A stretch of DNA of 64,000 nt from positions 49,253 to 113,252 of the forward strand of contig BPJZ01000008.1 in NCBI GenBank assembly GCA_026004875.1, read 5' to 3'. Numbering within the stretch: position 1 is the stretch's first letter; every line of letters begins with the position of its first letter. The notes under the pieces are model-generated. The model was not told the origin of the DNA. It saw only the letters and a program-made list of their open reading frames with translations, and ran no database searches. The stretch is from Candidatus Poribacteria bacterium. GTDB taxonomy: Bacteria > Poribacteria > WGA-4E > GCA-2687025. The translations under genes were made by a program, and so were the position numbers. This document shows, piece by piece, positions 1 through 64,000 of this stretch.

Positions 1-1
1 G

Positions 2-199
2 GAAGCGGGTCGCATCGTTGAGCGGGGCACCCATGAGTCTTTGTTAGCTCTGGGCGGCCTCTACGCTCGACTCCACGAGATTCAGTTCCGAACGGACGCG
101 ACCGGCTCCCCGCCGCGAACCTCCCCGCCAGCGCAGGTCCCCTTCCGCGATCGGGAGGAGGAGCCCCCCTTCTCGCTGGACCTGGACTCGATCTCCTGA
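2..199 (+). CDS. ABC exporter ATP-binding domain, C-terminal fragment (5' end outside window)
   Basis: Frame 2 reads [29 protein letters not shown], a typical tail of MsbA-like ABC ATPases, followed by a Pro/Glu-rich tail. Stop TGA at 197-199. Confidence 0.7.
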
Positions 200-299
200 C
201 GTCCGGAGAGGCCTTGTCGTTGCGCTCGACGAGCGCCCTCTAGACGGAGAGGCTTGGTAAGGCGGCGGATCATCCGGTACAATAGAACCGAGTGGAGAG

Positions 300-686
300 T
301 TGGACGGTCGAAAGCGAGAAGCGGTGATTCGTTATCCCGTGCCCAAGTGGATGCGGCTGATCTACCACCTGCCGAGCATCTTGCGCCTGTTTGTGCGGCT
401 GTGGAAAGACCCGCGCGTTCCGGTCTATAGAAAAGCGATCCCCGTGCTCTCCGGTCTGTTGGGCCTAGCGGTGGGATTGGCCTACCTGGCGATGCCATTG
501 GACGCGCTGCCTGACTTCTTGCCGCTTCCGTTGATCAACCGCGCCGACGACTTTTTTCTGCTGGTGATCCTGATGACGCTCCCAGGGATCTGGTTGTTCA
601 TCAAGTTCGCCCCTCGCTCCGTGGTCGCGGAGCACATCGAAGCGATTGAGCAGTCCTCCCGCCGATCGTGGGGGGCTTGGCCTTAG
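300..686 (+). CDS. DUF1232 (YkvA-like) small membrane protein
   Basis: Contains KDPRVPVYRKAIPVL...YLAMPLDALPDFLPLPLINRADDFFLL, which matches the DUF1232 signature (P-x-D-x-IPDF-x-P-x-G-x-DD). Two hydrophobic segments. Exact start uncertain (TTG at 300). Confidence 0.65.
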   Translation: MDGRKREAVIRYPVPKWMRLIYHLPSILRLFVRLWKDPRVPVYRKAIPVLSGLLGLAVGLAYLAMPLDALPDFLPLPLINRADDFFLLVILMTLPGIWLFIKFAPRSVVAEHIEAIEQSSRRSWGAWP

Positions 687-808
687 GCCGAAATGAGGCC
701 GAAACGAGTTGGAGAACCGTCCTCTTCTCACCCACTTCGAGGAACCACCTGCTTCGTGTCTTGTCCAGTCCGTTTCGGTTTGTTTTTTACCTGCAAGGAG
801 AACCTCTC

Positions 809-1963
809 ATGAAGAGTCTGCTTCGAGTGGCCACGTTGTTCGTCCTGGGAGCCGTCGCCCTTGGGGGACGTGCGGAGACCGCCCAGGAGCTCCTCGCTCG
901 TGTTGCGGAGCGCTATACCAGCGCGAGGCGCTACCACTTCCAATCGGTCGAGGTGATTCAACTGCTTGGCGAGGGGATGGAAAGCGTCCGCCTGGAAACG
1001 GAGGTCACCATCGCCGCCGACGAGCCGAACCGTCGTTATCTCATTGACGTTCGAAACCCCTTCGATGCGCTGCACATCGTCTCCGACGGCCAGACGATGA
1101 CGCTGTACAACCCGATGGAGAACATCTACAGGCGAGAGTCGATCCCCCCGGGCGAGGAGCTTCCGGAGGACCACCCGCTCTCGATCGTCGCCAACTGGAT
1201 GAGCCTTTACCGCGGACTGGCCGAGTCGGTAGACTCGGCGAAGCTCTTGGAGATCGAGACGGTCCAGGTGGGGGAGGAGAAGGTTCGGGCCCAGAAGGTC
1301 GAGGTAATCTTTAAGCCGGATCGAGTGCCGCCCCAGCTAGGCGACCCGCGGCCCAAGACCTTCTGGGTGGACCCCCAGGCGACCCGCGTCGTCCAGATCG
1401 CCTATCCCCAGACGTTGGCGCTCAACGAAGGGGCCACCGTCGAAGCGATGAACACCACCCGGTTCCGTCGGATTCAGATCGGCGAGGAGCTCCCCGCTGA
1501 GCTGTTCACCTTCCAGCCACCGGAGGGAGCGATCGAAGAGAAGCTGCTCACCGGTGAGGAGGCCCCGGATTTCACCCTTCCCAACCTGGAGGGGAAAGCG
1601 GTCCAGCTCAAACAGCTGCGCGGCAAGGTGGTGCTGCTGGACTTCTGGGCGACCTGGTGCGGCCCCTGCCTGGAGGAGCTGCCCATCCTCCAGAAGCTTC
1701 ACGAGGAGTTCGCCGAGAAAGGCTTGGTGGTCTTGGGCGTCAATAACGAAGAGCTGCCGACAGTCCAGGCCTTCTATCAGGAGCACGGTCTGACCTTCCA
1801 GACGGTCAGCGATCCCCAGAACACCGTCTTCCGGCGCTACGTTGTGCGGAACATTCCCACCGTTTTGGTGATCAACCGGGAAGGGGTCGTTGTCGCGCAC
1901 TACATCGGCGCTCAGACCGAGGAGACGCTCCGAAGCGCCTTGGCTAAGGCCGGGCTGGAGTAG
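809..1963 (+). CDS. Periplasmic thiol:disulfide oxidoreductase, TlpA/ResA-like, with an N-terminal LolA-like domain
   Basis: ATG at 809 gives signal peptide MKSLLRVATLFVLGAVALGG. The C-terminal thioredoxin fold has VVLLDFWATWCGPCLEELP (WCxxC). Confidence 0.85.
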   Translation: MKSLLRVATLFVLGAVALGGRAETAQELLARVAERYTSARRYHFQSVEVIQLLGEGMESVRLETEVTIAADEPNRRYLIDVRNPFDALHIVSDGQTMTLYNPMENIYRRESIPPGEELPEDHPLSIVANWMSLYRGLAESVDSAKLLEIETVQVGEEKVRAQKVEVIFKPDRVPPQLGDPRPKTFWVDPQATRVVQIAYPQTLALNEGATVEAMNTTRFRRIQIGEELPAELFTFQPPEGAIEEKLLTGEEAPDFTLPNLEGKAVQLKQLRGKVVLLDFWATWCGPCLEELPILQKLHEEFAEKGLVVLGVNNEELPTVQAFYQEHGLTFQTVSDPQNTVFRRYVVRNIPTVLVINREGVVVAHYIGAQTEETLRSALAKAGLE

Positions 1964-1974
1964 GCCATTTCCGC

Positions 1975-2023
1975 GGGAGGGGCTGGGGCCCCTCCCTCCA
2001 CTCCCGGAGGGGAGCGGCTTTTC
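1975..2023 (+). terminator. Terminator-like hairpins downstream of the tlpA-like gene
   Basis: GGGAGGGGC (1975-1983) pairs with GCCCCTCCC (1988-1996). A second short hairpin CTCCC/GGGAG follows, then CGGCTTTT. Confidence 0.4.
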
Positions 2024-2030
2024 GATCGGT

Positions 2031-2060
2031 TTGACAGGGGAGAGCTTGGTTCGCTATACT
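2031..2060 (+). promoter_or_regulatory. Sigma-70-type promoter of the feo operon
   Basis: TTGACA (2031-2036), 18-nt spacer, TATACT (2055-2060). Confidence 0.55.
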
Positions 2061-2168
2061 CGTATCGGACGGCGGCAGCAATCAGCCGCCGGGGTTTTGG
2101 GACGGTAAATGAGATTGGGTCTCAACATCGTCGCTCCGGCCACCGCCGGGACAAAGAGGAAAACAGCG

Positions 2169-2477
2169 ATGGAAGCGCGTTGGCGGCAGTTCTTTAACCC
2201 CTTCAAAAGATATCGAGACGCAGTCTCATCTCCTGACGGCCCGATCCCGCTCAACTCGGCTTGCCCCGGGGTCTGTTGGCGGGTTGTACGGGTCCACCCT
2301 GACTCGCCGGAGCTCTGCCGGCTTTGTGAGATGGGGTTGACGCCCGGATGTCAGCTCCGAGTGGTCCGCGGCGGACGAAGGGACGAGCCGATCGTGATCG
2401 AGATGGGTGAAAGTCGCGTCTGCCTGAACGCTCAAATCGCCGAGAAGGTCTGGGTTCAAGACGCCCTGAGCGCTTAA
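2169..2477 (+). CDS. feoA: FeoA-domain protein (first copy)
   Basis: C-terminal half (CRLCEMGLTPGCQLRVVRGG...PIVIEMGESRVCLNAQIAEKVWV) is an FeoA SH3-like domain. Start ambiguous (2109 or 2169). Confidence 0.7.
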   Translation: MEARWRQFFNPFKRYRDAVSSPDGPIPLNSACPGVCWRVVRVHPDSPELCRLCEMGLTPGCQLRVVRGGRRDEPIVIEMGESRVCLNAQIAEKVWVQDALSA

Positions 2478-2491
2478 CCTCGGGAGCGACG

Positions 2492-2725
2492 ATGATGGTG
2501 CGCCTCTCGGAGTTGAGACCCGGTCAGGTCGGTATCGTTCAGCGAATCGAAGCGGACGACGCACTCCGCCTCCGACTGATGGAGATGGGACTCCTGCGCG
2601 GTGAGCGGGTGCGCGTTCTCAAATACGCCCCTTTGGGCGACCCCATCGAGCTGGAAGTTGGACTCTACCACCTCTCGTTGCGACGCCGTGAGGCAGAAAC
2701 GATCCTCGTCGAGATGGAGCCATGA
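2492..2725 (+). CDS. feoA: FeoA ferrous iron transport protein A
   Basis: 77 aa. LSELRPGQVGIVQRI...LRLMEMGLLRGERVRVLKYAPLGDPIELEV is a canonical FeoA. Its stop overlaps the feoB start. Confidence 0.9.
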   Translation: MMVRLSELRPGQVGIVQRIEADDALRLRLMEMGLLRGERVRVLKYAPLGDPIELEVGLYHLSLRRREAETILVEMEP

Positions 2726-4932
2726 ACCAGAGACGGCGCGGAGCGCCCACCACCAAGCAGGTTTCCAAACGCTTGGTCGCCCTGGCCGGAAATCCTAACT
2801 CGGGCAAGACGACCGTTTTTAACGCCTTGACCGGCCTTCGCCAAAAGGTGGGCAACTACGCCGGCGTGACCGTCGAAAAGAAACTAGGCCTCCTGACCCT
2901 CCCCGACGGGACGACGATCGAGATCTTGGATCTCCCAGGTGCGTACAGTCTGACCGCCCGTTCGCCGGAGGAGCAGATCGCTCGGAACGTCCTGCTGGGC
3001 GAGGTGCCCGACACCCCTCGTCCCGATCTGGTGGTCTTGGTCGTTGACGGGAGCAACCTGGAGCGAAACCTTTACCTCGCCACCCAAGTCTTGGACATGG
3101 GCCTTCCTGCTATCATCGCGCTGAACATGATGGACGTCGCCCAAGGACGCGGCCTCCAGGTAGACGCTGCCCAGTTGGAACGGTGGCTTGGGGTGCCGGT
3201 AGTCCCGCTGATCGCCTCCAAGGGGGTGGGCATCGATCGGCTCAAGGAGCTGATCGCCCGCTCGGAGCTCCCACGACCTCCCGCACGGCGCTGGAAGGCG
3301 GCTCCGGAGGTCGAAGAGGCGATCCAGACGGTGGCTCAGGCGCTCCGACGCACCGGAACGGTGCCGGAAGAGGCCGTCGAGGCGGAGGCGATCCGCCTGA
3401 TCGGCTTGGAAGGAACCCCTTCCCTCTTGCAGGAACGGGGGGGCCCGGAGCTGGTCCAAGCCGTCCGACAGGCACGGGAGCGGCTCCAAGCTGCAGGCCA
3501 CTCCCCGGCCACCTTCGAGGCCGAGGCTCGTTACGAGTGGATCCGAAGTCTCACCCGCGAAGTGGTCCGTCGGAGCGGTCCCCCGCCGGTGACCCTGAGC
3601 GACCGCGTGGATCAGGTGCTCACCCACCGAGTCTTCGGCCCGATCGCTTTTATCGCGTTGATGGCGCTGGTCTTCCAGACGGTCTTCACCTGGGCGACGA
3701 TCCCCGCCGACTGGATTGACGCCGCGATGGTGGCGTTGGGCGATTGGATCCGGAACCTGATGCCTCCAGGGGCGTTCCGGAGCCTCCTGGCCGATGGTGT
3801 CATCGGGGGCGTCGGCAGCGTCCTGGTGTTTCTGCCCCAGATTTTGGCCCTGTTCTTCTTCATCAGCCTGATGGAGGACACCGGCTACATGGCCCGCGTG
3901 GCCTTTATGATGGACCGGATCATGCGCCGAGTGGGGCTCCATGGGAAGGCGTTTGTCCCGCTGCTCAGTTCCTTTGCCTGTGCTGTTCCGGGGATTATGG
4001 CCACCCGGACGATTGAGAATCCCCGCGATCGGCTGGTGACCATCATGGCCGCTCCGCTGATCACCTGCAGTGCCCGGCTGCCGATCTACACGCTCCTGAT
4101 CGCTGCGTTCATTCCTGGGGGCGCGACGGTCAAGGCGTTGACGATGTTGAGCCTTTATCTGATGGGGATCGTTGGTTCGATCACCGTCGCCTTTGTGCTC
4201 AAAAAGACGCTCTTGAAGGGGGAAACGCCGCCGTTGGTCCTGGAGCTGCCCGCTTACAAGTGGCCCTCTTGGAAGGCAGTCCTGTTGACGATGTGGGATC
4301 GCTCGCGCCACTTCCTCCGTCGTGCCGGAACGATCATCCTGGGCGTGGCGATTCTGTTGTGGTTCTTGACCTCCTACCCGTCGCCGCCGGAGTCGGTTCT
4401 TGCGCCGATCGAGGCTCGGCGGGCGGAGCTGCTCCGCCAGAACCCCAGCGATCCGGCGGTTGCCCAAGCGCTGGCCGAACTGGATAACCAGGAGGCCTCG
4501 CTGAACATCCAGTACAGCTTCGCGGGATACTTCGGACGGGCGATCGAGCCGGCCCTTCGACCGTTGGGCTTTGACTGGCGGATCGGGATCGGCATCTTCT
4601 CCTCCTTTGCCGCTCGTGAGGTGTTCGTCAGCACGATGGGGACGATCTACAGCGTCGGGGCGGTGGACGAGGAGACTACTCCCCTCATCGAGCGGCTCCA
4701 GTCGGCAACCTGGCAGTCGGGGCCTCTGCAGGGGCAGCCGATCTTCACTCTCCCCACCGCCGTGGCCTTGCTGGTCTTTTACGTGTTCGCTTTGCAGTGC
4801 ATGTCCACGGTGGTGACGATGGCTCGCGAGACCGGCTCGTGGAAGTGGCCCGCCTTCGCCTGGACCTATATGGCAGCGATGGCCTATGTGGGGGCGTTCC
4901 TGGCCCGGCATTTGGTGCTCTGGTTGGCTTAA
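2722..4932 (+). CDS. feoB: FeoB ferrous iron transporter (GTPase plus permease)
   Basis: G1 motif ALAGNPNSGKTTVFNALTG, DLPG motif, and a long polytopic C-terminal gate region. 736 aa, uninterrupted. Confidence 0.95.
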   Translation: MNQRRRGAPTTKQVSKRLVALAGNPNSGKTTVFNALTGLRQKVGNYAGVTVEKKLGLLTLPDGTTIEILDLPGAYSLTARSPEEQIARNVLLGEVPDTPRPDLVVLVVDGSNLERNLYLATQVLDMGLPAIIALNMMDVAQGRGLQVDAAQLERWLGVPVVPLIASKGVGIDRLKELIARSELPRPPARRWKAAPEVEEAIQTVAQALRRTGTVPEEAVEAEAIRLIGLEGTPSLLQERGGPELVQAVRQARERLQAAGHSPATFEAEARYEWIRSLTREVVRRSGPPPVTLSDRVDQVLTHRVFGPIAFIALMALVFQTVFTWATIPADWIDAAMVALGDWIRNLMPPGAFRSLLADGVIGGVGSVLVFLPQILALFFFISLMEDTGYMARVAFMMDRIMRRVGLHGKAFVPLLSSFACAVPGIMATRTIENPRDRLVTIMAAPLITCSARLPIYTLLIAAFIPGGATVKALTMLSLYLMGIVGSITVAFVLKKTLLKGETPPLVLELPAYKWPSWKAVLLTMWDRSRHFLRRAGTIILGVAILLWFLTSYPSPPESVLAPIEARRAELLRQNPSDPAVAQALAELDNQEASLNIQYSFAGYFGRAIEPALRPLGFDWRIGIGIFSSFAAREVFVSTMGTIYSVGAVDEETTPLIERLQSATWQSGPLQGQPIFTLPTAVALLVFYVFALQCMSTVVTMARETGSWKWPAFAWTYMAAMAYVGAFLARHLVLWLA

Positions 4933-4947
4933 CGGAGGGCTCAAACG

Positions 4948-5241
4948 ATGTGGCAGGACGTAGCCGCTCTGGGAACGGTTGGCCTCACGGCAGGATGGTT
5001 TCTCTACCGTTTCGTCCGGCGCCGTCGCTCCGGGAGGCCCGCGACGCTCTGCGACGGGTGCAGCGCGGCCTCCTCGCGGGTGCCAAAGTCGGCGCCAACC
5101 TATCTGATCCCCACCGAGACGCTGGAGCTGTTCGGCAAGCAGCAAGAGGCTAGTGGGACTCCTCCTCGCTCCGGAGCTGCCCCCATGTTGTCGCCTTCAG
5201 ACCCTCCGGCGAGACGGGAAGCGTCTCCAAAGGGCGGCTGA
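4948..5241 (+). CDS. FeoB-associated Cys-rich small membrane protein (3' end uncertain)
   Basis: Lies immediately after feoB. One TM helix (AALGTVGLTAGWFLYRFV), then RRRR and CDGC. The tail overlaps the convergent gene by about 90 nt, so the true stop may be earlier or shifted. Confidence 0.5.
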   Translation: MWQDVAALGTVGLTAGWFLYRFVRRRRSGRPATLCDGCSAASSRVPKSAPTYLIPTETLELFGKQQEASGTPPRSGAAPMLSPSDPPARREASPKGG

Positions 5242-6025
5242 GCGAAGCGGCAACGATCTTCCACGCTCCCGCTCGGCGCTCCAGTTGAAGGGAGACTCGA
5301 CGGTCCTCAAGGCGCTGATAGGCAATTGCTCGCCGGCTGGGAGGTGAGACGAGCAGCCGCATGGCATCCGCGTTCAACGCCTCGGGAATCGGTGTGAAGG
5401 CCATCTGCACTAGTGCCCCCGGCCCGACCCACTCGCGTCCTAGGTCGTCTACGAATAGAAAGCTCTCCGCCTCCAACAGTGGCTGAAGCGCAGCGTGGTC
5501 CCCTGCGTCCAACGCAATCGCCGCGGCGGTCATCGTCTCGATCGGCTCCAAGAGTTGCCCATAGGCTGGACGTGGGTCAAAACCGGCGGGCGGCAGATCC
5601 AGCGTTCCACCGTCCAGGTCGGCGACCAGCACCTCCCATCCGTCGGCCCCCCAAGTGAGCCGAGCGACGCAGGTGCCCTCCTCCCCGTCCTCCCCGAGCT
5701 CCCAGTCGAAAAACAGCCATATCTCCGGGGCGTTCAGCACGACGGCGGGGCGGACGAGTCGCATCGGTGCCCCACCCTCGAACCGGTCGGCAAGCAGCCC
5801 GCCGATCTCTTCCCGGCCGTTGCGAACTCCGGCCCTCTCGTAAAGCTGCCCCTCCGGAACGAAGAGCTTCGCGAAGCCCTCCCGATCCCCCCGACGGATC
5901 GCTTCGGCCATCTGCTCCGCGACCTGAACGGCGGCCTCCCCCCGCTCGAAAATCGCGTCGGCAGAGGCTCTCCCCGAAACCCCTAACCCCAATATCGTCA
6001 CCAACCAAACGGCCAATTTTTGCAA
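5150..6025 (-). CDS. Secreted hypothetical protein, possibly tandem NTF2/SnoaL-like folds, with a C-terminal GLKATTWGQLRS tail
   Basis: Likely TTG start at 6025, 6 nt after AAGGAG, giving signal peptide (M)QKLAVWLVTILGLGVSGRASA. Ends VSPEGLKATTWGQLRSEEESH. Confidence 0.6.
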   Translation of the reverse strand: MQKLAVWLVTILGLGVSGRASADAIFERGEAAVQVAEQMAEAIRRGDREGFAKLFVPEGQLYERAGVRNGREEIGGLLADRFEGGAPMRLVRPAVVLNAPEIWLFFDWELGEDGEEGTCVARLTWGADGWEVLVADLDGGTLDLPPAGFDPRPAYGQLLEPIETMTAAAIALDAGDHAALQPLLEAESFLFVDDLGREWVGPGALVQMAFTPIPEALNADAMRLLVSPPSRRAIAYQRLEDRRVSLQLERRAGAWKIVAASLSRPLETLPVSPEGLKATTWGQLRSEEESH

Positions 6026-6119
6026 CGATTGCTCCTTTTTCCTCCCCACGGACCGTTCCCCCAGCTCTCAAGGACTACTATTCTCAGAGAAGGAGAAAAC
6101 GATTCGAAAGGCGCCTGCG

Positions 6120-6458
6120 ATGACGGAAAAGATTCCCCCAAGGCGGGTTCAGGTGGATCGCGATCGGGCGGTCACAATCACTTGGAAGGACGGAACGACC
6201 AGCGTTTACCCGATCGCTTATCTTCGGCAGCATTGCCCCTGCGCCACCTGTCAGGAGCAGCGGGAGGAGGCTACCAACCCGCTTCGTGTCCTGCCTTCGG
6301 GCACCCCTGTCCCCGAGGAGCTCACCATCGCTCACGTCGAGCCGGTCGGACATTACGCGCTCCGCTTTCGGTTCTCCGATGGCCATGCAGGAGGGATCTA
6401 CTCTTGGGAGTACCTCTTGAAGATCGCTCCGCCGACGGAAGGGGAGTCCTCCTCATAA
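6120..6458 (+). CDS. DUF971 family protein
   Basis: VTITWKDGTTSVYPIAYLRQHCPCATC...GHYALRFRFSDGHAGGIYSWEYL matches the DUF971 pattern (gamma-butyrobetaine hydroxylase N-terminal-like). Confidence 0.8.
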   Translation: MTEKIPPRRVQVDRDRAVTITWKDGTTSVYPIAYLRQHCPCATCQEQREEATNPLRVLPSGTPVPEELTIAHVEPVGHYALRFRFSDGHAGGIYSWEYLLKIAPPTEGESSS

Positions 6459-6465
6459 AAGAAGC

Positions 6466-6494
6466 GGCGCAGGAGCTATCTCCAACCCTGCGCC
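6466..6494. terminator. Hairpin between convergent genes (possible bidirectional terminator)
   Basis: GGCGCAGG (6466-6473) pairs with CCTGCGCC (6487-6494). Followed by GTTTCTCTT on the plus strand and by a T-rich stretch on the minus strand. Confidence 0.5.
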
Positions 6495-6525
6495 GTTTCT
6501 CTTCCTGGTGTCAAGCCGTCCTGTG

Positions 6526-7143
6526 TTAGCGCTTCAGCTGGGCCCAGGTGGTGGCCAGCTTGCCCGCCGGATCGACGGCTTGGGGTTGCTCCTGACCCCA
6601 CTCCTCATAGGGGATGTACTCCCCTTCGTACCAGCGGACTTCGTCCATCCAGAGCGTCGCTGCGTTGAACGCGACGTGGAGCGTCAGCGACGCCGGGACG
6701 ACATCGGCGGGCGTCTGCCAGGTGGTCCAGAACTCCTGATACTCGTCGGTGACGTCCACCTGCTTTTCGCCGTAGCCGGTCCACGGGTCGACGGCCAACT
6801 CCGGTTTGATGTTGATCCGGACCGGCGGGTCCGCCTTCATGAAGAAGGCCCAGGTGTACTGAACGCCGCCCTCAAAGAAGATGTTCTCACCGGCGCCCTT
6901 GTACTGAACACCGGAGTCCCAGAAGTTGACGCCGGCTGCGGCCACCTCGATCTTGAGCGCCTCACTTCCCGCAAAGGCGTCCTGCTTGTCGGCCATGCTC
7001 AGCACCGCCTGGCCGTAAGCGGTCCAAGGAGCTACTACCCCGTCTTCAAATCCCCAGTTGGGGATCAGGTTCTCCGGCGTTTCCGCCGCGTAGGCAGCAG
7101 CCACTAACCCCAGAGCGAGAATTGATCCGATCAACCCTTTCAT
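6526..7143 (-). CDS. Secreted CBM4_9-like carbohydrate-binding-module protein, paralog 1, with C-terminal GKLATTWAQLKR tail
   Basis: AGGAGG RBS. Signal peptide MKGLIGSILALGLVAAAYA. NLIPNWGFEDG...NFWDSGVQY...YTWAFFMKAD is typical of CBM4_9-type jelly rolls. Confidence 0.8.
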   Translation of the reverse strand: MKGLIGSILALGLVAAAYAAETPENLIPNWGFEDGVVAPWTAYGQAVLSMADKQDAFAGSEALKIEVAAAGVNFWDSGVQYKGAGENIFFEGGVQYTWAFFMKADPPVRINIKPELAVDPWTGYGEKQVDVTDEYQEFWTTWQTPADVVPASLTLHVAFNAATLWMDEVRWYEGEYIPYEEWGQEQPQAVDPAGKLATTWAQLKR

Positions 7144-7309
7144 CGAACGTGCCTCCTTTGGCGTTATTTCCCTTAGTTAGAGATAGCCCTCATAGCTGAC
7201 CTGAATATTACCCGCGAGTAAACAATTTATAAACCAATCGGGTCGAAGCTGTACAGGGATGCGGGCCCCAATTGTACCGTACGTTTGGGGCCCGTATCCT
7301 AGCGAACTC

Positions 7310-7894
7310 TTAGCGCTTCAGCTGGGCCCAGGTGGTGGCCAGCTTGCCTTTGGGATCCACCGCCGTGACCGATTCGTAGGGAACGTACTCTCCGACGTAC
7401 CAGCGAGCGGCATCGATCCAGAGCGTCGCCGCGTCAAAGGCCACGTGAAGCGTTAGCGAAGCGGGCTGAACCAGGGTGTCCGGCGTCCAGGTGGCATAGA
7501 ACTCCTGCCAATCGGTGGTCAACTCGACCTGGTGCTCGCCGTACCCCGTCCAGGGGTCCTGAGCCAGCTCCGGCTTGATATTGATGTTCACGGTGTGGTC
7601 GGCCTTAGCGAAGAAGGCCCAGGTGTAGGTCGTCCCTGCCTCGAAGACGACCCCCTCTTGGTACTGAACGCCGGAGTCCCAGAAGTTGGCCCCAGCTGCG
7701 GGCACCTCCACCTGGAGGGCGAAGCTACCTTCGTAGACGTTGTCGCTGGTCACCGAGAGCGTCGCCTGCCCGTAGGAGATCCACGGGTCCACGACGCCGT
7801 CTTCCAAGCCACCGTTTCGGAGCATATTCTCCTGTGCCAGCGCCATCGAGCCGCTTAGCGCCAGCGCCGCAACGACTGCAATCCACCGTCTCAT
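7310..7894 (-). CDS. Secreted CBM4_9-like protein, paralog 2, with C-terminal GKLATTWAQLKR tail
   Basis: Signal peptide MRRWIAVVAALALSGSMALA. Same conserved blocks as paralog 1. Confidence 0.8.
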   Translation of the reverse strand: MRRWIAVVAALALSGSMALAQENMLRNGGLEDGVVDPWISYGQATLSVTSDNVYEGSFALQVEVPAAGANFWDSGVQYQEGVVFEAGTTYTWAFFAKADHTVNINIKPELAQDPWTGYGEHQVELTTDWQEFYATWTPDTLVQPASLTLHVAFDAATLWIDAARWYVGEYVPYESVTAVDPKGKLATTWAQLKR

Positions 7895-7946
7895 GAGTCC
7901 GCGTTCCTCCTTTCGAACGGTTTACCTTGTGGTAGGCCTTCAGGGG

Positions 7947-8573
7947 CTACCGACCCTTCAACGCACCCCAGGTGACGGTCAGCTTCCCAACAGGATTGAC
8001 CGCCTGGGGAACCTCTCCAATCCACTCCTCGTAGGGGATGTATTCCCCTTCATACCAGCGCGGCGCGTCCATCCAGAGTGTCGCCGCGTCAAAGGCCACG
8101 TGAAGCGTTAGCTGCGCTGGGATTACGTCCTGGGGCGTCTGCCAGGTGGTCCAGAACTCCTGATACTCCTCGGTCACGAGCACCTGCCTTTCGCCGTAGC
8201 CGGTCCACGGGTCCTGAGCCAACTCCGGCTTAATGTTGACGTTGACCGGGTGATCCGCCTTCATGAAGAAGGCCCAGGTATAGGTCACCCCCTGCTCGAA
8301 GACCAGCGGCTGACCGGCGCCCCGATACTGGACGCCGGAGTCCCAGAAGTTGACTCCTGCCGCCGCGACGGTGATCTGTAGTGCCTCGGTCCCCTCGTAC
8401 GCGTCGTTTCGATTGGCCATCGCAAAGGCCACCTGGCCGTAAAACACCCAGGGGTCGGGAACACCGTCCTCAAAGCCTTCGTTAGGGATCAGGTTGGGCA
8501 TCTCGTCGCGGGGGGCGGCCCAGGCGGCAAGCGCCACTACGCAGGCAAGCACGAAAAATATTCTCTGACGCAA
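7947..8573 (-). CDS. Secreted CBM4_9-like protein, paralog 3, with C-terminal GKLTVTWGALKGR tail
   Basis: TTG at 8573 lies 6 nt after AAGGAGAG and gives (M)RQRIFFVLACVVALAAWA. The longer ORF reaching 8699 is probably upstream read-through. Confidence 0.75.
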   Translation of the reverse strand: MRQRIFFVLACVVALAAWAAPRDEMPNLIPNEGFEDGVPDPWVFYGQVAFAMANRNDAYEGTEALQITVAAAGVNFWDSGVQYRGAGQPLVFEQGVTYTWAFFMKADHPVNVNIKPELAQDPWTGYGERQVLVTEEYQEFWTTWQTPQDVIPAQLTLHVAFDAATLWMDAPRWYEGEYIPYEEWIGEVPQAVNPVGKLTVTWGALKGR

Positions 8574-8738
8574 TATAGTCTCTCCTTTTTGCGCGCATCT
8601 ACTCTCTTCTCGGCTGGGTCCTGACATTACGGTAACAGAACCCATCCCGTAGCTCAGTAATAGGATAACGAGCGATGCACGAGGCTGACAAGAGCACAAC
8701 AGGAGAGAAAATGAGTTTCGCCGGGAGAGGAAACCGTT

Positions 8739-9140
8739 TTAGCGATCGCCCAGGACGGCCCCGACGTTATCGCGCGGGGCTGCGGGCGCAACCGTGTAGA
8801 TCGAGACGATCTCGCGCTGCGGTCGGTACAGCAGGACGATCACCTCCTCTGGAGGACAGCTGTGTTCCAGCGCATGCTTCGCCGTCCGATAGATCGGGGG
8901 GTCCAGTCCGAGGACGTTCGCTTGACCCTCCCAGTCCAGGGGGCTAGGGACGATCTCTTCGGTCTCAACGTTGCAGAGGATAACCACTCGAGCGCCGTAG
9001 CTCTGGGCGGCCTCCTGAGCGTAGGCGGCAAAGTACGCGCCGTACTCTCGCAGGAGCGCAACGTCCTCCCGCTGGAGAGCGACGATCTCTTCCTGGGAGA
9101 GTTCCAAGTCGCGATCGGTGAGGTGAGGACGGACCAGCAT
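8739..9140 (-). CDS. Hypothetical protein
   Basis: 133-aa ORF with protein-like composition, lying 4 nt downstream of the vWA gene. No motif recognised. Confidence 0.45.
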   Translation of the reverse strand: MLVRPHLTDRDLELSQEEIVALQREDVALLREYGAYFAAYAQEAAQSYGARVVILCNVETEEIVPSPLDWEGQANVLGLDPPIYRTAKHALEHSCPPEEVIVLLYRPQREIVSIYTVAPAAPRDNVGAVLGDR

Positions 9141-9144
9141 CGGT

Positions 9145-10323
9145 TCAAGGACTCTGGAGCATCCGGTTCTTATAACGGATCAGCTCGTCGCGGCCGACGA
9201 ACTTCACCTTCCCGTTTGTCTGGGCGGCCAGTTCACGGAGGAGCAGCTCTCCCGGGCCGCCAAGCTGATCAATTTCCAGACCAACGATATAGAGCGCGGC
9301 ACGATTGGTGTTCTTCCGACGGACCGTTTCGATAATTCGATCCGGATCGGTCTCCACGACGCGGCCCTGAGCGCTGGTTGGGAGTCCATCGGTCAGCAGC
9401 ACCACCACATCGGGGCTCTGGCTCAGAGCGGCCTCCAAGGCGCCAAGCGTGTTGGTTCCGAGGTTCTCCCGAATGGACTCCTGAGTGAACTGGGCGAGAT
9501 AGGCTTCGGCCTCCCGGATGTTCTCTTCGGTGGCCGGTTGCGCCTGGGGCCACATCTTGGAGACGTCGCTTGCGAAGACGACGATGTTGAACCGGTCCTC
9601 TTCGCTGAGCAGATAGAGATGGTCTACCAGGGAGGCTTTTGCCAGCTCCAGTTTGTAGAGTCCGGCAGCGCTCATGCTTGCGGAGATGTCCAAGACGTAG
9701 ACGATCGTTCCCTGTTCTCCGCGTCCTCGGAGGAAGTCAATAATCCCTAGCGGATCGCGGACGCCTCTGGAGCCGCCGCCTCCGAGCAGTCCCCCGGGCC
9801 CCTCAGACTCCAGGAGACGGGAGCCGATGCCGGCGCCTTGGACACGGGTCCGACCGGTGGGCTTTCCGGCGCCTTCGGTCTCACCGGGGAGCCGCCGAGG
9901 GGTGCTGAGCGCTTGAACGTCGCGGGGCACCTGGGCCACGGTCGTCAGATCGGGCAACAACTCTTCCTCGAGCGCTTCGACGTTGGCCACGTCCTGAACG
10001 ACAGGACGGGGCCGGACCTGCACGACTTCGGTCAGGTCGTTCCGCGCCTGGCGCATCAGGGCACGGGGCTGTTGATAGGCAAACGGCTCCTCTTTGCGGA
10101 TCCGGTCCTGAGGGGGGACCTTCAGCGGCTTGATGACCCGGGGCGGTGGGGCGACCATATCCATCCAGGAGACGTCCATTGCGTTGATCAGCTCCACGAC
10201 CTCAGCCCGCATAGCGAGGATCACCGCGGCGATCACCGCCAGACTCAGGTGAAGGACAAGGGAAAGGATCAACGCCGTCCTGGAGATGCGACGGCGCGGC
10301 ACCACACCGATCGTACGCTCCAC
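9145..10323 (-). CDS. Membrane-anchored von Willebrand factor A (vWA) domain protein
   Basis: N-terminal TM helix (ALILSLVLHLSLAVIAAVILA). vWA MIDAS-like block IVYVLDISASMS and VVVLLTDGLPTS. Confidence 0.8.
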   Translation of the reverse strand: MERTIGVVPRRRISRTALILSLVLHLSLAVIAAVILAMRAEVVELINAMDVSWMDMVAPPPRVIKPLKVPPQDRIRKEEPFAYQQPRALMRQARNDLTEVVQVRPRPVVQDVANVEALEEELLPDLTTVAQVPRDVQALSTPRRLPGETEGAGKPTGRTRVQGAGIGSRLLESEGPGGLLGGGGSRGVRDPLGIIDFLRGRGEQGTIVYVLDISASMSAAGLYKLELAKASLVDHLYLLSEEDRFNIVVFASDVSKMWPQAQPATEENIREAEAYLAQFTQESIRENLGTNTLGALEAALSQSPDVVVLLTDGLPTSAQGRVVETDPDRIIETVRRKNTNRAALYIVGLEIDQLGGPGELLLRELAAQTNGKVKFVGRDELIRYKNRMLQSP

Positions 10324-10368
10324 CGGAACGCCTTTCTCTGAGGGGAGCTATGAGCGCCTGTTTTGTTC

Positions 10369-10935
10369 CTAGCCGCCCGAGGTCCCGTGGTTCCAAAAGC
10401 GCCAGGCCAGAAGGACGAGCCGAGTTCCAATCCCCAGCGAGGCAAGAGTGATCGCGGTCCATGCGGATCGCGACCGCCGACGAGACGGCTCCAAGCGCAA
10501 CTGGGCCACCCCTGCCGTCAGAGCAAGCAGCGAGAGGATCAGCCCGACCGACGAGAAGACCGAAAGCGCCGCGCTTAACAGCGCAAAGCCGGTCAGAAAA
10601 TTGGCCGACTCCGCGGTCTCCGCGTACAGCTCCAGGAGAGGATCGGGGCGGCGGTTCCCTCTTCGCTCACCGCGCAACGCTTCCAGGAGCTGGTACACGC
10701 GCATCCGGGGCTTGGGCCGAATCTCCGAAGGGGAGCTCCCCCGGCTTCCCAGCCCAAACAGCCGTTCTTCGCCGGGGAACATCGGCAGAAGCGTTTCTTC
10801 CGTCAGCCGAATGGTGGGCGCCGCGGCGATCCGAAACGACTCAGAGCCCTTCCGCTCCGGCTTCTGGTCTTGAGAACGGGCCTGTTCCGAACCCTCTCCT
10901 GAACCCGCTCGGAAACTCGGCTCTGAACCCGTCAT
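10369..10935 (-). CDS. Hypothetical membrane protein
   Basis: Charged N-terminal region followed by hydrophobic helices (FLTGFALLSAALSVFSSVGLILSLLALTAGV and TAITLASLGIGTRLVLLAW). Confidence 0.45.
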   Translation of the reverse strand: MTGSEPSFRAGSGEGSEQARSQDQKPERKGSESFRIAAAPTIRLTEETLLPMFPGEERLFGLGSRGSSPSEIRPKPRMRVYQLLEALRGERRGNRRPDPLLELYAETAESANFLTGFALLSAALSVFSSVGLILSLLALTAGVAQLRLEPSRRRSRSAWTAITLASLGIGTRLVLLAWRFWNHGTSGG

Positions 10936-11204
10936 CCTTGCTCCCTAGCGATTCCGTCCCAGCAACCAAGCAACGGTACTTCACGATACCACATTCCCCA
11001 AGGCCGGTCAAGAACCGGCTTGTGAACCTTGGTTTGGTCCGCCGGGGGAGAGCCTTTCGACCCGCTGGCCCAGATCAAGGCGGAGCGAACGCCTTTCCCC
11101 AGTTGCGCGCTCGAGTCCGTTCGCCTACACTGATCTACAATAAGGGGGGGAGAGACAGGGGTCCAAATCGTTTGAGCGAGGGAGTGTGCGAAGGGTACGC
11201 CGTC

Positions 11205-12488
11205 ATGAGGGTATGGATGCGCTACGGCCGACAGGGGCTAGAGGTCGAGTTCCCGGACGATCGGACCACGGTGGTCCGGATGAAGCCCAGCCGCCCTCTC
11301 CCGGATCCACAGGGGGCCGTCTGGGACGCCCTGCAGCACCCCATCGGGACGCCGTCCCTCTCTCGTCTGGCACAAGGCCGAAGGGACGCCTGTGTGGTGA
11401 TCTCCGACATCACCCGACCGGTTCCCAACCGCCTGATCCTTCCCCCCATTCTCCAGACGCTGGAGGAGGCCGGCATCCCCAGGGAGCGAATCCTGATCCT
11501 GATCGCCACCGGAATCCATCGCCCCAACGAGGGGGAGGAGCTGATCGAGCTAGTCGGCGAGGAGATCGCCTCGCAGTACCGGATCGAGAACCATTACTCT
11601 GGCGACCTTTCCAGTCATAAAGACCTCGGTCCCACCTCAAAGGGCACACCGGTCCTAATCGATGCCCGTTATTGCGAGGCGGACCTGAAGATCACCACAG
11701 CCCTGATCGAGCCTCACTTGATGGCCGGATACTCCGGCGGCAGAAAGGCGATCTGTCCTGGCCTGGCCTCGATCGAGACGATGAAGATCATGCACGGGCC
11801 GGGAATTTTGGAGCATCCCCGTTCGGCACCGGGTATTCTGGACGGAAACCCCTTCCATGAAGAGGCGCTAGAGATCGCCCGAATGGCCGGCTGTGATTTC
11901 TGCCTGAACGTGGCCCTGGACGATCAGCGCCGGTTGATCGGCGTCTTTGCCGGAGAGATCGATCTGGCCCATCGAGCCGGATGCGCCTTTGTCGGCGAAC
12001 GAGTCACCGTCCCGGTTGAACCCGCGGAGATCGTCGTGACGACCAGCGCCGGCTATCCGCTGGATCGCTCCTTCTACCAAGCGATCAAAGGCCCCGTCGG
12101 AGCGTTGGAGGCGGTCCGACCCGGCGGGAGCATCCTCCTCCTAGCCGAGTGCTGCGAAGGGGTAGGAAGCCCTCCCTTTGAAAAGCTCGTCCGAGAGACC
12201 CCAAGCCTCGAGCAGTTCGTTCAGGATCTCTATCGCCCCGAGAAGTTCGTCGTGGATCAGTGGCAGCTTGAGGAGTTGGCCAAAGTGGCGCGTAAAGCCT
12301 CCGTGTATATGTACTCAGAAGGAATCGACCCGGAGGTGATGAAGGAGCTCTTCGTAACCCCCGTGGAGAGCCCAGAGGCGGGAATTCAACAGTTGCTGGA
12401 ACTGCACGGCCCCGACGCTCGAATTATCGCAATTCCGGAGGGCCCTTATGTGATCCCCGTGGCCGTTGAAGCGGAGCAGTCGGCATGA
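11205..12488 (+). CDS. larA: LarA-like nickel-dependent lactate racemase family protein (DUF2088)
   Basis: VVISDITRPVPN...LIATGIHRPNEGEE...LMAGYSGGRKAICPG resembles LarA. The real start is at 11205, since the long upstream ORF is low-complexity. No larB, larC or larE in the window. Confidence 0.8.
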   Translation: MRVWMRYGRQGLEVEFPDDRTTVVRMKPSRPLPDPQGAVWDALQHPIGTPSLSRLAQGRRDACVVISDITRPVPNRLILPPILQTLEEAGIPRERILILIATGIHRPNEGEELIELVGEEIASQYRIENHYSGDLSSHKDLGPTSKGTPVLIDARYCEADLKITTALIEPHLMAGYSGGRKAICPGLASIETMKIMHGPGILEHPRSAPGILDGNPFHEEALEIARMAGCDFCLNVALDDQRRLIGVFAGEIDLAHRAGCAFVGERVTVPVEPAEIVVTTSAGYPLDRSFYQAIKGPVGALEAVRPGGSILLLAECCEGVGSPPFEKLVRETPSLEQFVQDLYRPEKFVVDQWQLEELAKVARKASVYMYSEGIDPEVMKELFVTPVESPEAGIQQLLELHGPDARIIAIPEGPYVIPVAVEAEQSA

Positions 12489-13174
12489 GACAAAAGGAAC
12501 CGATCCTCGTGCGGGGCTATCGGAACGGGCTTTATGTCACCGTAGACGACTCCGTTCCGACCGAGGAGCTGGCCGATCGGATCGTCTCCCGACTGGCGCG
12601 TTTGGGCTCCTTTGTGAAAGGGGCGCCGCTCGTCCTGGAGGTGGGACAGCGATCGCTCAACGACGAAGAGCTCCGGCAGATTCAAAAGCAGCTGGACCGA
12701 CAGTATGGCCTGCGAATCGTTCAGCTGGTGAGCGGTTCGGACGCGACACGAAGCGCCGCGGAGATTCTCCGCATTCGAGCAGTGCCGACCCTGTTTGATC
12801 ATCGTGTCGAGGAACCGCCAGCGCTCCGCGCGCGGGAGCCGAACACGATCACCATCCGACACACTCTCCGAGCGGGCGCTTCAGAGCAGTTTCTCCAGGG
12901 AAGTATCCTCGTCTTGGGGGACGTGAACCCCGGCGCAGAGCTGGTCGCTTCTGGGGACATCATCGTTCTGGGGACACTGCGCGGGGTCGTTCACGCCGGC
13001 GCGCTTGGGGATGAGGGGGCCGTTGTCATTGCGCTGCGACTTTTAGCTACGCAGATCCGGATCGCCGGCCACATCGCCCGCTCCCCCGAAGGGGAGCGGG
13101 AGGCCCGCCCGTACCCGGAGATCGCTTTGGTCGAAAAGGAACAGATTGTCGTCCGAAGGTTCGAGGGCTTCTAA
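12485..13174 (+). CDS. minC: Septum site-determining protein MinC
   Basis: C-terminal beta-helix ILVLGDVNPGAELVASGDIIVLGTLRGVVHAGA...ATQIRIAG. The start overlaps the larA stop (ATGA). Confidence 0.9.
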   Translation: MRQKEPILVRGYRNGLYVTVDDSVPTEELADRIVSRLARLGSFVKGAPLVLEVGQRSLNDEELRQIQKQLDRQYGLRIVQLVSGSDATRSAAEILRIRAVPTLFDHRVEEPPALRAREPNTITIRHTLRAGASEQFLQGSILVLGDVNPGAELVASGDIIVLGTLRGVVHAGALGDEGAVVIALRLLATQIRIAGHIARSPEGEREARPYPEIALVEKEQIVVRRFEGF

Positions 13175-13197
13175 CCGGTTCACCAAGGAGAAGGGGG

Positions 13198-13992
13198 ATG
13201 GGACGCCCGATCGTCATTACTTCTGGAAAGGGTGGGGTCGGAAAGACCACCACCGCCGCAAACCTGGGAACGGCCCTGGCGCTGCTGGGTCAAAAGGTGG
13301 TCGTCGTGGATGCGGACATCGGTCTCCGCAACCTGGACGTGGTGATGGGGCTAGAAAGCCGCGTCGTCTTCACCTCCATGGACGTCATCGAGGGAAAGTG
13401 CGACCTGAACAAGGCCCTGATCCGCGACAAGCGTGCGGAAAACCTCTACATCCTGGCCGCCGCCCAAAGCCGCAACAAGAGCGACGTCCAGCCCGAACAG
13501 ATGGCCCGACTGGTCAAAGAGCTGGAACAGCAGTTTGACTTTGTCCTGATCGACTGCCCGGCGGGAATCGAGCAGGGCTTTGACAACGCCGTCGCCGGCG
13601 CCCAAGAGGCGATCGTCGTGGTCACCCCAGAGGTCTCCTCGATCCGAGACGCCGACCGGGTGATCGGACTGCTCCAAGCCAAAGGCCTGACCGAGCCTCG
13701 GTACATCCTGAACCGGTACTCCCCTCGACTCGTAGAACAGGGGGAGATGCTCGACCGTTCGGACGTGCAGGAGATCCTCGCTATTCCGCTTTTGGGGATC
13801 ATCCCGGAGGATCAGACGATCATCGCCTCAACCAACCGCGGCAAGCCGTTGGTCCTGGAGGCCAGCACGCCGGCGGGAGCGGCCTACGTTCGCATCGCCC
13901 GCCGGCTCCTGGGCGAGGAAATTCCGATCCCGGAATTCCGCGAGGAGACCGGATGGAGCCGCTTTTTCCGAATGCTCTTTGGGCGCGGTTGA
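13198..13992 (+). CDS. minD: Septum site-determining ATPase MinD
   Basis: Deviant Walker A ITSGKGGVGKTTTAANLG, with VVVVDADIGLRNLD. 264 aa. Confidence 0.95.
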   Translation: MGRPIVITSGKGGVGKTTTAANLGTALALLGQKVVVVDADIGLRNLDVVMGLESRVVFTSMDVIEGKCDLNKALIRDKRAENLYILAAAQSRNKSDVQPEQMARLVKELEQQFDFVLIDCPAGIEQGFDNAVAGAQEAIVVVTPEVSSIRDADRVIGLLQAKGLTEPRYILNRYSPRLVEQGEMLDRSDVQEILAIPLLGIIPEDQTIIASTNRGKPLVLEASTPAGAAYVRIARRLLGEEIPIPEFREETGWSRFFRMLFGRG

Positions 13993-14026
13993 GCCGTCCG
14001 CCGATCTCTACCGGAAAGGAAACCCG

Positions 14027-14557
14027 ATGGCCCTGAACGATCTGGTCGTCCGACTTTTGCGCTGGTTCCAGGGACAAGAAAAGAGCAAAGAGACCGCTAA
14101 AAATCGACTCCGTCTGATCCTCATTCAGGACCGAGTCGGGGTGGACCCCGGCGTTGTAGACTCCCTCCGCGAAGACCTGTTGGCGCTGCTGACCAAATAC
14201 TTTGATGTCAACGTCGAGGAGATGGAGGTCGAAATTCAACGCGACGAGGAGCGGACCGCGCTGGTCGTCAACGTGCCGATCCTGACGCTCAAGGGGCGGC
14301 ATCCTTCCGACTTCCGTCGAGAGCGGGAGGGTGCGACCGCCTCCCAGGAGAAGTCGGAGCCGTCTCCGGCAGACGGGAGCCCAAACAAGGGCCAAAAGAG
14401 CCGGTCAGAAGGATCGGAGGAGAAGGCCTCCGAAAGCTCCGACCAGGAGAGCCCCTCTGCGACAACGTCGGAGATTCCCAAGGCCGCCGCCAGCAGCTCG
14501 GCCCCACGCCCTTCGACCGATTCTGGGGCCTCATCGGCCTCCTCGTCTTCCTCTTAG
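14027..14557 (+). CDS. minE: Cell division topological specificity factor MinE with a long Ser/Glu-rich C-terminal extension
   Basis: ATG at 14027 after GGAAAGGA. KETAKNRLRLILIQDRVGV...LLTKYFDVNVEEMEVEIQRDEERTALVVNVPI is MinE. About 85 additional low-complexity residues follow. Confidence 0.85.
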   Translation: MALNDLVVRLLRWFQGQEKSKETAKNRLRLILIQDRVGVDPGVVDSLREDLLALLTKYFDVNVEEMEVEIQRDEERTALVVNVPILTLKGRHPSDFRREREGATASQEKSEPSPADGSPNKGQKSRSEGSEEKASESSDQESPSATTSEIPKAAASSSAPRPSTDSGASSASSSSS

Positions 14558-15399
14558 GCTTCCTCTTCGCACAGCCCGAGCGCCTCCAGCGCGACGGCGA
14601 CCCCGTCCTCGTCGTTGGAGAGCGTAAGGCCGTCCGCTTGCTCCCTGACCGCCTCTGAGCCGTTTGCAACTGCAATCGAAAGTCCTGCCTCTTCGAACAT
14701 CGTCAGGTCGTTGGGAGCGTCCCCAAAGACGACGATCTGCTCTCGAGGAACTCTCAGTTGTCCGGCCAACTCTCGCAACGCCCGCCCTTTGGAGACCTCC
14801 GGATGCATCATCTCAACGTACTCCGGCAACGTGCGGGTGACGTAGAGATGGGGTCGAAAACGCTCTTGAAGGAGTGGAACCAGCTCCCGAACCGTTTCCG
14901 GGTCGGTGATGATCTGCATCTTCGTCGGAGGTCGATCCGGTCCAAACTCCCGAAGGTCCGGGACGATCTCCCCTTTCAGGCGGACGCGCGACTCGTACAG
15001 CTCCAACCAGGGATTCCGCGAGACGGCAAAAAACCGATCGTCCCAGAAGTACTGAAGGTGAAAGCCTTCCTCCTGAGCAAATGCGATCACCTGCTCCGCG
15101 ATCGGGTAAGGAATCGGCGTATGGGAGAGCGTCTCCCCGCTGGTCAGGTCGCGGACCATCGCACCGTTGTAACCGATGACCGGCGTGGTCAGTCCCAGCT
15201 CCTGATGGAACGGCCGCAACGTGGCGATCATCCGTCCGGAGACCAGGACGAAATAGACCCCTTTCCTCGTCACGCAGCGGACCGTCTCAACGGTGCGAGG
15301 CGAAAGGCGAAACTCGCTGTTGAGAAGCGTCCCGTCCATGTCGCAGGCGACCAGACGGATCGGGCGCTCCGGCTTAGGAATCTGCACCGACTTGGACAT
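14554..15399 (-). CDS. Cof-type HAD-IIB family hydrolase
   Basis: IRLVACDMDGTLLNS (DxDGT motif) and VFGDAPNDLTMF (motif IV). Confidence 0.85.
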   Translation of the reverse strand: MSKSVQIPKPERPIRLVACDMDGTLLNSEFRLSPRTVETVRCVTRKGVYFVLVSGRMIATLRPFHQELGLTTPVIGYNGAMVRDLTSGETLSHTPIPYPIAEQVIAFAQEEGFHLQYFWDDRFFAVSRNPWLELYESRVRLKGEIVPDLREFGPDRPPTKMQIITDPETVRELVPLLQERFRPHLYVTRTLPEYVEMMHPEVSKGRALRELAGQLRVPREQIVVFGDAPNDLTMFEEAGLSIAVANGSEAVREQADGLTLSNDEDGVAVALEALGLCEEEA

Positions 15400-15510
15400 G
15401 CCTTCTCCTTGAAGACAGACGAAAGGCAGGGACCGAACACTCGGCGCCCTGCCTCATCGAGTTGGATGGATCCCTGAGCGCTTATTCCCATTCGGGCCGC
15501 TCGGCGAGGG

Positions 15511-16914
15511 CTATCGCATTGCGGTCTGCTTTGGAGCGCCCGGATAGGAGTTGGGGTCCTTGTCCGAGGTGCCGGCCTGCTGCTCCTGGTAGAAGGGGTA
15601 CCCGTCGCCGTCGGCGTCCTGCTCAAACTGGCGGACCTTCTGCTCCGCCGCTCGGTAGAAGGGGGTGTCCTCGCCCAAGCTCATCGCGGCCTTGTACTGC
15701 CGATAAGCCTTTTCGAACTCCCGAATCGTTTCGTAGCAGACGGCCAAATTGTAGACCGCCTCGTCGCGGCGGAACCCCTGGGGGAACTTGTCGAGCATCT
15801 CCTGGTAGGCGTCGATCGCATCCAGATACCGACCGGCGTCTTGGTAAAGCCGGCCAATCTGGAAGGCGGCCTCTGCCGCAACGAAGGTCTCCGTCCAGAC
15901 CTCTTCGATGATCATCCGATAGGCGGCAATGGCGGCCTCCGGCCAGAGCAGCGGTGGCTTCTCCCAAGCCATCGCGATCTGCTGGAGGGTCTGAGCCACC
16001 TGCTCGGTGTAGACGCCGTAAATCTCCGTCGGCAGCACCCGCCGACCGGCCTCCATGTACTGGACGGCCAGGTCCTTCCGCTTGCTCTGAACGTACGCCC
16101 AGTCCTCTTGAATCTGATCGAGCGCCTCCTTGGCATCGATCAGGAGCGTTCGGGCCTGTTCGGCCTCAAAGGACTTGGGAAATTCTTGAATCACTTTGGC
16201 AAACTCCGGCCAGCCGTCTAGGTAGTTATGAAACCCGTAGAAGTAGATGTTCCCAATCTGGAACTGCGCCTTGGCCGCCAGCCGATAGAACTCATCGCCT
16301 TCCGCTTGTGAACGGGCCTTGGCCTCCTCGACGACTCGCCGGTAGCGCTGGATTGCCGAGTCGTAATCGCCGAGCTCTTCAAAGGACTGAGCGACGCTGT
16401 ACAGCGCGTTGAGCGCCTGAAGCCAGCGGTCCGGCGGAGCGTCTTGGGGGGTGTTGTCGTAAATGCGCTGGGCCTCGCGAATCCGCTCCCGGTTCCGCTG
16501 AAGGGCGGCCAGGTCGGTACGGGCAAGACTGGCCAAGTAGCCAGCAGGCTCCCGCTGAATGATCTCGTTCAACAGGCGCTGCGCCTCCTGATAGTTTGCC
16601 CCACCGGGAACGACCAAGCGCAGCTGAATCCGTGCCGCGCGGTACCGCGCTCGGTTCCCAAAGGACCCGTCCGGATCGATCTCGATGACGCGCAGGTACT
16701 TCTGATAGGCCTCCTGGAGCTTCTCGCGTCGCTTGTTATAGTCCTGCTCGCGGAAGGCGGCATCCTCGGCGCTCCGCGCGCTGGAGAAAGCCACCGCAGC
16801 ACCGCCGGTAACCGTCGTCGCCACCTTGGCACAGCCGATCCAACCGGCGAGCAACATCAGTACCACCGACCCGATCAGCGCCCGACGGCTCCAAAGCCCG
16901 TGCATCTTTATCAT
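15511..16914 (-). CDS. TPR-repeat lipoprotein (YbgF/BamD-like repeats)
   Basis: ATG at 16914 after AGGAGG. Lipobox-like LLAGWIGC. Multiple TPR-like repeats. Confidence 0.75.
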   Translation of the reverse strand: MIKMHGLWSRRALIGSVVLMLLAGWIGCAKVATTVTGGAAVAFSSARSAEDAAFREQDYNKRREKLQEAYQKYLRVIEIDPDGSFGNRARYRAARIQLRLVVPGGANYQEAQRLLNEIIQREPAGYLASLARTDLAALQRNRERIREAQRIYDNTPQDAPPDRWLQALNALYSVAQSFEELGDYDSAIQRYRRVVEEAKARSQAEGDEFYRLAAKAQFQIGNIYFYGFHNYLDGWPEFAKVIQEFPKSFEAEQARTLLIDAKEALDQIQEDWAYVQSKRKDLAVQYMEAGRRVLPTEIYGVYTEQVAQTLQQIAMAWEKPPLLWPEAAIAAYRMIIEEVWTETFVAAEAAFQIGRLYQDAGRYLDAIDAYQEMLDKFPQGFRRDEAVYNLAVCYETIREFEKAYRQYKAAMSLGEDTPFYRAAEQKVRQFEQDADGDGYPFYQEQQAGTSDKDPNSYPGAPKQTAMR

Positions 16915-16993
16915 CTTCGCCTCCTTACACGCTCCAACGTTCCGACTTTTGAGCTCTCGGGAATCCGGCTCGCTCCCTCCCGGCACGGCTAAT

Positions 16994-17939
16994 TTAGCCG
17001 GATTCCTTTCGAAACGCAACGGTAATCTCTCCAGTCTGATTGACCTGGGCCACTCCAGAGGGGAGTCGCTCGAACTTCAGCCGCTTCACCCAGTCCAGGG
17101 CGAGCCGGTCCAGTTGGGCGCTTCCGGATTTCTCCAAGATGGTGACCTGAAGGACGTTCCCATCGGGATCCACCTGAAAGCGCAGCCGAACGGTGCCGCC
17201 CTCGGTGCCGGTCGTGCGGGGGGGTTCGGGTCGGTATACCAAGGCCCGCCCTTCTACCTCGCCGGTGATCCGAAAGCCCTCCGGCAGCGGCATCGCTCCG
17301 GTTCCCCTTCGCTCCTGCAGGGACGGGGAAGTGCCGCCCCGCTGCGGCAGCTCGCGCGGGCGGGGAACCGCTTGCCGATCCCCCTCCGCTCGATAGGGCG
17401 ACTGGACTCTGGCCGGCGCAGTGGGGGGCAGTTGGGCCAGTCGCTCCGCCGTCAGCGACGATCCGCCGATCTCGCCGACCTCTGCCCGCTCCGTCGGAAC
17501 GCCGTAGGCGGCCTCTTCGGGACTGAGCGCTTGAAGCGCGTCGGAGCGCGGCCCCGTCGCCAGGCGCTCCAAGAGCGGGTCGGTCAGGAGCCGGGCCGCC
17601 GTCGAGCTCGGGGGACTCCTCAAGTCGAAGCTCCATCTCCGGTGCCATCGTCCGAATCTGAGCGGGCACCGCGAAGGTCTCTTCTAGCCGCTCCGGCTGC
17701 TGCACCAGCGGTGGAAGCAGCTCGACGACGATCGCCGTCTCTGTGCGCATCCGTCGGGCGTACGAGTCGTTCGCCAGTGCTAGCCCCAACACAACAACAA
17801 AGATACCGTGGGCCAAAACCGCCCAGCCCAGATAGCGCCGAGGCACGCCTAAAAGCCAAAGCGCTCCAGCCAATGCCAGTACAAACCCCACAGCTCCAAC
17901 GGCGACCCCCAACGCGAGAGTCCAGCCCGCTTCGAACAT
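16994..17939 (-). CDS. TonB/TolA-like energy transducer, apparent single frameshift
   Basis: The N-terminal TM region (from 17939) and the C-terminal TonB_C-like domain (GTVRLRFQVDPDGNVLQVTILEKSGSAQLDRLALDWVKRLKF, ending at 16994) lie in different frames. The switch is near a G5 run at 17610-17614. Confidence 0.65.
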
Positions 17940-18650
17940 CTATCCCGACGCCTCCTCTTCCCAGTCAAACCGGATCCGCTCCCGAAGCTCGGCGGTGTCC
18001 ATCTCCTTGAGCAGCACGTCCTGGGCCTTCAAAAACCGCACCAGCGCCAGCGCGTACCGGTGCATCTCCCGAACAACGGTGGCCGCTCGCTCTTGAAGAT
18101 ACTCGTGGGCAACGTAGGTGGGCACGGCGATGACCAGACCGGCAAAGGTGGTCAGCAGTGCGACGCTGATCCCGTCGGCGACGATCTTCAGTTGTGCTTC
18201 CCCCGCGTCGCTGCTCAGCGCCCCAAACGCCCGGATCATCCCCCAAACGGTCCCCAGGAGCCCTAAGAGCGGGGCCAGCGCCGCCACCATCCGAAGGAAA
18301 TAAAGGTTTCGGTACAGCCCGTAGGTCTCACGGGATAAGTACTCCCGAAGCTCCCGCATCAGCTCCACAGGACCGAGCTGGCGCCGACGAATTCCCAGTC
18401 GGATCAGGCCGGTCATCACCATCGGACGACGCTCGCACAACTCGACGGCGGTGTCGTACTTCCCTTGCTCCAGAAGCCGATAGACGCGCGAGAGGTAGTC
18501 CGCGGGGATCAGGCGGTCGCGACGCAGGGCAACCACGCGCTCCAGAAAAATAGCGGTGCAGATCAGCGAAAAGAACAACAACGGGGCCAACATCGGCCCG
18601 CCTTTGGAAAGCTGTTCCAGTCCTTGAATCAGCTCCGAGAGAACCTCCAT
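17940..18650 (-). CDS. MotA/TolQ/ExbB family proton channel
   Basis: LLGLLGTVWGMIRAFGAL...DGISVALLTTFAGLVIAVP is the MotA_ExbB signature. Three TM helices. Confidence 0.9.
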   Translation of the reverse strand: MEVLSELIQGLEQLSKGGPMLAPLLFFSLICTAIFLERVVALRRDRLIPADYLSRVYRLLEQGKYDTAVELCERRPMVMTGLIRLGIRRRQLGPVELMRELREYLSRETYGLYRNLYFLRMVAALAPLLGLLGTVWGMIRAFGALSSDAGEAQLKIVADGISVALLTTFAGLVIAVPTYVAHEYLQERAATVVREMHRYALALVRFLKAQDVLLKEMDTAELRERIRFDWEEEASG

Positions 18651-18660
18651 GGTTCCGCCT

Positions 18661-20361
18661 TTACAGTCGCGCTCGGACTCCGATCCCTCCGGCGTTTTGG
18701 TTCATCTGGTACACTCGATCGTCCGACGATCGATACTCCCGATACTTGCCCAGGCTGAACTGGCCAAACCCGTAAAGGCTGAGCTGGGGGACCAGGAGCC
18801 ATTCCAGTTCCAGACTAATCCGCGCGTACGGGTCGAGAGAGCTCATGTCCTTCATAGCAGTATAACGCCGACCTCGAACGGCGAGCTCACCGGACATGCG
18901 CCATTTTGGATCCGGCTTCCAGGAGAGCCACAGGTCTCCACGCCAATCGGGTCGGTACGGGAGCCGGTCTCCGTTCTCCCCCCTGAGGAAGTCGCCGACT
19001 ACCTGAGCGTAGAGGAACACGGATGCCCCCCGCGCCTGAAGCCGCAGCGACGACTGGAACCCTTTGGCGTCCTCCGCTGTCGGGGCCCAGAAGACGCCCT
19101 TTTCTTTCAGATCGTCCTCAACCTCGAGCCATTGCCATTCGTTTTGGTGGGCCACGTAGCCAAAGGAGACCTCCAGAAGCGCCCGCGGCAGGAGCCACAT
19201 CCCTGCCTCTCCCTGTGCCTTCCAGGTTCGCCGCGCTGGAAGCCGGGTTTGGGCCATCGAGAAAAACTCAGAGTCCAGCCGCTCCACCGGGAACAGCTCG
19301 ACGGCCCGGAGCCCCTCGATCCGGATTCGAAAGCGTTCGTTTGGGGCGCCGGTCCATCCCAGTCGAAACGGAACGTCCCCATCCCAGGGAGGGTCTGTCG
19401 CCGATCTTCTTTGGCGTCCGGAGCAACGCCGCGCCGATCTCCCAGTCCAGCCAGCCGGCCGGAAGAGCGACCCCCTGATCCTTCCACCCCAGGAGCACCA
19501 GGCCGGAGACCGCCGGCGACTCTTCCTGGAGCCCCTGGGCCCTCTGCGCGAATAGTTGGAGCTCCGGCCCACTCGGAGAGACGCCCCATTGCCCTTCTCG
19601 ACGCACGCGAAGGGAGAGCTCGGTGATCCGCTCTCCAAGCCGTTCGGCGCCGCTGCCCTCCGGTCCTCCACGCAGGTCGGCAGCGGCCAGGGAGACACGC
19701 CAGCGACCTCCAACAAGGCTTGGCGGTCGCTCCGTCCAGCTTCCCCAGGCCGTCCATCGTCTCCGCGTCCACGGGACAGGACTCCGGGACCGACTCCCCA
19801 TCCCGTCGCCGGAAGACGAAGGCGGTGGAACTGCTCCCATCGGTACGCAGCCTCGCTCAAGAAACGACCTTTCGGCGTTTCCTGTCTCAAAAAACCGCCC
19901 AACGAGAGCCGCGCTGTGGAGTCGCGTTCTTGAGTGTAGGCGTCGGTTTGGAACTCCCCGCCTGCGCGAAGCCCTCCACGGCGTTCTTCGGCTCCGAACG
20001 CGGAGCCAAACCGCATCCTCAGGCGTCCCGGCGCGGTGGCCTCCATTTCACCCTGGGCCAGCAAGGGAGCGGCCTCCTCGGGGCGATCCAATAGGCGGCG
20101 GTGGCCGGGGCGGGTTGCCGGAAACCGCCAAGGGCGCTCCTTGGGGTGAACCGCGAGGTAGGAGGTTCGCTCCGGCAGGTCGGTCGGGACCGAAAAGCTC
20201 CGCTCGGCGTAGACTGCCGTTACATCCACGATACGCCCCTCTACCCGTTCGGGGACCCCTTCCAGGCGAGGGACCTGGGTCTGGGCGCCGCTTCTCAGGA
20301 GCGGGCCGATCAGGAATGTCCCCAGCCCCACGGTGAGCAGGAGCGTTCGCGCCGTTCTCAT
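18661..20361 (-). CDS. Putative outer-membrane beta-barrel protein, at least two frameshifts
   Basis: ATG at 20361 overlaps the upstream stop (ATGA). Signal peptide MRTARTLLLTVGLGTFLIGPLL. Alternating beta-strand-like sequence. The central part (about 19.3-19.8 kb) reads sensibly only in the frame of ORF 19268..19840. Confidence 0.45.
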   Translation of the reverse strand: MRTARTLLLTVGLGTFLIGPLLRSGAQTQVPRLEGVPERVEGRIVDVTAVYAERSFSVPTDLPERTSYLAVHPKERPWRFPATRPGHRRLLDRPEEAAPLLAQGEMEATAPGRLRMRFGSAFGAEERRGGLRAGGEFQTDAYTQERDSTARLSLGGFLRQETPKGRFLSEAAYRWEQFHRLRLPATGWGVGPGVLSRGRGDDGRPGEAGRSDRQALLEVAGVSPWPLPTCVEDRRAAAPNGLESGSPSSPFACVEKGNGASLRVGRSSNYSRRGPRGSRKSRRRSPAWCSWGGRIRGSLFRPAGWTGRSARRCSGRQRRSATDPPWDGDVPFRLGWTGAPNERFRIRIEGLRAVELFPVERLDSEFFSMAQTRLPARRTWKAQGEAGMWLLPRALLEVSFGYVAHQNEWQWLEVEDDLKEKGVFWAPTAEDAKGFQSSLRLQARGASVFLYAQVVGDFLRGENGDRLPYRPDWRGDLWLSWKPDPKWRMSGELAVRGRRYTAMKDMSSLDPYARISLELEWLLVPQLSLYGFGQFSLGKYREYRSSDDRVYQMNQNAGGIGVRARL

Positions 20362-23300
20362 TGCCCTGCCGCCTGTCCCTGACGGAGAACCTCCAGCCGG
20401 TTCCGGGCGAAGTTCAGGTACTGGTCCCACGCTTGAGTTCGGTTGGGGTGGTTCTCATATTCACTGATGGCCTTGTCGTACCATCGGATCGCCTGGTCGG
20501 GGCGGCCCGCCTTCTCGTAGGCGTCCCCGGCCTTACAGAGCGCCTGGAGCGCGCCAAACGGGGCGTGCGACCCGTACACCAGCGCTACGACTAGATAGGC
20601 GCGAGCCGCCTGTTCGAACTGCCGCAGGCCGATATAGGCATCCCCGGCGGCCAGTTGGGCGGAGACCACTAAATCCGGCGAGAAGGCGTCGGGGCTCTCG
20701 ACGATCGGACGAACGGCCTCCAGCGCCTGGTCGTACCGGTTCAGCCGAAGCAGTACCTGGGCCAGATCGATCCGGGCCGCTCGCGCCTCTTCGGAGTTGG
20801 GATAATCGTTCAATAGGCGACGATAGGCGGCGATCTGCTCGTCTGGGCGGGTGCGCTCCCGCGCAATCTCGGCGAGCAGGAGGAGGGCGCGCGGCGCCTC
20901 CGAAACCTGGGGATAATCGGCCAGAAGAGTCTCCAAGAGCCGGCTCGCCTCCTGGAGATCCCGGCCCGGATGGTTCGGGTCCCGAAGCGTCCACGCCTGA
21001 AAGTACAACGAGCGGCCAATCAACTCCGGCGAGGCGTTCGGGAACGCCCGCACCTTCGCAAAGGCCTCCACCGCCTGAGCATAAGAGCGTAAGTTGTAAT
21101 AACACCGACCGATCTCATACTGAGCCCGGGCCGCCTCCTCCGTGTCTCGATATCGGACGATCACCTCTTGGAATTCGACGATCGCCTGCTGGAACTCCTT
21201 CCGATCGAAATAGTAGACCCCGACAGAAAACTGAGCGTTGGGCGCTAGATCGCTTTCAGGGTACTGGGCCACCAGCTCCCTGAAGGCGGCGACCGCCTCC
21301 TCTCGGCGGTCCATCAGTTGATAGGTCAGCGCCACGGCAAACTGAGCGTCGTCGGCCAATCCACTCTTGGGGTAGAGCTTTTGGAGGTTCCGGTACGCTT
21401 CGATTGCCCGTTCGTACTCCTGAAGGTTGTAGTAAGCCTCACCCAGTTGGTAGTAGGCGTATTCCCGAATCGGCACCCGTCCCCGAACCCCAGTCGGGGA
21501 GGGCATCGTTGCCGAGGGGAACTTTTCGATGAGACGAAGGTATTCGGCTACCGCTTCGCGGTACTTCCGTTGCTTGAATCGCGCGTTGCCGAGGTAAAAG
21601 ATGGCTTCAGGGACCAGATCGCTGTTGGGAAACCGGCTCAGGAACTCCTCAAAGCTCCGTTCCGCTTGGACGTAGTCCTCAACAACGTAGTGGGCCCAAC
21701 CGATCCGATAGTAGGCGTCGTCCACCCATTCGCTGGTGGGATACCGCCGAATGAGCCGTTGGAACGTCTCGATCGCCTGTTGGTGCTGCCGAAGGTTCAG
21801 GTAGGCGATCCCCAGATCGAAGGTGGCTTTAGCGGCGAGAGCCTCAGGGAGCTCCTCTTGGCTCAACAACTCGCTCCATCGAGCGGCCGCCTCGCGGTAT
21901 TGGCGGTTCCGGACCTCCGGATCGTTGGCGCTCTGAGCGACGGCAAAGAAGGTCCAGCCGATGTTGTAGGCGGCTTCTAGGCTCCGGGGAGACTGCGGAT
22001 AGCGCTGGATCAGCTCCTCATACTGGGCGCGGGCCTCGGCATACTTCCCCTGTCGGTAGAGACTCTCCCCCAAAAAGAAGAGCGCGTCGGGAGCGTATCG
22101 GCTGTCAGGATAACGATTGAGCAGGGCGCGGGCCGAAGCGATCGCGCCGTCAAAGTTCTCCATCCGATACCGGGCCTGCATCTGCCAATAAAGCGCAGCG
22201 TCGGGCTGAGAGATCGGCGAGGCGGTCCCCCGATCGGCCAAAAAACGGTCGAAGGCCGAAGACGAATCGGCGTACCTTCCAGCGTGAAAGTATGCCACCC
22301 CCAGTTGAAACAGTGCGTCCCTTCGAAGCGGCGTCTCCAGCTCCAAGAGCCGGTTCAGCGCTTCAATCGCCGAGTCGTAGTCCTCTAAGGCCAGGTAGGC
22401 CGTCGCCTGTCCAAAAAGCGCGTCGTCGTAGTAGTCGGACCCCTCCGAGACGCGCCGATACCAGACAACCGCAGTGTTGTACTCCTCCAAGAGCCGGCGG
22501 GACTCTGCTAGGTACCATCGGGCCGCGTCTTGAAGCGGGCTCTCCAGCATCTCGGCGACGACCTCAAAGGCGAGAATCGCCTGACGGTAGTCGCCCAGCT
22601 GGAAGTACGCCCGACCGATGCTGTACTGGGCATCGTCGGCCAGCTCGCTCAGCGGAAAGGCGTCCAGAAACCGATTGAACTCGTAAATCGCCTCTTGGTA
22701 CTGCCCTTGCTCGTAGAGCACCTCGCCGATCCAGTACTGGGCGTCTTCAGCGGCTGGAGAGTCGGCGTACCGCTGGGTCAACCGCTGAAACTGTTGACGG
22801 GCCTCGTCCGGTCGTTCCATCCGAAAGAGACATTGACCGATCCGCAGCTCTGCATCGGCGGCCAGATCTCGGTGTTGGGGCTCGGACCCGTACCGTTCGG
22901 CAAACTGACGGTACAGCTCCAGCGCCTCTTGCCAACGCTCCGCGAGAAAAAGCGATTCCGCTGCACGGTAGAGCGCGTCGGGGGCCTCCGGCGTGTTCGG
23001 GTACCGCTGGACGAACGCGCGGAACGCCTGGTAGGCCTCCTCAAAGCGTCCCAACCGGTAGAGCGCCCAACCCTTGCCGTACAGGGCCAACGGCGCCTCA
23101 GGAGACTCCCCGTAACGCTCCAGGACTCGCTGATAGGCCTCCAGCGCCCGAAGGTCGTTCCCGATCCGATAGTAGGCCTCTCCGATCAGATACAGCGAAA
23201 GGGAGGCCACTTCGGCCTCCTCTGTCCTTTGAGCCACCTCCTCTAGGGCTAGGATCGCCTCTTCGTACTTCCCCTCGTCGAACCAGGCCCGTCCCAGACC

Positions 23301-23648
23301 GTACAGGGCGTTCAGTTGAAGCGGGCTCTGGGGATAGTCGCCTTCTAGCTGTCGGTACAGGTCCGCCGCCACGGCGTACCGGCCCAACCGACGGGCCGAT
23401 TCGGCCGCGTAGTAGAGCGCGTCGTCGGCCAGATCGCTGTTGGGGTACTGCTCCACAAAACGGATAAATTCCTGATAGGCGGTCTCGTAGTCTTCCGACT
23501 CGTAGAGCCGATGGGCAAAGAGGTAGTCGGTCCGCTCGTCCGCTAGCAGCGGCCGACCTCCCCAAAGGCCCAAAAGGACTCCCACCCCAATCCAAAGCGC
23601 AAGCCGTCGTCTTGCTGGAACGGTCCGCCGCTCTCGATCTGTTCTCAT
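20358..23648 (-). CDS. Very large TPR-repeat protein (1096 aa, YbgF/BamD-like repeats)
   Basis: N-terminal anchor or signal LALWIGVGVLLGLWGG, then more than 20 repeats of the type A..F..F...YP.S..A..A.Y. Uninterrupted. Confidence 0.85.
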   Translation of the reverse strand: MRTDRERRTVPARRRLALWIGVGVLLGLWGGRPLLADERTDYLFAHRLYESEDYETAYQEFIRFVEQYPNSDLADDALYYAAESARRLGRYAVAADLYRQLEGDYPQSPLQLNALYGLGRAWFDEGKYEEAILALEEVAQRTEEAEVASLSLYLIGEAYYRIGNDLRALEAYQRVLERYGESPEAPLALYGKGWALYRLGRFEEAYQAFRAFVQRYPNTPEAPDALYRAAESLFLAERWQEALELYRQFAERYGSEPQHRDLAADAELRIGQCLFRMERPDEARQQFQRLTQRYADSPAAEDAQYWIGEVLYEQGQYQEAIYEFNRFLDAFPLSELADDAQYSIGRAYFQLGDYRQAILAFEVVAEMLESPLQDAARWYLAESRRLLEEYNTAVVWYRRVSEGSDYYDDALFGQATAYLALEDYDSAIEALNRLLELETPLRRDALFQLGVAYFHAGRYADSSSAFDRFLADRGTASPISQPDAALYWQMQARYRMENFDGAIASARALLNRYPDSRYAPDALFFLGESLYRQGKYAEARAQYEELIQRYPQSPRSLEAAYNIGWTFFAVAQSANDPEVRNRQYREAAARWSELLSQEELPEALAAKATFDLGIAYLNLRQHQQAIETFQRLIRRYPTSEWVDDAYYRIGWAHYVVEDYVQAERSFEEFLSRFPNSDLVPEAIFYLGNARFKQRKYREAVAEYLRLIEKFPSATMPSPTGVRGRVPIREYAYYQLGEAYYNLQEYERAIEAYRNLQKLYPKSGLADDAQFAVALTYQLMDRREEAVAAFRELVAQYPESDLAPNAQFSVGVYYFDRKEFQQAIVEFQEVIVRYRDTEEAARAQYEIGRCYYNLRSYAQAVEAFAKVRAFPNASPELIGRSLYFQAWTLRDPNHPGRDLQEASRLLETLLADYPQVSEAPRALLLLAEIARERTRPDEQIAAYRRLLNDYPNSEEARAARIDLAQVLLRLNRYDQALEAVRPIVESPDAFSPDLVVSAQLAAGDAYIGLRQFEQAARAYLVVALVYGSHAPFGALQALCKAGDAYEKAGRPDQAIRWYDKAISEYENHPNRTQAWDQYLNFARNRLEVLRQGQAAGQ

Positions 23649-24727
23649 CTCTCCACCCGTACCGCGCGGAGTGCCTCCTCGTCGAGCTCCAACCCCAACC
23701 CTGGCCGGTCTGGAACGAACAGGTATCCGTCCTCAAAACGGAGCGGTTCCCGGAAGAGCGCGTTCAGTTCGGGCCGCTCGCCGGTGAACTCCTGAGGGCG
23801 ACTGGCGTGCTGAAGCGCCGCCACCACGTGCAAGTTGGCCGCCGTACCGATCGTCGGTTGGGTCTGATGGGGAACAAAGTGCTTGTGGAACGTCTCGGCC
23901 AAAACACCGATCCGCCACATCTCCGAGATGCCGGCACACTTGACCACGTCCGGCTGAACGATATCCACCTTTGCCTGGAGAATCAGATCGCGGAACTGCC
24001 AGCGGGTGTATTCGTGCTCCCCGGCGGCAATCGGCACATCCAGGGCCTCGGCCACCTGGGCCAACCCCCCATAATCGTACTGCGGAACCGGCTCTTCAAA
24101 GTGGTAGATGCCGTAATCCTCAAAGCGCCGTCCCTGAGAGATGGCCGTCGAGACGGAGTAGCCGTTATTAGCGTCAAAGCTCAACGGCACCGCGTCGCCT
24201 AGAAACTTCCGGACCGCAACGAACATCCGAAAGTCCTTCTCCGGATCGACGTCCTGGCGATCCGCTCGCCAGTCCATTCGAATCTTAAAGGCTCGAAAGC
24301 CCTTCTCCTGATACTGGGCCACCTTCTGGACCATCTCCTCCACACTCATCCGAGCGCCGCCCCCAATGCTGGCGTACATCAACACCTTCTCCCGATAGCG
24401 GCCCCCTAGAAGCTTCCAGATCGGCAGGCCGGTGACCTTCCCCCGAATGTCCCAGAGGGCGATATCGATCCCGCTGATCGCCTCCGGCTGCACCCCCATC
24501 ACCCCGAGCTTATAGGTGCGGAAGAACATCTTCCGCCAGAGCCGGTCCACGTCCAGCGGGTCCTCCCCCAGGACCAGCGGCTTGAGGGCCGTCTCGACAA
24601 AGTGGGCCAACACCGGGCCGTTCATCGGGCTGCACTCTCCGATTCCCTGGACCCCTTCGTCGGTGTGCACCTGGACGAAGACCGATCCCCAGGGGAGCAG
24701 GGAGACGGTCACGTCGGTGATCTTCAT
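23645..24727 (-). CDS. Enolase-superfamily enzyme (mandelate racemase / muconate lactonizing enzyme family)
   Basis: MKITDV...VQVHTDEGVQGIGE N-terminal capping domain, then a barrel with the FKIRMDW region. 360 aa. Its stop overlaps the TPR gene start. Confidence 0.8.
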   Translation of the reverse strand: MKITDVTVSLLPWGSVFVQVHTDEGVQGIGECSPMNGPVLAHFVETALKPLVLGEDPLDVDRLWRKMFFRTYKLGVMGVQPEAISGIDIALWDIRGKVTGLPIWKLLGGRYREKVLMYASIGGGARMSVEEMVQKVAQYQEKGFRAFKIRMDWRADRQDVDPEKDFRMFVAVRKFLGDAVPLSFDANNGYSVSTAISQGRRFEDYGIYHFEEPVPQYDYGGLAQVAEALDVPIAAGEHEYTRWQFRDLILQAKVDIVQPDVVKCAGISEMWRIGVLAETFHKHFVPHQTQPTIGTAANLHVVAALQHASRPQEFTGERPELNALFREPLRFEDGYLFVPDRPGLGLELDEEALRAVRVER

Positions 24728-24862
24728 CGTGGCCCCCTTTCTAGCCGTGCCCGTTGGTCAAGTCACAAAAAGCAGCTGGCGCTCCCGCCGCGAGCTTTGG
24801 GCACACAAACCCGCCCTTGCGTTTAAGGATAGGCGATTCTCCGGGCCGACGCACCGGCGGCC

Positions 24863-26701
24863 TTACCAGTAGACCAGGTCCTTGAGGGTGACCAGCGCAA
24901 ACAGGCCGATCAGCACTAAGACGCTGATCTGCTGGATCACCACCTGCCAGCGAGCGTCCAGCGGCTGACCCCGCACCGCCTCAAAGGCGAAGAAGAGCAA
25001 CTGTCCGCCGTCCGCAATCGGAATCGGAAGCAGGTTGACGACGGCAAGGTTGATGCTAATAAACGCCGTCAGCGAGAGCACCGCTAACAGCGATGCCCAG
25101 GACCATCCCCCTCGGTTGAGCGTCTTCTGAGTGATGTTGACGATGCCCACCGGTCCGCTGATGTACTTGAACGAGACTTCGCCGACGACCAGCCGCTTTA
25201 AAAGCGAGAGCATCTGCTCCACTGTGTCGGTCGTCATCTGAGCGCCCGCACCGATGGCTGAAATCGGTCCGTGCCGGCGGACCGGAGGCGGTTGATACTC
25301 CACCGCGAGGCTTCGGCCGCTGGTCGGGTCCACCAGCTGCATCCGCTCCAGAAGCCGTAGCTCGCCTAGGCTCAACTCTCCTCGCCCTGCGGCGAAATTG
25401 GTCCGAAGTCGAAGCCCCGGAATTCGGAAATTCCCCTCCTCTGTGGCCGTCACCGGCGCCTCTAGGCGAGCCGTCTCCTTCCAGCGATAAAAGAGGAAGC
25501 GGCGCTCCCGCTCAAAGGTGAGCACGACTCGTCGCCCCTCAGCGGCGGCCTCTTGAAGCTCCTGGTGCACCCGTTGGTAATCCGCAACCGGAATCTCGTT
25601 GACGGTCACCAACCGGTCGTTCAGGTGAAGCGTCGCCGGATAGGGCGGATCGGGGTCCACGCCGCCGACGCGCACCTCCAGCTCCACCCGAACGGAGCGC
25701 TCCTCCAAGGTACCGTCGGGAAGCTCCACCTGAACCCGAACAAGGGACGGCACCCCGCGGTCTAGGAGCGCCTTCCGAACGGCCACCAGATCGGAGACGG
25801 GAACCCCCTCCACCGCGCGGACACGGGCCCCGTCCTCCGTCTCAACCCAGCGCTCTATCTGAACGGGGTGAAGACGTCCGTCCTCCGTTTCGACCTGAAC
25901 CTGATTCCGCCCGGCCTCAAGCAAGTCGGCGAAGATCGAAGGCCCGTACACTGGCCGGCCTTCAACGGAGCGGATCGGGCTCCGAGAGAGCGTCCCGCCC
26001 TCCTCCTCTCGAACCAGAACCAGTTCTTGGCGAGGAGCGACGCCGATCTGACCGATCACCATCTTTCCGCGCAGAACGGCGCGAGGGGTGACCGTGACAG
26101 TCAACTGCTCCCCGTTTCGCTCGACGAGTAGCTCCACCGGCTGCTCTGGCCGAAGCATCACCTCCTGAGTTAGCTCCTCCCAGGACTCCAGACGTCGCCC
26201 GTCGACCGCTAGGATGCGGTCGCCCGGTCGAAGCCCGGCGGCCTCGGCCGGGAAGACCGCTTCCGGGTCGTCCCAATAGGTAATCCCTTGAGTGCTGGGC
26301 CGAAGCACCTCGCCGATCGGGGGCATCTGCTTTTCGGGAACCCCGACCATCGCCAGCCCCCAGAAGATCAAAAAGCCCAACACCAGGTTGCTCGCCGGCC
26401 CCGCCGCCACGACGAAGGCGCGCTTCCAAACGGGCGCCTGGTGGAACTCGCCCTCAAGGCGCTCCGCCTCGCTCGAGTACTCCCCGGGAAACTTCACGTA
26501 GCCTCCTGCGGGGATCATTGAAATCCGGTACTCCGTTCGCCCCCGCCGAAACCGAACAATCGGCGTTCCAAAGCCAATGGAGAACACTTCAGCGTGGATC
26601 CCCACCGCCTTGCCGGCCAAGAAGTGAGCCAGTTCGTGGACGAAGATCAGAAAGCTCAGGAACAACAGGGCGACCAGAATGCTCAGGAGGCTCATGGCCA
26701 T
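24863..26701 (-). CDS. rseP: RseP-type site-2 (M50) intramembrane metalloprotease, enlarged PDZ region
   Basis: HELAHFLAGK (HExxH) in TM1. PDZ-like GDRILAVDG. The C-terminal NLLPIPIADGG motif. 612 aa. Confidence 0.9.
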   Translation of the reverse strand: MAMSLLSILVALLFLSFLIFVHELAHFLAGKAVGIHAEVFSIGFGTPIVRFRRGRTEYRISMIPAGGYVKFPGEYSSEAERLEGEFHQAPVWKRAFVVAAGPASNLVLGFLIFWGLAMVGVPEKQMPPIGEVLRPSTQGITYWDDPEAVFPAEAAGLRPGDRILAVDGRRLESWEELTQEVMLRPEQPVELLVERNGEQLTVTVTPRAVLRGKMVIGQIGVAPRQELVLVREEEGGTLSRSPIRSVEGRPVYGPSIFADLLEAGRNQVQVETEDGRLHPVQIERWVETEDGARVRAVEGVPVSDLVAVRKALLDRGVPSLVRVQVELPDGTLEERSVRVELEVRVGGVDPDPPYPATLHLNDRLVTVNEIPVADYQRVHQELQEAAAEGRRVVLTFERERRFLFYRWKETARLEAPVTATEEGNFRIPGLRLRTNFAAGRGELSLGELRLLERMQLVDPTSGRSLAVEYQPPPVRRHGPISAIGAGAQMTTDTVEQMLSLLKRLVVGEVSFKYISGPVGIVNITQKTLNRGGWSWASLLAVLSLTAFISINLAVVNLLPIPIADGGQLLFFAFEAVRGQPLDARWQVVIQQISVLVLIGLFALVTLKDLVYW

Positions 26702-27906
26702 TTTGCCTTCCGAAGGTAAGGGGGGATCGTCCGGGGGATGGCGCCCTCTTCGACGAGCCGTTGGGCCGTCTCCCGGGCCCAGCGATCGGCGGCCAGGACG
26801 GTCTCCAGGTTCTGCACAGGGATCGGCTCATGGCGTTCCATCGTCGCGGCGATCAACCGGGGAATCTCATCGAAGCGGATGCGGTGCTCTAAAAAAGCCG
26901 CAACCGCCACCTCATCAGCCGCGCTGAGCACCGCTGGGAGCGTCCCGCCCACCTCTGCGGCATAAGCGCACAGGTCCAGCGCCGGAAACCGCTCCCGGTC
27001 CGGCGGCTCAAAGCTGAGCGTGCCCACCTCAAGGAGCGAAAGTGAAGCCGCCGGTGTGGGAAGCCGGTACGGGTAACTCAGCGCATACTGAATGGGAATC
27101 CGCATGTCTGGCACCCCCAGTTGGGCCAGTACCGACCCATCAATGAATTCTACATAGGAGTGAACGATGCTCTGCGGATGCACGACGACAGCGATTTGAT
27201 CCAGCTCCAGCCCAAACAGCCAACGGGCTTCGATCACCTCCAGGCCCTTGTTCATGAGCGTTGCCGAGTCTACGGTCACCTTCGGGCCCATCTCCCAGTT
27301 GGGGTGCTTCAAGGCCTGCTCTGGAGTGATGGAAGGAAACTTCTCGGCAGGGGTGTTTCGGAACGGTCCGCCGGAGGCGGTCAGGTAGACGCGCTTCAGC
27401 TCCTCCTTGCGGCGCATCCCCTCCAGGCACTGGAAGATCGCGCTGATCTCACTGTCCACGGGAAGAATACGGGCGCCGGACTCCTGCGCCGCCCGAACGA
27501 CCAGCTCCCCGGCCAGGACCAGGGTCTCTTTGTTAACAAAGGCGATGTCAATTCCTTGTCGGAGCGCCTCCAGGGTTGGGAGCAACCCGGCGGCGCCCAC
27601 GACCGCGGCGAGCATCAGGTCGGTTCCGGGGTAGGTGGCCGCTGCCAGCAGTCCTTCTAAGCCGGCGTGGACCTCGATCGTCTCCCCGCTCAGGCGGCGG
27701 CGCACCTCCTCGGCGGCTTCTAGGTCGGCCATTGCGACCATCCGAGGACGAAAGCGGTGCGCCTGCTCAACGATCGCTTCAACGCTCCGGTGTGCGGCCA
27801 GCGTCCAGACGGTAAAATGCTCCGGATGCGCGGCACAGACGTCTAAGGCGCTCCGTCCGATCGAGCCGGTAGAGCCGAGGATTGCGATTCGCTTCGGTTC
27901 GCTCAT
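26692..27906 (-). CDS. dxr: 1-deoxy-D-xylulose 5-phosphate reductoisomerase
   Basis: KRIAILGSTGSIGRSALDV, and strong overall Dxr-like sequence (LTASGGPF, NKGLEVIEA). Confidence 0.95.
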   Translation of the reverse strand: MSEPKRIAILGSTGSIGRSALDVCAAHPEHFTVWTLAAHRSVEAIVEQAHRFRPRMVAMADLEAAEEVRRRLSGETIEVHAGLEGLLAAATYPGTDLMLAAVVGAAGLLPTLEALRQGIDIAFVNKETLVLAGELVVRAAQESGARILPVDSEISAIFQCLEGMRRKEELKRVYLTASGGPFRNTPAEKFPSITPEQALKHPNWEMGPKVTVDSATLMNKGLEVIEARWLFGLELDQIAVVVHPQSIVHSYVEFIDGSVLAQLGVPDMRIPIQYALSYPYRLPTPAASLSLLEVGTLSFEPPDRERFPALDLCAYAAEVGGTLPAVLSAADEVAVAAFLEHRIRFDEIPRLIAATMERHEPIPVQNLETVLAADRWARETAQRLVEEGAIPRTIPPYLRKAKWP

Positions 27907-28730
27907 CCCGCGCGCCCCTCAAGCCAGAAGAGCCCGACGGCAAAGGGAAGGCTCAGCAGCAGGCTGTCCAGCCGATCCAGCAGGCCCCCGTGCCCGGGAA
28001 GCCAGGTGCCGGAATCCTTCACGCCGGCGTCGCGCTTCCAGGAGGACTCCAGTAGATCGCCCGCCGGTGCGAGGACGCCGATTCCCACGCTCCCGGCTAG
28101 GGCCCAGCCCAACCCCATCCCTAAGCCGTACCGAGCCCCGAGGAATCCGACCAGAAGGGCAGCAAGGAGCCCTCCCACGCTCCCTTCCCAGGTTTTCTTT
28201 GGGCTCAGCCGGGGAGCGAACGGCCTTCGGCCTGTCGCACGCCCAACGAAATAAGCTGCCGAGTCGGAAGCCCAGATCGTTCCCAGGAGCCAGAGGACTC
28301 CTCCTGCTCCGCCCAGAGCGTACAGCCTCAGGAGCGAACGGGCAAAGCACCAACCCACTACAAAGGCGGCCAAGAGGACCCCACCCAGATAGGCGGTTGC
28401 GCCTTCAGTTTGGCCCAGGAGGATCACTCGTACCCCGGAGGCCAGCAGCACTGCCAGAAGGATCGCTCCGCTCCATGGGTCCCCCACCCGCTCCGGCGAC
28501 GGGAGAAACGCCGCCCGAACGGCCCACGCCAAGGACGCTCCAGCGACGACGCCCCACTCCCAGGCCCCGGCAGGGAGCCCTTTTGCTCGAAAGAGCCGAC
28601 AGAACTCCCACGCCATCCCGAGGCTCAACAGGCCGACCACCCCAAAGACCCCTACGCCGCCCGGATTCCACCAGAGAACCGCGAGGACAAGGGGAATAAG
28701 AACACCGGCCGTGAGGATGCGGGTGCGCAT
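27903..28730 (-). CDS. cdsA: Phosphatidate cytidylyltransferase
   Basis: Polytopic. C-terminal signature SxxKRDxGxKDSGxxxPGHGGxLDRxDS (SSWKRDAGVKDSGTWLPGHGGLLDRLDS). Confidence 0.9.
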   Translation of the reverse strand: MRTRILTAGVLIPLVLAVLWWNPGGVGVFGVVGLLSLGMAWEFCRLFRAKGLPAGAWEWGVVAGASLAWAVRAAFLPSPERVGDPWSGAILLAVLLASGVRVILLGQTEGATAYLGGVLLAAFVVGWCFARSLLRLYALGGAGGVLWLLGTIWASDSAAYFVGRATGRRPFAPRLSPKKTWEGSVGGLLAALLVGFLGARYGLGMGLGWALAGSVGIGVLAPAGDLLESSWKRDAGVKDSGTWLPGHGGLLDRLDSLLLSLPFAVGLFWLEGRAG

Positions 28731-28827
28731 GCAGCCTCGTCAAGGTATCTTCTTGATCTCCGAAGGCGCCGCTGCAAGGAGTCACAAGGGAGCAGGCGAA
28801 GGCTCGCCCTTGTTCCTTAACGGCTCG

Positions 28828-29385
28828 CTAGACGGTCATCAGCTCTTCTTCTTTTTCAGCGAGCAGTTGGTTGATCTCCTCGATATACCGGTCGGTCAAC
28901 TTTTGGATCTCTTCCTGTTCTCGGCGGCTGTCGTCCTCGGAGATCTCTCCGGCTCGTTCCGCCTTCCGGATGGAGTCGATCACGTCGCGGCGGATGTTTC
29001 GGATGGCGACGCGGCCATCTTCGGCGATCTTTTTGACCAACCGGGCCAGATCGCGGCGGCGCTCCTCGGACAGCTCCGGCAGGACGATCCGGATGATGTT
29101 CCCGTCGGTAGAGGGCACCAACCCCAACGGCGAGCGGGCGATCGCCTTCTCGACCTCTTTGACGATGTTCTTGTCCCAGGGCTGGACGACCAGCAGGCGC
29201 GGTTCTGGAGCGGTAATCGAGGCCAGCTGGTTTAACGGCGTTTTGGTTCCATAGTACTCCACCTGGATGCTTTCCAAAAGCGCCGGCGAAGCGCGTCCGG
29301 TGCGGACGGTGTTGAACTCGTGAAGGGTGGCCTCGACCGCCTTTTTCATCCGGCTTTCTGCGTCACGGACCCAGGGGGAGCGCAT
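28828..29385 (-). CDS. frr: Ribosome recycling factor
   Basis: 185 aa. VRTGRASPALLESIQVEYYG...LVPSTDGNIIRIVLPELSEERR. Confidence 0.95.
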   Translation of the reverse strand: MRSPWVRDAESRMKKAVEATLHEFNTVRTGRASPALLESIQVEYYGTKTPLNQLASITAPEPRLLVVQPWDKNIVKEVEKAIARSPLGLVPSTDGNIIRIVLPELSEERRRDLARLVKKIAEDGRVAIRNIRRDVIDSIRKAERAGEISEDDSRREQEEIQKLTDRYIEEINQLLAEKEEELMTV

Positions 29386-29403
29386 CGTCCTGTCCTTTCC
29401 GCG

Positions 29404-30051
29404 TTAGGATTGGTCCTCTTGGTTCGCTTCCGGCAGGTGCTCGGCAACGGTCGCCGTCTGTCCCAAGAAGAATCGGGCGAAGCGTCGGATGACGATCCGT
29501 TCGCCCAGCTTGGCGACGGCCTCGCGCAGGAGCGTCTCTACATTCTTGGAGTCGTCCCGGATGTACGGCTGCTGCAGGAGACAGCGCTCTTCGTAGAACT
29601 TGCGCAGCCGTCCCTCGACGATCTTTTCGACGATATTCGCCGGCTTTCCCTCCTTCTCCGCCTGAGCCCGGAGGATGCGGCGCTCCTCCTCCAACACCTC
29701 CTCGGGAACGTCCTCCGGGGCGATGTACTGGGGGTTGGTGGCCGCGATCTGCATGGCGATCTCGTGCACGAGCTGCTGGAATTCGTCGGTTCGGGCGACA
29801 AAGTCGGTCTCGCAGTTGACCTCCACCAGAACGCCGATCTTTCCACCCTGATGAATATAGGAGGCGACCAGGCCTTCAGAGGCCGCCCGGTGGGCCTTCT
29901 GCTCGTAAGTCTTTAAGCCGCGCTCGCGCAGGATCGCAACGGCCTTTTGGAGGTCTCCTCCGGCCTCTTCCAAAGCCCGTTTACAGTCCATCATCCCCGC
30001 GCCGGTCTTCTCGCGGAGCTCTTTGACCATCGCCGCGGTAATCTGTGCCAT
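29404..30051 (-). CDS. tsf: Elongation factor Ts (short form)
   Basis: ITAAMVKELREKTGAGMMDCKRALEEAGGD. 215 aa. Confidence 0.95.
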   Translation of the reverse strand: MAQITAAMVKELREKTGAGMMDCKRALEEAGGDLQKAVAILRERGLKTYEQKAHRAASEGLVASYIHQGGKIGVLVEVNCETDFVARTDEFQQLVHEIAMQIAATNPQYIAPEDVPEEVLEEERRILRAQAEKEGKPANIVEKIVEGRLRKFYEERCLLQQPYIRDDSKNVETLLREAVAKLGERIVIRRFARFFLGQTATVAEHLPEANQEDQS

Positions 30052-30125
30052 TGTCTGCCGTCCTCCCTCTCTCCGGGCAGAAGCTGGAGCTCTTGCCCGA
30101 CCTCTTTGGGTCTAAGCGTGTTTGG

Positions 30126-30965
30126 TTATTCGTCTTCTTCGTCGTCTGAGATGTCGGCCTCTTCTTCGTCGTCAAAAAGGGAGTAGCCCTCCTCGTCGAA
30201 CGCTTCCTCTTCGCTTTCGACGGGGGCCTCATCGGTGGGCGCGGCGGCGAACTCCTCCTCGACCAGCGCCCCTTCGGAGCGGGCCGCGCGACCCTCCAAA
30301 ATCGCGTCGGCGAAGGCGGAGACCAACAGTTGAATCGAGCGGATCGCGTCGTCGTTGGCGGGAATCGGATAGTCGATCGGGTCCGGATCGCAGTTGGTGT
30401 CTACCAGCGCCACGATGGGAATCTTCAGCTTGTTCGCCTCGGCCACCGCGATCCGTTCCTCGATCACGTCCACAATGATCACCGCTTGTGGGAGACGCCC
30501 CATCTTCCGGATGCCCTCCAGGTTACGGAGGAGCTTCTCATGTTCCCGTTGGAGCCGAAGGACCTCCTTCTTCGGCAACTCTTCGGTGATCTTGGGGTCT
30601 TCCAGGCGCTTCTCCACTTCATCCAGTCGAGCGATGCTCCGCTGGATGGTCTGGAAGTTGGTCAACATACCGCCCAGCCAGCGGTTGGTGACATAAAACT
30701 GTCCGCAACGGATCGCTTCGCTCTGAACGATCGGCTGAGCTTGGGGCTTTGTCCCCACAAAGAGGAACCGCCCCCCGGCCTGGGCGGTGTCGCGGAGGAA
30801 GTCACACGCCTCTCGGGCCATTCGCAACGTCTGCTGTAGATCGATGATGTGGATCCCTTGACGCACGCCGTAGATGTACGGCGCCATCTTGGGGTTCCAT
30901 CGCTGCTTGCGGTGACCAAAGTGTACGCCCGCTTCTAGCAGGGCTCGCATTGTCAATTGAGGCAC
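30126..30965 (-). CDS. rpsB: 30S ribosomal protein S2 with an acidic C-terminal tail
   Basis: [25 protein letters not shown], followed by a highly acidic tail. GTG start after AAAGGAG. Confidence 0.95.
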
Positions 30966-31290
30966 CGTTGCCGCTCCTTTGTTCTGGACTGGGGTTCCAA
31001 CGTCCGCCTGGCGACTTCGGCTCCCTCAACCGTGCGCCTTTGGCGCCGGCACCCCCGGAAGCCCGCACAGGCGTGATGATTCCCTCGTCTCCGAGGCTTC
31101 AAAACCGTACCACATCCTCCCTTGCAAAAACAAGACCGGCGGCCCCTCGGCCCTGGCCGGAACGGTGCGGTCCCGTTGGCCTTCCCCGCTAACGGTTGAC
31201 TGCGCCGGGGCCTCGTGGCATCGTAAGAGTGCGCCGCTTGGGGAGCCGAGGACGCCTGCGCCTTAACAGCGACTAGTCAAGGACAAAGCG

Positions 31291-33803
<2,513 letters not shown>

Positions 33804-33835
33804 TGGGGAGGACCGCCCTCAGAGGATCGCCCTCA

Positions 33836-33874
33836 AAGAAAAAAAGGGTGATCGCACCAAAACGACGATCACCC
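33836..33874 (-). terminator. Rho-independent terminator (minus strand)
   Basis: On the minus strand: GGGTGATCG, an 11-nt loop, CGATCACCC, then TTTTTCTTT. Confidence 0.8.
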
Positions 33875-34053
33875 GTTCACGGCTAAGAAGAAAACAGGCC
33901 CGGAGAAGAAGCGCATGCATGGGGTGTATGCAGGCAAACCACACCTTTACATGCGGGGCTCAGCAACGTGAGCTGCTGAGCGGCGGAGGCCTGCAGCCGG
34001 CTTCTCTGGTGTGAACTTCACCTCCCTGAAGAAGCTCACGGCTGCACCCTCGC
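33836..34053 (-). ncRNA. Candidate small RNA of about 215 nt, family not recognised
   Basis: Bounded by a near-consensus promoter (34060-34087) and an intrinsic terminator. No credible ORF. Several internal stems (TGCAGCCG/CGGCTGCA, CTCAGCA/TGCTGAG, CGCATG/CATGCG with GGTGT/ACACC). Confidence 0.55.
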
Positions 34054-34059
34054 ACCTCT

Positions 34060-34087
34060 ATTGTAACACACTTTTAACCGTTGTCAA
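34060..34087 (-). promoter_or_regulatory. Near-consensus sigma-70 promoter (minus strand) with extended -10
   Basis: Minus strand reads TTGACA (34087-34082), 16-nt spacer ending TGT, then TACAAT (34065-34060). It lies 52 nt downstream of the GH127 stop codon. Confidence 0.7.
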
Positions 34088-34138
34088 GCAAATTTTTCAC
34101 GAATGCGTGGGAAATCCCGCTAGGCCTATTCCCCGGGC

Positions 34139-36022
34139 CTATTCCGCTGGCGTTCGACGGATCCAGACGGTCATCGGCGACGGCTCCCGATTCGCCCAGG
34201 CATAATAAGGGATCGCCCGAACCACCACCGGACGACGGAAGGAGTCGTCCTCAAAGGCATCTCGGTAGAGCTCGGCGTTCCAGGACTCTAGCTCGGTCGC
34301 CGAGCCGGGGAGGGTGATCACCGCGACTCCGTTCAAGAGGTCCCGCTCCAGCCGAACGTTGGGGGATCGGACCGGATGGATCTCCGTACACCAGGGGTCC
34401 TCCACTTGATCGTGTCCTTCTAGACAGTAGACGAGCGGTCCGCGCCTGATCGCTACCTTTCCCCCGTCCGCTTCGACAAGTGGATGAGCGACGAAGTATC
34501 GAACGGGCATCTCAAGGCGCAGCTCCAGGCGGTCCCCCGGTTGCCAGAGGCGATTAAGCGTGAGGTATTGGCCGGAGGAGGCCCGTCCCCCGACCGGCTC
34601 GTCGTTCAGCAGCAGCGTCGCGGCGGGACACCACTCCGGAACACGAAGCCGAATTGCTGCTGTCGTCGGGCTTTCCGGATCCACCCGGAGGACCACTCGC
34701 CCGTCCCAGGGGTAGTCGGTCTCCTGGCGAACGGCGAAGGAGCTCCCGCCGACCGAGAGAGTTGCTTGGCTGCTTGCGTAGAGGTGTACCCAGAAGCCTT
34801 CTGCGTCGGTGGAATAGACCATCCCCGGCAGTTGTCCCAAAAGTCGGGCGATGTTGGGGGGGCAACAGGCGCAGGTGAACCATCGCTGTCGGCGATGCCG
34901 CTCCCGCGCGGCCAGTGGGTTAACGTAGAAGTACTGTTTTCCGTCTAGGGAGATGCCGGACAGGGCGCCGTTATAGGCCGCCAGCTCGATCAGCTCGGCA
35001 AACCGGGACTCCGGCTTGGCCTGGAGCATGCGCCAGTTCCAAAAGATGTTGGCGATGGCCGCACAGGTCTCTGCGTAGGCGGTGGCGTTGGGAAGTTCGT
35101 AGTCGGCGCCGAAGGCCTCGCCCGCGTAGCGGGCCCCGACGCCACCGGTAATGTACATTCGCCGCTGAACCATATTGGCCCACATCTGCTCTAGAGGAGC
35201 CATCAAGGTCTCGTCGCCCGTCTCAAGGTATAGGTCGGTGGCTCCGGCGTTCAGATAGAGCGCCCGAACGGCGTGGCCGACCACCTCGCGCAGCTCCCGA
35301 AAGGGTCGGTGGTCCTGATGGTACTCGTGTCCGCCGATCGTCCGATGCCCCCGCCGATCGATGAAAAACTGGGCTAGCCGTAGGTATCGCTCTTCGCCGG
35401 TCTCTCGGTAGAGCTCGACCAGAGCCATCTCAATCTCAGGGTGTCCAGGAACGCCGTCCTTCTTCCCCGGCCCAAAGAGGGAGACGATCAGGTCGGCAAA
35501 GCGGACCGCGACCTCCAGGAGCTGGCTTCGGCCGGTCGCCCGATGGTAGGCGACCGCCGCCTGAAACAGATGACCCGCACAGTACAGCTCGTGCATGTCG
35601 CGAAGGTTGGACCAACGTTCCTTGGCTCGCTCAAAGGTGAAATAGGTGTTCAGGTAGCCGTCCTCCTCCTGGGCGTCGGCGATCTCAGCGATCACCCGTT
35701 CGGCCAGCTCCTCGATCTGCGGGTCCGGCCTCTGGGCCAGCGCATAGGCACAGGCCTCCAGCCACTTGTAGACGTCCGAGTCGTTGAAATAGAGCCCTTG
35801 GAAGTCGCCGGAGATCTTTCCTGCCGCCCGACGGAAGTTGTTGATCCGTCCGGTCTCCTCGAGGAGCTCGTACTGGGAGGGAAGCGTGACTTCCCGCAGG
35901 GTCTTCATCCGAGGGGCCCAGAAGTTGTCTTCCAGTTGAACCGCTTCGATGGGAACTGGCCGAAGGGCTGCGTGAGGACTTCGACTGGTCTCTACGATCA
36001 CGGTTCGCAATGTGTTCATCAC
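34139..36022 (-). CDS. Glycoside hydrolase family 127 (beta-L-arabinofuranosidase, DUF1680)
   Basis: 627 aa. N-terminal LEDNFWAPR...NFRRAAG...FNDSDVYKWLEA and the Cys-rich CACCPPN motif, typical of the HypBA1 family. Confidence 0.85.
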   Translation of the reverse strand: MMNTLRTVIVETSRSPHAALRPVPIEAVQLEDNFWAPRMKTLREVTLPSQYELLEETGRINNFRRAAGKISGDFQGLYFNDSDVYKWLEACAYALAQRPDPQIEELAERVIAEIADAQEEDGYLNTYFTFERAKERWSNLRDMHELYCAGHLFQAAVAYHRATGRSQLLEVAVRFADLIVSLFGPGKKDGVPGHPEIEMALVELYRETGEERYLRLAQFFIDRRGHRTIGGHEYHQDHRPFRELREVVGHAVRALYLNAGATDLYLETGDETLMAPLEQMWANMVQRRMYITGGVGARYAGEAFGADYELPNATAYAETCAAIANIFWNWRMLQAKPESRFAELIELAAYNGALSGISLDGKQYFYVNPLAARERHRRQRWFTCACCPPNIARLLGQLPGMVYSTDAEGFWVHLYASSQATLSVGGSSFAVRQETDYPWDGRVVLRVDPESPTTAAIRLRVPEWCPAATLLLNDEPVGGRASSGQYLTLNRLWQPGDRLELRLEMPVRYFVAHPLVEADGGKVAIRRGPLVYCLEGHDQVEDPWCTEIHPVRSPNVRLERDLLNGVAVITLPGSATELESWNAELYRDAFEDDSFRRPVVVRAIPYYAWANREPSPMTVWIRRTPAE

Positions 36023-36154
36023 CGGGCTCCTTGAGAGTTAGGAGGGTTTGCCTTTTGGAGTATAGGCGCACGGACGGGATCTGTAAACGCTTGACGATTC
36101 CCCGCTGGAGTCGTATTCTGCCTGTGAAGGCGAACAGGGATGGAGTGAGGGGAC

Positions 36155-37123
36155 TTGAAAGGCACGTTGAGCCAGGAACGGATAGCCCGAGTGGCGCTGG
36201 CGACGGTGTACGGCGTGAACCGTCGGCGGTGGGAGGCGCTGCTTGCTGCTTTCAGAACGGCGGAGGAGGTCTTCGCCGCGCCGATCACAGCGCTGGCAGC
36301 GGTCTCGGACGTGCGGATCAGCCTGGCGGAGCGAATCCTCGCCCAGCGGAGCCGCTGGGAGGAGATCCAAGAGCGGGCCGAACGCCTGGCTGCGCGGGGG
36401 GTCCTCTTCCACTTCCCAGACGAGGAGACCTATCCGGAGCGGTTGCGCGCCGTCAGCGATGCTCCGCCGCTCCTTTTGACGCTGGGCGACTTCAGCGTCT
36501 GGAACGGGCCGTGTGTGGCGGTGGTCGGTTGCCGGGAGCCGTCAGAGTGGGGCCGGCGGGGAGCCGACTGGGTCGCCCGGGAGGCCGCAGAATTAGGTTG
36601 GTGTGTGGTCAGCGGCCTGGCCCGGGGGGTGGATCAGATCGCCCACAGAGAGGCCCTCGAGGCGTTCCATCCCGACGGCAGCACGCTGGCCGTGCTTCCA
36701 ACGCCGCCGGACAACGTCTACCCTCCGGGGAGCCGCTCCCTCGCGCGCCGGATCGTCCAGCGCGGCTGTTTGGTCTCCGAGCAGTTTGCTGGCCCCGTTC
36801 GACCGGAGCGGCTGGTCCAGCGAAACCGGATCATCAGCGGTCTTTCACTGGGCGTGATCGTCGTAGAGGCCGAACGGGGCGAAGGATCGCTCCATACGGC
36901 GCGTTACGCAGTTCACCAGCGGCGCCCCGTCGCCGTCTGGGGGGAGTTCCCCCAGGACGGCTGGCCGGAGGGAAATCGCCTCCTGGCGCACCATGGGGCG
37001 ACCGTCATCACCCGGGAGAACTGGAGGGAGTGGCTCGCCCTGCTTCAAGAGGAAGGGGCCGACTACCGACCTCCGGGGCTGCTCTTTCATCTGGAAGAGG
37101 TGCTCCCGACGTTGTCTGGCTGA
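36155..37123 (+). CDS. dprA: DNA-processing protein DprA (Smf)
   Basis: VAVVGCREPSEWG...VVSGLARGVDQIAHREAL...RNRIISGLS is the DprA Rossmann core. TTG start at 36155. Confidence 0.85.
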   Translation: MKGTLSQERIARVALATVYGVNRRRWEALLAAFRTAEEVFAAPITALAAVSDVRISLAERILAQRSRWEEIQERAERLAARGVLFHFPDEETYPERLRAVSDAPPLLLTLGDFSVWNGPCVAVVGCREPSEWGRRGADWVAREAAELGWCVVSGLARGVDQIAHREALEAFHPDGSTLAVLPTPPDNVYPPGSRSLARRIVQRGCLVSEQFAGPVRPERLVQRNRIISGLSLGVIVVEAERGEGSLHTARYAVHQRRPVAVWGEFPQDGWPEGNRLLAHHGATVITRENWREWLALLQEEGADYRPPGLLFHLEEVLPTLSG

Positions 37124-37174
37124 GGGAATTGTGTCAAAATTGTTGGCGCTGGCTGAAAGTTGGCGGCTTTTTCC

Positions 37175-37203
37175 TTTACACGGGGGTCTGAAGCTGCTAA
37201 ACT
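37175..37203 (+). promoter_or_regulatory. Possible promoter in the dprA-lipoprotein spacer
   Basis: TTTACA (37175-37180), 17-nt spacer, TAAACT (37198-37203). It precedes a structured region of about 220 nt. Confidence 0.35.
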
Positions 37204-37431
37204 ACCGTAGAGAATCGGCCAGTGTTGCGGAGTTCGGAACGGCGATGCACTTCTGCTTCTATCTCTGCGAGATCGCGAGACCGCTCCGCAACGAGAAACG
37301 TCGAGTCCGGTGATTAGGTGGTCGCTGGACCGAAAGCTCGGAACCGGCGATCACGACGAGGTCCAGGGGGACATCCGGAGTTTCGCGGCTGTGGGAGCCC
37401 CTAGCAGTTCCCTCCGCGAAGCAAAAAACGC

Positions 37432-37459
37432 TTGCAATTTGCAGAGGCGTTGGTACACT
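37432..37459 (+). promoter_or_regulatory. Promoter of the Ig-like lipoprotein gene
   Basis: TTGCAA (37432-37437), 16-nt spacer ending TGG, then TACACT (37454-37459). The leader contains the hairpin GCCCTCGCC/GGCGAGGG. Confidence 0.55.
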
Positions 37460-37532
37460 GTCAGTCGTTCGCCCTCGCCCGGTTCGGCGAGGGTGAAGGG
37501 AAGTTCCAACCAAAGAGGAGTCGAGGACCATC

Positions 37533-38181
37533 ATGAACAAGCCATTCCGATATCTGGCCTGGCTGTTGGTGCCCGCGCTGGCACTGACTCTGACGACGCT
37601 GCTCACCGCCTGCGGTGGTGAAGAAGAAGGGGAGGAGACGGCAGCACAGCTGGTCTCCGCCGATCCTGCGGACGGGTCCGAAATCCCTGAAGGGGCAACC
37701 GTGACGTTGACCTTCGACAAGGACCCTGGAACCTTGACCGCCACCGGTGCTGAGGTGACCGGCGGCGCTGGCACCCGCCGGACGATTAAGGTGACGGCAG
37801 AGACGGTAACCCTGACCTGGGACAACGGCGGCACCGCGACGCTGACCTACACCCTGCTGCCGCCCGACACGACGCCGCCCGCGCTGGTCAGCTCGACGCC
37901 CGCCGACGGCGCGACCGACCTGGAGGGGAGGGCCGGCGGACGTTACTGAGGTCGTCCTCGAGTTCGACGAGCCGATCGCCAAGGCGAACGTCCAGCTCTC
38001 CGAGGGCGGAACTAACCTCGGATGGCTCGCCAAGATTGATGGCAACAAGGTGATCCTCCAGGTCAAGCCCGGCGCCGAGCTGGTCAACGAAAAGACCTAT
38101 GAGGTCACCGGCGAGGTGGAGGACGCTTCGGGGAACAAGACCCAGGTGAGCATCAGCTTCACCACCAAGGCGAAGCAGTAA
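37533..38181 (+). CDS. Lipoprotein with bacterial Ig-like (SbsA/Big_5-like) repeats, one frameshift
   Basis: Lipobox LLTACGG. Repeats of the type SxxPADGATD...V.L.F. The frame changes near 37921-37935 (G-rich run) and resumes as GPADVTEVVLEFDEPIAKANV until TAA at 38179-38181. Confidence 0.7.
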
Positions 38182-38212
38182 ATCACCTCGTCAATCGACC
38201 GATTTGTGAGGG

Positions 38213-38253
38213 CGTTGGGCGAGCTCTTAGGGCTTGCCCAACGTTCTTTTTTC
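38213..38253 (+). terminator. Rho-independent terminator
   Basis: CGTTGGGC (38213-38220) pairs with GCCCAACG (38236-38243), followed by TTCTTTTTT. Confidence 0.75.
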
Positions 38254-38327
38254 AGAAGGAAGTACGCTATACTTCTCCCCGTAAGTCGGCCTCGACCTTG
38301 GTCTGATCTCCAACCGGTGAGGCGCTG

Positions 38328-39988
38328 ATGATGAGTGTTCACGATACGGTTCCTCAGGACGAGCGGATCGTCCCTCGGACGCGACGGCACATCGAAATCT
38401 ACGATACCACCCTTCGAGATGGGAGCCAGGCCGAAGGGGTTGCCTTTTCGGTAGAGGCCAAGTTGCGCCTCCTTCAGGAGTTTGACGCTATCGGGATTGA
38501 TTTTGTCGAGGGCGGGTGGCCGTTCTCCAACCCCCGCGATCAGGAGTTCTATCGTCGGGCCGCGCTTCTTCCGCTCAAGCATGCACGACTGGTGCCGTTT
38601 GGCAGCACCCGGCGGAAGGAGTTCCCGCCGGAGGAGGACCCGAACCTCCACTCTCTGGTGGAGACCAAATGCCAGGCGGCGACTATCTTCGGCAAAAAGC
38701 TGGGACCTCCACGCGACGGATATCCTTAACGTCTCCCTGGACACGAACCTAGAGCTGATCGAAAGCTCCGTTCGGTTCCTCAGGCGCCAGGGCATGGAGG
38801 TGATCTACGACGCGGAGCACTTCTTTGACGGCTACAAAGCCAATCCCGCATACGCTCTGAAGACGCTCCAAGCCGCCCTGGAAGGGGGAGCAAGTCGGTT
38901 GGTGCTCTGCGACACCAACGGCGGCACTCTCCCCAGCGAGCTGGTCGCGATCGTTGACGAGGTGCACCGGGAGTTCCCCGAGGTGCCGTTGGGCATTCAC
39001 GCGCATAACGACTCTGGCGTTGCAGTTGCTAACTCGATCCTGGCGGTCGAGCACGGTGTCACTCACGTGCAGGGCACCTTCAATGGATATGGGGAACGGT
39101 GCGGGAACGCGAACCTTTGCGCGATTATCCCCAACCTGGAGCTGAAGATGGGCTATCAGTGCCTCCTTCCCGGCGCGCTGACTCGGCTGACGACGCTCTC
39201 TCGTCTGGTCGCAGAACTGGCCAACCAGGCGCCGGACGAGCGACAACCCTACGTGGGGCGGTCGGCCTTCGCCCATAAGGGGGGGCGTGCACATTGACGC
39301 GGCTCGGAAGAACCGCATCTCTTACGAACATATCCCCCCGGAGGCGGTGGGGAATCAAACCCGGATTCTCATCTCCGACCAAGCGGGCAAAAGCGCTATC
39401 GTCGAGAAGCTGGAACGAGAGTACCCCAACCTGGACAAACGCTCACCAGAGACCCAAAGGGTCTTTGAGCAGCTGAAGCAGGCCGAACGAGAGGGCTACC
39501 AGTTCGAAGGGGCGGAGGCCTCCTTCTTCCTGCTGGCCCAAAAGGCGCTGGGCACCTATCAGCCTACCTTTCACCTGCACGGCTTTCGGATCATCATCGA
39601 GAAGTTCGAGCAACACGGCATGCGGGCCGAAGCGACGATCAAAGTGCGCGAGCCCAACGGCCTTGAGGAGCACACCGCCGCTGAAGGCGACGGGCCGGTC
39701 AACGCCCTGGACAACGCCCTCCGAAAGGCGTTGGAGCGGTTCTACCCCTTCCTCCAGGAGGTGAAGTTGACCGATTACACCGTCCGGGTTCTCGACTCGA
39801 AGGCCTCTACGGCGGCGCGGGTGCGGGTGCTGATCGAGTCCACCGACGGCGACGAGACGTGGGGGACCGTGGGCGTCTCGGAGAACATTATCGAGGCCTC
39901 CTGGATGGCCTTAGTGGATAGCTTCGAGTACAAAATCCTCAAAGAGCAACGAAAGCACCGGACAAACGCTACCCGTCCGGAGCTTTAA
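38328..39988 (+). CDS. cimA: (R)-citramalate synthase (CimA; 2-isopropylmalate synthase family), two frameshifts
   Basis: [16 protein letters not shown], then [35 protein letters not shown], and a C-terminal LeuA-dimer-like domain. The frame breaks at an A5 run (38694-38698) and a G7 run (39279-39285). Confidence 0.85.
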
Positions 39989-40064
39989 GCGTCTTGGTCT
40001 CTAGTTGTCCGTCGTTCTGAGTCGGAAAACCCTTCGTTTTGATCCCTGTGCGGGGGCCGCTTCT

Positions 40065-41027
40065 GTGAGCGTTCTGGATCGGCTGCCGGATCGGCGGCTT
40101 TGTCTGATCGTCAACCCGACCGCCGGCAAAGGCTCGGCAAAACACCGACTCGCCCGGCTTCAGGAACGGCTGAACGCTGCTGGATTTCTCGTCGACGTCT
40201 GGGAGACCAAACGACGCGGCCATGCGACTGAGCTGGCCCAACGGGCCGTTGAGGCGGGATTCCCTTTAGTCGCCGTCCTGGGCGGCGACGGGACCGTTCG
40301 GGAGGTCGCCTCAGCGCTTGTCCACACCCCGACGGTGTTAGCGATCCTGCCTTTTGGGTCGGGAAACGACCTGGCCCGTTCCCTTCACATCCCCCGGACG
40401 ATCCCCGGGGCCTCTCGGCTGTTGTGGCAGCGGAGCAAGGTCGTGACGATTGATGTGGGGATCGAAACGGAGGGGGCGTTTTACTTCACACTCCACAGCG
40501 CTTTGGGCTTTGCTGCCGACGTGAGTCATCACGCGGCCCAGTTCCGAGTCTTTCAAGGCTCGGCGGCTTATTTTATGGGGGTCTTCAAGGCGTTGTGGAA
40601 GATGCGACCGATTCCGTTGCAAATCCGGCTTGACGAGGAGGTTCTCCGGCGGGAAGCCCTTTTTGCGATGGTCCTCAACTCTCCTTACTGCGGCGGCGGC
40701 CAATGGATGGCCCCTCAGGCCAACCCGCACGACGGAACGCTCAATCTGGTCCTTGTGGACCCCGTCTCCCGCCTAGAGCTGGTCAAGACCTTTCCGAGGG
40801 TCTATTCCGGCCGCCATGTGGAGCATCCGGCGTTCCACTTGTACCAGGCGCGTGAAGTGGTGGTCGAACCGGAAGGATCGGCGCGGCGAATTGTGGACGG
40901 GGATGAGATCCCGCCAGGACCGATCCGCGCCCGCGTTTTGCCGGGGGCGCTGCGCGTCTTGGTGCCGGAGGACTATTCGCTCTCCTCTTTGGACCCCTCC
41001 GATTCGGAAGGACCAGAGATGCCGTAG
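40065..41027 (+). CDS. Diacylglycerol/lipid kinase family protein (YegS/BmrU-like)
   Basis: LCLIVNPTAGKG...VAVLGGDGTVREVASAL...PFGSGNDLARSL. Start uncertain (GTG at 40065 or TTG at 40005). Confidence 0.8.
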   Translation: MSVLDRLPDRRLCLIVNPTAGKGSAKHRLARLQERLNAAGFLVDVWETKRRGHATELAQRAVEAGFPLVAVLGGDGTVREVASALVHTPTVLAILPFGSGNDLARSLHIPRTIPGASRLLWQRSKVVTIDVGIETEGAFYFTLHSALGFAADVSHHAAQFRVFQGSAAYFMGVFKALWKMRPIPLQIRLDEEVLRREALFAMVLNSPYCGGGQWMAPQANPHDGTLNLVLVDPVSRLELVKTFPRVYSGRHVEHPAFHLYQAREVVVEPEGSARRIVDGDEIPPGPIRARVLPGALRVLVPEDYSLSSLDPSDSEGPEMP

Positions 41028-42388
41028 CGCTCCAGCTTCCGGTAGAGCGTTCGGAGTCCAATTCCCAACAGCTGAGCGGCTCGGGTTTTGTTCCAGCCGG
41101 TTGCCTCGAGGGTGCGGAGGATCGCCTCGCGCTCGATCTCGTCCATGCTCATCCCGACGGGGAAGCGTACCCCTTGGTTCTCAAAGTTATCCTCCCGTTG
41201 AATCTCCTCCGGCAGGTCTTCTCGTCGGATCGTTTCCCCCTCGATGTTCAGCACCAGGTAGGAGATCAGGTTGCGCAGCTCCCGAACGTTCCCCGGCCAA
41301 TGGTACCGCTGAAGGGCCTCTAACGCGGCGGGCTCCAGGTGCTTGAGCGGCGTTCCGTACTCCCTGCAGGCCTCGCGCAGGAAGTGGGCCACCAACAGCG
41401 GGATGTCCTCCTTTCGCTCGCGAAGGGGTGGCAGCTCAATCGGAAAGACCTTGAGCCGATGGTAGAGGTCCTCCCGAAAGCGGCCCTCACGGACGGCCTC
41501 CTCGAGGTCTCGGTTGGTGGCCGCCAAGATGCGCACGTCCACGGCGATCGGTCGGGTCCCGCCGACCCGGTAGATCTCCTTCTCTTCCAGGACGCGCAAC
41601 AGCTTCGCCTGGGCTTCCAGGGTCATCTCTCCGATCTCGTCTAACAGGAGCGTTCCACCGTTGGCCTCTTCAAAATAACCGGGCTTGTCCCGAACCGCAC
41701 CGGTGAACGCCCCGCGGACGTAACCGAACAACTCGCTTTCGACCAGCTCGCGAGTCACGGCGGCGCAGTTGAAGGCCAGGAACCGGCGATTGCGTCGAGG
41801 GCTGAGGTTGTGAATCGCCCGGGCCACCAGCTCCTTACCGGTGCCGCTCTCCCCGAGGATCAGAACGGTGGCGTTGGTCGGTGCCACCCGTCGAATCTTC
41901 CGGAAGACCTCCTGCATCTTCGGCGAGCGGCCGATGATGTTCTCCAGGCCGACCAGGTCGTCAAGCTGCTCTCGGAGCGCCCGGTTCTGAGCGGCCAGGT
42001 CGTGCTTTTCGAGGGCCTTCCGAACCCGAACGCGTGTCGTCTGAACGTCCAACGGCTTCTGGAGGAAGTCGGCGGCCCCCGCCTGCATCGCCTCGACCGC
42101 CTCCTCGATCGAGCCGTAGCCGGTGATCACCACCACTTGGACGTCGGGACGCACCTCCTTCGCCCGTCGGAGCAGCTCTTGGCCATCCATGCCGGGCATC
42201 TTAAGGTCGGTGAGCAGGACGGCTACCTCCTCGTCCTCCAGCACCTGAAGGGCTTCCTCGCCGTTGGCCGCTGTCCGGACCCGAACCGGCTCGCGACGGA
42301 AGATGCGGGCGATCTGTTCCCGCTCGGCGGGGTCGTCGTCCACCACCAGCACCAACGGACGCTGCTCGACGGCCTGCGAAACGCTCAT
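40973..42388 (-). CDS. Sigma-54-dependent response regulator (NtrC family)
   Basis: Receiver domain (LVVDDDP...DLKMPGMDG). AAA+ domain with GESGTGKELVARAIH and the GAFTGA loop (RGAFTGAV). C-terminal Fis-type HTH. Confidence 0.9.
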   Translation of the reverse strand: MSVSQAVEQRPLVLVVDDDPAEREQIARIFRREPVRVRTAANGEEALQVLEDEEVAVLLTDLKMPGMDGQELLRRAKEVRPDVQVVVITGYGSIEEAVEAMQAGAADFLQKPLDVQTTRVRVRKALEKHDLAAQNRALREQLDDLVGLENIIGRSPKMQEVFRKIRRVAPTNATVLILGESGTGKELVARAIHNLSPRRNRRFLAFNCAAVTRELVESELFGYVRGAFTGAVRDKPGYFEEANGGTLLLDEIGEMTLEAQAKLLRVLEEKEIYRVGGTRPIAVDVRILAATNRDLEEAVREGRFREDLYHRLKVFPIELPPLRERKEDIPLLVAHFLREACREYGTPLKHLEPAALEALQRYHWPGNVRELRNLISYLVLNIEGETIRREDLPEEIQREDNFENQGVRFPVGMSMDEIEREAILRTLEATGWNKTRAAQLLGIGLRTLYRKLERYGISGPSESEGSKEESE

Positions 42389-43167
42389 CCGCTCGCCTTC
42401 CCAGTGGGGAGCTGGATTCGAAACTCGGCCCCCGCTCCCGGTTGGCTCCTCACCTGAATCGTCCCGTCGTGCAGGTCTACTACCTGCTTGACGACGGCCA
42501 ACCCTAGACCGGTTCCCTCCGGCTTGGTCGAAAAGAACGGCTCGAAGATGCGCTCCTGCATCTGGGGCGGAATTCCGGGTCCGGTGTCTCTCAAACGAAC
42601 TTCGACCCGATCCCCCTGAGGGAGGAGCTCCACGGTCAACGTTCCTCCCTTCTCCTCCATCGCCTGAAAGGCGTTCAAGATCAGGTTCAAAAAGGCCTGC
42701 CGTAACAGCGCCGGGTCGGCCAGAACCGGAGATGACGGCTGTAGCCGCTTCTCGATGCGAATGCCGTGCTGTTCCGCTTCCGGCTCAACGAACTCTAACA
42801 GCTCTTCCAGCAGGGGGGCCAGCAGAACGGGACGCTTTTCTGCGACGCCCAGCCGCGCGAATCGGTGGAAGTCCTCGACGATCCGCTCGAGTCGGTTCAA
42901 CTCGGCGCGGAGCCGCCGCACCTCCTCGAGCAGCTCGTCGGGAGAGAGCTCCTCGCCCGCTTGAAGCTCCTCTTCCAGCAGCTGCAGCCGGATGCTCAGC
43001 GTGTTCAGCGGGTTCCGGATCTCGTGGGCCAGCCCCCGCGCTAGATTCCGCATGGACATCGTTCGCAACGGCTGCGCCTGCCGCACGCGCCTCCAGGCGC
43101 CCCGCACGCCGAAGCCGACCCCTAAGCCAACGGCCAACCCGATCAAACCACCCCAAAGCCATTCCAC
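42385..43167 (-). CDS. Minimal membrane-anchored sensor histidine kinase
   Basis: One N-terminal TM helix. H-box LAHEIRNPLNTL. HATPase_c G-boxes (DTGPGI, GTGLGL). Overlaps the regulator start. Confidence 0.85.
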   Translation of the reverse strand: MEWLWGGLIGLAVGLGVGFGVRGAWRRVRQAQPLRTMSMRNLARGLAHEIRNPLNTLSIRLQLLEEELQAGEELSPDELLEEVRRLRAELNRLERIVEDFHRFARLGVAEKRPVLLAPLLEELLEFVEPEAEQHGIRIEKRLQPSSPVLADPALLRQAFLNLILNAFQAMEEKGGTLTVELLPQGDRVEVRLRDTGPGIPPQMQERIFEPFFSTKPEGTGLGLAVVKQVVDLHDGTIQVRSQPGAGAEFRIQLPTGKASG

Positions 43168-43180
43168 AAAGCTTCCTCGG

Positions 43181-44048
43181 TCAGTCCAACAGCGCTGCCC
43201 GCGGCCGCAGCATCATCATGATTGGACTGGCAATGTAGATCGAAGAATAGGTCCCCACGATGATCCCAAAAGTCAACGCCAGCGAAAACGTCCGCAGCTC
43301 CCCAGGGCCGGAAACCGCCAAGATCATCAGCACGACAAAGAGCGTGGTCAGCGAGGTCAGCAGCGTCCGGGGTGAGCATCTGAGTGATGCTCGTGTTGAC
43401 CAAGGCCACCAAGGGCATATCCCGTAACAACCGTTGGTTCTCTCGAATCCGGTCGAAGACGACGATCGTATCGTTCACCGAGTACCCCACGACCGTCAGG
43501 AACGCCGCTAGCGTCGGAAGGTTAATCTCTAAACCGAAAGCAGCAAACAGACCCAGCGTGATCATTACGTCGTGGACCAACGCCACAACCGCTCCGACGG
43601 CAAAGCGCCAGTGAAACCGCAGCGAAATGTAAAGCAGCAGCAGGCCCAGCGAAAGCACGATCATGATCACCCCTCGCCGCTGGAGGTCCTGGCCGACGTT
43701 AGCCCCTACCTCAGTAATCGAGAAGTCCTCCAGCGGAAACCGCTCGCCTAAGAGCTGTACGATCCGCTGACCGGTGCCCGCCTCCTCGACGGTCGTGTCG
43801 ATGAGAAACTCGTTCCCCGGCGCGGTGACCACCTTTGCCGAGCTGAAACCGGCCTCGGCCAGCGCCGAACGCACCGCCTCTGCGGAAACCGACTCCGAGA
43901 ACTTAACGACCAAATGCACGCCGCCCTGAAAGTCGATCCCAAGGTTCAGGCCTCGGAAGGCCATCAGGCCGATCCCCAAAAGGATCAGCGCCGCCGAAAG
44001 CGCAAAGCAGATCCGTCGAGCCCCCATGAAGTTGATGACACGATCCAC
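43181..44048 (-). CDS. secF: Protein translocase subunit SecF, one frameshift near the 3' end
   Basis: GIDFQGG...; TM bundle. After a G4 run (43369-43372) the correct reading continues in another frame as RTLLTSLTTLFVVLMILAVSGPGELRTFSLALTFGIIVGTYSSIYIASP, until TGA at 43183-43181. Confidence 0.85.
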
Positions 44049-44072
44049 GCCGATCCTCCCTCGTTCCCGTTC

Positions 44073-46043
44073 CTATCGCCGTCCGCCGCCAAAGAGCGGG
44101 TAGATCGGCAACGTCTTGTCCCGTCGCCCTTCGTAGAGCCGGAAGAACTCACGCGTGACGAACAGCGCGGTGAACATGCTGGTGATAATCCCAACGCTCA
44201 GCGTAACGCCAAACCCCCGCACCGGCCCGGTTCCAAATTGGATCAACACCAACGCCGTTAGGATGGTCGTCAGGTTGGCGTCAAAGATGGTCCAGAAGAC
44301 CCGCCCGTATCCGGCGTTGATCGCTGAGGTGACCGACTTTCCGCTCCGTAGCTCCTCTTTGATCCGTTCGTTGATCAGCACGTTGGCGTCCACGGCCATG
44401 CCGATCGTCAAGACTAAGCCGGCGATGCCGGGGAGTGTCAGCGTTGCGCCAAACATCGCCAGCGCCGCAAGGATAAAGAGCCCGTTCAAGAGCAGGGCCA
44501 CCGTCGCAAAGACGCCTCCCATCCGGTAGTAGAAGATCATAAAGAGCAGCACGAGCACCATTCCTAGCGCGGCGGCCTGCGCGCCGTGACGGATCGCTTC
44601 ACGGCCCAGGCTGGGGCCGACCGTCCGCTCCTCAGCAATCTTGACACCAACGGGGAAGGCCCCAGCCCGGAGGATGCGGGCCAGATCGTGGGCCTCCTGT
44701 TCGGTGAAGTTCCCGCGGATAATCGCCTCGCCGCCCAGGATCGGCTCGTCAATGCGTGGATAGGAGACGACGACGTTGTCCAAGACGATCGCCAGCGATT
44801 CGCCGACGTGTTCGGCGGTCGCCTTACCAAAGGCGCGGCGGCCGTTGGCGTTAAACTTGATCGCAACCACAATGTCGGCAAAGTAGCGCTGTGTCGTCGC
44901 TCGGACCAGATCGGTTCCCGTCACGACCGGCGTTCGCTCGACGACCAACCAACGCCCCTCCCGGTCAAAGAGGACCTCCGCGTCGGAGGGAATCTGATCC
45001 GGAGTGGGCGGCTCGCCGGTTCCCACCCAGGGGCTGCCGCCCCGTTGCTTGACGAGTCGGAACTCCAGGCGGCCCATCGTCTTGACGACGTTGGCCGCCG
45101 CTGAGGAGTCTCGCGCTCCGGGCAACTGAACGATGATCCGAGGGCGATTCGGCTCCCGGCGGATGTCCGGCTCGGCGACGCCGAAGGCGTCTACGCGGTT
45201 ACGGAGCACCTCCAGCACCTGGGCAACGGCCTGCTCCTGTTGTTCTTCCAACCGACTCGGATCGAGCCGGAGCCGATAGAGGACCAACCCCTCTGCGTTC
45301 GGCTGGCCGTTGTTGATCGGCTCCCACTGGACCGTCTCCAGGCCGTCAAAATAGGCCTCTGTGTCGGCCTTCCGGGTGTCTCCCGGTTGACCCCACTCGG
45401 GGTTTGGCTTGATCACCACGATCAGGCTGTCGCCCTCTGAGCGCACTTCGCGGCAGTTCACCCGGTACCGCTCCCGGAGGTCGCTCCGGATGTTTCGTTG
45501 GAGCTCCTCGGCCAGCTGACGCTGGGCCTCCTCCATGTCCAGCTCTAAGACCAGGTAGACGCCGCCCTTTAGGTCCAGCCCCAACTGGATGCGGCTCTCG
45601 GGAAAGATAGACCCTCGCGCCCAGAGCGGAAGCTTTCCGTAAAGATGCATCGCTTCCAGCGCCTGCGCCGGCGGATACTCCTCGAGATTCTCCCATTTCA
45701 TGGTGAGCTTCGATTGGACGTGCCGGGCGTCTTCCAGCGGTGAGGGCGAACCGTTAATCGTCACACCTTTCAGGCCGATCGCTTCTGCTCGCTGCCGGAG
45801 CACCGTGGCCAGCTGCCGAAAGGCCCGATTGAGCTCAGCCGCCGTCCGGATGCCGCTCAACTCAAACTCCAAACCGTCCTCGAGAACGATCGGCTTCTCA
45901 ACGCGGCGGGTGTCCTGGAGCTCCCGTGGCAGGTAGCCGAACATCGGTTCGTAAAACCCCGGCAAGCTCGGCAACAGATAGGCTATCGCCACCAACACCA
46001 AAAAAACGATCAGCGCAACACGCCACCACCGTACCCGTTGCAT
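44073..46043 (-). CDS. secD: Protein translocase subunit SecD
   Basis: 656 aa. LGLDLKGGV, a large periplasmic domain, and the C-terminal TM bundle LTLPGIAGLVLTIGMAVDANVLINERIKEE. Confidence 0.95.
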   Translation of the reverse strand: MQRVRWWRVALIVFLVLVAIAYLLPSLPGFYEPMFGYLPRELQDTRRVEKPIVLEDGLEFELSGIRTAAELNRAFRQLATVLRQRAEAIGLKGVTINGSPSPLEDARHVQSKLTMKWENLEEYPPAQALEAMHLYGKLPLWARGSIFPESRIQLGLDLKGGVYLVLELDMEEAQRQLAEELQRNIRSDLRERYRVNCREVRSEGDSLIVVIKPNPEWGQPGDTRKADTEAYFDGLETVQWEPINNGQPNAEGLVLYRLRLDPSRLEEQQEQAVAQVLEVLRNRVDAFGVAEPDIRREPNRPRIIVQLPGARDSSAAANVVKTMGRLEFRLVKQRGGSPWVGTGEPPTPDQIPSDAEVLFDREGRWLVVERTPVVTGTDLVRATTQRYFADIVVAIKFNANGRRAFGKATAEHVGESLAIVLDNVVVSYPRIDEPILGGEAIIRGNFTEQEAHDLARILRAGAFPVGVKIAEERTVGPSLGREAIRHGAQAAALGMVLVLLFMIFYYRMGGVFATVALLLNGLFILAALAMFGATLTLPGIAGLVLTIGMAVDANVLINERIKEELRSGKSVTSAINAGYGRVFWTIFDANLTTILTALVLIQFGTGPVRGFGVTLSVGIITSMFTALFVTREFFRLYEGRRDKTLPIYPLFGGGRR

Positions 46044-46200
46044 CTTTGGTGTTCCCTAAAATCGGTCTGTAGCCTGGAACCTTCGTTTCGCTTCGACGCG
46101 CCCCGTGCTCGAATCACAAAAACGGCACGGAGTGTACGGTAAACGGTAGCGCGCTGGGAAGTCAAGTATTTGTCCAGGCGCAACAGGTGACAACTCTCCC

Positions 46201-46229
46201 TTGTCTTCCCGCTCGAACCGCTTTAGAAT
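46201..46229 (+). promoter_or_regulatory. Promoter of the HEAT-repeat gene
   Basis: TTGTCT (46201-46206), 17-nt spacer, TAGAAT (46224-46229). AGGAGG lies 7 nt before the ATG at 46275. Confidence 0.5.
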
Positions 46230-46274
46230 GCGGCTCCACCGATCAAAGAAGGAAACAACTCAGGAGGGGTTCGC

Positions 46275-46815
46275 ATGAGTTCGGTTATCGAGCAGTCGGC
46301 GCGGGAGCGCGCCCGTGAGCTGGCCGCTCGCGGCGCAGTTGACGAACTGACCGGGATGCTCTGCTCCCAAGACTGGCGCGAGCGGCAGGAGGCGGCCTTT
46401 GCCCTCAGCCAGATGGGCTCCGTAGTCGTCGAGCCGATGATTCGGGTTCTTGGCAACCGAGAGCTGAGCTGGGAAGCGCGAGGCCACGCCGCTTGGGTAC
46501 TCCGGCACGTCGGGGGACCCCTCCGCTCGTCCGGCGCTCCTTGAGGCGCTCGCCGACGAGGACGGCCACGTCCGAGGCTACGCGGCCTACGCCCTCGGCC
46601 GGATCGGCGATCGCTCCTGCGTCTCGGCGCTGATCGAGGCCTATCATCGAGACGACCAGAACTACTGCCACTGCCGACACTGGATTGTAACCGCCCTAGG
46701 AGAGATCGGAGACCCCGCCGCTGAGGAGTTCTTGAAGACCGTTGCCGAGTCGGACCCGGACGGCGGCGTTCGCCTCTCTGCCCAACGTGCCCTCAGGGCG
46801 ATCGAGGAGGCTTAA
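46275..46815 (+). CDS. HEAT-repeat (PBS lyase-like) protein, one frameshift
   Basis: Repeats of the type D..VR..AA.ALG.IGD. The frame changes at a G5 run (46512-46516) and continues as PSARPALLEALADEDGHVRGYAAYALGRIGD, to TAA at 46813-46815. Confidence 0.7.
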
Positions 46816-47928
46816 AGCCATCGTCGGCGGCGGAACCAGAGCAGCAACCCAAGCGCGATCGCCGTCATCACGCCAAGCGCGATCGGATAGCCGTTAGTAC
46901 CAGTTCAGCTCCGGCATGTTCCACGGCGAAACGTCCGGGTTGAAGTTCATCCCGTAGATGCCAGCAATGAAGCTCAGCGGGATGAAGATCGTCGCGATGA
47001 TGGTCAGCACCTTCATCACTTCGTTCATCCGGTAGCTGACCATCGAGAGCGCAAAGTTCATCAGTGCGGAGGCCACGTCGCGGGCGTACTCGATCATATC
47101 AATCGTCCGCTTGACGTGGTCCTCGAGGTCCCGCCAGTAGACATAAGTTGAGGCGTCCAGATACGGCGACTCCTCGCCGAGGAAGCGTTCCAGCGCCACC
47201 GAAAAGGGGAGCAACGCGCGGCGGAGCGCTGCCAGGTCGCTCTGAAGTGCGTGAATCCGATAGATCAGTTCGTGGGTCGTCTCGTGAAGTACCTTCTCCT
47301 CGGTGGACTCCAAAAGGTCCGCGTAAAAGCCCAGTACGTCGGTGTAGCCCTCGATCACCGCGTCCAAGAGCGCGTAGACCAGGTAGTCCGTCGGACGGGT
47401 GCGAATCCGTCCGCGCCCCTCCAGAATCCGACGGCGTACCGGATCGAGCGGGTCGCCCGGCTCTTCCTGAAAGGTAATCACGACGTTCTTGAGGAGAAAG
47501 ACGCTTAGTTGCTCCGAACGCGGCTGAAGCTCCTCTCTGCCCTCCATGAACACCATCCGAAGCACAAAGTACAGATGGTTCGGATAGTCCTCAATCTTGG
47601 GGCGCTGACGGGTGTTAACCGTATCCTCCATCGCTAGCTGGTGGAGACCAAAGCGCTCCCCGATCGCTCGGATGCGCTCGACGTCCTGAAGGCCCACCAC
47701 GTTGATCCAGAGGATCGGGTACCGATCCGCGAGACGGTCCAGCTCGTCGAGGTCTTGGAGGTCGGCGAGCTGTTCCGCTCCGTCGGGGCCAAAGGCGACT
47801 AGTTGAACCGTCGTCGGGTGGGCGTCTGCATGGGCGATCAACGTTCCGGACGGCTCTGAGGGCGGCGTGCGATGGTGAAACGCCCAGCCGGGAACCAGCC
47901 GCCGCCACTGGTCGCGCAGCAGTCCCAT
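46812..47928 (-). CDS. corA: Magnesium/cobalt transporter CorA, one frameshift before the last TM helix
   Basis: YGMNF...MPELNW signature. An apparent 1-nt insertion near 46894-46896 creates TAA. The shifted frame gives YGYPIALGVMTAIALGLLLWFRRRRWL. Confidence 0.85.
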
Positions 47929-47931
47929 CGT

Positions 47932-48808
47932 CTATCGCTCCTCTCTTCGTGGGCGGCTCATCAGCTCTGCCCAGAACGAGGGGATCGGGCGGTTCATGTT
48001 GTCCTCAAACTCGCGCGGAGCGTCTTTGAGGAACTCGTAGAGCGCTTCAGTCAAGGGCAGGGGGAACCCTTGCTCCTGGGCCTCCGCCAGGAAGTACGGG
48101 AGCTCCGGGAACTTCACAAAGACCGTTCTGCCCTCCTGTACCTGTCGGGCGACGGCGGCAAACAGCGCTCTCCAGCCGCTCTCTCCCCCGACGCCTTGGA
48201 GGATCGGCTCGATCGGAACACCGGCCCGGACGCCAAAGGCCAGCGCTTCGAGATAAGCGGCCGCTCCCAAGCCCATCGCCAGTTGATTGACCCCCTTGAC
48301 CACCTGGCCGCTGCCGCTGGGGCCGCAGTAGACGACATGTTCCGGATCGCCGAGCGCGTAAAGAATCGGAAGGCAACGTTCAAAGATCTCCCGATCGCCC
48401 CCTGCAAAACATGTGAAGCGTGCCGGTTGCCGAGCCGTGCGGTCCGCCGCTGACCGGTACATCCAGGAGAGCGACGCCTCGCTCTGCAAAGGCCTTCGCC
48501 AACCGACGGGTCTCGCCAGCAACCGTTGTCCCCAGGTCGATCAGCACCTGTCCGCTCCGCATCAGGGGGAGGAGCTCCGTCTCGGCCACCTGGACAAAGA
48601 CCGCCGAGCTGGGAAGGCTGGTCATCACCACCTCGACCGCAGCGACCAGCTCGGCTACGTGCTGGGCTCCCCTCGCTCCGGCCTTCACGGCCGCCGCCAC
48701 CCGTTCGGGGCGCAGATCGTACGCCCAGACCGAGAACCCAGCTCGCAACAGCGTCGGCACCATCGCTCCGCCCATCTGTCCCAGTCCGATCATTCCCAAC
48801 CGTTCCAT
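47932..48808 (-). CDS. NAD(P)-dependent beta-hydroxyacid dehydrogenase family oxidoreductase, one frameshift
   Basis: MERLGMIGLGQMGGAM Rossmann motif and VSGGP. The frame breaks at a T4 run (plus-strand A4 at 48406-48409), then reads AGGDREIFERCLPIL...GSGQVVKGVNQ. Confidence 0.8.
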
Positions 48809-48958
48809 GATTTCCGTTTCCCTTCGGTTCCTTCTCTGAATTTGGGGCCATTGTGCCACGGAGGACAACAGGTTGACATCTCCGACGGGGTCTCCTCACC
48901 ATTGGAGACGGTGCCCTTTTCGGTCCAGAGAAGAAGAAAGGAGCATTTGCCCCAGGCC

Positions 48959-50876
48959 ATGCAGACGGCGGCCCAGAAGCCCCACCAGCCCAAGGAGGAT
49001 CTTACTTCGGTCCTTCGTTACCTCCTGCGCGTCCTCGCCTTTGGGTCGCTGCTCACCGTCCTGCTGGTCTACTGGATCGTTTCAGCGGAGAACCGGGTCG
49101 TCTGGGAGCTGACCGACTTTTCGTTCTTTCCGACGGTGCTCTTTGCTCTCTTCTTTTTGGTTCTCGCCAACCTCGGGCTCCGTCGCGTCCGTCCACGCTG
49201 GGCCTTCACCGACCAGGAGCTGGCGACCGTTTACGTCATGGTTTCGATCGCCACGGCGATGGCCGGGCACGACGTCATCCGCCAGCTGGTGCCGCTGATT
49301 GGAAACCCTTTTTGGTTCGCTACGCCAGAGAACGAATGGGCGGAGCTGTTTCACCACTACCTTCCCAGCTGGCTGACCGTCTCCGACCTGGACGTGCTCC
49401 GAGGCTACTATCAGGGCGGCGATTCCTTCTGGCAGCCGAAGGTCGTTCGCGCCTGGGCGATCCCTTTTGTCGCCTGGTCTGCGTTTGTGATCGCCGCGCT
49501 GGTGGTGATGCTCTGCTTGAACATCGTCCTTCGTAAGCAATGGATTCAATACGAGAAGCTGAACTACCCGATCGCCCAGATGCCGATTGAGGTGATCGGA
49601 CGGCCAGGAAACTTCTACGGCAACCCGCTGATGTGGGCCGGTTTTGGACTGGCTTTCCTTCTAGAGATCGCCGCAGGGCTCCACTATCTCTATCCCGCCT
49701 TTCCCTTCGTCCCGATGAAGTACAACCTGACCCCCTTCTTTCGGGAGAAGCCCTGGAACGCCGCCAGCACTGTGGCGATCTACGTTTACCCCTTTGCGAC
49801 GGGTTTAGGCTACCTGATGCCGCTGGACCTGTCGTTTTCGCTTTGGTTCTTCTACCTGTTTGGAAAGCTTCAACTGGTAAGCTTTGCTGCGATCGGCTGG
49901 CCGACGGGGAGCGCCTGGATGGGAGAGTTTCGCGGTGGCGCATGGCTCTCCATCGCGTTAGTTGCCCTTTGGACAAGCCGCCGGCACATCGGTCGCGTGC
50001 TGGCCGCTGCCTTAGGAATGGACCGCAGCGCCCAGGCCGAGCGAGACCCGGTCTACCGTTGGGCCCTGGTGGGGTTGGTCCTTGGAAGTCTGTTTATCTT
50101 TCTTTTCTGGTTGGCCGCTGGCATGTCTTGGTGGATGGTTCTCCTTTACTTTGGTCTCTACTTTTTGTTGGTTATCGCGATGACCCGAATGCGCGCCGAG
50201 CTGGGACCGCCCACCCATGAGCTACACGATATGCATCCGGATCGGATTCTGGTGACCTTCTTGGGGACCCGGCCGTTTGGAGCGCAGAATCTGACGTTGA
50301 CCCGTCTCAACTCCTGGCTCGCCTATGGGTACCGCTGCCATCCGGCGCCGCACCAGATGGAGGGCTTCAAGATCGGTTCCGTGCTGAACGTCCGCGACGG
50401 TCGGCTGATCGGGGCGATGCTGCTGGCTGGAGCCGTCGGAACGGTGGTCTCGATCGGGGCCCATATCGTGCTGTACTACCAGTACCGCTTCGCTCAGTGG
50501 GGGGTGGGGGAGTTCAACGTCCTGGCGAGCTGGATCAGCAATCCTCGTGGCCCCGATCTGATCAACATCTACCGAATTCTCGCCGGCTTTTCGTTTGCGA
50601 CCTTTTTAGCGGCGATGAAGCGACGGTTCCTCTGGTGGCCCTTCTATCCGGTCGGATACGCCGTCGGCGGCGGTTGGGCGATTGGGGTGGATGTGGTTTT
50701 CGATCTTTCTGGGCTGGGCAATTAAGCGGATCGTCTTCTCCTTTGGCGGGGTGGGAACCTACCGTCGGGCCTTGCCGTTCTTTCTGGGGATGATCTTTGG
50801 CCAGTTCCTGGCGGGAAGTCTCTGGAGCTTAATCGGTGTCCTGACCGATCGGAATATGTATACGCTGTTCCCCTGA
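48959..50876 (+). CDS. Large polytopic membrane protein of unknown function (about 12-14 TM helices), one frameshift
   Basis: Runs of hydrophobic helices throughout. The frame breaks at a G4 run (50684-50687) and continues as WMWFSIFLGWAIKRIVFSFGG...MYTLFP. The start could instead be TTG at 48947. Confidence 0.6.
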
Positions 50877-51036
50877 AGCTGTCGCCTCGCGGGATTGTGC
50901 AGATGAGTCGCTCTCCGAACGATCCCTTCCGGCTGCGTTCCGACGAACAGGGGATGGCCGCCGTTCTTGTTCGCCTTAGGGGAAGGTGCTACGCTTCCTT
51001 TCGGTTATTTTTTAGCTCTTGAGCGGAGAGGAGCGC

Positions 51037-54000
51037 ATGAGTCTGATCGCCGGATCGTTGATCGGCTGGCTAATAGCGGGGGTCGAGCGACCGACGCTCG
51101 GCGGTGGGGGCTTCGATCTTCGACTGCGTTGCCCAGTTCGCTGAGGCCACCGTTCAGGGGGGCCTGGAGACCACCGCGTCGGATCGGCAGGTCAGCGGGG
51201 GTGTCGCGCTGCCGGGGATTTTCCACCACCCTCAAGGAGAGGACTGGGCTCGACTGAGCTACGAAGTGGAGCTGTCCCCCCTGAGCGAGGGGGAGCGGGT
51301 CGTGCTTCTGTTTGCCGTAGGGATTCGGGACGGGGCCCGACTGGACGATCCGGCGGCGCCGTTTGATGGGGTCACCTGTGCCGTGGAGGTCAACGGCAGG
51401 CGTCTCTTGGAAGCCGCCGTTCACGGGCCGGGTTGGCGATGGTATAGCCTAGACTTGAGTCGGTTTGGCGGTCGGAAGGTCGTCCTCACCTTTGCGGTTC
51501 ATGGCAACGATAACACGAACTACGACTGGTTTTTTGTGGGGGCAGCCTCGCCTTTATCGGTTGACCCCGATCGCCGAGGAGGAGCTGCCTGAGCGGTTTC
51601 GGGTGGGTCTGCTGTGGTGGCGGGACGTTTTTGAACGGCTTCACGTTCGACGGTTTTCGTTTGAAGAACCGCTGTCCCGGAGCGACGCTGTGGCTCGTCT
51701 GTTGCGCGACCTGTTTGAGACGCCCCCCGGTGGAGTGGGGTCTTTACACTTTTTTTGCCGAAGCTTCGCGTTCGTCGGCTGGGGGCCGGGCAGCACGTGT
51801 TGTTTATGGGCAAGGATTTTGAGGTGCGGTGTGCTGTGGAGAACGTCGGCGAGGCGCCCTTAGAGGAGGATCACGGCGTTGTGATCAGCGTCAGCGGGGC
51901 GTCTCTCCGCCCGGGGCCCGCGCAGACCGGCGGCTCTTTCAGCTTGGGGTCGGCGAGCAGACGGAGCTCTCCTGGGAGGATGCGCGGGACGCGACAGCCG
52001 GAGATGACCGTTGGGGTCGAGTTTAAGCAAGGGAGCCCGTTGCTCTTTGAGGAGCGGGAGGCTTCTGTTTCTCTCCGGTTCCATCGCTCGATTCCCCCCC
52101 TTCCGGCCCGTACCACTAAGGAGGTACGGAGCGTCGTTCAGGCGGGAGTACGGCCCCTTTTGGAAAACGCCCATCTGCGGATGACCTTTGTGCGGGAGGA
52201 AGATCGCTTCTCTTACATGATCCTTTCGGCCCAAAAAGGGGGCGGCCTCCAGCAGATGGCGACGATGGAACCGTTTTCGCGGGTTGTCTATCGGGATGGA
52301 AGCCGGGTCGGCGCGGGCTCTGGAGCTGTCCTGTCAAGAGGTGCTGATGCGCGGCTCCAGCGAGGGGGAGGCGACGCTTCACTTCACGAGCCTGCATCGG
52401 GACGAGGAGGGGATTGAATGGCGCTTTGAGGCGGTCCTTTCACGTTGGTGGAGGGATTCGCATCGGGTGCTCGTGGGAGTACCCGGCTTCGGTCCGACGC
52501 TCCCCGCGAGTTGCTCCATTTTGCTGGCCCGATGCTCCGCGTTGGCGATGGGGCGTTTGGTGAGAAGAAGGAGTTTGCTCTCCTGCCCGGTCTGGAGATG
52601 CTGGAACGAGACGAGGTCTCCTCGAGTACCCGCGACGCGGCGCCGCCGCTGCATCTACGGTTGGCCCCCCATCCCTACAAGCTCACCCTCCCCCTGATGG
52701 CCGTTCAGCAGGGAGGCGTCACCGTTGGGCTGTTGTGGGATCCGTTGCAGATGTGGGGGCGGGAAGGATCCGTCGGCCTTTCGCCGCTTTTTGCGTCGCC
52801 CAACTGGTACGAGAACGAGGCGAACCACCTGTTGGGCGTTTTCCTTCCACGGGTTCCTGAGCACGTTCCTGAGAACGAGCTGCTTGCTCAGCGTCCGGCT
52901 TTGGTGGACCGATCCGGAGTTTCGCTCCGCGCGGAGATCTTCTGTGATCCTCGCGGGACGATCTTCGACGTACCGGCGATCTATGCTGAAGCCTTCGGGT
53001 TTCCCAAGCCGATGGAACCGCCTCGCTCCGACGAGGAGGAGCTGTTCCTCTCCCGTCATGGCTTCATGGTCACCACCTGGGATCCGGAAACCCAGAAATC
53101 TCGCCATTGCGTCGGTTGGGAGCCGAGGAACTCCCCGGGCTTTGCGACGTTGCTGTGGTACGATTTCTTGGCAACCGGCGACCCGGCGGTTCGGGAGCGG
53201 GTGGAGCTGATTGCTCGCCGGACGATTGAGGAGGAGGGACCGGAGGGGCTTGCCTCTCCGGCCAACTGCCACATTCTCCGCTGGGAGTTCCCTTTCTACT
53301 ACGGCCACGTCCGGGAAGGGCTGCGAGGGGCCCGACGACAGATCGAGCCGATCTTGCGTTCCCAGACCCCAGAGGGGGGATGGGGATTTCAGCCGTCCAA
53401 CGAACGCCAACGAACGCTTGGAAAGCCCGGCGATGTTGTTTTGGGCACCTGTGCGCATCGGGCGCTGCTGCTTTTAAAATACGCTCGCATCGCTGGCGAC
53501 CAAGATGCGCTCAGAGCCGGGCTGCGAGCCTTGGAGTTCATGAAGCGCTTCTCGATCCCGCGCGGCGCGCAGGCGTGGGAGTGCCCCCCTCTACGAGCCC
53601 GATCTGCTCGCTGCTGCCTGGGCCGTCGGAGCTTACATTGAGGGGTACCTGCTCACCAGTGAGCCGTCGTTTCTTGAGCGCGCGAAGTACTGGGCAAAGG
53701 CCGGCCTAGCCTTTCTTTACTTCTGGAACCTTCCGGGAGCGCCCCGCCCAACGGTTCGCCTCCATCCCGGTCTTTGGAACGACTTTCTTACACCCACCCT
53801 TGGTTTGGGGTGCCCGTTCAGTGGAACGGACTGGTGTACGCCTACTACGTCCAGCGTCTAGCGCGGTGGGATGACGAATACCCCTGGGAGCGGATCGCCG
53901 AGGGAATTCTGGTCAGCGCGATGTATCCAGCAGTGGACCGAGGGCGAGCTCAAAGGGACCTATCCCGACGGCCCTTTATGAGTTCTTCGCTCAGGGACGC

Positions 54001-54480
54001 GGGCCTCATCTCAACCCCGAAGACATCATGGTTAACCTCTTGGCCCTGCGCGGCCACGACCCCAGACATCCGCACGGTGCTGGTGGAGCGACCCTCCGAG
54101 GAAACGCCGATTCACCTAAGCAGCGGAGCTCAGATCACTCAGGCCTCCCTGGAAGAGGAAGGTCTTCGGTGCGAGGTGGTCGGCTTTCCCTCCCACTGGA
54201 CCTTCCCTCTACGGCGTGCACCTACCGCAGGTGGTCGCCGTCCTCGCGGATGAGGAACCGTTGCCCCGCCTGGATTCCCGTGATGAAGGGCCCTGGACAG
54301 CCCTCAGGCCGGATGGGATTACGATCCGGGAACGAACCAGCCTGTTAGTTGCGTTTTCTTCAATCGGCAACTCCGGTGAACCTTTTTGTGCGCTTTGGAG
54401 GGCCTTCAGAGGCGCCCTGGGACGAGGAGCCGTCCGACGATCTTCCGGTCGGTCCCGTCGAGTCTGGCGCGGAGGAGTGA
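51037..54480 (+). pseudogene. Large (about 1150 aa) hypothetical protein gene fragmented by roughly 18 frameshifts
   Basis: ATG at 51037 after GGAGAGGAG. Protein-like sequence can be followed only by switching frames repeatedly (segments from ORFs 51104, 51465, 51755, 51829, 52284, 52445, 53774, 54028, 54216 and unlisted frames). Ends ...VNLFVRFGGPSEAPWDEE...AEE, TGA at 54478-54480. Confidence 0.6.
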
Positions 54481-54542
54481 GATCACAACGCGAGTGAAAC
54501 CTGTCAACGCTCAGCCAGTTTGAAGCTTAAGGGATCGCTGTA

Positions 54543-56103
54543 GTGGGAGAGTGTCTATGCGGGGAGCCTGCTACGTCTGGGTTGGATGGTCTTTTGCTCT
54601 GGAGCCTGATTCCTGGCCGGCCGCTCTGGGGGCAGGCCCTCTTTCAGGTTCCGGACCGCCAAACCCTCCAGGTGGTTCAGGAGCCGACGGAGTACCAGAT
54701 CGGCCCCTTTGCGGGTTTTGACTTGACCATCCCAGCGGGAACGGAGTTCGAATTTGTCTTCGACGTGGGCCACCGCGGCACTGTGACGGTGGGGAACCAG
54801 AGTTACTCGTTCCAGGGGACAGGAGGGGCGGTCTCCACCCAGTTCGAATCTTTTTCTCCAAGGCGGGAGAACTCATCAGATCGTTGAGGATTATACGCTG
54901 GAGGCGATCCTGGACTCAGAGTTCCTGGAGGGGAAGTTCGTCATCGAACGTCGCGTGACCTGGACGGTCGACGTGCCACACACTGGGCGGTATCGCTTGT
55001 TCTTGGCCGGCACCGTTCAGGGGTTTCATCTGGACGTTGCGGGCGACATCGCCGGCCAACTTGATCTACGGGTCATCGGGAGCTCTGTTCGTCTTCCCGT
55101 AGAGACGACGCGGGCGCTGCCGCCGGGCTCGATCGTCCAGTATACTGCCGCTTTTGAGGGGACCTTTGAACGATTGGCAACGCTTCGCCTGGAGGAGCGG
55201 ACCTCGCCGCCCTGGGACCTCAATCGTGACGGAACGGTGAACATTGTGGACCTAGTGCTGGTCGCGCGGAACTTTGGCCAGGGCGGTCAGGGCCTGGTCG
55301 CCGATCTGAACGGCGACGGGCTGGTGAACATTGTCGATATCGTCCTGGTTGCCCGGCACTTTGGAGAGGCCTGGCCGTTGGTCGCGCCGGCTTGGGCAGT
55401 GGCTCGTCCCCTCACAGTAGAGGCGATCCTCGCGGCTCAGCCGGACGGAACCGTCGTGTTGACGCTTCGCCCCCCGGAAGGGGTCCCGGTCGCCGGCGTA
55501 GATGTCCTCTTAGAGTACGATCCTGGGCGATGGGAGCTGTTGGAGGCCCGGCCAGGGGAGCGCATCGCGCGGCCGTACGTGGTTCCGTTTTCCACGCCGC
55601 TTGGCGTCGTTCGGTTGGTTGGGGTGTCCCTCCCTGGCGCCGAGAGGCAGAGCGGATCGCTGGCCGTCTTTCGGTTCCGACCAAGAGAAGGAGAGTGGTC
55701 GTCGGAGTCGCTGTGCTTTCGTTCGATCGAATGGGCCAGCCTCTCCGGAGAGTCCTGGAGCGGCTTGGTTCGCTGGAAGAAGGTCCTTGGACCTTTGGGG
55801 GACCCTCCAGCCCGAACGGAGCTGCTGCCCAGCTATCCCAATCCGTTCAATCCGGAGACCTGGATTCCCTTCCGGCTCTCCCATCCGGCGGAGGTGCGCG
55901 TTGAGATCTACTCCCAGGGCGGGGAGCTGGTTCGAAGCTTCTCCTTGGGCGCCCTCCCCCCAGGCCGGTATGAGCGGCCCGGAGAGGCTCTCCATTGGGA
56001 CGGGACCAACCGCTTTGGCGAGCCGGTGCCCAGCGGGCTCTACTGGGTTCGCTTCCAGGCTGGCGAAACGGTCCAGGTGCGCCGGCTGGTTCTTGTGAAA
56101 TGA
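54543..56103 (+). CDS. Secreted protein with dockerin-type repeats, a cohesin-like domain and a FlgD-Ig/T9SS-type-A-like C-terminal domain, one frameshift
   Basis: DLNRDGTVNIVDLVLVARNFG and DLNGDGLVNIVDIVLVARHFG (a dockerin EF-hand pair). VDVLLEYDPGRWELL is cohesin-like. LLPSYPNPFNPETWIPFRL...SGLYWVRFQAGE is the C-terminal domain. The frame breaks at a T5 run (54851-54855). Confidence 0.75.
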
Positions 56104-56145
56104 TGACACGCCGGCCGAGTTGCGTTAAACTCTCGTCACCGTGAC

Positions 56146-57192
56146 TTGGGGCCGGTTGGGGGCAGTGACGGAGGGAAAAGAGTGGAAGAAGAACGTCCCG
56201 ACGCGACCAGGGAAGAACCGAGTGAGAAGTCGGTCGGAGAGGTGGCCGAGCCCGCGCGTGGCGCTCGGTGGACCCTTCCCGACTGGCTGCCGCCGGAGCG
56301 TGCCCGCTTGGTCGGCGTGATCGTTGGCGTTGTGGGCTTTGTCTTGGTGCTGTTGGGGCTCTGGAAGCTCCTCTTTACCGAACCGGAGTTACCCTTAGAG
56401 CCGGCTTCTCCTCCAGCGAGTCAGCAGACCTCCCCTGCTGAGGAAGCCTCCTCTCCGCCCACCGACCTTCCCCCTCCCCCTCAGGAGGAAGCGGAGGTAC
56501 AGCCTTCCACGACTGCGATGGAACCAGCAGCGCCCGAATCAAGCGCCGTTCAGCTTCAGGAACCGGTGACTCCAGAGCCCGCTCCTTTACCGGCGCCTTC
56601 TCAGGCGCCAGAACGCATGGAGGCGCCGCGTCCCAGCCCGGCGCAGGCGGCCCCCCGCCGCACCCTTCCTCCAAACGAGGAGATCGTCGTCCTCAAACCG
56701 GTCGAGCCTTTGGAAAGGCCCCTTTCCGCCTATGAACAGTTGATGCTTTCTCGGAGGCTCTGGGGAATCGGCCCAGAGGAGACGGCCAAGACGGATCTTT
56801 CCGGAGAAACCCCGGTTTCGGGGCCGTTAAGCGCTGGCGATCCGGCGGTGGCGTTAGCCTTCTCCAGTGCCGATTTCGACTTTGTGAAGCTCTTCGTTGA
56901 AGAGGTGGCTCAAGTCCCCGCCCAGCTGGGCGCGGACCGCTGGGAACAGATACGTCGCTCCCCCTACTACCGACGCGTTCTGAACGGGGTTTACGAATAC
57001 ATCCTGACGCCGGAGGACAAGGCACGACTGCTTTCGGCCTACGCTGCTGCGAGCGGGTTCCCCGCTTCTACGCCCTCCTATCTCCGGAGCCTGCCCTTGG
57101 GAAAGTTCGCCCTCCAAGACGTTCGTCGTGAAGTCTGGCAAACCCGGCGGCGACAGATTGAACAGTTTATCGCTCTAACGCTGGAAGAGTGA
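56146..57192 (+). CDS. Hypothetical single-pass membrane protein with a Pro-rich linker
   Basis: TM helix LVGVIVGVVGFVLVLLGLW, a P/E/A-rich spacer of about 120 aa, then a globular C-terminal region. No motif recognised. Confidence 0.5.
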   Translation: MGPVGGSDGGKRVEEERPDATREEPSEKSVGEVAEPARGARWTLPDWLPPERARLVGVIVGVVGFVLVLLGLWKLLFTEPELPLEPASPPASQQTSPAEEASSPPTDLPPPPQEEAEVQPSTTAMEPAAPESSAVQLQEPVTPEPAPLPAPSQAPERMEAPRPSPAQAAPRRTLPPNEEIVVLKPVEPLERPLSAYEQLMLSRRLWGIGPEETAKTDLSGETPVSGPLSAGDPAVALAFSSADFDFVKLFVEEVAQVPAQLGADRWEQIRRSPYYRRVLNGVYEYILTPEDKARLLSAYAAASGFPASTPSYLRSLPLGKFALQDVRREVWQTRRRQIEQFIALTLEE

Positions 57193-57225
57193 CCATCGTC
57201 TACATTCAGGAGGGAAGCCGACGCG

Positions 57226-58259
57226 ATGAAGACGGTGCGGATCGGAATCATCGGTGCTGGGGCCAACACCCGCAACCGACATATCCCGGAGCTGTTAGCC
57301 ATCCCGGACGTAAAGATCGTCGTTGTCTGTAACCGAACGCGGGAGTCTGGCGAACGGGTTGCCGCCCAGTTTGAGATTCCTGAAGTAGAAACGGACTGGC
57401 GAGCCGTCGTCGAGCGGGAGGATTTGGACGCAATCGTTGTTGGAACCTGGCCCTATCTCCATGCGCCGATCACGATTGCAGCTCTGGAGGCTGGAAAGCA
57501 CGTCCTAGTGTGAGGCTCGGATGGCGATGAACCTGGCCGAGGCGCGGGCGATGCTCGCGGCAGCGCGGCGTTCCGGACGGGTGGCACAACTGGTGCCCCT
57601 CGCCAATGATGCTCCGGGCCCATCGCGTGCTTCAAAAACATCTGCTCCACGACCACACAATCGGCACCGTTCGGGAGATTCACGTCCGTTCCCTTTCGCC
57701 CCACTCGATCAACCCGGAGGCTCCGTTGCACTGGCGCCAGCGGCGGGATCTGTCCGGTCTGAACGTTCTGGACTTGGGGATTCTCTACGAGATGCTAGCC
57801 CGGTACCTAGGCCATGCCCGCTCGGTGGCGGCGCAAACTCGCGTTTGGACCTCGCAACGGTTCGATCCGGAGACGGGGCAGATGAGGATCGCCGACGTTC
57901 CGGAGACGGTCCATCTCTTTGCCGAGATGGAGTCGGGAGCGCTGGCCGTCTGGCACCTCAGTTCGGTGGCGGCCTTCTCCGGTTCGCCCCGCGTCGAGAT
58001 TTACGGGAGCGAGGGGACCTTTGTCCTGGACCTGCCCCGTCAGAAGGTCCTGGGCGCTCGGTTGGAAAACGAAGAGCTCGACGAGGTGCCGGTCCCGCCG
58101 GAGTTAGAGTACGGCTGGCGCGTCGAGCGGGACTTCATCGAGGCGATCCGGGAGGGGAAGCCGATCGAGCTGACCACCTTCGAGGAGGGCGTTCGCTATA
58201 TGGCCTTCACGGAAGCGGTTCACGTCTCGGCTCTGACAGGGCGCCGGATCACGATCTAG
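57226..58259 (+). CDS. Gfo/Idh/MocA family oxidoreductase, two frameshifts
   Basis: MKTVRIGIIGAGANTRNRHIPEL Rossmann N-terminus and the EAR(M)AMNLAEA motif. The frame breaks near 57505-57512 and at a C4 run (57596-57599). Confidence 0.8.
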
Positions 58260-59307
58260 GCCAACGCAGGTGCACCGTTCCGGCGGGCGCCTCGGCGACG
58301 CTGCCGACGATCTCGGACTGAGAGTAGCCCGCCGCCCGGAGCGCCGTGAGCATCGCTTCAGCGCGGTCGTGCGCGACGGCAATCAGCAGGCCGCCGGAGG
58401 TCTCCGCCTCTAAGAGCGCCTGGAGCCGCGCTGAGGGAACCTCCGGGTCCACCAGGAGCCCTTCTCCTGCGTAGCGGCGGTTCCGCTCTGGAGCTCGGGT
58501 GCGGACTCGCTTCCGTTGGATCAGCTCCTCAACGTTGGGGAACAACGGCACTCGCTCCACGTCAATGAGAAGGGCGACCTGCGATCCCAAAGCCATTTCG
58601 TAGCTGTGCCCGACGAGACCGTATCCGGTGATGTCTGTGGCCGCGTGGGCACCAAACTGGCGAAGCAGCTCTCCGGCACGGTCGTTGAGCTGGAGCATGG
58701 ACCGGATCGCCGGTTCCAGATCGGCCTCATCGATTTTTCGGTCCCGAGCGGCGGTCGTCAGAACGCCAACACCTAACGGCTTCGTTAGGATGAGCCGGTC
58801 GCCAGGCTGGGCGCCGGAGTTCCGAACGATCGCTTGAGGCGAGACGATCCCGCTGACCGCCGCGCCAAACATCAGCTCCGAAGCCTCCACCGAGTGGCCG
58901 CCGACCAATGCGCATCCGGCCTGGGCCAGCATGTCGGCCCCGCCGCGCAAAACCGCTTCGAGAATCGCCTCGTCTAACTTGGGGTTCCAAAAGAGAATGT
59001 TCATTGCTGTCTTGGGCGTTCCGCCCATGGCGTACACATCGCTGAGGGCGTTGGCGATGGCGATCGCGCCGAAGGTATAAGGATCGTCCACGATCGGCGT
59101 GAAGAAGTCCACCGTGTTGATCAACGCGAGGTCGTCGGTCAGCAGATAGACGCCGGCGTCGTCCGCCGTGTCCATCGCTACCAGCAGGCGCGGATCGGCG
59201 GAAGGGGGAAGATGCGCCAACGCTCGCCCCAGAACCTCCGGGGCCAGTTTAGAAGCTCAACCGGCGCACTGGACGGTCTTGGTCAGCCGGACCTTTTTGG
59301 CAGTCAC
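58249..59307 (-). CDS. selD: Selenide, water dikinase SelD, a selenoprotein with in-frame UGA (Sec) at 59259-59257
   Basis: The ORF track starts at 59220, but the upstream in-frame sequence reads VTAKKVRLTKTVQCAG-TGA-ASKLAPEVLGRAL, the conserved SelD N-terminal motif, with the UGA at the position of the catalytic Cys/Sec. GTG start at 59307 after AAAGGA. Rest of the protein: DDAGVY, DFFTPIVDDPY, GGHS, TDITGYGL. Confidence 0.85.
59226..59245 (-). promoter_or_regulatory. SECIS-like hairpin downstream of the selD UGA
   Basis: mRNA GCCCCGG-AGGUU-CUGGGGC: a 7-bp stem including one G-U pair, with a 5-nt loop containing GU, starting 12 nt after the UGA. Confidence 0.55.
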
Positions 59308-59356
59308 CTTGCCTTGTCCTTTCTTGCCGTCGATTTTATTCGGATCGTTGGCCTGT

Positions 59357-59806
59357 TCACAAGGGCCGCGGGATCCCCGGCCGGAAGACAACCGCGATGA
59401 AGATCAAAAAGAACCCAAGCACCGCCAGCACGCGGAGCACAAGGTACAGGTGCCAATGCCGATCGAAGGCCTGGAGGTCTCCTGCCTCCAAGGCGGCTAG
59501 CAGGCGGCGGGAGCGGAGCGAAGCGACCGCCATCAGAAGCCACAGGACAACCAGCGTCGTCAGCTTGATGTGGACCCACCCCTGCCGCCAAAGTGCCGGT
59601 TGAAGGGCGACCATCAGCAGCCCCAGGATAGGAACGAGGGTTGCTAAGGGCATCTCTGCCCACAACAGCAGCCAGCGGATCGCCCGCGCCCGCTCTAAAG
59701 GGTTTTCTGTCCGCCGGAGGGAGCAGGCTAAGAGGTCGTTGGCCACGTGGACGCCGAACCATCCCGCCGCGGCCATTAGGTGCAACAGGTGAAGATAGAC
59801 GTACAT
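59357..59806 (-). CDS. Four-TM membrane protein of unknown function (DUF2269/CopD-like topology)
   Basis: 149 aa with four hydrophobic helices. Lies directly upstream of selD on the same strand. Confidence 0.55.
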   Translation of the reverse strand: MYVYLHLLHLMAAAGWFGVHVANDLLACSLRRTENPLERARAIRWLLLWAEMPLATLVPILGLLMVALQPALWRQGWVHIKLTTLVVLWLLMAVASLRSRRLLAALEAGDLQAFDRHWHLYLVLRVLAVLGFFLIFIAVVFRPGIPRPL

Positions 59807-59860
59807 GCGCGGACCCTTTCCGGGAGCATTATACCCCTTGGGAGAAGCTCAGGTCCCTCG

Positions 59861-59902
59861 AAGAAAAAGCCGCGGCCCCCTTCCAGGATGAAAGGGAGCC
59901 GC
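59861..59902 (-). terminator. Rho-independent terminator after the CoADR-rhodanese gene, with a TATAAT -10 box just downstream (59833-59828)
   Basis: Minus strand: GCGGCTCCCTT, a 9-nt loop, AAGGGGGCCGC (11 bp with one G-U), then GGCTTTTTCTTC. A perfect TATAAT follows, 22 nt before the ATG at 59806. Confidence 0.7.
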
Positions 59903-59932
59903 CTTTTGGGTGTCCGTGGAGCTACGGCGTGC

Positions 59933-61616
59933 TCAATCGTACGGCCAGGTCACCAGGCCGCCGTCCAGGAACTTTACGTTGGTGAAGCCCAAGGCGTTCA
60001 GAATCTTTTGTGCCTCGTATCCTCGGAGGCTGATCTTGCAGAAGGTAACGATCTCCCGGTCGCGGGGGAGCGTCTGGGCGCGGCGGCGGAGCGCTCCCAA
60101 GGGGATGTGGACCACCTGCGGGTGGGGGAACGGCTGAGCCGCCACCTCCTGAGGGGTGCGCACGTCCAGCAGTAAGACCGGCTCGCCCGCGTCCAGCTTT
60201 GCCTTAAGCTCTGCCGGGGAGATGCCCTGAGCGATCCCGTCTCGCTTGTTGCGGAGCACGTTGGCCGCGTGCTGAATCGGATCGATCGGGAAGGAGTAGG
60301 GCGGCGCGTAGCCCAGGTCTATCGCTGGGAGGTCGTCCACCGTCGCGCGGAAGTGGATCGCCGTGGCGAGGACGTCGGTACGCTTGATCGCGTCGCCCGG
60401 TCCAACGATCTGGCCACCCAGGAGGCGGCCGGTCTCCTGGTCGGCGATCAGCTTCACGACGATCGTCTTAGCGGTCGGCATGTAGTGCAGGTGGTCGGGC
60501 GAGGGGACCAGCGCCGTCCAAGGCGCAAAGCCCTCCTCTCGGGCCTGGCGTTCCGTAAGCCCTGTTCGGCCCACGTGGAACCCCGCCACCTGAAGGACGG
60601 TGGTCCCCAGCGCGCCCTCAAACCGGCTCCGGCCCCCGGTCAGGTTGTCGCCGATGATGCGCCCGTGCCGGTTGGCGAGCGAACCGAGAGGAAGGAAGGC
60701 ACCCCTTTCTAGAATCCGATGGGGCGTTTCGACGCAATCGCCACCGGCAAAGATGTCCGGGTCGCTGGTTTGAAGGTACTCGTTCACTCGGATGCCGCCG
60801 GAGGGGCCCAGCTCAAGGCCGGCTTCGGCGGCCAGTCGGGCGTTTGGCCGAACGCCCACCGAGAAGAGCACCAGGTCGGCGGGGACTCGTTCGCCGGTGG
60901 CCAGCTCGACCGCCTCCACTCTCCCCTTCGCCGAGAATTCGGACGACCTTTGTCTGGAGCCGGAGGTCCACGCCGAGACCCTTCAAGTGCCGCTCCAGGA
61001 GTCGGGCCATCTCGAAGTCCAGAAGGGTAGGGAGCACCTGATCGAGCATCTCAACCAACGTCACGGGGACGCCCCGCGCGTGAAAGGCCTCGACCATCTC
61101 CACCCCGATCGGGCCGGCGCCCACGATCACCGCCTGTCGGATTCGCCCGGCGTCCAGAGCGCTCCGGACCTGAACTGCCTCCTCCGGGCTGCGAAGCGTC
61201 GTCACCCCCTCCAGCTCTCGACCTTCGATCGGCGGACACACCGCTTCGCCGCCGGTGGCCAGCACCAGCTTGTCGTAGGGCAGCTCCTCAACGCTTCCGG
61301 TCGGCAGATGGCGAACGCGAACGCGCTTGCGATCCCGATCGATCGCTTCGGCGAGGGTCTCCGTTCGGACCTGAATGTCCTTGACGTGCTCAAAGTAGGC
61401 CGGGTCGCGGAGCGTCCCGGCAGGCGTCCGCCACAGCTCTTCGACCTCGGGGAACAGCCCTTCGACGTAGTAGGGCAGGCCACAGCCGGAATAGGAGATA
61501 ATCCGCCCCTTCTCCACAATGGTGATCTGAGCCTCGGGATCGCGGCGCCGGGCGCGAGCGGCGGCCTTTGGTCCGGTCGCAACGCCCCCAATGACAAGAA
61601 TCCGTTGCCCGCTCAT
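59933..61616 (-). CDS. CoA-disulfide reductase/NADH oxidase-family flavoprotein fused to a C-terminal rhodanese domain, one frameshift
   Basis: ILVIGGVATGPKAA (FAD-binding), redox Cys in SYSGCGLPYY, a second dinucleotide fold VIVGAGPIGVE, and a rhodanese module with active-site Cys in VTFCKISLRG. The frame breaks near 60912-60920. Confidence 0.8.
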
Positions 61617-62014
61617 AGCTTCTTTTCCGCGCGTTCTTCTGGTAACCGTGAGAGCTCATACTCCCGCTTGGAAATCTCCTCCAGGACCTCGGCCATCAGG
61701 TCGAGGGCTTGGAGGATTTGCGGATAGACTAGCCGGTAGTAGATCGTTGTTCCCTCCCGTCGGGTGCGGACCACGCCTCGCGCGCGCAGTCGGGCGAGGT
61801 GTTGGGAGATGTTCGCCTCCCGCGCTCCGACCTGAGCGGCGATCTCTCCCACCGTCCGCTCTCCGTGCCGGAGGGCGTTCAGGATCTGCTGCCGCTTTGG
61901 ATTGGCGATCAGTTTGCACAGCTCCGCGTGAAGCTCGTAATAGTGACGATCGCGATTCATACCTTCGAACCTTCCCTTCATAGAAAGAATAGCCCTCACG
62001 ATCGCTCTCGGCAA
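61613..62014 (-). CDS. ArsR/SmtB family transcriptional regulator
   Basis: LCKLIANPKRQQILNALRHGERTVGEIAAQVGAREANISQHLARLRARGVV is a winged HTH. Its stop overlaps the downstream start (ATGA). Confidence 0.85.
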   Translation of the reverse strand: MPRAIVRAILSMKGRFEGMNRDRHYYELHAELCKLIANPKRQQILNALRHGERTVGEIAAQVGAREANISQHLARLRARGVVRTRREGTTIYYRLVYPQILQALDLMAEVLEEISKREYELSRLPEERAEKKL

Positions 62015-62056
62015 ACCGTCTCATGGCCCGATCGAAACAAGCGTTTGAAGTCATTT

Positions 62057-62088
62057 TTGTTGCAACAAGTATAGGGAGAGTTTACACT
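62057..62088 (+). promoter_or_regulatory. LamG-gene promoter overlapped by a perfect 12-bp palindrome (candidate ArsR-family operator)
   Basis: TTGCAA (62060-62065), 17-nt spacer, TACACT (62083-62088). The palindrome TTGTTGCAACAA spans 62057-62068 in the divergent arsR/LamG spacer. Confidence 0.45.
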
Positions 62089-62121
62089 GCGAAGCGGGTG
62101 ACCAAACGAGGAGGTGTGACC

Positions 62122-62892
62122 ATGGTTCGATGGGTTGTGATCTTCGGGATGACTGTGGCGCTGAGCGCCTATGCTGTCAGCATCGGGGATGGTCTGGAAG
62201 GCCTCTGGCTCTTTGACGAGGGGTCGGGAGACATTGCTCGAGACTCCTCCGGCAACGGACGCGACGGGGAAATCCTGGGCAATCCGGCCTGGGTGGATGG
62301 AGTCTTTGGCATGGCCTTGGAGTTCGACGGTGTAGACGATCACGTCGTGATCTCCGGTTATACCGGGGTAGGGGGCAACACGCCTCGGACCGTGATGCTC
62401 TGGTGGAAGGCGTACGACGCGCGCGAGCACTCCTGGGTCAAGTGGGGAATCGTTCAGGACACCCGGAAGTACTACGTCCGCGCGCACCTTGCGGGAAACA
62501 CGTGCTTCCTGCGTGTTGAGACGCAAGGCGGCCAGCACTACGGCAGCACAGACGTTTGCAACGGTGAGTGGCACCATCTTGCCGTTGTCTTTCCTCCCGA
62601 CTCGGACAACGTCAAGGATCATCTCCTTTATGTGGACGGAGTCCTTGAGGAGCAGACGGCGGGCAACCCCGTCGGTGTGGACACCGACGTTGCGAGCCAA
62701 GAGGTGAACATCGGCGCGCCGTTGGCGCATCACGTCTACGCCCACGGGGTGATGGACGAGGTGGCCATCTACAGCCGTGCGCTCAGCAAGGAGGAGATTC
62801 AAACGATCATGAACAACGGATTTCGGTTGAGCCTGGCCGTCTCGCCGGCGGGGAAGCTCGCAACCCGCTGGGCCGCCCTGAAGCAGCAGTAG
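62122..62892 (+). CDS. Secreted LamG (concanavalin A-like lectin) domain protein with C-terminal GKLATRWAALKQQ tail
   Basis: ATG at 62122 after GAGGAGG. Signal peptide MVRWVVIFGMTVALSAYA. LWLFDEGSG...DSSGNGRDGE...ALEFDGVDDHV...GEWHHLAVVF...MDEVAIYSRALSKEEI is a classic LamG_3 pattern. Confidence 0.85.
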   Translation: MVRWVVIFGMTVALSAYAVSIGDGLEGLWLFDEGSGDIARDSSGNGRDGEILGNPAWVDGVFGMALEFDGVDDHVVISGYTGVGGNTPRTVMLWWKAYDAREHSWVKWGIVQDTRKYYVRAHLAGNTCFLRVETQGGQHYGSTDVCNGEWHHLAVVFPPDSDNVKDHLLYVDGVLEEQTAGNPVGVDTDVASQEVNIGAPLAHHVYAHGVMDEVAIYSRALSKEEIQTIMNNGFRLSLAVSPAGKLATRWAALKQQ

Positions 62893-63026
62893 GGCGGGCC
62901 GTCCCTCGAACTGTTGTCGAGAGCGCTAAAACAAAGGCCACGGTCGGGGCCGCCGTGCGACCCCTTCCGCGGCCTTCGAGCGTCTGGAGCTGGGCGTTGG
63001 GTGAACAGGACGGCGGCACAGACGCG

Positions 63027-63055
63027 TTGACCTGAGTCTCTGAAAATGATAAAAT
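63027..63055 (+). promoter_or_regulatory. Promoter of the ABC transporter operon (extended -10)
   Basis: TTGACC (63027-63032), 17-nt spacer ending TGA, then TAAAAT (63050-63055). Confidence 0.55.
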
Positions 63056-63111
63056 CCGCCTTGGTCTTCGAGTGTTGCGCTCAGGTCGGCGCAAGGAGGA
63101 GAGACATCAGC

Positions 63112-63792
63112 ATGGCAACGACCCAGCCAGTTCAAAGGACGCAGATTCGCAGTCAGATCAGTCTTCCCTTCACCGAAGCGGTGCGGATTAGTTTTCAGAG
63201 CCTCAAGATTCGCTTCTGGCGTTCGATCATCACGACGGTGGGGATCGCCTTTGGGATCGCCTTTTTTGTTGCCGTCCTGGCGGGGGGAACGATTCGGGCG
63301 GCGGTGCTGGCTGAGGAGGTAGAGGTTATTGATACGATGGCCGAAGCCCAAGAGCGAGGAATTCCTCCCCAGCAGTACTGGCTGGTGATCATGTCGCTGA
63401 TCGTTTGTGTTGTGGGGATCTCCAACTCGATGTTGATGTCGGTAACCGAGCGCTTCCGGGAGATCGGGACAATGAAGTGCCTCGGGGCGCTGGACCGGTT
63501 CATCGTCGAGCTGTTCCTCCTAGAGTCGAGCTTTCAGGGGCTAGCCGGTGCGATCGCCGGGGCGCTGGTCGGGGTCCTGTTCGCGCTCTTGGTGAACCTC
63601 AGGGAGTTCGGGTGGAAGGTCTTCTATTCGTTCCCCTGGTTTATCGGGCCTCCGGAGGCGCCGGTCGGGGTCATTCCAGTGCTGATCGGGGGCTGTATCG
63701 TCGGCATGATTCTAGCTGTGATCGGGGCTGCCGGCCCGGCGTACCGTGCCGCCAAGCTGCCGCCGGTCGAGGCGATGCGAGTTGAAGTCTAA
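63112..63792 (+). CDS. FtsX-like ABC transporter permease (short, four TM helices)
   Basis: FWRSIITTVGIAFGIAFFVAV, then the FtsX domain ...ERFREIGTMKCLGA...AAKLPPVEAMR. Confidence 0.8.
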   Translation: MATTQPVQRTQIRSQISLPFTEAVRISFQSLKIRFWRSIITTVGIAFGIAFFVAVLAGGTIRAAVLAEEVEVIDTMAEAQERGIPPQQYWLVIMSLIVCVVGISNSMLMSVTERFREIGTMKCLGALDRFIVELFLLESSFQGLAGAIAGALVGVLFALLVNLREFGWKVFYSFPWFIGPPEAPVGVIPVLIGGCIVGMILAVIGAAGPAYRAAKLPPVEAMRVEV

Positions 63793-63810
63793 CGTCGCAG
63801 GGAAACGCCC

Positions 63811-64000
63811 ATGATAGATCAAAACCGAGACGTCGTCGTCCGAATGGTGGACGTGCACCGCGTCTACAAGATGGGAAAGGAGGAGGTGCACGCCCTGCGA
63901 GGGGTAACGCTGGACATTTACCGCGGGGAGTACCTCTCGCTGATGGGCCCCTCCGGTTCCGGGAAGTCCACCATCTTCAATATGATCGGGGCGCTAGACC
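63811..64000 (+). CDS. ABC transporter ATP-binding protein (MacB/LolD-like), N-terminal fragment
   Basis: VHRVYKMGKEEVHALRGVTLDIYRGEYLSLMGPSGSGKST (Walker A). Continues beyond the window. Confidence 0.9.
   Translation, partial: MIDQNRDVVVRMVDVHRVYKMGKEEVHALRGVTLDIYRGEYLSLMGPSGSGKSTIFNMIGALD

What the first reader, a model, noticed from the sequence alone, without database searches (positions are those of the whole stretch)
5150..8573. Four neighbouring secreted proteins end in the same tail V-x-P-x-G-K-L-A-T-T-W-x-x-L-K: a candidate unrecognised C-terminal tag
The C-termini read directly from the sequence are: 5150 gene ...VSPEGLKATTWGQLRSEEESH; 6526 gene ...VDPAGKLATTWAQLKR; 7310 gene ...VDPKGKLATTWAQLKR; 7947 gene ...VNPVGKLTVTWGALKGR. 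A fifth copy is at 62845-62892 (see separate finding). All carry N-terminal signal peptides, but the passenger domains differ: an NTF2/SnoaL-like candidate versus CBM4_9-like jelly rolls. The motif sits at or within 6 residues of the extreme C-terminus. No hydrophobic helix follows it, unlike the PEP-CTERM, LPXTG, GlyGly-CTERM and PGF-CTERM classes, and it is much shorter than a T9SS C-terminal domain. A short amphipathic strand ending in W-x-x-L-K shared across unrelated folds suggests a sorting, attachment or docking signal. I do not recognise it as a described family.
Basis: partly seen in the sequence, partly recalled or inferred. Interest (0 to 1): 0.75.

Follow-up and report, generated by a model that had tools for sequence, protein, structure and literature searches.

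The report
Poribacteria-specific C-terminal tag on secreted proteins
A conserved peptide of about 17 residues ends many unrelated secreted proteins in the phylum Poribacteria (well-known sponge symbionts) and matches no described sorting signal, so it probably marks an undescribed way of routing or docking proteins in the cell envelope.

Summary
Five window genes (one SnoaL-like, three CBM_4_9, one LamG) end in V-x-P-x-G-K-L-A-T-T-W-[GA]-x-L-K, 1-6 residues before the stop. A six-frame regex finds the motif nowhere else in the window.

- **Not a DNA repeat.** Synonymous sites vary and similarity stops at the stop codon.
- **Not a fold element.** AlphaFold2 models of a CBM_4_9 carrier and a LamG carrier leave the tail outside the domain at pLDDT about 50-56.
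- **Phylum-restricted.** Nearly all listed records are Candidatus Poribacteria.
- **Always C-terminal.** 135 of 136 matches lie 1-12 residues before a stop.
- **Longer than the search pattern.** Valine at position -5, which the pattern did not constrain, is 98% conserved.
- **Carriers are exported.** 92% have signal peptides by a crude heuristic, against 27% of untagged neighbours. They span LamG, 3-keto-disaccharide hydrolase, CBM9, CBM4_9, F5/8C, PD40, ankyrin, HmuY and other families.
- **Undescribed.** No Pfam model, NCBIfam model or paper found here covers it.
- **Unlike known signals.** There is no transmembrane helix and no T9SS-like domain.

The most likely reading is a modular sorting or docking peptide read by an unidentified envelope partner. 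Function and partner remain inferred. T4-like phage contigs also encode a tagged LamG protein.

The parts
5150..6049 (-). Gene for a 299-aa exported protein with weak SnoaL/DUF4440-like matches and a divergent tail
   Evidence: ORF. Pfam DUF4440/SnoaL_2 matches at E about 4e-4, below the gathering score. Signal peptide by heuristic.
5171..5221 (-). Tail LPVSPEGLKATTWGQLR, followed by SEEESH and the stop. Variant form: G-L-K instead of G-K-L, R instead of the final K
   Evidence: regex hit at 5171-5209. Upstream residues read.
6526..7143 (-). Gene for a 205-aa exported CBM_4_9 protein
   Evidence: Pfam CBM_4_9 at E 2.1e-8. Signal peptide.
6532..6579 (-). Tail AVDPAGKLATTWAQLK, followed by R and the stop
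7310..7894 (-). Gene for a 194-aa exported CBM_4_9 protein; this is the one modelled
   Evidence: Pfam CBM_4_9 at E 2.2e-17. AF2 model with pLDDT 84: the jelly roll ends at residue 167, and residues 168-194 (linker plus tail) have pLDDT 50-70.
7316..7363 (-). Tail AVDPKGKLATTWAQLK, followed by R and the stop
7947..8573 (-). Gene for a 208-aa exported CBM_4_9 protein. The longest ORF runs to 8699, but the database gene call P0004 starts at 8573
   Evidence: Pfam CBM_4_9 at E 5.6e-12.
7956..8003 (-). Tail AVNPVGKLTVTWGALK, followed by GR and the stop
62122..62892 (+). Gene for a 256-aa exported Laminin_G_3 (LamG) protein; modelled
   Evidence: Pfam Laminin_G_3 at E 4.2e-16. AF2 model with pLDDT 91: the domain runs to about residue 238, and tail residues 240-256 have pLDDT 54-56. 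Foldseek matches lectin-like jelly rolls.
62836..62883 (+). Tail AVSPAGKLATRWAALK, followed by QQ and the stop

Best explanation
The tail is a self-contained module of about 17 residues: [LTF]-[APS]-V-[EDS]-[PA]-x-[GD]-K-L-[AT]-T-T-W-[GA]-x-[LIVM]-K, followed by 1-6 polar or basic residues. It is joined by a short, indel-rich linker to the C-terminus of Sec-exported and mostly lectin-like proteins, and it is specific to the phylum Poribacteria.

The proposed mechanism has four steps.

1. The protein is exported by Sec and its signal peptide is cleaved (shown only as sequence features).
2. The tail stays unstructured and exposed (supported by AF2).
3. A single conserved envelope component binds the tail in a many-to-one relationship (inferred).
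4. That component either passes the protein across the outer membrane or holds it on the envelope or cell surface (inferred).

The tail therefore works like a sorting or docking signal. It lacks the membrane helix of sortase- and exosortase-type signals and the folded domain of T9SS signals. The partner is unknown.
For: - **Position.** 135 of 136 pattern matches in 120 loci lie 1-12 residues (mode 3) before a stop codon.
- **Extent.** Positions the search pattern did not constrain are also conserved: V at -5 in 98%, [APS] at -6, [EDS] at -4, [PA] at -3.
- **Modularity across folds.** Of 109 carriers, 58 are Laminin_G_3, 7 are 3keto-disac_hyd, 6 are CBM9_1, 5 are CBM_4_9 and 3 are F5_F8_type_C. 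DUF3108-like, HmuY, LTD, PD40, Ank, DPPIV_N and Polysacc_lyase also occur. Kelch and rhodanese-like ends are visible in fragments.
- **Export.** 131 of 143 tagged ORFs have a signal peptide, against 170 of 622 untagged ORFs (odds ratio 29, p 7e-48).
- **Untagged exported proteins in the window are classical envelope types.** They are a TlpA-like thioredoxin, TPR proteins and a lipoprotein.
- **Not part of the fold.** AF2 on two different folds leaves the tail outside the domain. The linker before it is indel-rich.
- **Selection is at the protein level.** Synonymous sites vary, and nothing is conserved after the stop codon.
- **The slot is swappable.** Planctomycetota-labelled CBM_4_9 homologues lack the tail. 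One LamG homologue carries a PEP-CTERM-like end at the same place, judged by eye.
- **Specific recognition is favoured over general physical chemistry.** The hydrophobic moment is no higher than in shuffles.
- **Phages use it.** T4-like phage contigs encode a LamG protein with the same tail.
Against: - No partner or machinery was identified.
- Neighbour clustering in the 120 loci and a 20-kb context around one tagged gene show no constant companion gene.
- There are no localisation, proteomic or processing data.
- The signal-peptide calls come from a crude heuristic, not a trained predictor.
- AF2 low confidence is compatible with disorder, but it would also result from a missing partner.
- The per-genome count could not be measured because the scan was truncated.
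- Absence from the literature was tested only in open-access text.
Confidence: 0.55

Rival explanations
1. The tail is a covalent attachment site. A periplasmic or outer-membrane transpeptidase processes it, and a conserved lysine, or a new C-terminus created by cleavage near V-E-P, is linked to peptidoglycan or to a glycolipid. Braun lipoprotein Lys-to-mDAP linkage and PorU-mediated A-LPS attachment are the known analogues.
For: Two near-invariant lysines bracket the motif, and V-[ED]-P upstream could be a cleavage site. The trailing residues are R/K/Q-rich. One homologue has a PEP-CTERM-like anchor at the same position.
Against: Lysine is the last residue in only 19 of 133 tails. No transpeptidase is linked to the tagged genes. 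There is no chemical evidence.
Confidence: 0.12
2. The tail is an interfacial membrane or LPS anchor. The Trp plus flanking Lys peptide would bind a lipid surface directly, without a protein partner, as the C-terminal amphipathic helices of PBP5 or MinD do.
For: AF2 draws a short helix over K-L-A-T-T-W-x-x-L-K. Trp and flanking Lys are typical interfacial residues (general knowledge).
Against: Mean hydrophobicity is -0.04. The helical and strand hydrophobic moments equal those of shuffled tails (0.30 vs 0.26 +- 0.13, and 0.28 vs 0.26). The very high positional conservation, including V at -5 and [GA] after W, is unlike lipid-binding helices. The predicted helix has pLDDT of only about 50-56.
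Confidence: 0.08
3. The tail is a cargo-loading peptide for a protein shell. Encapsulin targeting peptides (recalled from memory as ...LTVGSLK...) and microcompartment encapsulation peptides are likewise short terminal peptides placed after a linker.
For: The format matches: a linker, then about 10 conserved residues, then a few trailing residues at the extreme C-terminus. There is a sequence echo, x-T-[hydrophobic]-G-x-L-K (the comparison sequence is from memory).
Against: 92% of carriers have Sec signal peptides, whereas known shell cargo is cytosolic. The carriers are lectin-like binders, not typical cargo enzymes. No shell gene was seen among the window ORFs that were annotated. No paper links encapsulins to Poribacteria.
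Confidence: 0.03
4. The tail has an intramolecular or turnover role. It could be an autoinhibitory peptide occupying the passenger's binding site, or a degron read by a periplasmic C-terminal protease.
For: It is a flexible C-terminal peptide on a short linker. PDZ proteases read C-terminal peptides (general knowledge).
Against: One invariant peptide is unlikely to fit the binding sites of LamG, CBM, PD40, ankyrin and HmuY folds alike. The extreme C-terminal residues are variable, unlike carboxylate-anchored PDZ ligands. Maintaining a degron on so many paralogues across a whole phylum is hard to rationalise.
Confidence: 0.05
5. The tail is an artefact: either a DNA repeat (a mobile element or terminator inserted at 3' ends) or the last strand of one shared fold.
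For: Three of the four neighbouring genes are tandem paralogues.
Against: The DNA alignment shows variable synonymous sites and no similarity past the stop codon. The tail occurs on many Pfam families. AF2 excludes it from two different folds.
Confidence: 0.01

Closest known systems
Type IX secretion C-terminal domain (TIGR04183 type A / type B CTD)
   Same: Substrates have an N-terminal Sec signal peptide and a conserved C-terminal signal. The signal sits on many unrelated passenger domains, within a phylum-level lineage, in a many-to-one logic.
   Different: The CTD is a folded Ig-like domain of 70-100 residues, whereas this is an unstructured peptide of about 17 residues. No TIGR04183 match was found in any carrier. 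T9SS structural genes were reported missing from Poribacteria genomes (PMC3909097).
Tripartite sorting signals: LPXTG/sortase, PEP-CTERM/exosortase, GlyGly-CTERM/rhombosortase, PGF-CTERM/archaeosortase, MYXO-CTERM
   Same: These are short C-terminal tags with a signature motif on signal-peptide proteins, present in many paralogues per genome and restricted to particular lineages. One LamG homologue has a PEP-CTERM-like end in the same slot.
   Different: All of them have a hydrophobic transmembrane helix plus a basic cluster after the motif. Here only 1-12 polar or basic residues follow, and mean hydrophobicity is about 0. A membrane-embedded sorting enzyme is therefore unlikely.
Encapsulin cargo-loading peptides and microcompartment encapsulation peptides
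   Same: They are short terminal peptides placed after a flexible linker that dock into a partner. There is some sequence resemblance (x-T-hydrophobic-G-x-L-K).
   Different: Their cargo is cytosolic and lacks signal peptides. Here 92% of carriers are exported.
Curli CsgA N-terminal 22-residue secretion signal, and dockerin-cohesin docking
   Same: In curli, a short peptide on a Sec-exported protein directs it to an outer-membrane channel. In cellulosomes, a small appended module docks many different enzymes onto one scaffold. (Both from general knowledge.)
   Different: The curli signal is N-terminal and serves one or two substrates. Dockerins are folded calcium-binding modules of about 70 residues. 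No CsgG or cohesin homologue was looked for or found here.

Membership tests
T9SS C-terminal domain (TIGR04183 and relatives) | Folded C-terminal beta-sandwich domain of 70-100 residues that matches the family model | tested here: not met
   No NCBIfam hit on the tail in the 5 window proteins (E<=1), in 109 carriers or in 7 large carriers. AF2 shows an unstructured tail of about 17-25 residues.
T9SS C-terminal domain (TIGR04183 and relatives) | N-terminal Sec signal peptide on substrates | tested here: met
   (heuristic).
T9SS C-terminal domain (TIGR04183 and relatives) | T9SS machinery genes (SprA/Sov, PorV, PorU, GldKLMN) in the same genome | not testable with these tools
   No whole Poribacteria proteome was available. 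PMC3909097 reports that they were not found in Poribacteria single-cell genomes.
Sortase/exosortase-type tripartite signals (LPXTG, PEP-CTERM, GlyGly-CTERM, PGF-CTERM) | Hydrophobic transmembrane helix after the signature motif | tested here: not met
   Only 1-12 residues (mode 3), rich in R/Q/S/K, follow the motif. Mean hydrophobicity of the tail is -0.04.
Sortase/exosortase-type tripartite signals (LPXTG, PEP-CTERM, GlyGly-CTERM, PGF-CTERM) | Match to a curated sorting-signal model | tested here: not met
   No such NCBIfam model hit.
Sortase/exosortase-type tripartite signals (LPXTG, PEP-CTERM, GlyGly-CTERM, PGF-CTERM) | Cognate membrane sorting enzyme co-occurring with the tag | not tested
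   This needs whole-genome phylogenetic profiling.
Encapsulin cargo-loading peptide | Cargo is cytosolic, with no signal peptide | tested here: not met
   131 of 143 tagged ORFs have signal peptides.
Encapsulin cargo-loading peptide | Shell gene adjacent to or in the same genome as the cargo | tested here: inconclusive
   None seen among the roughly 30 window ORFs annotated or among recurrent neighbours. Genomes were not fully scanned.
Outer-membrane protein beta-signal | Aromatic residue at the extreme C-terminus of a beta-barrel protein | tested here: not met
   Last residues are mostly R, Q or K, with F or W in only 13 of 133 tails. The passengers are soluble lectin-like folds.
Braun-lipoprotein-type C-terminal lysine attachment | The attached lysine is the very last residue | tested here: not met
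   The conserved K is followed by 1-6 residues in nearly all tails. Only 19 of 133 tails end in K.
Structural terminal strand of the CBM_4_9 / LamG jelly roll | The tail packs into the domain's sheet with high confidence | tested here: not met
   The Pfam domain matches end before the tail. AF2 gives pLDDT 50-56 in the tail against more than 90 in the domain.

The most novel reading that the evidence does not exclude
The tail is the address label of a previously unknown envelope pathway that is confined to Poribacteria. In this reading, a membrane-helix-free peptide signal of about 17 residues is read in the periplasm by a dedicated receptor or translocon. That component exports or displays a large repertoire of lectin-like proteins on the cell surface. 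This would also answer the question left open in 2014 of how Poribacteria secrete surface proteins without a T9SS. T4-like phages of these bacteria appear to have captured the label to place their own LamG protein on the host.
Probability: 0.35. Interest if true: 0.85.

Novelty: new variant of a known kind. Interest (0 to 1): 0.68.

Why it matters
Poribacteria are uncultured and are among the dominant symbionts of marine sponges. How they present adhesin- and lectin-like proteins to the host matrix is unknown, and an earlier genome study found T9SS-like signal domains but no T9SS machinery.

A phylum-wide tag on what is likely tens to over a hundred exported proteins per genome offers several things:

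- It gives a sequence handle for predicting the surface proteome or secretome.
- It can be used to find the cognate machinery by phylogenetic profiling.
- It allows mis-binned contigs and phage-host links to be recognised.

It would also add a class to the catalogue of prokaryotic C-terminal sorting signals: a short peptide with no membrane helix and no folded domain.

Tried and rejected
1. **Tail-only protein search.** I worked around this by duplicating the tail in each alignment row (A3). That search returns only short fragments, so it says nothing about full-length carriers.
2. **Representative-library search with profile A7.** The profile included the conserved end of the LamG domain. The top hits are giant multi-LamG proteins that match profile positions 17-45, not the tail. 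The figure of 7198 proteins at E<=0.001 is therefore not a count of tails and I discard it.
3. **Search for machinery by gene neighbourhood.** ORFs of the 120 loci were clustered. The recurrent untagged neighbours are Gfo/Idh/MocA, PhyH, ECF sigma factors, TPR proteins, WD40 proteins, DUF6785 and FG-GAP/UnbV_ASPIC. Most of this recurrence is explained by synteny. Only the FG-GAP/ASPIC (often with TPR) cassette sits next to three different tagged families, and it is absent from other contexts.
4. **Profile search of the PDB with the tail.** Matches were at chance level only: a propeller repeat 'AINPNGKL', and 8dj2 'VSPKGKLATT' at E 0.07.
5. **TafC fimbrial protein hits.** These are explained by the LamG domain of TafC and do not involve the tail.
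6. **Amphipathicity test.** Negative.
7. **DNA-repeat explanation.** Rejected.
8. **Literature searches.** Searches for the motif strings, for Poribacteria combined with sorting-signal, encapsulin or LamG terms, found nothing describing the tail.
9. **PEP-CTERM-like end of P0265.** NCBIfam did not score it. That observation rests on reading the sequence only.

Full report
**1. Observation**

| Gene (window coordinates) | C-terminal sequence |
|---|---|
| 5150-6049(-) | ...LPVSPEGLKATTWGQLRSEEESH |
| 6526-7143(-) | ...AVDPAGKLATTWAQLKR |
| 7310-7894(-) | ...AVDPKGKLATTWAQLKR |
| 7947-8573(-) | ...AVNPVGKLTVTWGALKGR |
| 62122-62892(+) | ...AVSPAGKLATRWAALKQQ |

- A six-frame regex for the 13-residue core finds exactly these five sites in the 64 kb window, each 1-6 residues before a stop codon.
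- Pfam confirms CBM_4_9 in three genes (E 2e-8 to 2e-17) and Laminin_G_3 in the fifth (E 4e-16).
- The SnoaL/DUF4440 assignment for the first gene is only sub-threshold.
- All five start with Sec-type signal peptides by a hydrophobic-stretch heuristic.
- The three CBM_4_9 genes are tandem paralogues at 59-62% identity, so they count as one lineage. The SnoaL-like and LamG genes are independent carriers.
- The SnoaL-like gene has a divergent tail, with G-L-K for G-K-L and a terminal R for K.

**2. The tail is neither a DNA repeat nor a fold element**

An alignment of the five 3' regions shows variable synonymous positions inside the tail and no similarity beyond the stop codons. Conservation is therefore at the protein level.

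In the alignment of CBM_4_9 homologues, the domain ends at W-x-D-x-V-R-W-Y-E-G-x-Y. A linker of variable length follows (5-12 residues, with indels), and then the tail.

AlphaFold2 was run on two folds:

| Protein | Alignment depth | Mean pLDDT | Where the domain ends | Tail pLDDT |
|---|---|---|---|---|
| CBM_4_9 (7310-7894) | 30 sequences | 84 | last jelly-roll strand at residues 156-167 | 50-70 over residues 168-194 |
| LamG (62122-62892) | 120 sequences | 91 | domain runs to about residue 238 | 54-56 over residues 240-256 |

In both models the tail is drawn as a low-confidence helix that is detached from the domain. Foldseek places the LamG model among lectin-like jelly rolls, such as arabinanase domain 4, the N-terminal lectin-like part of neurotoxin binding domains, and sialidase lectin domains.

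**3. Distribution**

- **CBM_4_9 homologues.** The named ones that carry the tail are Candidatus Poribacteria, and hits P0001-P0027 all carry it. The three Planctomycetota-like hits do not: one continues into other sequence, one ends at the domain, and one is truncated.
- **Tail-only profile search.** The tail was duplicated in each row to pass the length minimum. The search returned 172 hits at E<=10, and the 120 that were listed and read are short fragments ending in the tail. Their upstream pieces come from LamG, Kelch, CBM4_9, 3-keto-disaccharide-hydrolase-like and rhodanese-like domains.
- **Genome scan.** A back-translated pattern for K-L-[AT]-T-T-W-[GA]-x-[LIVMF]-K was scanned over one genome for each of 185,579 species.
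  - Of the 80 listed records, nearly all are Candidatus Poribacteria from sponges, from long-read environmental assemblies and from a single-cell genome.
  - The exceptions are a few records titled only 'uncultured bacterium', one sponge-derived 'Pseudomonadota' bin with two tagged genes, and one Synechococcus hit.
- **Position.** Of 136 matches, 135 lie 1-12 residues (mode 3) before a stop codon. The Synechococcus match is 45 residues from the stop and lacks the flanking motif, so it is a chance hit.
- **Extent of the motif.** Positions the pattern left free are also conserved: V at -5 in 98%, [APS] at -6, [EDS] at -4, [PA] at -3 and [GD] at -1. The module therefore spans about 17 residues, and its trailing residues are rich in R, Q, S and K.
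- **Tolerated substitutions.** Looser versions are seen in the CBM and LamG families, for example AATW, AVRW, ATNW and TSTW. They show that the core invariants are V(-5), K(0), W(5), [GA](6), [LIVM](8) and K(9).

**4. Carriers**

- Of 109 complete carriers, 58 match Laminin_G_3, 7 match 3keto-disac_hyd, 6 match CBM9_1, 5 match CBM_4_9 and 3 match F5_F8_type_C. Others match DUF3108-like, HmuY, LTD, PD40, ankyrin, DPPIV_N or polysaccharide lyase.
- Most carriers are single-domain proteins of 220-300 residues. A few reach 620 to more than 1390 residues.
- By one common heuristic, 131 of 143 tagged ORFs have a signal peptide, against 170 of 622 untagged ORFs from the same loci (odds ratio 29, p 7e-48).
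- In the window, the signal-peptide proteins without the tag are classical envelope proteins: a TlpA-like thioredoxin, two TPR proteins and a lipoprotein. This is consistent with the tag marking a different destination, though it is only weak evidence for that.
- Beyond the one selected match per locus, about 24 further tagged ORFs occur among roughly 700 neighbouring ORFs, and the window has 5 in about 60 genes.
- From these figures I infer, roughly, tens to more than a hundred carriers per genome. The truncated scan prevented a direct count.

**5. Comparison with known signals**

- No Pfam or NCBIfam (release 20) model touches the tail in the window proteins at E<=1, or in 109 + 7 carriers.
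- The frequent TafC hits come from the LamG domain of that archaeal fimbrial adhesin.
- Full-text searches for the motif strings, and for Poribacteria combined with sorting, PEP-CTERM, T9SS, encapsulin or LamG terms, found no description of the tail.
- Kamke et al. 2014 (PMC3909097) noted TIGR04183-like domains in Poribacteria without T9SS structural genes and left the secretion route open.
- The tail lacks the transmembrane helix that defines the LPXTG, PEP-CTERM, GlyGly-CTERM and PGF-CTERM signals.
- The tail is far shorter than a T9SS CTD.
- It does not end in an aromatic residue as an outer-membrane beta-signal does. Its conserved lysine is rarely the terminal residue, unlike in Braun lipoprotein.
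- It has the format of an encapsulin cargo-loading peptide and some sequence resemblance to one (comparison from memory), but 92% of carriers are exported.
- One LamG homologue (P0265) ends in IPEPECFLLFSIVLLFSLIRFRNK at the same position. By eye this is PEP-CTERM-like, although NCBIfam did not score it. If the reading is correct, it shows that this slot can hold a recognised sorting signal.

**6. Mechanism**

Shown here:
- It is a conserved, modular, C-terminal and apparently unstructured peptide on Sec-exported proteins of many folds, restricted to one phylum.
- It is not more amphipathic than shuffled versions. Helical moment is 0.30 against 0.26 +- 0.13, and strand moment is 0.28 against 0.26.

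Inferred:
- Conservation of specific residues across many paralogues and across the whole phylum implies one conserved protein reader.
- I put 0.55 on this sorting or docking reading.

Rivals:
- Covalent attachment through the lysines, or after cleavage at V-E-P: 0.12.
- A direct lipid or LPS anchor: 0.08.
- An autoinhibitory peptide or degron: 0.05.
- A shell-loading peptide: 0.03.
- An artefact (DNA repeat or fold strand): 0.01.

One further idea is recorded only as an idea. The segment V-[SE]-P-x-G-K-L resembles the strand-turn-strand of PD40/YVTN propeller blades (one search gave only chance-level matches). This suggests a hairpin that could dock by strand addition.

**7. Search for the partner**

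No partner was found.

- Clustering ORFs in the 120 loci, together with a 20-kb context around one tagged LamG gene, shows no constant companion gene.
- The only suggestive pattern is a secreted FG-GAP/UnbV_ASPIC propeller, often preceded by a TPR protein. It lies directly beside, and in the same direction as, tagged genes of three different families in 10 loci, which represent about four independent contexts.
- This could reflect shared passenger function rather than tag recognition.
- The window itself contains housekeeping genes around the tagged ones: FeoB, MinCD, an RseP-like protease, Dxr, Frr, Tsf, RpsB, SecD and ExbB.

**8. Verdict**

The finding is best filed as a new variant within the general kind 'C-terminal protein-sorting or docking signals'. 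It lacks both the membrane helix and the folded domain of the known classes, and its machinery is unknown. Function is inferred, not shown.

Noticed in passing
L122:12770-13696 (+) (IMGVR_UViG_3300021791_000527); also L124 and L126: Three IMG/VR viral contigs (GC 31-35%) encode a LamG-like protein with an N-terminal hydrophobic segment and the tail ...VEPKLKLTTTWGEVKK. L122 also carries T4-like DNA polymerase, sliding clamp, clamp loader, UvsX and DnaB-like helicase genes (PHROGs E below 1e-60). A real phage therefore encodes a tagged protein, which suggests that phages exploit the host's tag-reading system.
   Followed up: partly
P0265 (locus L121:667-1491): A LamG homologue (47% identical to the window protein over the alignment) ends in IPEPECFLLFSIVLLFSLIRFRNK. 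This looks like a PEP-CTERM signal sitting where Poribacteria homologues have the tail. NCBIfam did not score it. The 2.3-kb contig also carries rubrerythrin and desulfoferrodoxin genes, and its organism is unknown.
   Followed up: partly
L032, L037, L050, L070, L071, L074, L093, L103, L120 (for example L070:1074-2675): A secreted FG-GAP/UnbV_ASPIC propeller of about 550 aa, often preceded by a TPR protein, lies directly next to tagged genes of three different families and in the same direction. It could be a functional cassette or a candidate partner. This is not resolved.
   Followed up: partly
L062 (JAPPIL010000222.1, 'Pseudomonadota bacterium RHO2_bin_21'): A sponge-derived contig labelled Pseudomonadota carries two tagged genes of unknown family (364 and 341 aa, no Pfam hit). 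It is probably a mis-binned Poribacteria contig, which would make the tag usable as a taxonomic marker.
   Followed up: no
L047:521-1567 and its cluster of 14 PD40/TolB-like proteins: A PD40 propeller family carries a looser tail variant (...FAVSPAGKGTTLWGRLKQLIH) that the strict pattern misses. The true number of carriers therefore exceeds what the strict pattern finds.
   Followed up: no
window 5171-5221: The SnoaL-like gene's tail has both lysines replaced (G-L-K-A-T-T-W-G-Q-L-R) and a longer acidic trailer (SEEESH). It may be a decaying or functionally distinct variant of the tag.
   Followed up: no
window 10461-12488: The LarA-like (Lar_N + LarA_C) ORF has about 250 N-terminal residues rich in Pro, Ser and Arg with no domain match. 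The real start is probably near residue 250, so the long ORF is likely an over-call in GC-rich DNA.
   Followed up: no
window 31291-32679: This ORF encodes a radical SAM/SPASM protein with a C-terminal SEC-C motif, of unknown role. It is not linked to the tag by any evidence found here.
   Followed up: no
PDB 8dj2 chain A, residues 7-16: An 'Adhesin' chain begins with VSPKGKLATT, a 10-residue exact match to the first half of the tail (E 0.07 against the PDB). It is probably chance, but it was not examined.
   Followed up: no
whole window: The window GC content is 62.7%. The three tagged viral contigs are 31-35% GC. GC of the Poribacteria loci fetched here was not computed. The window's closest protein hits are nevertheless Poribacteria at 53-77% identity, so the window probably comes from a distinct high-GC lineage of the phylum.
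   Followed up: no
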